Source of the DNA: Planctomycetota bacterium
GTDB lineage: Bacteria > Planctomycetota > Planctomycetia > JALXBF01
Reading direction: 5' to 3'
DNA length: 36,334 bases
Assembly: GCA_026991575.1 (NCBI GenBank)
Contig: JALXBF010000173.1
Location: 1 to 36,334, forward strand
In this document: positions 1-36,334 of the stretch, piece by piece
Numbering within the stretch: the stretch's first letter is position 1
Layout: every line of letters starts with the position of its first letter
The notes under the pieces: model-generated
Told to the model about the DNA's origin: nothing
Seen by the model: only the letters and a program-made list of their open reading frames with translations
Databases searched by the model: none
Position numbers and translations under genes: made by a program

Positions 1-1435
1 GGATCACCTTGCCGCCGATGTCGGTCAATCGGAACTCGCGGCCCTGAAACTTGTAGGTCAGTCTTGCATGGTCGATGCCGAGCAGGTGGAGCATGGTCGC
101 GTGCAGATCGTGGATGTCCACGGGATCCTCCACCGGGAAAAAGCCCAGATCGTCGGTCCGACCGACCACGGTACCGCCGCGAATGCCGCCGCCAGCAAAC
201 CAGACGGTAAATGCCTCGCGGTGATGGTCCCGTCCTGCGTTGGGCGACATCTGACCCTGCAGCATCGGTGTGCGACCAAACTCCGCAGCCCACACGATCA
301 GCGTTTCATCGAGCAGGCCCCGTTGCTCGAGGTCTCGGATCAGGGCGGCCACGGGACGATCGACTTGCTGGCACTTCTTGGGCAGGTTCTTCGCCAGCCC
401 GCTGTGGTGATCCCAGCCCTGGTCGAACAGCTGCACGAAGCGCACGCCACGTTCGACTAGACGGCGCGCGAGCAAGCAGTTGTTGGCGAACGACGGCTTC
501 CCCGGTTGCGCGCCGTACATCTGCAAAATGTGGCGCGGCTCCTGCCGGATGTCCATCAACTCAGGCACGGCCGTCTGCATGCGGAAGGCCAGCTCGTACT
601 GACCAATCCGCGTCTCGATCTCCGGGTCCGCGACCAGTGACAGGTGTCGCCGGTTGAGCTGCTGGACAGCATCCAGAATTGCCCGTCGGTCACGCCGCGT
701 CACCCCCGCCGGGTCGGACAGGAACAGCACCGGATCACCACTACTGCGGAACTCAACCCCCTGATAGATACTCGGCAAGAAGCCCGAACCCCATAGTGCA
801 TTGCCCGCACCGGCCACCTGCCCGGTGATGAGCACGACGTAAGCCGGCAGGTTTTCGTTCTCTGTACCCAGGCCATACGTCACCCACGCTCCCATGCTAG
901 GCCGGCCAAACCTGGGAAATCCGGTGTGCAGGAACAGTTGAGCCGGACCGTGGTTGAACTCGGTCGTTCGCACCGTCTTGACGAAGGCCAGCCGGTCCAC
1001 GACGGTGCCAAGGTGAGGCAGTAGCTCTGAGAGGGGGATGCCGCTCTGGCCACAGGGGCGGAATTTGAACGGCGAACCTAACAGCCGGGGATGCCCGCGA
1101 AGAAACGCAAACCGTTTTCCTTCGATGTACTCTTTGGGACACGGTTTACCGTGATGTTTGGTGAGCACGGGCTTGGGATCGAACAGATCCAGCTGCGACG
1201 GCGCGCCAACCATATGCAGGTGGATGATGCTTCGGACTCGAGCAGGAAAGTGACCCGGGGAGGCCGCCAGGGGGCGTGATTGGTCGCGTGTCCCTGCGTG
1301 GCCATCTCGATGTAGCAGCCATGCCAGCGCCACCGGACCGATGCCTACACCGATGCGACCAAGCAACTCTCGGCGCGTGAGTCGCGTGAGCCATGCATGG
1401 CCGAACCTGTTGGGCCGTCGCGCACCGTGGTGCAT
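1..1435 (-). CDS. DUF1501 domain-containing protein (3' end runs off the window)
   Basis: Not in the ORF track because there is no stop in the window. Manual translation from ATG 1435 gives [33 protein letters not shown] (Tat-like TRR). The same frame at the window edge reads [39 protein letters not shown], the typical DUF1501 C-terminus. It starts 8 nt after the DUF1553 gene stop. Confidence 0.9.
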
Positions 1436-1443
1436 GGCGTGGA

Positions 1444-4400
1444 TCACTCGCGAGTCACCATCTCATCCAGGTTGAAAAGCACGTTTGCCACCGCCCAGTA
1501 TGTTGCCAACTCCACTGCCTCTCGCTCGGGCACAGCCTCCAGCCTGCGCCCGGGCCACACCTGCGGCAACAGAGGCGAGATCCGCGCATAGGCGTCCTGA
1601 GGCCGGCTCAGCAACCGGCGGCGCTGTTTGCGCACGAGCTCGAGCAGCACGGCAAGTTCGCCGTCATCTGGCGGCCGGACCAGACAGCAGCGAAATGCGT
1701 ACGTGAGCCGCTCGACATCTGAGCCCGCCGGGTAGGTGCTCAAGACGCGGATGGCAAGTCCCAGAGCCAGCTCCGCATACGCCCGGTCGTTCATCAGCGT
1801 CAGGGCCTGAAGCGGCGTGTTGCTTACCGGACGCTGCACCACACAGCTAGCGCGGTCCGGCGCATCGAAGGTCACGAACGCCGGATAGGGCGCGCTCCTG
1901 CGCCAGATGGTGTACACACCACGGCGGAACCGGTCCGGGCCCGTCGAGGTCACGTACTTCGGGGCGTTACGCCCGACGTGCCGCCAGATGCCCGGAGGCT
2001 GCGGCGGATAGACCGGCGGCCCACCGAGCTTGTACGTCAACAGTCCGCTGGCTTGCAACGCCTGGTCCCGGATCACTTCCGCGCGCAGACGTACACGCGG
2101 AGCCCGCGCCAGCAAGCGGTTGTCTGGATCGACACCAACCAACTCTGGCCGGAACCGGGAACCCTGGCGATAAACCGCCGAGGTGACGATCTCGCGCACG
2201 ATCCGTTTCCTCGACCAGCCGTGGCTGACGAGCTCCGCGGCCAACCAGTCAAGTAGCTGCGGATGGCTGGGGGGTTCACCCTGTGTGCCAAAATCCCCCA
2301 GCGTGGGAACGATGCCGCGTCCAAACAGCTCAGCCCACCAGCGGTTTACCGTGACACGGGCCACCAGGGGATTGTCCGGATCCGTAAGCCATCGGGCCAA
2401 CCCAAGACGGTTACGCTCGTAGCCTGGCTTCATCGGGGGTAGCACGGCCGGCACGTCCGGCTGCACCCGTTCACCGGGAGTGCGGTAGTCGCCCCGCAAG
2501 AGCACGTGCGTTGCTCTGGGTTTGGGTAGTTCCACCATGACCAGCGTCGTTGGCGGCCGGATCCGATCGATTTCTTCCTGTAGCTCGGCAACACGGCGGG
2601 CAAGCCGGGCAATCCGCGCGTTGCGCTTGGCCAGGTACTGCACCAGTCGTTTCCGTTCAGAAGCAGAGCGTCGCGCTGCCGGTTTGCCCAGCAGTCGCGC
2701 AATCTCCGCCGGAACGTCCGCGGTGACGTCGTCCGCGGTGGCAAGCAACCGGAACCGCCCCAGCAGACGCGTACCACCATGCAGTTGGGCCAACTCGACA
2801 ACCAGCGTAGCATCGGCACGCACATCAACGGGCCTGTTCAAGCGGAGCACAATCCAGTGGGCTTGCCCAAAGCGAGGATGGATGGCCCAGCCACTGCGCA
2901 GGTTGCCATCGACAACATGGCGTGCCGCATAGCCGCGCGGCTCGTAGCTTGCCCACGCAGTGGCGAACACCAGGGGAACCTCACCCCCATCGTCCGTAAC
3001 AACTCGAGCCCGTAACTCGTTTAGCACGAAGTTGGGTCTTTCCGAGGAGTGCAGGCCCGGACCGCCTCCGGGTAGGCGGGCATCGTTGAGCGCTTCCAGG
3101 CGAAGGGCAGCCAGGCGGCCCGCCCCGAGCACGTAGCGGAGCCGATACGTGTCTTTCTCGGCCAGGGGCTCGGTCACAAGCACGGAGCCATCGTCCAGGA
3201 GCTGGCCGCTGCTGCCGGCTTGGGATTCAAATGCCAGAGGCTTCAGAGGAACCCAGTGCGGTGTGACTGCCAGACGGTCTGCCAGCGCCTGCGCCTGCTG
3301 GGCCACCGCCTCATCAAGCTCCGCTTGGAGGCGCGCCTTCTGTGCGCGCAGTTCCTGACGGCGCCGTGCAAGCTCCGGTGCCAGGGGCAGCTCCATCTTT
3401 GGACCGTAGAAGTTGTACGTCACGCCGTCGCCTTTAACTTCGAGGGGGGTGTTGTTGAAGAACGCGAAGAGTTGGTAGTAATCGCGCATCGTGAACGGGT
3501 CATACTTATGGTCGTGGCACTGAGCGCATTCCAGCGTGGTACCCAACCATACGGTGGCCACCGTATTAACCCGGTCAACGACCTGTTCAACACGATTCTC
3601 CTCCGGATCAACTCCGGCCTCGACGTTGCATGTCGTCAACCGCGAGAAGCCGGTCGCGATACGCTGATCGATGGTGGCATTGGGAAGTAGGTCTCCGGCA
3701 AGCTGCTCGATCGTGAACCGATCAAACGGCTTGTCCGCGTTGATTGCCCTGATGACCCAATCTCGGTAGGGCCAAACCTCGCGGTACTGGTCTGCCTGGT
3801 ATCCATTGCTGTCGGCGTATCGGGCTGCGTCGAGCCACGCGATGGCCCATCGCTCACCAAACGCCGGCGAGGCGAGCAGGCGGTCTACCAGCCGCTCGTA
3901 GCGGTCGGGTCGGGTGCTGGCCAAGTAGCTGTCGACGAACTCCGGGCTAGGGGGCAATCCCAGCAGGTCGAGGAACACGCGGCGAACAAGCACCGGCTCT
4001 GGTGCCGGTGGTGAAAGCGATAGGCTCACAGCCCGTAGCCGCACCAGGATGAATGCATCGATCGGCGTGTGAACGGTCGCAGAGGGGGGAGGAACAGGTG
4101 ACGGCGGACGGATGATCGGTGCATATGCCCAGTGGTTGGCATCCTGCGGTAGCTCGACCACCACTCCCTCCGGCCACGGAGCCCCCTGCTCAATCCAGCG
4201 CCTCACCCGCGTAATCGTTGCCTTATCCAGCGGGGCGCGACCTCGAGGCATCCGGATCGCGGGATCGTTCGTTACGAGTCGTCGGTAAAGCGGACTACGG
4301 CCCGGATCGCCCGGCACGATCGCCGGACCGTGCCTGCCACCGCGGAACGCGTCGGGCTTCCGGTCCAGCCGCAGGCCGCTCTGAGCGAGCCTCGGCCCGT

Positions 4401-4578
4401 GGCACCGCACGCACTGGTCTCGTAGCACAGGCAAGATGTCGCGCCGAAAGTCTACCCGATCGCCGGCTCGGGCCGAGCCGCTGGCCCACGCCATCAGGCC
4501 CAGACACAGTGCCGTGGCAAGTGCTGCAGCCAGACACACTGGCCGAAGAACGCTGCGCTCCCGGGCAGCTTTCTCCAT
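1444..4578 (-). CDS. Planctomycete cytochrome c / DUF1549 / DUF1553 (PSD1-type) protein
   Basis: Signal-like N-terminus, heme motifs CVRCH and CAQCH, DUF1549 motifs ([17 protein letters not shown]) and DUF1553 motifs ([35 protein letters not shown]). Start chosen at ATG 4578 (MEKAARERS); the ORF track extends to 4809. Confidence 0.9.
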
Positions 4579-4892
4579 CGCTTTAGAGCGTCGCGTACGA
4601 GGTTTGCGGTGCACCAGCGAATCGACGTGACCGTATTGTAGCCTAACAGGAGGGTGGCTGCGTGCCAGACCGGCCCTGAGTTCCGGACCGGGCGGGGCAT
4701 CGCGGCATGCCGGCGCCCGCAGCTGGCTGTACGCTGCTGGCGGCGTCACGGCCGGCTGCGCGTGGGCCGATTGGCCGAGGCGACGACCCGAGGCATCGTT
4801 GGCAGGCAAGCTTCTCGGCGAACGTAAGCCCCCCTCGAAGCCGAACGCAGGAGACTGCTAGCTAGCCAGACTGACCGGCGGTACGCGGGTCC

Positions 4893-4944
4893 AAAAAAAA
4901 CCCTCGCCATCGGCACCGCGTGGTGCGCGGCGCCGATGGCGAGG
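4893..4944 (-). terminator. Intrinsic terminator downstream of the hydrolase gene
   Basis: 19-bp near-perfect stem (4902-4920 / 4926-4944) with a 5-nt loop, followed on the minus strand by T8 (A8 at 4893-4900). Confidence 0.85.
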
Positions 4945-5075
4945 CCGTGGTGCGTTGGCACTTGCGGAGGGAGTGACAACGCAAGCAGAGCGGGGAGTGG
5001 CTGCTTGTTATCAGCTCGTTCCCAGGACCACGTCTTCTCCGTTCCCGATCGTCTCCAGCGCGGGTCTCCGGGCAG

Positions 5076-5936
5076 CTAAACCACGTAGCAGGCGTTTTCG
5101 GCGCGGAGGAACTCGTCCGTCAGCCGAGCGAACAGCCTGGGCCGCGTCACGAAGCACAGGTGTCCTGCGCCATCGATCGCAACGAATCGCCCCAAAGGCA
5201 GTGCCTCGGCCAGTGCCAGCTGGGCCTCCCAGCGGATGATGCCGTCGGAACGGCCTGCGATCACCAGGGTCGGCACCCGGATTCGGTTCAACGAGGCGCG
5301 GACGTCGTAGTCGGACAGCAGGGCGAGCCGTTGGGCGATGATGGCCTGACCGGTACGCCAGCAGCGCTGAGCCACCAGATCGAGCAGGTCGCCAACATCC
5401 TCCTCATCGCCGAACAGCAGCCGGAAGAACCGGTTGAAGAACGGGCTGTCGGTCGGCAGCCGGTAGCGTTCGAGGATCCGGCAGGCGATCCGTGCCGCCA
5501 GGCTGCTGGAGTGCGCGGCGGCACCGCTGACCACCAGCGTCCGCACCAGCCCGGGGCAGCGAGCGGTGAGCTTCAGGGCGATGGTTGCGCCGAAGGAGAC
5601 GCCCAGCAGGTCGACGCGCTCCAACCCGAGCGTCTGAATGAAGCTTCTCTGCTCGTCGACCAGCTCGTCGAGCGAGCGCGTGGGCTGGACGACAAACGGG
5701 GCACCTTCGCCGCGGGGTTCCAGGCAGTAGATCCGTCTGTTGCGGCCCAGGAACCGGAACATCGGCCCGAGCAGCTCGAAGCCGCCGGCCAGCCCGGGCA
5801 CCACCACTAGCGGCTCACCCCGGCCACTGGTCCAGTACCGGCGAAAGTGCCCGTTCAAGCACGTGAACGCCACGCTCCCTTCCGCGGCCACCAGCCTGCG
5901 GCCAAACCGCCGTTGTCCCTTGGGAGTCAGACGCAC
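5076..5936 (-). CDS. Alpha/beta fold hydrolase
   Basis: GVSFG nucleophile elbow (G-x-S-x-G), GRSD acid, GAGH histidine; GGAGG SD before the GTG start. Confidence 0.9.
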   Translation of the reverse strand: MRLTPKGQRRFGRRLVAAEGSVAFTCLNGHFRRYWTSGRGEPLVVVPGLAGGFELLGPMFRFLGRNRRIYCLEPRGEGAPFVVQPTRSLDELVDEQRSFIQTLGLERVDLLGVSFGATIALKLTARCPGLVRTLVVSGAAAHSSSLAARIACRILERYRLPTDSPFFNRFFRLLFGDEEDVGDLLDLVAQRCWRTGQAIIAQRLALLSDYDVRASLNRIRVPTLVIAGRSDGIIRWEAQLALAEALPLGRFVAIDGAGHLCFVTRPRLFARLTDEFLRAENACYVV

Positions 5937-6160
5937 CGGGTAATCCTCCAGAGGCAGCTTCCTTCGCCTCTAAGAACACGCCGCTCCAGGTTCTCTACAC
6001 TTCACCGATGTTGGGCGAAATGGTCAAGTTCATTCCAATCTGGCGATCCGGTGTCCGAACGCCGTCGCCCGGAGGAGGACCTGACACACGCTGCCGTCCA
6101 AGCCTCCTTGCCCGGTCGCGACACCCTCTTGCCGGACACCCAACCACCGTAGCCCGTGCA

Positions 6161-6176
6161 CGCACTTCCCGTGCCA
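6161..6176 (-). promoter_or_regulatory. Sigma-54 (-24/-12) promoter for the hydrolase
   Basis: Minus strand TGGCACGGGAAGTGCG = TGGCAC-N5-GTGC with exact GG-N10-GC spacing, in the divergent gap next to a sigma-54 activator gene. Confidence 0.7.
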
Positions 6177-6257
6177 TAGTGCCCAGGTCCATGCCTTCTC
6201 CCGCGAAACCCGCCAGCGAGCCCTCGACGAAGCCGTATTCTGCGATGCGTTCACTTG

Positions 6258-6308
6258 TTTCGGCGCCGAAATGGCGATATCATAGCGCCGACACTTTCGG
6301 CGCCGAAA
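6258..6308. promoter_or_regulatory. Two identical 14-bp palindromes, candidate upstream activator sequences
   Basis: TTTCGGCGCCGAAA at 6258-6271 and 6295-6308, about 80-130 bp upstream of the -24 box. Confidence 0.65.
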
Positions 6309-6386
6309 CGGCCGGCGGGGCCGGATCGGATCGACTGGGTTGGTCTTGCGTGCTGGGGCGGCCTGATCTGGCTGAGGTCCTGAGCC

Positions 6387-9300
6387 ATGTTTACCACGTT
6401 ACTGCGTCGACGCACGGGCCTGCTGCTGCTGGCCGTTGGTGTGGTCAGCTACTCGATCGCCGTGCTCGTGCACGTCACGTTGAGTTGGGATATTGGCTTT
6501 CAGTGTTTTTTCAGCCGCGAGATCCGACAGGTGACGATGCCGGAGCCATTGGAACAGGCCCCGGAGCCGCACGATATCGTCACCCAGATCGGGCCGCTGC
6601 CTGTGCGCACGTACCTGGACGTCCAGCCGGCCGTGGAAGCGTGCCAGCGACGGCCGGCCGACCGGCGGGCGGCCGAGTCGCCATCCATTGCCGCACTGCT
6701 CCATGAAATCGAGCAGAGCTACAGTCGGGCGGGCAAACCGGTGCCTACGGACGTGCAGATCGGTGAGACCCGCTTCGTGAGGGTTCGTGTGTTGCGTGAC
6801 GTCGACGGGCAGCTGCAGCCGCTGTGGGTCTGGGCCAGTGTGGGCCGAGTGCCGCTGCGGGACGTTGCCGTCTCGGTGCTCTGGCTGCTGCTCAACCTGG
6901 CTATCTTTGCCGTCGGCGCGCTGGTGCTGTGGCGGCGTCCGGGCGACCGTTCATCAGCGCTCTTCTTTGAACTGTGCTCCTTTACGGTCGGCGCGTTCAT
7001 GGGGGGCTTCCACTGGTGGACGCTGATCGGCCACCCGGTGTTGCTGTTCCCGTTTGTCGCCTTTGCCATGCTGCTGCCAGCTGTCAGCCTGCACTTTTAC
7101 CTGGTCTTTCCCCGCCCAAAGGAGTTCTTCCGACGCCACCCTCGCCTGACACTGCTTCTTGTGCGTGGTCTACCGCTGCTGGCAACGCTAGCGATGCTGG
7201 CGTTGATGGCTCGCGTCTCATGGCTTTACCGCCTGCACGAACCGGACCAGGAGGCGCTGGCGGCGATTGAGCGATTGCTCGAGTGGATTAAGACGGCTGC
7301 TGCCGGCTACGTCGCCCTCGCCACGGTCATGTTCGCCGGTTGCCTGGTCGCACTGATCCACAGTTTTGTTTCGAGCCGCAGCCAGGAAGAACGCAACCAG
7401 GTCAAGTGGATCCTGTTCGGCGCTGCGCTGGCAACGTTGCCGGTTACCTACACGCTGTACCTTGCCGTACGCGACCCGGTTGCTTTTGCCCTCGGCGGCG
7501 CGACACCGCCGATGTTCCTGGCGTCGATCTGCTTCACCCTGGCGTTTGCCGTCGCGATCACGAAGTATCGGCTGATGCAAGTCGGCGAAATCATCAATCG
7601 GAGTGTCGTTTATTTCGGCATCAGCACGGCCGTGGCCATTCTCTACTACGCGCTGTTGATGTTGGGCAGCTTGTGGTGGGGCAGCCAGTTGCCGCGTCGT
7701 GGTCTGACCTACCAGTCGTTCGCCCTGATCACCGCAGTGGTCTTCATCCTAGCGCTTTTGGGCTGGGGACTGGACCGGCTACGTGCGGCCTTGGAGCAGC
7801 GTTTCTGGCGGGACAAGGGACAGCTGGACCGGGCGATGCGCAAGATGGGCGAGGCAATCCGCAGCATCACGGACGAACGGCGGGTTGCCCAGCGGATGTT
7901 GGAAGCGGCAGCAGATCTGCTGGGTGTGCGGCGTGCGGCCGTGTATGTGGTTGACGCAGACGATGAGGATGGCACGGGACCGTTGCGTCTGGCTGCGTCG
8001 CTAGGCGTGCCGCCAAGACAGCTCGTGCTGGACAGGGACCATCGCCTGGTGCGTGCTGCCCGGCGCGGCCCAGTGCTGGTGTCGGCACCGGATAGTGCCC
8101 TGGACAATGACCTGCGCGGCGAACTGGCGGCAATGCAAGCCGAACTCGTACAGCTGATTGAACTCGACGGCCGGGTAGCCGGCCTGCTGATCCTTGGTCG
8201 CCGCCAGCTTGGCCTGCCATTCCGCTCCGAGGAGGTCGCCTTCTTGTCGGCGCTGGGTCAGGTGACGGCACTGGCATTGGAAGGGGCACGCAGGCGGCGC
8301 CAAATCGATCGGCTTTCGCAAGAGTTACGTGAGAAGGTGGAGCAGATCGCCGAGCAGCAGCGGCGGATCCTTGTGCTGCAGAGCCAGTTGACCACGTCGC
8401 GGCCTGCACCACGCCGTGAGCCGACTTGCGAAAGTGTGCTGCGCCAGATTCGCGGCTCTAGTGCTGCTGTTCAGTCCATGCTCGACATGGCGCGCAAGGT
8501 CGCTGCGGTGGATGCCACGGTGCTCATCCGCGGCGAAAGCGGCACAGGCAAGGAGCTGTTGGCGCGGGCAATCCATGCGATGAGTCCTCGGGCGCACAGG
8601 CCGTTTGTGGCCGTGCATTGCGCGGCTCTGTCGCCCAGCCTGCTGGAAAGTGAGCTGTTCGGCCATGTCAAGGGTGCGTTCACAGGGGCGTACAAGGACA
8701 AGGTAGGCCGTTTCAAGCTGGCCGACGGCGGCACGCTCTTCCTGGACGAAATCGGCGACATCAGCCTGGAGGTTCAGACCAAGCTGCTGCGCGTGCTCCA
8801 GGAGAAGGCCTTCGAGCCGGTCGGCTCGTCGCAGACCATCAAGGTCGACGTGCGCATCGTGGCAGCAACGAACCAGAACCTGGAGCGTCTCATCCAAGAG
8901 GGCCGCTTCCGCGAAGACCTCTTCTACCGGCTCAACGTCATCACCATCTACACGCCGCCGCTACGCGAACGGATCGAAGACCTGCCGGAACTGGTCGAGT
9001 ACTTCGTGCACAAGTTCGCCGCGGCATGCGGCAAGCGAATCCGGGGGGTCGAGGACGAGGTGCTGGTGTTGCTGAAGTCGTACCACTGGCCCGGTAACGT
9101 TCGTGAGCTGGAGAACGTCATCGAACGGGCCGTAGTCATGTGCGACGGCGACACGATCCGCGTGACCGACTTTCCCAGGGAGCTGGTCCGGGCCGCGCTC
9201 GTCGAGGAGCACGCGCAGCAGGCCGGGCCCATCGCGACACGCCTCGCAACGGTCGCCACCGGCGGCGGTAACGGGAACGGTCGGCAGCGTAGGCAGCGGC

Positions 9301-9452
9301 GGCGGTATGGCTGGATCGACGCGCAGCTAGAACGCGAGGAACTGATCCGGGCTCTGCGCGCCGCCGACGGCAACAAGGCAGAGGCCGCCCGCCGACTCGG
9401 GATGCCCCGCAGCACGTTCATCAGCAAGCTAAAGAAGCACGGCATCCTCTAG
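6387..9452 (+). CDS. Membrane-anchored sigma-54-dependent enhancer-binding protein (multi-TM + GAF-like + AAA+ + Fis HTH)
   Basis: Walker [15 protein letters not shown] loop, [29 protein letters not shown] and C-terminal HTH ([16 protein letters not shown]); many hydrophobic helices in the N-terminal half. Confidence 0.93.
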
Positions 9453-9463
9453 CAAGCCGCCAG

Positions 9464-10357
9464 CTAGCGGTGGGGATGACAGACCAGGCTACAGCCGGCG
9501 GACTCGATCTGGATCGTCGGATGCTCAATCCCGTAGCGCCGGTGCAACTCGTCGGCGACTCGGGAAGCGAAATCCGGGTCATCCGGACCGCCGGGGATAA
9601 CCAGATGCACCGTCAGCGCCGTCTCCGTCGTGCTCAGTGCCCACACATGCAGGTCGTGCACCTCGGTAACACCCGGCAGCCCCGCCAGGTACGCTCGGAT
9701 CGCCTCCACGTCCACGTCCGACGGCACGGCATGCAGTGCAAGGTTGATCGCCTCGGTGAAGAGGTGCCAGGTGGCGTACAGAATGATGAAGCCGACCACT
9801 AGGCTGAGCAGCGGATCGATCCAGTAAGCGTTGGTCAGGTACATGATCAGGCCAGCCACCACCACCGCACCGGAAATCGCCGCGTCGGCGGCCATGTGCA
9901 GGAACGCCCCCCTGAGGTTCAGGTCCTGGCGACTGCCGCGCAGAAACAACAGCGCCGTGCCCGTGTTGATCACGACGCCGACTGCGGCCACGGCAAGCAC
10001 AACCAGACCGGAGACTTCCGGCGGGTCGAACAGCCGCCGGATCGCTTCCCACGACAGTGCCCCCACCGCAACGATCAACAGCAGGGCGTTACCCAGGGCA
10101 GCAAAAATCGACGTGCTTCGCCATCCGTAGGTGCGGCGGTTCGTGGGACGAAGCCGCATCAGCGCGTGTGCCCCCCAGGCCATCAGCAGGCCAAGCACGT
10201 CGCTGAGATTGTGACCCGCGTCGGACAACAGCGCCAGCGACCCGATCCACAAGCCAAACCCGGCCTCCGTAACGATGTATACAACATTAAGGATCGTGCC
10301 CAGGGCAAATGCCCGATCATACCGCACCGCGTGATTGTGGTGGTGATGATGGCCCAT
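9464..10357 (-). CDS. Cation diffusion facilitator (CzcD/ZitB-like Zn/Co/Cd exporter)
   Basis: His-rich N-terminus MGHHHHHNH; SLALLSDAGHNLSD, NLRGAFLHMAAD and VHDLHVW motifs. Confidence 0.92.
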   Translation of the reverse strand: MGHHHHHNHAVRYDRAFALGTILNVVYIVTEAGFGLWIGSLALLSDAGHNLSDVLGLLMAWGAHALMRLRPTNRRTYGWRSTSIFAALGNALLLIVAVGALSWEAIRRLFDPPEVSGLVVLAVAAVGVVINTGTALLFLRGSRQDLNLRGAFLHMAADAAISGAVVVAGLIMYLTNAYWIDPLLSLVVGFIILYATWHLFTEAINLALHAVPSDVDVEAIRAYLAGLPGVTEVHDLHVWALSTTETALTVHLVIPGGPDDPDFASRVADELHRRYGIEHPTIQIESAGCSLVCHPHR

Positions 10358-10495
10358 GACTCGTTCTCTTCTCACACGCGCCACCAAGCACCTTCATTCT
10401 GATCCATTCCCTGCCCGCTGTCGATAGCGACCGGAACACGCCGCAATGGCGTTCCGTTACTGCGATAGAGCCGCCAGCGGCCTGATCGGGGCTCG

Positions 10496-10523
10496 TTGAC
10501 GTTTCTGCCGGGTGGTTTAGCAT
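10496..10523 (+). promoter_or_regulatory. Possible sigma-70 promoter for thiC
   Basis: TTGACG-N16-TAGCAT about 75 nt upstream of the thiC start. Confidence 0.4.
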
Positions 10524-10582
10524 TAAACCAGTGGGCCAGACCGCCCACGGCAAGCTGCGAACGCCCGCTGTGCCGTCCATAG

Positions 10583-11923
<1,341 letters not shown>

Positions 11924-12070
11924 CCCGTAGGAGATGAGTAACCCAGCCAGCTAGACGGTCGTCATCGCCCCCTGGCGCGGTACAATACGTTCCCAGCGAC
12001 ACGGCGGCATGTGGGTCCGTCGTTGGCCTGTGGCGATCGTGCGTCTAAAGGAAACACGACGTCCGGAGAT

Positions 12071-12133
12071 GCGCCACGGAGCCGTTGTGTGCAGGAGCGG
12101 GCCGGTGCCGCAGCGGTTCTGTGGCGTTTTTTT
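12071..12133 (+). terminator. Intrinsic terminator
   Basis: Long G-U-rich stem (GCGCCACGGAGCCGTTGTG / CGCAGCGGTTCTGTGGCGT) followed by a T7 run. Confidence 0.65.
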
Positions 12134-12413
12134 CATAGCGGCTGGCCACGGCGCCCACCACACGCCTCCGGTTACCGAGACCTAACAAGCTCGCTGCTGC
12201 TGACCGGGCCACGCGCCGCCCCGAGAAACACACGCCGCACCTCAGAGCCACCGGCGCCAATCCCACACTGCTGCTCCAGGGGTAACGCGAACGCGCGGTG
12301 GTCACGGCACTGAGACACGCGTTCGTGCCGGGAGATTCGCCGCATTGAGCCGGCTCGCAAGAGGGTGCCCGCAGCCGGAACAGACCGTGACGGTTCCTGC
12401 GGACGCCACCGCG

Positions 12414-13331
12414 CTACGACGTCGAATGGCGACCGTTACCGCCGGGATCCTCGGAGACATGCTCGTCCGCCGCGATCTTCTTCTTGCGCGCCATCCGCCG
12501 CCGCTCACATTCCGGACACCGCTCTAATGAAATGTCGTAAGGCTTACCGCAGTCAGGGCAGCGGCCCGCGCTGCGACGCAGGATGGGCAAAGCGTTCTTC
12601 AGCTCCAGCCCCTCAGGGGTCGACTCACCAAACGTCTCGACCATTCGTTCGATCAAATCGATCAGTTCCCGCGTACGGCCCTCGTGCAGTGCCTCGCGCA
12701 AGTAGGCCAACGACCAGGCCGCCAGCATCTCGTCCAGCTTGCGCCGCTCTTTTGTCTCCAGCAACCCCACCAGCCGGTCCCTCAGATCCAGCACTCCCTG
12801 AGGATTCGCCTCCTGCTTGGCCGCCTCCAACTGCTCGGTCAACTCACGCACATGCTCGGCCCGCTCGGCATCCACCAGCTCCCGCACCCGCTCCAGCACG
12901 GCCCGATCCCGGCAAAGCCGTTCCAGCTCCTCCACCAACTCCTCCACCCGATCCCACTTCCGCTCCGCAACCGCAGCCTCCAGCTCCTTGACCCTGCGGC
13001 GCACCTCCGGATGGCTCCCTTCAGCAGCGGCCCCGTCCACCGCCGCGGCTACCCCCTCGTCCCGTTGCGCGGCGTCACCGCCGGCTAAGCCGCCGCGGAC
13101 CGGAGCACGATGCGCGCGGGCTACCAGAAACCAGCTCACCGCCAGGCCAACTTGGGCAACCACCAACAGCCCGAGCACAGTAGCCCAGAACCGCGACCAC
13201 AGCACGACCGGAGCACCACCATCCGGCACCAACCCCCACTCAGCCCACGCGGAAACAACCGCGACGACTAACAGGGCCAGGATCGCGCCAGTGATGCCAA
13301 CCAGCAGGAGCCGTACGCTATGTTCGCGCAT
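12414..13331 (-). CDS. Hypothetical membrane protein with helical region and C-terminal C4 zinc finger
   Basis: 305-aa ORF with two N-terminal TM segments, a charged helical middle and CPDC-x10-CPEC near the C-terminus. Confidence 0.75.
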   Translation of the reverse strand: MREHSVRLLLVGITGAILALLVVAVVSAWAEWGLVPDGGAPVVLWSRFWATVLGLLVVAQVGLAVSWFLVARAHRAPVRGGLAGGDAAQRDEGVAAAVDGAAAEGSHPEVRRRVKELEAAVAERKWDRVEELVEELERLCRDRAVLERVRELVDAERAEHVRELTEQLEAAKQEANPQGVLDLRDRLVGLLETKERRKLDEMLAAWSLAYLREALHEGRTRELIDLIERMVETFGESTPEGLELKNALPILRRSAGRCPDCGKPYDISLERCPECERRRMARKKKIAADEHVSEDPGGNGRHSTS

Positions 13332-13962
13332 GCCAGTTGCCCAGATGTGCCTCGCTTGATGGTATCGCCTGTAGCCGCCCGTTACAGTCTACCAGCTTGC
13401 AACCGAACGATACGACGGCCCCGCGGCGCAACGAAGCCGAAACGAAGGGCCCGTCGCGCTGCTCAAGACGACCGTTACACTCGCAGCACGCCGCCGCACC
13501 GAACCGCCTGGCGGCAGATTGCACGACTCGGCGCCGCATCCGCTACGGACCAAACAGAATCCGACGGTGAGCTGCACAACGGCATGGCGTGCCAGTCGCC
13601 ACGGACCTCTGGGCGAGCAACCGTAGCGGCTGGCACCGGCTTGACGGTGCACCGATATGTGACAAGCCGGCAGCCGCGTCGGTGAGCGCTTGGGCTGGCC
13701 GCAAGAGACGCCCCGGTACCGGCGGGTCGCAAACTGACCGTAGTCGGCACTCCTGCTTAAGTGCCGGCTGAGGCCGATCGTGGCCTCCGCAGTTGCTGCT
13801 CAGGACGAACGCCAGACTTGAGCCACTGTCGCAGGCTGGCAGAACCGATCGAGGCCTCGGGCTTACCCCGCGGGCTAACCGTTCTGCTCAACCGCCACGG
13901 GCGTGCCGCGATGGCAACCTCCTTGGCGGCTTTGCCTTAGGATGCCCACAGCCCCGCCGTGT

Positions 13963-16900
13963 TTACGCGGCCGCTTCCTGGTCAGCGGCTCGCAGCGCTT
14001 CAGGACGGATCTCGCCTGCTTCGTTGATGTCCTCCAGACGGACGGAGATCCGCTTCGAAACGCCCGACTCCTGCATCGTGACGCCGTAGAGCACGTCGGC
14101 GGCCAGCATGGTCTTCTTCGAGTGCGTGATCAGGATGAATTGCGATCGGTCCAGGAACTCCCTCAGCACGGCCGTGAACCGATCGATGTTCGCTTCGTCC
14201 AATGCCGCGTCGACCTCATCCAGGATGCAGAACGGGCTGGGCTTGGAGCGGAAAATCGCCAACAGCAACGCGACGGCCGTCAATGTTTTCTCACCGCCGG
14301 ACAACAGTGAAATCGAACGCAGTTCTTTGCCGGGGGGCTTGGCAATGATTTCTACCCCGCTCTCCAGGACGTCGTTCGGGTCCTCGAGCACGATGTCGGC
14401 CTTGCCGCCGCCGAAGAGCTTGCGAAACAGCTCCTGGAAATGCTGTCGCACGCTGTTCAGTGTCTCAAGGAACAGCCGCTTGCTGTCCTCGTTGATCCGG
14501 TCGATGATCTCCAGCAGCGACGCCTGCGCAGAGAGCAGGTCTTGGCGCTGCTCCTGGAGCGTTCGCTCTCGCTGCTCGAGCTCTTCCAACTCGCTCAGCG
14601 CCTCGAGGTTGACCGAGCCCAGCGACTGGATTCTCTTCTTCAGTCGGCGTGCCTCCTGGCTGGCTGCCTCATAGTCGAACGCCTGCGGCGGCTGCTGCGT
14701 GGCGGCCAGTTCGCGTAGGTCGACCTCGTAGTCCTCCAGGATGCGCTCGACCAGGCTGCTGCGTCTGTGCTCCAGGTCCTGGTGGCGCAGCTGTTGTTCG
14801 GTCAGTTCCTCGCGCAGCGCGTTCTGCTGACGCCGAAGCGCTTCGACTTCGGTCGCGAGCTCATGCCGCTGCGCCCGCAGCGCTTCGCGCTCGGCGATCA
14901 GCCGTCCTACGTTGCGGACCAGCTGGTCCTTGGCGGCATAGAGTTCGGCAACCTGTGCGGTGGCAATCAGCAGGGCCCGCTCGGCGGTCTTGCGCTGTTT
15001 GTCGATGCGAGCCATTTCCGCAAGCGCTTCGCGTTTGATCCGCTGCCGCTCGGCCAGGTCCTGGCGCGCCGCATTCAGCTCGCGTTCCAGTGCCCGAAGT
15101 CGCTCGCGCTCCTGGGCCAGCGCGACTCTCAGGTCCTGAAGCTCCACCTGACGTGACTCGCGCTCCTGGACCAGTAACTCACGGCGGGCCTGAAGCTCGG
15201 CAATCGCCTCACGCAGTCGCTGCTCTTGCTGCTGTTGGTCACGTTCCCGTGACCGCTTTTCGGCCAGCTCCGCCGAGAGCCGGTCGAGCTCTTTGCCGAG
15301 CAAGTCCATCTCGCTATGAAGCAACGCAAGCTCGTCACGAACGCCGTCGCATTGCTGCTGCCGCTGGGCTACGGCCCGCTCCAGCTCGCTCATACGGTCA
15401 GCCGCTTCACGTTGCTTGCGTCTAGCCTCCTGCAGTCGAGCGGCAGCGGTGTGTAGTTCCTGCTCCAGCTGAGCAATCCTTCGCTGCTCGTTGGCCAACT
15501 GGGACCGCAACCGGTCCCGCTCCGCCTCCAGTTCGCGCATCACTGCTCGCCGGCTCACCATACCACCTTCAGCTTCCATCCGGCCGAGCACGTAGCTGCC
15601 ATTCCAAGCGACGACGAGGCCATCACGCACGACCAGACACTGGCCCGGCCGCAGGCGTCCGGCCAGCACCGGGTCGAAGCGGTCCGCAACGAAGACTGAG
15701 CCGAGCAGCCGGTCCACGACGCAGCGAGCTGCCGGTGTGCAGCTGACGAGTCGGCTCAGCGGAACCGCCCCTTGCGGGGCCTCAGTCGCGGCGACATCCG
15801 TTGCCGCCGCTTCAACGAGCCGTATCGTCTGCGCAAGCTCCGCCGGCTCCAGCCGCTCGAGGAACCTGGCCACGTTGCGCACGACCAGGGCCTGCGTCAG
15901 TGAGCCCAGCACGCGGTCGACCAACTGGGCAGTCGCGACGTCCGCCTCGATCAATTCGCCAAGCACACCGATGACGTCGTCGCGTAGTTCCGGATCCTCC
16001 ATCAGCTCCCGCACGGCTGGCAACAACTGGTCCTGCTCTTGGTCCAAGTTGCGGTACACCTCGAGCTTGCTTTCGCAGCCCCGCAGCACAGCGGCCAGCT
16101 CCGCCTGCTGCTGGCGAAGCTCGGCCAGCGTCTCCTCCGTGCTATGAACCACCTGCTCGATCGTTTCGACCTCATCCTGGCAGTGAGCGGCTTCGTTCTG
16201 GGCCGCGTCCAGCTGAGCACGCAGCGAGCTGGTTTCGGCGTCCAGCTCTTGCAGCTGTCGTTGCAACTGCTCCGCTCGAAGGCGGTAGCGATCGCGCTGG
16301 CTCTCCAGCGTGCGTTGCTGGCTTTCGAGAGCGGCAATTTCGTTGCGGCAGCGAGTCAGTTCGTGGGCTTCGTCGGCCAGCGCTGCCCGCCGCTCGGCCA
16401 GCTCATCGTCAAGGCGGCGCAGTTCGGTAAGCAACTCCTGGAGCGCCTGCTCCTGGCCGCTCAGCCGCCGCTGTTTGCCTTCGATGCGGTCGTGCTCATG
16501 CCGGTAGGTTTCCTCCAGCTGGGTGAGTCGCTCCGTTAGTTCGCGGCACTTTGCCCGCGCCTCCAGCCAACGGTGTCGGCTCTGCTCCAGGGCCGCTTCC
16601 AGCTCACGGCAACGGGCCCGTTCATGCTGGATGGTGCTTTCCAGACGGGCAATCTGCTGCCGCGTGTCACTCAGTTCCGCCTCTTCGGCACGGATGGTGC
16701 GGTCCAGCTCTTCGAGCTGCCCGTCCAGCTCCAGCTCGCGACTCGTAGCCGCCGCCAGCTTCGCTTCCAGAGCGTGGGCCTGGTCTGAGAGTTCCCTGAT
16801 GCGATCCTCCAGCATCGTCAGCTGATCGCGCAGGCGGACGTAGTCGACCAGGCCTAATTGGAGGCGAAGTTCACGGAGTTGCTGGGACAGCTCGCGGTAG

Positions 16901-17538
16901 CGTTCGGCCTTGCTCGCCTGGCTCCGGACGGTCTTCAGTCGGCGGCGCACCTCGTCGAGGATGTCGTTAAGGCGGGTGAGGTTCTGCTCGACCTTAGCGA
17001 GCTTGTTAAGCGCTTCCTGTTTCTTGAGCTTAAAGCCGCGGATGCCGGAGGCCTCCTCGAAGATGAGCCGCCGTTCGCGGGGCGACGCTTGCAGCAGCGC
17101 GTCGACCCGCCCCTGCTCGATAATGCTGTAGGTTTGGCTGGATGTGCCCGTGCCGACCAGCAGCTCTTTAATGTCGCGCAGCCGGGCCGGCTTGCGGTTG
17201 ATCGAATACTCGCTCTCGCCAGAGCGGTACACGCGTCGCGTGATGGCGACCTCGTCGCCGTCGAACCGCAAATAGCGGCGACGGTTGTCAATGACAACAG
17301 TCACTTCGGCGAACCCCAGCCCTTTGCGCGTGCCGGAGCCATGGAAGATGCAATCGGCCATTTCCTTCCCACGCAGGCTCTTGGCCGATTGCTCTCCGAG
17401 CACCCAGCGGATCGCGTCCACAACGTTGGACTTGCCGGAGCCGTTCGGACCGACAATCGCCGTGATCCCCTGGCCGAATTCGAAGACCGTCTTGTCCGCG
17501 AAGCTCTTGAACCCCCAGAGCTCCAGTCGCTTTAGCAT
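13963..17538 (-). CDS. smc: Chromosome segregation protein SMC
   Basis: [13 protein letters not shown], Walker [10 protein letters not shown], long coiled coils around a hinge, LSGGE signature, [12 protein letters not shown]alker B/D-loop, ITH; 1191 aa. Confidence 0.97.
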
Positions 17539-17558
17539 CGTGCGTCGCGCCGTGAGGA

Positions 17559-19379
17559 CTACTTGCTACTTTTCTTGTTCCGGCGGAATAGCCGGTCAAA
17601 GAAGCCGGGTTTCCTCAGGTAGCGGCTGTCGTCCTTGCTCCGCGCACCGCCCACGGGCCGTTCTGCGGCCGCCGGGCGGACCTGGCCGCTGGTCGGCCCC
17701 GACGGACGGTGCCAGCTGAAGACACGGAACAGGAATGGTACGGGCGTGTTCTGAGCCACCTGTTCCGGCCCCAAACGCCGCAGCCGTTCGATAAGCCGGG
17801 CCGGGTCCGGAACGGCGTCCACCGCCAATTGTCCGGGAAGATTCAGGTTCTTGTCAGCCAGCTGGAGCATTTCCACAAGCTCCGGATAGCGGGCTCCTAG
17901 CTTGGCCACCTCCCGGATGACAGTAGCTATCTCCAGCGAGACCGGTTCTTTGACCGGCGGTCGGCCCACGGCATAGCGCGTGACCAGCACCGCACGATCG
18001 CCCGTGTTCGCCGTCAAGAGAATATCGTCCCCAGCACGCAGGGTCAGGGGTGTCAGGAACCGCTGACGTTCACCGAAGAGAACAATCTCCGGCTCGCCCC
18101 TGGTGGTGACGTGAATCAGAGACGGGCCGCTGCTGGGCACAAGGTGCAGTCGGATGTGCCGGTCGATCAGCTCACCGCGCGTTGCCGGCGAAAGCTTGTC
18201 CTGCATCCGCAACGCGCGAAAGGCACCGTAGCGCAACTCCGCTTCCGCATCTTCGTTCATCAGAGCGCGCAGCTCAAGCCGGCTTGCCGCCTCATCTAGC
18301 GTCGCCAGGGCCGACAACGCATGCGCGCGATACGCACGGTCAATCCTGGCGACATCCGCCAGCGGCTTGGCAGCCGCCGGATCACCCAGGTAGGCCAGCG
18401 CCTCGGCCGCGAAAAACCGCACGTCCACGTTATCCGAGGACAATGCCTCTTTCAGTACCGGAATCGCTCGCCTGCCGATCCCTTCCAGTGCGATCGCGGC
18501 TGCCGCAGCAGTGGCCGGCTGCTTCAGTTCGTCCGCCAGCCGCTGCAGCCGCATCTGAAGCGCCTGCTCCGTGTGCTGATCGCGCCATAGCGGGATCGAC
18601 CGTACTACCGTCAGGAACCGGGCCGGGTTGTGCTCGTAAACGGGGGGCACCCTGAGCTCAACCTGCGTGTCATCCTTGGCGACGGCCACGTCCTTGCCAC
18701 CCGGGCCGCGAATCGGGAATCTGTCGTTGATTCGCCGGGCAATGGCCACGGTGTAGCGGGCTGAGCGGTACCGGTTTCCAGTGAGCAGATGGAAGCCACG
18801 ATTCGTCAAGCTGACGACACCACCTGAGATGATGCCACGGCGCGGATCGCCTTCCTCAGTGTGAATCGGGCCGGTGGCCAGTGCCATTTTCTTGCCACGC
18901 ACCACACCACCTGCAATGCCGGCAGCTTCGTAGAGAACCGTCTCCAGCAACCAGCCGCCACGTAGGCTGGTCGCCTGATCACCAGGCAACAGAAGCACCG
19001 CGGCATCGACACGATCCCCCCTCCGAGCTCCGGGCGGGATCACGGCTCGCACCAGCACCAGCGCCGTACGGTCGGATCGCAGGATGGACTCCGCCCCCTG
19101 AACGCCGCGCTTTTTCATCAGATGCAGCAGCTGCGTACGCGCCTCTGACGGCGGTGGATTGCTGCCAGTACCACGGAGACCAACCACCAGACCGTAGCCC
19201 TGGACCGGCAAGCCCTCCATGCCGCCGATAACAGTGACGTCCCCGATCGTCTGTCCTGACCTACCGCCGTCGGCTGCGTCCAGTCGGTGCAGGTTGAGGC
19301 CAACGGTCGCCGCTGCAGCAAGGAACACCGTTACGACCCTGGCCTCGGTGACCCGCCCGGCACTAGCTCCCTGTAGCAT
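17559..19379 (-). CDS. FlgI (P-ring)-like domain protein with HEAT-like repeats
   Basis: [18 protein letters not shown] and SLRGGWLL FlgI-type motifs followed by HEAT-like repeats ([13 protein letters not shown]). Ends 20 nt before smc. Start uncertain (19379 with GGAG SD, or 19418). Confidence 0.75.
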
Positions 19380-19754
19380 CGCTTCTCCCCATTGCTTCGA
19401 TCCATCGCTCCCGCGCACGCTGCGCGCAAGACCCCCGATCTCTCCCGCACGCTAAGGTTCTGCCCGCAGCTCGTCAAGGACAGCATCACGGCAAAAACTT
19501 GCCCTGCTCGTACAGGACGCCTGACCGTCCCCGATCGGCCGACTCCCATGACCGAAGGCGGTGCAGTGTACGAAAACCTGTGCCCGCGCTCGGCTAGCGA
19601 GCGCACCCATCGAGCAGGAACCGACGGCGACCGGAACCGACGAGCGTGGCCGGACAACCGGGTGAGAGGGGTGATTCGCAATCTTTCACCGCCGGAGGAT
19701 GACGTTTATCGCCACACAGCCCCTTGGCGAAACACACTGCCCTACCATAGCTAA

Positions 19755-19998
19755 CTGTCTGTCCGGGAAATGCTTGGCGCACAAGATTGCCTGCATCGGG
19801 GAGGGTTGCGATTTGGCTAGCTGAACCCCGACGCACGGAGGCGCCCCATGGACGGGCGTTAGCATCGCTGGGCACGAATTCTGGCGTTGATCGACGCGAT
19901 TGTGCAGTCCCTGGGTGTTGGGCCGCGGTCTGGCCCGGGTCGGCGCGGTCGTCCGGCCACATCGCTGAACTAGATCTGCAACGCAATCCGGCGTCGGA
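19755..19998 (+). mobile_element. 5' fragment of an IS5-family element
   Basis: Colinear with 33610-33870: shared GTCTGTCCG end, GGAGG + ATGGAC start and SLGVGPRSxPGRRGRPATSL coding, with two in-frame TAG stops. Confidence 0.8.
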
Positions 19999-20163
19999 AC
20001 AAAGGATTTTCGGGCAGCTTCTCACGGATCTACGGGGCGCTGTTCACCATCAATGGTGGCGAAGCCATTGACGACACGAGTTTCTGACCAACGCACATCG
20101 TGCGGGCACGCACCCTATGCGTTCACGCTGCCGGGCGGTGATCCATGACATAGCGAAGTGCAG

Positions 20164-20238
20164 CAGAGCGTAGCACAACCTGGCTAACGCACCTGCTTTG
20201 GGCGCAGGAAGTCGCTGGTTCGAATCCCGCCGCCCCGA
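20164..20238 (+). pseudogene. Degenerate tRNA-Pro(TGG)
   Basis: Perfect anticodon stem CCTGC/GCAGG with loop TTTGGGC, T-loop GGTTCGAATCC and C1-G72/A73, but 2 acceptor-stem, 2 D-stem and 1 T-stem mismatches and no encoded CCA. Confidence 0.75.
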
Positions 20239-20481
20239 GTCAGACGAAGCCGAAGAGGCTGTGACCCAGGCAAGCTCCTGGGCAGGGAGAGATATGGCCT
20301 GCGGCCGCTAAAAATGGCACCCTGGACAGACGCGGAGCACGTTGGTCAGGGAGGGTTCTGTCGTGTCGTGCAGGCCAGAGGCATCCCCTGCGTGCCGTAG
20401 GGTTCTCCCAAAGTTCGAGACGCTGACGGATGAACAGCTGATCGACTTCCGCCCGAAGCCCGAGCAGAAGACAGACCGCCA

Positions 20482-21903
20482 ATGAATCCACGAGCTGCTC
20501 TCCGCTTTGCGAAGCGGTCACAGCGTCTCCACGTTCTCATTGTGTTGGCCGTGTGTCTTTTCGGCAGCGGCTTCGTCGAACCGGGGTTGGCCGATCCGCC
20601 AGTTAACCAGTCCACACGAGTCCCGCACGGCCAACGCGCGCCGGCCACGCCACCCGACCACCCCTATGCCAGGGCCATTCTGCTCGTAGGCCCTATCGAT
20701 CCGCAGCTACGCGAAACATTGGAGAAGTGGGAGCAGATGGCCCCCGACTCGCCGGCGGCGCGCCGTTTGAGGTCTCGCTTCAGGGCCGTCATTGATCTAA
20801 TCGAGCACCACAAATCGCCGAAAGCAGAGGACTTCCGTGGAGCGCCAGCGACTCATCCCCCGGAGACGCTCTCCAGGCTTGCGGATTCAGACGCGTCGGA
20901 CCGGCTCGAGGCTGTAGCTAACGTGGCCTGGCTGGAGGCACGAGCACGGTTGCTGCAGGGTAGTCGCGGGGACGCGATACGTTTGGTCGGCGCGGTGCTT
21001 GCTTTCAGCCGGTGGGCCGGGGACAAATTCGGCATGTTTGCGTTCCTTTCCTGTGCCACGACACACAGAAACGGAGCCGAGCTTCTCGCCCGGTGGCTTC
21101 CGGGCATGACCGAGGATGAGTTGGCCCTGCTCGAAAAGGTCCTGAGGGAACTTCCTCCGCCGCCGGACGTCGTCCGTGTCCTACACTATGAGGCTCGACA
21201 GGCGCAATGCGACATCGAAGAGCTCGAGGAACTGTTCTTGGAGTGGCTCGAGGAGGCTCGTCAGGCAGGGCTCGTGCAAGAGCAGTCGGTACAACTGACA
21301 AAGAAAGTATTCGCGTTCCGGGAAACGCCGGAATCCCGGTTGATCAGCGCGCAAAAGCAGTGGGTGAAAGATCTCGAGGCCATCCTTCGTAGTGGGCGAC
21401 CCGCAGAGTGGGCGGAACTGCTATCCCGCACCGCAATGCCCGTGATCGAAGACTGGAGGGACGAGCTGTTACCATTCTTCCCGGAGTTACGTGATCGAGG
21501 CTGGCTCCGGAACCACATGTACGTGGTCTACCCCGTCCGTTCACTGATCTACCGCATCTGCCGGCGACTGAACTGGGATCCAGGACTGGCAAAGAAGAAG
21601 AGGGGGCGGCCCTTGGCTTTGCTGGTAGCGCGGCTGGATCCGAGACTCGACGCGTGCGTAGCAACGCTCTGTATTTCTCTCATCTTTGCCCAAGCGTATC
21701 CCATCTTCCTGCGAGCTGCCGTTGAGCACCTTCGCGAGGATCAGCCGGACTCGCTTACCGAGCTACACTCACTTGGCCTAACGGCTCGCATCGTTGCCGA
21801 CAACAATGGGTTCACGATACGCACCAGCCCAGGGAATCTGGAGCTTCGCGTCATGTTGCGCAAACGGGAAACGGCGCAGATGTCTGGCGAGACGCAGTTC
21901 TAA
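20482..21903 (+). CDS. Hypothetical exported helical protein, paralog 1
   Basis: 473-aa ORF with a signal-peptide-like N-terminus; alignable with the next gene (ELLPFFPELR, GRPLALL, DNxGFTIRT, LELRV). Confidence 0.8.
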   Translation: MNPRAALRFAKRSQRLHVLIVLAVCLFGSGFVEPGLADPPVNQSTRVPHGQRAPATPPDHPYARAILLVGPIDPQLRETLEKWEQMAPDSPAARRLRSRFRAVIDLIEHHKSPKAEDFRGAPATHPPETLSRLADSDASDRLEAVANVAWLEARARLLQGSRGDAIRLVGAVLAFSRWAGDKFGMFAFLSCATTHRNGAELLARWLPGMTEDELALLEKVLRELPPPPDVVRVLHYEARQAQCDIEELEELFLEWLEEARQAGLVQEQSVQLTKKVFAFRETPESRLISAQKQWVKDLEAILRSGRPAEWAELLSRTAMPVIEDWRDELLPFFPELRDRGWLRNHMYVVYPVRSLIYRICRRLNWDPGLAKKKRGRPLALLVARLDPRLDACVATLCISLIFAQAYPIFLRAAVEHLREDQPDSLTELHSLGLTARIVADNNGFTIRTSPGNLELRVMLRKRETAQMSGETQF

Positions 21904-21927
21904 GGGGCGTCCACGGTGAGGCGTGCT

Positions 21928-23304
21928 ATGAACCCAGGGACCCTGCTGCGGACTGCCATGCGATTGGCCGTGCTGGTTGTTCTCTGTGCCCCTTTGCCTA
22001 CCACGCAGGCTGCAGATAGCGGGCACCACGCATGCGATGCAACCACTTCGTGTCGCAAGGTGCCGTCTGCAGCACGAGACTCCTGTGAGTGCATACGCGT
22101 GCTGGATCTCGTAGGACCCGTCGATGTCACACTGGTTCGAGAGACGGAAGGTTGGGCCGAGATTGCTCCCGACTCCGAGGGCGGTCGTCGGGTGCGCAGC
22201 CGCCTTGCTCATGTCTTGCATGCCATGAAAAGAATACCCCCGGACAAGTGCAGGACGCCCCAGGAACTGAAGGAGACTGCTCCGACTTCTCCTCGAGCGC
22301 AGCTATCCGATGGCCAGGCTAGCCGGCGGCTTCGAACGGCCGTCCGAGTAGCGTTGCTCGAGGCGCGCGCCAGATTTCAACGAGGCGACCATGCCTCCGC
22401 GATACAGCTCATAGCCTCAGCGCTGCGTCTGAGCCGTCGAGTTGCAGCACATTTCGGCGTCCTCACAATAGCGGCGTGCGCAGGTGCACACTCGGAAGGC
22501 GCCGAGCTATTGGCGCAGTTCGTTCCACATTTGACCGAGGAGCATCTTGGCCTCGTGCAGACAATGATGCGTCGTTTGCCACCGCCGCCCAATCCGTTCG
22601 ACGCGCTACGGTACGAGGCCACGGTTGGCGTGGCGCGTCCTGAAGAATTGCGAAGCCTGGTTTCCGAGTTGCTCCACGACTTGCGCAGGTATGGACTGGT
22701 CCGCGCACAGTCTGTTGAACTAACACTAGCGGTGCTGCGCTTTGACCAGGTGCCACTGGCCGAATTAGCGTCCGTCCAGCTCCGCTGGGTGCGCCGCCTC
22801 GAGGCTACCCTTCGTGACCACCCTCCGACCAAGTGGTACGAGCTGGAAAACGAGCTCGCTGCGCGGGAGCTCTCCGCGTGGAAGGAGGAATTACTGCCGT
22901 TCTTCCCTGAGCTACGCGAACCCGGATGGTTGCGGCAGCATATCGAAGAGCTGTATCCGGCCAATTGCTTGCTGAATCGCATCTGCCGACGACTGGACCG
23001 GCAACCGCAACTGGCCACGGGAAGGCTGGGCCGCCCACTCGCTCTGCTGATAGCGCAGCTGAACCCACTGCTCGCTGCAGGACCGGTCGGCATGCTGCTG
23101 ATTGGAATCGAGGGCCAGCCTCTGCTGGTACTCGGGGCAATCGAGCATCTCCGCGGCCATCCGACCGAATCGCTTACCGAGCTACGCCGCCTTGGCCTGA
23201 CGGTCCATATCGTTCCCGACAACGATGGGTTCACGATACGCACCGAACCACAGGAATTGGAGCTTCGTGTGATCTTGAAGCAACAGGCAAGGCTCCGGGA
23301 ATAG
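21928..23304 (+). CDS. Hypothetical exported helical protein, paralog 2
   Basis: GAGG SD before ATG 21928, signal-like N-terminus (AQA-like cleavage region TQAAD), same motifs as paralog 1. Confidence 0.8.
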   Translation: MNPGTLLRTAMRLAVLVVLCAPLPTTQAADSGHHACDATTSCRKVPSAARDSCECIRVLDLVGPVDVTLVRETEGWAEIAPDSEGGRRVRSRLAHVLHAMKRIPPDKCRTPQELKETAPTSPRAQLSDGQASRRLRTAVRVALLEARARFQRGDHASAIQLIASALRLSRRVAAHFGVLTIAACAGAHSEGAELLAQFVPHLTEEHLGLVQTMMRRLPPPPNPFDALRYEATVGVARPEELRSLVSELLHDLRRYGLVRAQSVELTLAVLRFDQVPLAELASVQLRWVRRLEATLRDHPPTKWYELENELAARELSAWKEELLPFFPELREPGWLRQHIEELYPANCLLNRICRRLDRQPQLATGRLGRPLALLIAQLNPLLAAGPVGMLLIGIEGQPLLVLGAIEHLRGHPTESLTELRRLGLTVHIVPDNDGFTIRTEPQELELRVILKQQARLRE

Positions 23305-23589
23305 TCAGGGTTCGACACGTCTGTGCCCAGGTTGACAATGCTGCCATTGACGCTGGCCCGCGCCGTGGTAGCTCGGCAAAGCAAAGCAATGGCGCGGAGG
23401 GTAAGCGAAGTCCGACAGATGGCGTAGCCGACACGCGCACGGTTGATTCCTGCACCGGGGCAGTCTCGCACCGCGACGCCGGAAACACCATCGCTTCTGC
23501 CAGCTACCTCTCGGGCGCGGCGCACTACCTCTGCTGGCCAGCAACAGCATCGCGTCAGCAGGGTTTCCGGCCCGTGGGGCGCCCGGCGA

Positions 23590-23720
23590 ATCACGCTTGC
23601 GTATACGACCCCCGTCTGGCAGACGCTCTACAACGGGGCCGACGAACTGATCGCAACCATCGATCGGCTGGGGCACCAGATCAGCTACGGCTACGATGCC
23701 GCGTCGTGGGTGACGCTGAT
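23590..23720 (+). pseudogene. Short RHS/YD-repeat remnant
   Basis: PVWQTLYNGADELIATIDRLGHQISYGYDAA matches PVWQTLSNAAYEVIATIDPLGNQ at about 28998-29070, at both DNA and protein level. Confidence 0.7.
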
Positions 23721-24354
23721 TGACCATGCATACATTGACATTGCATACGTCGATTCGCAGGGCAAAGCCAGCTTGCGGTCGACGACCGCGGCGGCAGGGC
23801 AGAAGAGAAAGTCAAGGGATTCCATCTACCCCATTCAATTAAGCTCCAGCAAGGGGGTGTAGAGTCCCGCCAGCACAGTTGGAGTCCGCTGCGGGGCCGG
23901 TCCGGCTCCCGCTTCGCCTCCCACCAACACCACGCCCGGCACAACGCAGCCATTGGCTCGACGCCAGGCCCAGCCACCGGCTCCGCACCCGGCAAGCGGC
24001 AAATAGTCAAACGTCCCCTGATGCCCCGAGCAGGCTTCACCTCTTCCACCGCGGGTATCCGCATCCCTCGCGGCCTCCGAAGTTCTCCCGCGGCGCTCAC
24101 GCACACTGGGCAGCACAGCCGGTCTCGAGCCGACCGGCCAAACGGAATTACGGCCGATCGAAACGATCGGCCCACCAGCCCAACCGCCCACCGTGCCATC
24201 CCTACGCAGCACCACCGAGCCGCATCCTGTCCGACCAGCGCCGCGCGCGCGGCGCGCGCTCACCCTCATCTCCCGACTAACGCCGCCACAGCGTTTACCC
24301 TAACACCGCACCACACCGCGACATGCATCCATGCCTCACACCCGCCGCCCGCTT

Positions 24355-24371
24355 TGGCACGGCATGTGCCA
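24355..24371 (+). promoter_or_regulatory. Palindromic sigma-54-type promoter upstream of rpn copy 1
   Basis: TGGCAC-GGCAT-GTGCCA gives GG-N10-GC on both strands; identical in copy 2. Confidence 0.6.
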
Positions 24372-24547
24372 TATGCGTCCACCATGACAAACACCAACCC
24401 CGCCCCGCGCCCAACTGTACACCGGGCGCGGGAACAGGGCTGCCTGCGGCCGGCCAACCGTAGCCACGGCTGCACCGACCAGGTCACCAGCAGGAGTCTG
24501 CGATACGGCTACAACTCACTGTTCAAGACAACTGACGGTGGCGGACG

Positions 24548-25576
24548 ATGGGCATGCATGACAAAGCCTACAGACAGTTGTTCGCCAACCCCGAAGTGGT
24601 CATGGAACTGCTCTCGGTCCTCTTCCGCCTCCTGTGGGACCGGCCAGTGCCGATTCAGAACCTCTATCGCGCTGCGGAAGGCCATGTGAGTCGGCGTGCG
24701 GACCGATCGCGGCTGGCAGACCTGGTGTGGGTTGCGGAGGTGGAGGGCCGGTACGTGGTGGTGGTGCTTGAATTCACCCGCACCGTGGAGCAGGACATGC
24801 TGGGTCGCATGATGGAGTACATGGCGCTGGCGTGGCGGTCGGTGAGGCGGGAACTGTTGTCGCGTGGGGTGCCGGCGGTGCCGTTGGTGGTCGGGGTGGT
24901 GATTTACAATGGAGAGGAGCGTTGGACGGCGGCGGAGTGGATTGGGGAGAGATGGCGCGGCCCCAGCATTGGGTACGTCCGGATCGACGTCTGGCACGAT
25001 CCGCTGGAGCGGTGGGCGGACTGTCCGCTGATCAGCTATGCGTTTCGGCTGCAGCGGGAGGAGGATCCGGAGCGGGTGGTCGAGTTGCTGCGGGAGTTGG
25101 CGACGCACCTGCGGGCACATGGTTTGGCTCATCTGGAGCCTTCGTTTGCGTACTTTGCGGGGTCTGTGGTGTTGGGTGGAGAGTTAACTGAGGAGGAGTT
25201 GTCGGCCATGTCGAAGATCGAAGAGGTCAACACTCGATTGGAACAGCTCAAGGAACGATGTCGACAGCAAGGGTTTGAAGAGGGCCGTCAGCGCGGATTT
25301 GAGGAGGGGTTTGAGGAGGGGCGTGAGCAAGGGCTTAAGGAGGGACACCAGCAGGGCTTTAAGGAGGGCAGTCAGCACGGCTTTGAGGAGGGGCGTCTCC
25401 AAGGGCTCGCAGAGGGTCAGCGATTAGCATTGGTGTCGGTTTTGGAAGCGCGTTTCGCGCCGTTACCCCAGTGGGCACGCGAGCGGATCGAGCAGGCAGG
25501 CAGCGAAGAACTGAACGCGTGGATTCGTCGCGCGGTAACGGCCGAGTCCCTCGAACGCGTCTTCGAGAACGACTGA
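24548..25576 (+). CDS. Rpn-family recombination-promoting nuclease / putative transposase (YhgA-like) with DUF4351-like tail
   Basis: HDKAYRQLF, RLADLVW, VVLEF, GRMMEY, VIYNGEERW; xxEG repeats; C-terminal LEARFAPLPQWARERIEQA..EELNAW..AESLERVF. Confidence 0.88.
   Translation: MGMHDKAYRQLFANPEVVMELLSVLFRLLWDRPVPIQNLYRAAEGHVSRRADRSRLADLVWVAEVEGRYVVVVLEFTRTVEQDMLGRMMEYMALAWRSVRRELLSRGVPAVPLVVGVVIYNGEERWTAAEWIGERWRGPSIGYVRIDVWHDPLERWADCPLISYAFRLQREEDPERVVELLRELATHLRAHGLAHLEPSFAYFAGSVVLGGELTEEELSAMSKIEEVNTRLEQLKERCRQQGFEEGRQRGFEEGFEEGREQGLKEGHQQGFKEGSQHGFEEGRLQGLAEGQRLALVSVLEARFAPLPQWARERIEQAGSEELNAWIRRAVTAESLERVFEND
25265..25417 (+). repeat. 12-nt (xxxG) coding tandem repeat in rpn copy 1
   Basis: 13 four-residue units (RQQG FEEG RQRG FEEG FEEG REQG LKEG HQQG FKEG SQHG FEEG RLQG LAEG) against 4 units in copy 2. 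Confidence 0.9.
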
Positions 25577-26320
25577 AACACCTCTGACCCGGAGTTTCAG
25601 ATCTATGCTGGCGGGGTAGGCGCACGGTCCGCGCGGCGACAGCTTGGGATCCGGTGTCCACTCTATCGGTAGATGGTTCGCCGCGTGCGCAAGCGATACG
25701 GTCACGCAGCCCTTCACCACTGGGTGCTCTGGTTCGCCCCAGCCCGGCGAGCACCGAGCAAACCGCCGTCCACGGCGTCGGGGAATCTTTCGTGGGGGAG
25801 AAACACGAACAAAGCTCGTACGGCTCGCGCTACCCATCAACAGAGCGGCAGGGGGGCATAGAGCCTCCCTGCCGCGAGTTCACGGTAGCTGGCGAGGTGA
25901 ACCGTCCCCGGACGCCGGCAAAACCAGCTGCCAACGCACCCGAAACCAACCCGCCAACGCGAAACACGAAAAAGGCAACGACCTCCCTCACGCACGGGGT
26001 AAGATACCCCCCTCCCGTCGGGTGCATCCGCATCCCCGTAGGCTCAGATCATCTCCGGCAGCACCCACGCGCGCCAAGCAAGGCATCCGGTCGAACCAAC
26101 CTGCCAAAAGGGATTGCGCCCGATGAAAACGATTCGCCCGCCAGCCCAACCGCCCAGCGTGCCATCCCTCCGCAGCACCACCGAGCCGCATCCTGTCCAA
26201 CCAGCGCCGCGCGCGCGGCGCGCGCTCACCCTCATTTCCCAACTAACGTCATCAGAGGGACCCCCATAAGGCATTGTCGCACAACGACCTGTCTCCACGC
26301 CTCACACCCGCCGCCCGCTT

Positions 26321-26337
26321 TGGCACGGCATGTGCCA
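26321..26337 (+). promoter_or_regulatory. Palindromic sigma-54-type promoter upstream of rpn copy 2
   Basis: TGGCACGGCATGTGCCA, identical to 24355-24371. Confidence 0.6.
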
Positions 26338-26514
26338 TAAACACTCACCATCACAAACACCAACCCCGCCCCACGCCCAACTGTGCACCGGGCGCGGGGA
26401 CAGGGCCGCCTGCGGCCGGCCAACCGTAGCCACCGCTGCACGCACCAGGTCGCCAGCAGGAACCTGCGATACGGCTACAAGTCACTGTCACAAGACAACC
26501 GACGGTGGCAGACG

Positions 26515-27435
26515 ATGGGCGTGCATGACAAAGCGTACAGACAGTTGTTCGCCAACCCCGAAGTGGTCATGGAACTGCTGTCGGTCCTCTTCCGCCTCCT
26601 GTGGGACCGGCCGATGCAGATTCAGAACTTGTATCGCGCTGCGGAAGGCCATGTGAGTCGGCGTGCGGACCGATCGCGTCTGGCGGACCTGGTGTGGGTT
26701 GCGGAGGTGGAGGGCCGGTACGTGGTGGTGGTGTTTGAGTTCACCCGCACGGTGGAGCAGGACATGCTGGGCCGCATGATGGAGTACATGGCGCTGGCGT
26801 GGCGGTCGGTGAGGCGGGAACTGTTGTCGCGTGGGGTGCCGGCGGTGCCGTTAGTGGTCGGGGTGGTGATTTACAATGGAGAGGAGCGTTGGACGGCGGC
26901 GGAGTGGATTGGGGAAAGATGGCGGGGCCCCAGCATTGGGTACGTCCGCATCGACGTCTGGCACGATCCGCTGGAGCGGTGGGCGGACAGTCCGCTGATC
27001 AGCTATGCGTTTCGGCTGCAGCGGGAGGAGGATCCGGAGCGGGTGGTCGAGTTGCTGCGGGAGTTGGCGGCGCACTTGCGGGCACATGGTTTGGATCATC
27101 TGGAGCCTTCGTTTGCGTACTTTGCGGGGTCTGTGGTGTTGGGCGGGGAGTTAACCGAGGAGGAGTTATCGGCCATGTCGAAGATCGAAGAGGTCAACAC
27201 TCGGTTGGAACAGCTCAAGGAACGATGTCGACAGCAAGGGTTTGAGGAGGGGCGTCTGCAAGGGCTCGAAGAGGGCCAGCGATTAGCATTGATGTCGGTC
27301 TTGGAAGCGCGTTTTGCGCCGCTACCCCAGTGGGCACGCGAGCGGATCGAGCAAGCGGACAGCGAAGAACTGAACGCGTGGATTCGTCGCGCGGTAACGG
27401 CTGAGTCCCTCGAACGCGTCTTCGAGAACGACTGA
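26515..27435 (+). CDS. Rpn-family nuclease, copy 2 (306 aa)
   Basis: Near-identical to 24548-25576. Start set at MGVHDKAY by homology; it lacks 36 aa of xxEG repeats. Confidence 0.88.
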   Translation: MGVHDKAYRQLFANPEVVMELLSVLFRLLWDRPMQIQNLYRAAEGHVSRRADRSRLADLVWVAEVEGRYVVVVFEFTRTVEQDMLGRMMEYMALAWRSVRRELLSRGVPAVPLVVGVVIYNGEERWTAAEWIGERWRGPSIGYVRIDVWHDPLERWADSPLISYAFRLQREEDPERVVELLRELAAHLRAHGLDHLEPSFAYFAGSVVLGGELTEEELSAMSKIEEVNTRLEQLKERCRQQGFEEGRLQGLEEGQRLALMSVLEARFAPLPQWARERIEQADSEELNAWIRRAVTAESLERVFEND

Positions 27436-27634
27436 AACACTGACCCACAGCTCCAGCTCCCGGCTGGCCGGTCGGATACACGGTGCCCTCGTCGGCGATG
27501 TTTGGCCTCTTGCAGCCACTCAATCAGCAGCTCGTTCGCAGTGTGTGCAAGCCATACGCGGAAGGACACCTTCGCCACATCTCTGGAGCAATTCGTGAAC
27601 CGAAAGGTTCACGGATCCGGCGTGCCTGAGCGGG

Positions 27635-28560
27635 ATAGGACTAGCAGGCACCGGTTGCCCGGGGCCCGCCCCCACCGAACTGGACGCACGGTTCTCCCGC
27701 ACCCGGCTCTACAGTCGGCGGCCCTACCACAAAGGAGACTTCCCTGAGGCGGTTAGCCACGCGGGACGGCCAGCCGTGTTCGACTTAAAAACGACCGAGT
27801 CACCTTCTGCGCGGGTCGCCTCCAGGCCCAACGACGCACACCGGGCTGGGACCTCACCATCTCACACGCCGTCACCCGAGGCCGCCGGGAGACAACCTCC
27901 AGCTTCACGGCCATCGCCAGAGCCTCACTCCAGCCGCGCCACCTTCTTCAGCCATCCCGAGCACTCACGCTGGTACCCGTCTGCCGCTGCACCTTCCGCT
28001 CGCCTCCACCTTCCTGGGGCCCTTCCCTCCACGGGCATGAGCCGGCTCTCTCGCTTGCTTGCGACCCTCTGACTCCTGATGGGCCGCTCCTCCTGTCGGT
28101 TCGGTGCTCTGGCTCGCTTCGGTCCGCCAAGCACCACGCGGATGGCCGGGGGACATCTTACAGGGCCCACCCTATACCCTGATGTACCGCAGGCTCCTCG
28201 CGTCCCCTGCCGATCAGGCCTCCGTCGTTCACGTCATCGGACCTTCCGAGCATTCCGCCCCCAACCACCCCACGTCGCCATCCGGATCGGTCTGTCTTCC
28301 CCGGATGCTGACCTGGCCTTCCGACAAGGCATCTTGGGCTTCGCCACTACCCGGCAGGTTCGACACGACGTCAGGCCGAATCGGGTTCCTCTCGTCCGGA
28401 CTACTCGTTCGCCTCCGGTTGCTCTCCACGTCCTCGTCAGGGGCCGTGTAACAGCAGCACCCCCGCCAAGGGAATGGGCGGCCCAGGCAGGCTACTCCAA
28501 TCGGCGGGCGGGTGGCCTTATGTCCCCCGCCCGCAAGGTTGATGGATAGCGCGGGCGCAC
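27635..28560 (-). ncRNA. ORF-less group II intron (IIB-like, partly degenerate)
   Basis: Minus strand begins GTGCGCC (28560) and ends AGTCCTAT (27635). DV GAGCCGGGTGCGGGAGAACCGTGCGTCCAGTTC (27709-27677) has the AGC triad; DVI has a GCAA loop; DIII-like GAGTCAGAGGG...GCCCGTGGAGGGAAGGGCCCC (28075-28016); DII stem CCTGAT/ATCAGG; DI motifs GTGGAGAGCAACCGGAGGCGAAC, GATTCGGCC and GGCGAAGCC. No RT ORF in the roughly 300-nt DIV. Confidence 0.85.
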
Positions 28561-28580
28561 CTCCAAAAGATTTTCTCCTT

Positions 28581-28617
28581 CCGGGCCGCGGGCGGGTCGA
28601 TCCCGCCCGCGGCCCGG
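28581..28617. repeat. Perfect 16-bp inverted repeat
   Basis: CCGGGCCGCGGGCGGG-TCGAT-CCCGCCCGCGGCCCGG, 20 nt upstream of the intron 5' end. Confidence 0.9.
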
Positions 28618-28695
28618 GTGGTCCGATTCCCTTGGGCAGGCGCTGTACACAGAGAAACTGTGCTGTCGTCTCGGAGGGAGCGCGGTGCCACCTCG

Positions 28696-28727
28696 CCGAC
28701 GCCGCGGACTGCCGTCCGCGGCGTCGG
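28696..28727. repeat. Perfect 14-bp inverted repeat (terminator-like on +)
   Basis: CCGACGCCGCGGAC-TGCC-GTCCGCGGCGTCGG followed by GGCCTTTT. Confidence 0.85.
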
Positions 28728-28762
28728 GGCCTTTTCAAATGGGAAACAGAAAAAAACAAACC

Positions 28763-28778
28763 TGGCACCGCCCGTGCT
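28763..28778 (+). promoter_or_regulatory. Possible sigma-54 promoter
   Basis: TGGCAC-CGCCC-GTGCT (GG-N10-GC) preceded by an A-tract; overlaps the start of a copy resembling the intron 5' end. Confidence 0.45.
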
Positions 28779-28913
28779 ACCCATCAACACAGCGGCAGGG
28801 GGGGCATGAAGCCTCCCTGCCGCCCATTGAAGCACGCTCCCGGGTCGAGTGGGCCGTCCCCTGGGCGGCGTTCCTGCTCTTCCGCCCGTCGCAAGCGCCC
28901 AGTTACCAGCGCC

Positions 28914-29730
28914 GACACGCTGCGCTATGAGTACGACGTCCTGCACCGGCCGGTGAAGGCGATCGATCCCCATGAGGACACCGACCCGACAAACAACCCC
29001 GTCTGGCAGACGCTCTCCAACGCAGCCTACGAAGTCATCGCAACCATCGATCCGCTGGGCAACCAGACCACGATCGCCTACACCCTCACCGGCATGGTCG
29101 CCGCGGTCACTGACCCCTTGGGCCGCACGACGCGGTACCGCTACAACGCCCGCGACTGGCGGACGGCCATCATCTTGCCCGATGGCGACAGCGACCCGAA
29201 CAACAACCCGGAGATCACTTTTGGCTATGATGAGGAAGGCAATCTCATCTCGCTGACCGATGCCGACGGGAACACGACCCAGTGGCGGTTGGATGCCGTG
29301 GATCGGGTCATCGAAGAGATCAACGCGCTGGGACTGAGCCGCTTCTTCGAGCACGATGCCGCCGGACAGCTGACGGCCGTCGTCGATCGCAACGGACGGC
29401 GGCGTGAGTTCGATTACGACCTCGACGGCCGCCGCACCGCAGCGAAGTGGCTCGACGGCCAGGGCCAGATCGTCTTCCAGATCAACTACACCTGGGATGC
29501 CGCCAACCAGTTGATCGGCGTCTCCGACCCGAACCAGACCTACACGCTTGCCTACGACGACGCCGGCCGCATCATCAGTCTGGACAACACCGGTAGCCCC
29601 TCGATCTACCCGGTCATCCAGCTCACCAACACCTACGACGATGCCGCCAACCGCATCCGCCTCACCGACAACTACGGCACCGAGTTGCGGTACGAGTATG
29701 ACAGCCTGTCGCGCATGACGCAGGCGGACT
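28914..29730 (+). pseudogene. RHS/YD-repeat core fragment
   Basis: Repeated YD motifs (YEYDVLHR, TDPLGRTTRYRYN, YDEEGNL, YDLDGR, YDDAGR, YDDAANR, YEYDSLSR). No credible start codon and no DPxG core terminus. Confidence 0.9.
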
Positions 29731-29733
29731 TGA

Positions 29734-29952
29734 TGGAATGGCAACTACGTGCCGCGTTGGCACCACACGCTTTCCGACCCGTACAGGTGGACAACCTTTC
29801 CGAGGAAGGAAAAGATCATCTGGACGACACTCTACATGCGCTACTTTACGCACAAGAGAGTACTCCAGCAGATCATGCGCATCCCGTGGGCGTATGATGG
29901 CGCCGCTGCGGGTGCGGTGTACGGGGGTGTCTCCGGCTACTACGGTTACTAG
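29734..29952 (+). pseudogene. Probable orphan C-terminal tip of an RHS toxin
   Basis: A different frame immediately after the YD core reads WNGNYVPRWHHTLSDPYRW...QQIMRIPWAYDGAAAGAVYGGVSGYYGY*, has lower GC, and ends just before an immunity-like gene. Confidence 0.5.
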
Positions 29953-29980
29953 GGTTCCAACCGCCCTGGAGGTTTGCACC

Positions 29981-30820
29981 GTGCCGCTCTTTCTCGGCTG
30001 TTGGCGAACTCCTCTGAAACACGTAGAACGTGTCGCACTGGCCGCGTGGCGCCGAAGTCTGGCACCCGAGGCACGTGCTCTGCTCCGCCGGCAACTAGCG
30101 GTTCGCACCGCGATCTCCCGCGACCTTCGCGGAAAGTGCGTCTCTTTCGGCGTCGGACACACAGGCGTGCCAAAATTCCCGAACACGTCGGAAGCGCACG
30201 CGGCCCGGGTTGTCATGAAGGCCAGCGTTGCCGGCCCAATCCGGTTACGGTGCGACATCTATTGTTGTGCCGGATACCTTTTCGAGCTGATTTTCAGCCG
30301 GCCTACGGCCGACATCCAGAGAATAGACCTTTCTAGTATTCATGTGGACCTCTACGCCAATCTGCTCGAAGCGGAAGGTGAGCCCACGGCACTATCGGTG
30401 CGCGATATGAATCGCCTAGCTGACCATTTTGCGATCGGCCCTATCGATGACGCAAGGACTCCCGCTCCTGCACGCCGGCTAGACGCGTTTCGGCGGGCCT
30501 GGGTTGACGTCCTCCCGCACGATTACCTTCAGCTGTGCTCGTGGTGTGACTCTATTACAAGCGGCCAGTGGCAGTTCTTGGGAACTACAGCCTACCTGGT
30601 TGCTTTTACCGAAGACATCAACCTTCTCGTCCTAGCTTCTGGTCCTAACGGGCTCATGCTAGCGGTGCGTGTGCCGGCGACTCGGGACACTGTCGTGGAA
30701 CTATACGAACATGACACGCCCGTTCCAATCGGTCAGTGGGATGGGTTTGTGGACGCTTTCCGGTATGTCTGCTCAGGGCTGTCTGGTCCGAACAGCGCCC
30801 CGGCATTTCGTCGGGGCTGA
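29981..30820 (+). CDS. Putative immunity protein with C-terminal SMI1/KNR4 (SUKH)-like domain
   Basis: GGAGG SD before GTG 29981; PAPARRLDAFRRAWVDVLPHDYLQLCSWCD fits the SUKH pattern PA..LP.DY; lies directly downstream of RHS. Confidence 0.7.
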   Translation: MPLFLGCWRTPLKHVERVALAAWRRSLAPEARALLRRQLAVRTAISRDLRGKCVSFGVGHTGVPKFPNTSEAHAARVVMKASVAGPIRLRCDIYCCAGYLFELIFSRPTADIQRIDLSSIHVDLYANLLEAEGEPTALSVRDMNRLADHFAIGPIDDARTPAPARRLDAFRRAWVDVLPHDYLQLCSWCDSITSGQWQFLGTTAYLVAFTEDINLLVLASGPNGLMLAVRVPATRDTVVELYEHDTPVPIGQWDGFVDAFRYVCSGLSGPNSAPAFRRG

Positions 30821-30837
30821 CACATCCGAAATCGTGA

Positions 30838-32069
30838 AAGGGGATCGCGTACAGAGCTGTTGTAGCAGGCCGATCCTGTTCGCTCCGTTTTGCATGCAGA
30901 CCGAATCGATGCTCCCCTCGGGGTAAGGGTCCCTTGGAGTCAGGACAGGGCCTGGCGCATTTGCTAGTGCCGTCGTCGGCGCTGGCACCAAACGCCGAAT
31001 GCGCATCTGCTCCTCCCGAAATGAGAGATCCAAGCTCCAGTGCAGCTGGTTCTCGGTCGACCAGCGCTTACGAAGTGCCTTCGCATGGGGTCGGCATCCG
31101 GCTCGTTGCTGGATACGTGGTAGCCCACGTGCTCTATCCCCCGCCCAGAACACTGGCAAATCGTCTCGGTTGTCGCCAGTGCGATCGTTCTGATGCTCTG
31201 CCAGCCAGGCAGCGCGCGGATCTCGGCCGGTGCCGGCGTCGCCGTCGCGCAACGAGTCTCCCGACGGCCATGCCCACGATCCTGCTGGCAGCACCTCGGA
31301 AGTCTGGACAGCTTCCCTCTTTCGCCCATGGCCATAAGATACTCCCGCACCCTCAGATAAAGCGTCGGCTGGTTTGCCTTCAAGGTCAGCACGTACTTCC
31401 ACACGTTCGCCACGATCGGTTCGACAATGTGCGCGTGGCAGCCAGCCGCGTCGCTCGTCACACTGGCGCCATTCAGTTCGAGCGAATCGATTAGATGCGG
31501 CATCACCACCGTCTCGTTGGTATACGGCTCGGCACCGACCTGGCGCAGCGCCACCGCCTCCTCCGTGGCCCATGCTGTAACCACCTGCAGCACCGCTCCC
31601 CCAGCCCGCCCACGCTGCGCCCGTCGCGACGCCATCCCGTCTATCGCCCCCAACGACTGAGCGACCTCCCACGGCGGGCACGCAAGTCCAACAGCTACTC
31701 CGTCCACGCCCCGATCAACTCCTCAGGGTCCACGCCCTGAAACACGTGCGCAAACGTGTCATCCGACGGAATCCCATGCGGCAAATCCAGCGACCTGCGA
31801 AAAAAACGCCTCTTCTCATGCAGCAACATGTCACGATTGCCTGCAAACTCCTCGCCCTGCATAGGATGGCGCATGACGCCAGAACCACGACCGTATCCAG
31901 CCGATGACGAACCCTCGCGCGCTGACGCCCCGGGTCCCGCATCCTCGACAGATACTGCACCAACGGATCCTCGCTGCCCGGGCCATGCTACTCCTCCATG
32001 ATCCCTAGTCCGAAGCCGGTGAGCGCGGACAGTTTGCCACCATCCCTCTCTGATGCAACGGCCGCCCTT
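30838..32069 (-). mobile_element. ISAs1-family (H-repeat) element, transposase pseudogene
   Basis: Frameshifted pieces RDPGR..VRHRL..VVLASCAILC, HGIPSDDTF, AIDG, TNE..P.L, VTSDAAGC, YVLTLKANQPTL, DRGHGRRETR and WSTENQLHWSLDLSFREE; GGAGG SD with ATG at 31986. Ends are approximate. Confidence 0.88.
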
Positions 32070-32123
32070 CGTCGTGGGACCCACGGTTCCAGGTGCGTCA
32101 GCCGTGACGGAAAGGGGTGCTAC

Positions 32124-32765
32124 TCAGAAGGCAGCGGATGCAATGCAGACGATCAGTAAGAGCGTGTACGCCGTGGTGTGTTCTCTGCGCTCTGCTTCAT
32201 TGTCGACGTTCAGTGCGTGGAACACGAGACGCGTTAACAGGCAGGACAGTCCGACGATGGCGAGCCCCCTCATCAGAACCAGCTCGGTACTTGCGACGAT
32301 AGGCGGTTCCAACGGTGACGTCGGACGTGAGGTGTGCCACCCAGCCAGTTCGGTTGCGAGGGAGAGAGACGTCGAAGGCAGAACCGTGACGGCGTACGCG
32401 AACGCCGGGGCAGTGAGCGCAAATGCCAGCACCACGGCAAACCAACGAAAGACCCATGACGGCACGATGCGCCGCGCTAGCGTGGCCAATGTGTAGGTCA
32501 ACACGCAGAACAAGACCGCACCACATGCAGCCAGAGAAGACGCTACGGCTGCGTGGGGTGTCCACCACCAGGCGGATGCGGCAACTGCGGCTTGGTAGAA
32601 CGATCGGGGGAAGTCGAACGGCGGAGCCGTACTGGCACAGCGCGACCAGACGAAAGCTAGAAGGTACACTAGGGCCAGCGTGCTCGACGTGCGATCCAGG
32701 AGGTCTCTTGGAAGCCAGTTTGCCTTGAACACGCCACGCATGGGATCGTTTCTCCCCTTGCGCAT
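32124..32765 (-). CDS. Hypothetical multi-pass membrane protein
   Basis: 213-aa ORF with about 5 hydrophobic segments; no recognisable family. Confidence 0.6.
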   Translation of the reverse strand: MRKGRNDPMRGVFKANWLPRDLLDRTSSTLALVYLLAFVWSRCASTAPPFDFPRSFYQAAVAASAWWWTPHAAVASSLAACGAVLFCVLTYTLATLARRIVPSWVFRWFAVVLAFALTAPAFAYAVTVLPSTSLSLATELAGWHTSRPTSPLEPPIVASTELVLMRGLAIVGLSCLLTRLVFHALNVDNEAERREHTTAYTLLLIVCIASAAF

Positions 32766-33057
32766 GGGCCGATGTTACGAACCACTGGTAATCCGCTAGC
32801 CGCCAGTCGAGTGGCGTCGCTGGGGGAGCTGCTGCATGAGCTCGCGGTTGGTCGACCCGGCGGCGCTCTCGCCGTTCCCTGGCTGCCCTCCGGCGCCCAG
32901 CAGACCCGTTAGCGCGCCTAGGCATCTGCTGTGTCCTCGTGAGACTGCTGGAAGCCGTCCTCACCCAGGGGACCGGAAACACCACGGTCTGCGCGATTGG
33001 TCCGGCTCTGAGCCGGGCGAGAGCTTGAACGCAGTGGCGCTGACGTCGTGGCCGGCT

Positions 33058-33576
33058 CTAGTGGCGAGGCAGCGGATGGCTGTTTGGGGATCTCGTGTGC
33101 AGTCCGACGCCCAAGGCGCAGTCGTCTGCCTGCTCTGCGGTGTCAGGCCCCGCAGGAGCCTGTGCCTCCAGCGACGACAGCAGCACAGCCTCAAACTGTT
33201 CGCCGAAATCTCTGCGCCATGTGCCCCAGTACAGCGTGCCGTGATGAAACTCGTACCGCATCCACTCGCCCGACTTGAGCGTGATATCGAGTTCGATCGG
33301 GGGACAGCCGCATTCCCATCGGGCGTAGTAAGGCCGAGAGCGCTGGGGCAGGGCATCTGCGATCCTGCGAATGGTCGGCGGGTCGTCGATTCTCACACTC
33401 CGGCCCCAATAGCTAATCCGCACATAGGAAGCGGAGCCGAGCGCATGCCGAATCTCTTGGGCCGTTGGCGGGCCCCAGCGCAAGCCTGAACTGCAGCCAC
33501 CGCTCGCGGCAACCCAGAGCAGAGCAAGGTATGCCCACCACCGTCTTGAGGCAGCATCACCCATCCGCCGCTGCAT
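33058..33576 (-). CDS. Hypothetical lipoprotein
   Basis: Basic N-terminus, hydrophobic stretch, then SGG-C lipobox-like motif; GAAGG upstream. Confidence 0.55.
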   Translation of the reverse strand: MQRRMGDAASRRWWAYLALLWVAASGGCSSGLRWGPPTAQEIRHALGSASYVRISYWGRSVRIDDPPTIRRIADALPQRSRPYYARWECGCPPIELDITLKSGEWMRYEFHHGTLYWGTWRRDFGEQFEAVLLSSLEAQAPAGPDTAEQADDCALGVGLHTRSPNSHPLPRH

Positions 33577-33609
33577 GCCTAATTATCGTCACCTTCCTTC
33601 GGTGCCATG

Positions 33610-34540
33610 GAGTCTGTCCGAAACATGCCGGGCGAATAGAATCCCCTGCGTCGGGGGGCTGTGGTTAGCCAAACAGACCCCGAACCCAGGGAGGCATCGC
33701 ATGGACGCACGCTATCGCCGTCCGCAACCAATTGTAGCCTTGATGAAGGCGAGCGTTGATGAAGGTAATTGTGGAGTCTCTGGGCGTTGGGCCGCGTTCC
33801 AGCCCGGGTCGGCGTGGTCGGCCAGCCACATCGCTGAGGCGGATCTGCAACTCGGTTTGGTATCGGATCCGTGCGGGCTGCCCGTGGAAAGCCATCCCGG
33901 CCACCGACGAGCTGGCCAACGGGAGCACCGCACACGAGTGGTTCAAGCGGTGGACGGAGGCTGGGGTGTTCGCACCGTTGCACCTGGTGCTGGTGGCATT
34001 GTACGTGGAGGACGGTCGGGCGCGGCTGCGTCGACTTGGAATCGACTGTACTCTGGTGCCGGCGCCGTTGGGATGCGAGGGCAGCGGGCCGAATCCGGCA
34101 GACCGTGGGAAGGAGGGAATAAAGGTGTCGGTAGTGGTGGACGAGGCGGGTGTGCCGCTGGCGGTGCATGTGGCTGGGCGAACATCCCGGAGTTCAAGCT
34201 GTTAGGCGAGACGTTGGCGGAGCTGGCTGGTCCGGTGTTGGAGGGGTTGGCCAAGGGCAAGATCCAACCGGAGCTCGTCGCAGACAAGGGTTACGACTAC
34301 AGTCAGGCCCGTGAGCAAGCAGCTGAGTACGGCTTCATGCCGCGGTTCGCCAAGCGGCGTGCCTCCTACAGGCGAGCGCCGAAGAAGGTGCATCGGGTCC
34401 GAGCCAACACAGAACGAGTGGCAGCCTGGCTGAAGTCGTTCCGGGGCGTACGCCTATGCTGGGCCCGTAAGCGGTGCTGCTATCTAGCCGCTGTCGCTCT
34501 CCCCACAGGGCACTATACCCTACTCATGACCGGAGCTTTC
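33610..34540 (+). mobile_element. IS5-family element, transposase pseudogene
   Basis: GRP..LRRICNSVWYRIRAGCPWKAIP, STAHEWFKRW..AGVF, GIDCT, GPNPADRGK.G.K, ADKGYD and RANTER..AWLKSFR. ATG at 33701; frameshifts near 33750 and 34178; right end not recognisable. Confidence 0.88.
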
Positions 34541-35186
34541 CTCGACGTGGCGCTGTCCGAGCTAGGCGGTACACCCTGGCTGCGGCGTGACCGGCCAGAG
34601 CCATGTGAACACCCAGTAGGTGCAAAACCAACATGGCCAACGTGCCCACGTACACGGCCGTGCAGACCCGAGCCCAAGCGGGAGCCTTCGTCTGAGCCAG
34701 TGCCAAGCTCCGGGCTAGCAACTCCAGGGCAGCAGTGCATCCCACGAGAAAGCCGGCCCGGAAAGCACCGGTAGGGCCGATTCGTAACAACCATGTCCCC
34801 ACAAGAAGCGACGCAAACAGAACGCCGAACACGACCCAGGGGTCCAGCGAGGACACGTGATGCGGCGGATAAACCGCGTAATCGTCCTCGCCCGCTAGCC
34901 GAAAGAGAGCGAGCCGGAGTAACCGTTCCCCAGGTCCAACTGCTAGCATCATTAACAGAGCGATCCTAACGCCAGATCGGAAGGCTTCGCGCCGTGAAAG
35001 ACGCGGCGGTGATTTGGTAAACAGCAGGCTCACGATCCCGGGCCCGATGAGAAAGTCCACCCCCCAACCCAGAAGCCGCCCAGACACGATGCTGTAAGTA
35101 ACGATAAGTAGGGACCACAGGAAGATATCGCAGGCATTGGTAAGGATACTAGGTCGTTGGTCCCTACGACCGGCGTGTGAAGACAT
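34524..35186 (-). CDS. Hypothetical multi-pass membrane protein
   Basis: GGAGG SD, 220 aa, about 6 hydrophobic segments; 3' end abuts the IS5 relic. Confidence 0.65.
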   Translation of the reverse strand: MSSHAGRRDQRPSILTNACDIFLWSLLIVTYSIVSGRLLGWGVDFLIGPGIVSLLFTKSPPRLSRREAFRSGVRIALLMMLAVGPGERLLRLALFRLAGEDDYAVYPPHHVSSLDPWVVFGVLFASLLVGTWLLRIGPTGAFRAGFLVGCTAALELLARSLALAQTKAPAWARVCTAVYVGTLAMLVLHLLGVHMALAGHAAARVYRLARTAPRRGKLRS

Positions 35187-35229
35187 CTGCAGACCTCCGC
35201 GTCACCGCCCGACCAACGGCGGCACTGCC

Positions 35230-36155
35230 CAGACCACACGGTGGCTAAATAGCAGTGCCATCGGGATTAACGCCAGGCTTTCTTGCTGACGCCATCCGAC
35301 CATCCCGAGACCTTCTTCTTCATAGTAACCCACCAGCCCCGGATCGCCCGCGGCCAGGGTCACCGGTGGCCGCACCGGCCATCAAGTGGAACAAGTGGAA
35401 ATCGAAGTCGGCAACTGCTAGCACGACGACGACAGCGGGACCGCCTGCAGCGCGGTCGCACGAACAGAGTCTGCACTCGCAAGGCCAACTGCTATGAGCC
35501 CACTCAGCGTCCCGAGCACCCCGGCAAGAAGAGTGTCCTTCGTGAAATCGTCCCATCCGATCGGGTCACCTGTTGCCTCTCTTTCGGCTAGTTCCTCACC
35601 GCCAGTCCACACGAAACCTGCAATGGCTGCTGCCCCTGCAAAGTTTGGGCTGGGGTTTCGCGGAAATGTCCCAACGGAATCGGACAATGTGACGGGTGGC
35701 GTTTTCCACGTGCCCGTAACGTAAGGCTTTCTGGGTCACTTGCAGCTGGCTCGCGAATAAGAACAGACGGAGATCCGGCTCAAGGAAGTAGGCACGCACG
35801 TACTAGGCAGCCTGGTGGGCCGCCTCCGCTCTAGGGGCAAAGCCGAAGCGTGAGTGGCCGCTCCCACCCCGTAGAGACAGGCCGAAGCGTGCATAGGCCT
35901 AGGTCTCGGGAATACTGCCATCCCGATCGACCCACCCTCGCACGCTGACGCGGTAGCCGGTGGGGTCGAAGGTGATCTCGCCAAAGGTGTGCTCGCGCAT
36001 AATGAGCGAGTCGATCGCAGCGGCGTCGAGGCGGCGCCCGGTGAGCTGTGGGGCGATGCCGCCGAAAGTGTCCACAGCCGTGAAATCGGTAATCGGATTG
36101 GCCGCGAAGATGGCGCTCGCGTAAACGCCGCCCACTTGCGGGGCCAGCCCGCCCT
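35230..36155 (-). pseudogene. Interrupted coding remnant, possibly a toxin C-terminal region
   Basis: Protein-like pieces in several frames broken by TAG stops, including Gly/Ala-rich hydrophobic helices (FAGAAAIAGFVW, LLAGVLGTLSGLIAVGLA), directly upstream of a membrane-protein gene. Confidence 0.3.
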
Positions 36156-36334
36156 GGACAACCTGCTCCGCCGCCCAGCGCTTCATGCAGCGATTCACCC
36201 ACCACTGCGGTGTACGACCCCTACCACGCGCCGCCGGAGAAACCAGCACATACAGCGGATCACGACCAGGCAACAACGCCACCACGCACAGACACTCGTA
36301 CCCCTCTAGCCCAGGCAGCCTCACCCGAAAGCCT
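36156..36334 (-). pseudogene. Possible DDE transposase fragment
   Basis: VRLPG..VVALLPGRDPLYVLVS...WVNRCMKRWAAEQ resembles the (Y)xxRWxxE motif region of IS4-superfamily enzymes; cut by the window edge. Confidence 0.3.

Follow-up and report, generated by a model that had tools for sequence, protein, structure and literature searches.

A headless, decayed and ORF-less group II intron copy in a Planctomycetota genome

The window analyzed here is a 36,334-nt stretch of DNA (contig JALXBF010000173.1) from the genome of a Planctomycetota bacterium (assembly GCA_026991575.1, hereafter G000). G000 is a short-read metagenome bin of 191 contigs and 4.96 Mb, is 97.8% complete, and has repeats that are collapsed or broken in the assembly. 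The locus of interest lies between a gene for an Rpn/YhgA-like putative transposase (26383-27435, plus strand; Pfam Transposase_31) and a fragment of an RHS/YD-repeat gene (29033-29897, plus strand; RHS_repeat, 132 bits). The latter bounds the repeat block, and its RHS_repeat matches begin at about residue 190 of the ORF 28512-29897. For this locus, the original prediction was a complete 926-nt ORF-less group II intron on the minus strand (27635-28560).

The surroundings are rich in repeats. The Rpn-like gene next to the locus is one of two Transposase_31 genes (24548-25576 and 26383-27435, plus strand), which are 92% identical over about 1.17 kb and whose paralogues were matched on eight or more further contigs. 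Downstream of the first (25543-25910) come the same 3' flank and a piece of intron-derived repeat, without an intron body. Part of the RHS fragment (29033-29736, plus strand) recurs in at least 12 places with 93-97% identity. On contigs C86, C179, C77, and C44, the RHS fragment lies about 415 nt past the repeat that ends at window position 29071, whereas the two overlap by 39 nt in the window; hence, the window copy seems to carry a deletion. An ORF at 30964-31707 (minus strand) has a weak match to the transposase domain DDE_Tnp_1, which at 18.8 bits misses the cut-off of 23. Other segments present in multiple copies occupy 20379-21858, 31722-33582, and 33610-34523, and the window as a whole is a repeat mosaic. 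A scan of the whole window at Rfam gathering thresholds returned a tRNA alone and no match to an intron model. The tRNA gene (20164-20238, plus strand) has a rather low Rfam score itself, 34.5 bits against a cut-off of 29.

Intron copies elsewhere in G000 are named here after the contigs that carry them (C19, C48, C26, and so on). Positions of the predicted intron were numbered along the minus strand from 28560, and positions 1-127 thus correspond to 28560-28434. RF00029 is the Rfam model for domains V and VI (full model, 1-77; gathering cut-off, 40 bits).

The body of the element is well supported as intron DNA. The BLAST search aligned window 28433-27933 with positions 95-594 of the intron on C19 at 88.4% identity over about 500 nt, and window 27728-27635 with positions 1881-1970 of the same intron at 78.7% identity. 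The C19 intron contains an ORF for a bona fide reverse transcriptase (RT)/maturase. Identity of this degree is far beyond chance, and the body is therefore group II intron DNA. Alignment with nhmmer puts the onset of homology at about position 90-98 of C19. The longer segment (27933-28433, minus strand; C19:13745-15714, positions 95-594) covers the 3' portion of domain I and domains II and III. It is followed by a remnant of domain IV (27710-27932, minus strand), part of which is common to the ORF-less copies C146 and C140 and the remainder only to C143 and C157. The expectation that domain IV would hold at most a trace of a maturase N-terminus was right in that no ORF is present, but the trace itself went undetected: with the C19 maturase as the tblastn query, no match was obtained anywhere in the window contig at E ≤ 10.

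Domain V lies at 27677-27709 and domain VI with the intron 3' end at 27635-27676 (both minus strand). RF00029 matched 27630-27711 (minus strand) over its full length with 26.0 bits, which is below the gathering cut-off. The E-value was 0.015 in a 1.6-kb scan (27300-28900) and 0.011 in the whole genome. Across G000, 13 places matched at E ≤ 1, and the window ranked seventh among them; four exceeded the gathering cut-off (C48, 54.6 bits; C19, 47.2 bits; C177, 43.1 bits; C93, 41.7 bits). None of the group-II-D1D4 models matched 27300-28900 at E ≤ 10. The covariance-model check that had been recommended thus gave a domain V/VI match, if a sub-threshold one, and nothing for domains I-IV.

Domain V of the window copy retains the AGC triad. 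It has an upper-helix G-U, one C-A mismatch, and a bulge that reads GC where AC would be expected, the last two appearing as had been described in both the RF00029 alignment and the family alignment, and it is homologous to the copies that score 41.7-54.6 bits. It shares a double change from U-A to G-C with other copies. The compensatory changes in domain V show that the sub-lineage kept the structure for some time. Domain V alone is no proof of death, because C93, which is above the cut-off (41.7 bits), shares the C-A mismatch. Domain VI has a bulged A near an AY 3' end, and its helix has two mismatches in comparison with intact copies. The candidate branch A at 27642 is the predicted A at -8, and it aligned with the bulged A of the family. 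The AT 3' end also held. In an alignment that took in 20 family 3' ends, the window copy, C146, C19, and C48 have unrelated downstream DNA and diverge exactly after ..CCTAT (..CCTGT in C48); ..CCTAT ends at 27635 in the window, and this is a true family boundary. Considering the several changes in domains V and VI and the 88% identity to the ORF-containing intron, the decay of the window copy does not appear to be obviously recent.

The 5' end is a different matter. C19, C48, and C122 start with GTGCG followed by about 90 nt, a segment that is absent from the window copy, and the family's first ~97 nt are missing altogether. A profile of the family's first 113 nt matched 28 places in the genome and none in the window contig (E ≤ 0.01). 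The 5' segment of C19 has a weak match to group-II-D1D4-4 (24.3 bits against a cut-off of 49), and this segment, too, is absent from the window. The window copy consequently has an incomplete domain I, from which the 5' strand of the basal stems is lost, and it is no intact ribozyme with both splice sites and target-like exon flanks.

The letters GTGCG are indeed present at 28560-28556 (minus strand), but they do not mark an element boundary, and the copy has no GUGYG at a true one. The nhmmer repeat cover was 51 and 50 matches in the 20-nt bins flanking 28560/28561 and 8-18 matches over the intron body. With cover that even across 28560/28561, there is no boundary at the proposed 5' splice site; the repeat runs through it. 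Among 45 other copies of this repeat, the pentamer at that place is GTGCG in three, ATGCG in ten (the commonest form), ATCTG in five, ATACG in four, and other sequences in the rest.

The long-range basal helix of domain I, which the original prediction drew between the first nucleotides and an internal segment, did not withstand folding: its summed pair probability was 0.0 in the thermodynamic ensemble of the 926-nt RNA. In the predicted ensemble, part of its 5' strand is engaged in a local hairpin (positions 28-56). The proposed helix would join repeat sequence to a conserved segment of the intron; when C19 is inspected by eye, the natural partner of that 3' strand lies within the true first ~20 nt.

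Positions 1-127 of the predicted intron (28434-28560) belong to a repeat that was matched about 50 times in the genome. On the plus strand, 28439-28640 aligned with positions 88-294 of C139 (74% identity), 28519-28719 with positions 176-384 of C104 (76%), and 28526-28642 with positions 179-298 of C27b (82%). Taken together, the plus-strand matches cover positions ~88-384 of the copies C139, C104, C27b, C149, and C167, which carry the segment that we call the arm; hence, these 127 nt are the antisense of an arm-type intron piece. From the body outward, the plus strand contains an inverted intron piece (28430-28455; positions ~88-113) fused head-to-head to the truncated body, and then the arm of a second intron subfamily (28456-28582). 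In the arm, a 46-nt piece is followed by a GC hairpin (28502-28533), by GTTGATGG, and by a T-rich spacer, within which the GTGCG (28556-28560, minus strand) sits; a 35-nt palindromic GC-rich hairpin (28583-28617) follows. This hairpin is common to both inverted intron pieces and gave 52 short-blast matches, counting both strands. The second intron-derived piece (28581-28907, minus strand) corresponds to positions 74-398 of C26, a 947-nt ORF-less copy, at 77.8% identity over 333 nt. These alignments resolve 27635-28907 into at least three intron fragments, arranged as a mosaic. The alternative that 28434-28907 is an independent palindromic repeat or a MITE bounded by inverted ends was rejected, its parts being collinear with the 5' halves of arm-type copies.

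At the head-to-head join (28430-28455), the forward body begins at intron position ~98. The same join occurs in C92, C146, and C70 at 84-91% identity; the C92 match spans positions -438 to 506 of the predicted intron, and C146 and C70 share the break. As the join recurs in these diverged copies, it is old and no assembly accident of the window contig. Contigs from three public DNA runs gave short pieces over the stretch, none of which spans 28433/28434 or 28560/28561; since they are too short to bridge the junctions, the order of repeats in the window depends on the assembly.

The arm is widespread in the family. There are 28 family 5' ends, 26 of them long enough to score, and 21 lead into the arm, four into a C19-type body (C19, C48, C122, and C140), and one is unclear. 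In C26 (947 nt), C16, and C27b (820 nt), which are ORF-less copies with both ends, the arm follows intron position ~110 and precedes domains II-VI; C149, C139, and C167 are shorter arm carriers. No D1D4 model matched C26, C16, or C27b at E ≤ 1, and on that account a by-eye fit of the 46-nt piece to the D1D4-4 consensus was dropped. The arm may be the native domain I of the second subfamily, or it may be an old insertion.

A BLAST search of the region against G000 gave 85 matches. With five family queries, the family comprised 57 loci on 44 contigs, which amount to 27,822 bases or 0.56% of the assembly; 19 of the 57 loci touch contig ends. The search for siblings and an RT-encoding parent, proposed with the original prediction, was thus successful, with the RT-encoding relative on C19. 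RVT_1 and GIIM occur together at one locus in G000, on C19; with repeats collapsed or broken in a short-read bin, the count of one maturase gene is a lower bound. The C19 intron (C19:13745-15714, within the region C19:13137-16760) is 1970 nt long, starts with GTGCG, and ends with ..CCTAT. Its 452-aa ORF scored 379 bits against TIGR04416, for which the cut-off is 300, and also matched RVT_1 (146 bits) and GIIM (50 bits). No domain was matched past the maturase domain, and the ORF ends soon after it. Its best relatives with solved structures are the GsI-IIC RT 6ar1 (234 bits) and the group II intron RT/maturase 7uim (211 bits); TeI4h (157 bits) and LtrA (135 bits) score lower. At the start of its 3' exon, C19 has the GTTGATGG motif seen in the arm-type copies. 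When 30 further genomes from the same class were searched, only G001, the sole genome of the same taxonomic family, gave matches to the intron family.

C48 carries an intact-looking ORF-less sibling of about 640 nt (C48:5461-6103, within the region C48:4800-6800), which starts with GTGCG and has the best domain V/VI score of the genome (54.6 bits). It is 95% identical to C19, and these two are the only copies that appear intact across the whole ribozyme. The ORF loss in C48 looks like a deletion between short direct repeats (ACCACCG, C19 positions ~553 and ~1875). As a candidate for an active non-autonomous intron, C48 ranks first. The family contains at least two different ORF deletions, that of C48 and that of the window/C146 type. 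A second group II intron-like RT of 616 aa is encoded on C96 (ORF 637-2487, minus strand, of region G000:C96:32301-35960). It was rejected as a parent at 30% identity, with 217 bits for TIGR04416 against 300, no GIIM, and no domain V on the contig. Possibly, it is a group II-like RT that stands free of any intron.

The 5' ends of the family lie directly 3' of a GC hairpin. An unoccupied family site is present in the window at 28792/28791 (minus strand), within the second intron-derived piece, where a GC hairpin (28825-28792) is directly followed by GTTGATGG. With the unoccupied site (28836-28792) as the reference and 2000 random genome windows as the background, 14 of 18 5' flanks reached or exceeded the 99th percentile in their match to the hairpin site, and 4 of 12 3' flanks matched the GTTGATGG motif that follows the hairpin. 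The site of hairpin plus GTTGATGG is located inside arm-type copies, which suggests that the introns home into each other. The pattern, together with the maturase, points to a IIC-like family that inserts just 3' of a GC hairpin. Typical IIC introns are shorter than the ribozyme part of this family (~640 nt in C48).

At 10% identity, the 3' flank of the window copy does not resemble the GTTGATGG site that the family usually occupies. In C143 and C157, similarity extends over positions 380-1159 of the predicted intron and its downstream DNA, which takes in about 230 nt of the 3' flank together with the end of the Rpn-like gene. BLAST gave 94% identity for intron plus flank. C149 (twice) and C167 share domain V/VI plus the Rpn-side 3' flank. 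The window copy would thus have spread as passenger DNA with the Rpn-like gene and not by retrohoming. On C169 (692-929, minus strand), a paralogue of the Rpn 3' flank has a GC hairpin in place of the intron 3' end. This paralogue may represent an empty site, its junction alignment being ambiguous.

The reading that fits these observations best, and that we hold to be very probably correct, is that the minus strand at 27635-28433 holds a dead group II intron copy, ORF-less and truncated at the 5' end, and that its 5' break adjoins, head-to-head, an inverted piece from a related intron. The copy retains the 3' part of domain I, domains II and III, a gutted domain IV, mutated domains V and VI, and a correct 3' end. 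With its first ~97 nt gone, it has neither a 5' splice site nor the 5' strand of the domain I stems; folding into a ribozyme, splicing, and retrohoming would therefore be impossible. The inverted piece and the further piece (28430-28907) form the palindromic repeat that was mistaken for the first 127 nt of the intron. The head-to-head junction probably arose from a deletion or rearrangement between inverted intron copies. Recombination between inverted repeats was rejected as its source on logic, as no palindromic join would be expected from it; a deletion at the palindrome center of a head-to-head pair is plausible. No undeleted head-to-head pair was found among the 28 family 5'-end places in the genome. 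Thereafter, the truncated copy presumably multiplied at the DNA level together with the adjacent Rpn-like gene.

Three other explanations were weighed. One complete ORF-less intron at 27635-28560, spliced or mobilized in trans by a maturase encoded elsewhere, would account for the GTGCG and AT ends, the A at -8, and the domain V/VI match (genome E-value, 0.011), and a related maturase gene is present in the genome. We nevertheless regard it as highly improbable. Its positions 1-127 lie in the ~50-match repeat without a boundary at 28560 and are antisense to arm-type intron pieces, the family 5' end is missing from the contig, only 3 of 45 other copies have GTGCG at that place, pairing in the proposed domain I helix has a probability of 0.0, and no EBS1 complementary to the upstream exon had been found when the prediction was made. 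Splicing or mobility in trans fails in particular because the 5' splice site is absent and the first 127 nt are the antisense of another repeat. Of the alternatives originally offered, a non-autonomous or a recently inactivated ribozyme, inactivation therefore stands, whereas activity in trans falls with the lost 5' part and recency is not obvious. An assembly artefact, in which the body, the inverted arm, and the repeat were mis-joined in the metagenome bin, is just as hard to credit. The metagenome origin, the short public-run contigs over the stretch, and the many family loci at contig ends speak for it, but the junctions recur in diverged copies, at 91% identity in C92 (positions -193 to 506) and at 84-85% in C146 and C70, and a chimera would not recur in diverged form.

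Somewhat less improbable, yet still unlikely, is that 28907-27635 (minus strand) represents one arm-type copy, 5'-truncated at position ~74 by the RHS junction, with its middle replaced by an inverted arm and C19-type sequence through subfamily recombination or nested insertion. C26 is collinear with the window in the manner expected, with positions 74-398 at 28907-28581, 491-852 at 28147-27787, and 875-935 at 27708-27646. However, the middle measures 433 nt in the window against 92 nt in C26, the body at 28433-27933 is nearer to C19 (88%) than to C26 (75%), and C146 and C70 share the break while differing upstream of the hairpin. The copy would be non-functional under this explanation as well. 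We thus retain the truncated copy with its fused inverted piece as the preferred reading. The locus is a real but ordinary relic: headless, ORF-less, and decayed.

For annotation, the window locus is a decaying retroelement fragment without plausible activity and should not be recorded as an interrupting intron. It also illustrates that GTGCG, domain V, a branch A, and an AT end can line up across two unrelated pieces of DNA. Since the hallmarks can combine in this way, intron boundaries need comparison with siblings. The family is of modest value, in that it might serve to study how introns proliferate and decay in this phylum: G000 combines at least one intact-looking ORF-less copy (C48), one ORF-containing copy (C19), and many fragments that break the assembly. 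A literature search for group II introns in Planctomycetes returned no dedicated report by title or abstract among the best 10 of 27 matches. For the family as a whole, with its about 57 IIC-like loci and single maturase gene, we consider it possible, if rather less than an even chance, that the preferred target of GC hairpin plus GTTGATGG lies in domain I of one of the family's own subfamilies, and that mutual homing builds nested arrays whose collapse leaves many 5' stubs (21 of 26 scored 5' ends lead into the arm) and palindromic composites resembling a repeat family in their own right. Were the arm native and such copies still mobilized by the one maturase, the family would represent an IIC-like lineage that targets itself and is mostly devoid of ORFs.

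The locus and its family can be compared with known systems. According to the review by Zimmerly and Semper (2015; PMC4424553), most bacterial copies are truncated or inactivated and lie among other mobile DNA; the window locus, between an Rpn-like gene, an RHS fragment, and other repeats, fits that pattern. The same review states that ORF-less introns are rare in bacteria and occur almost always in genomes with related ORF-containing introns, and that IIC introns insert at terminator motifs (PMC4424553). The family is in line with these three statements. The truncation in the window is more than a plain 5' loss, in that a related intron contributes an inverted piece at the break, and four contigs have the same join. 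In Methanosarcina acetivorans, nested arrays are attributed to repeated site-specific homing into other introns, offset by deletions and without coding exons (PMC4424553, PMC2882425). The homing sites of those arrays are described as being in other introns; the present family differs in that its site is a GC hairpin plus GTTGATGG in the domain I region of arm-type copies, where the arm may or may not be native intron sequence. The TeI3/TeI4 introns of Thermosynechococcus elongatus offer a further likeness. According to Mohr, Ghanem, and Lambowitz (2010; PMC2882425), many related copies in one genome, mostly ORF-less, are accompanied by few maturases able to act in trans, and some copies are inserted within other introns. 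The ORF-less introns of T. elongatus are described there as intact, with one common deletion and demonstrated mobility (PMC2882425), whereas the window copy is a fragment and its family has at least two ORF deletions and few intact copies. The family maturase resembles IIC enzymes, and TeI4h is a more distant relative. The likeness to IIC introns such as GsI-IIC lies in a maturase nearest to IIC RTs, in the lack of a matched post-maturase domain, and in the hairpin before 14 of 18 5' ends; the family departs from IIC introns in that its only D1D4 match is a weak one to group-II-D1D4-4 (24.3 bits against 49) and in that its ribozyme is longer than is typical of the class.
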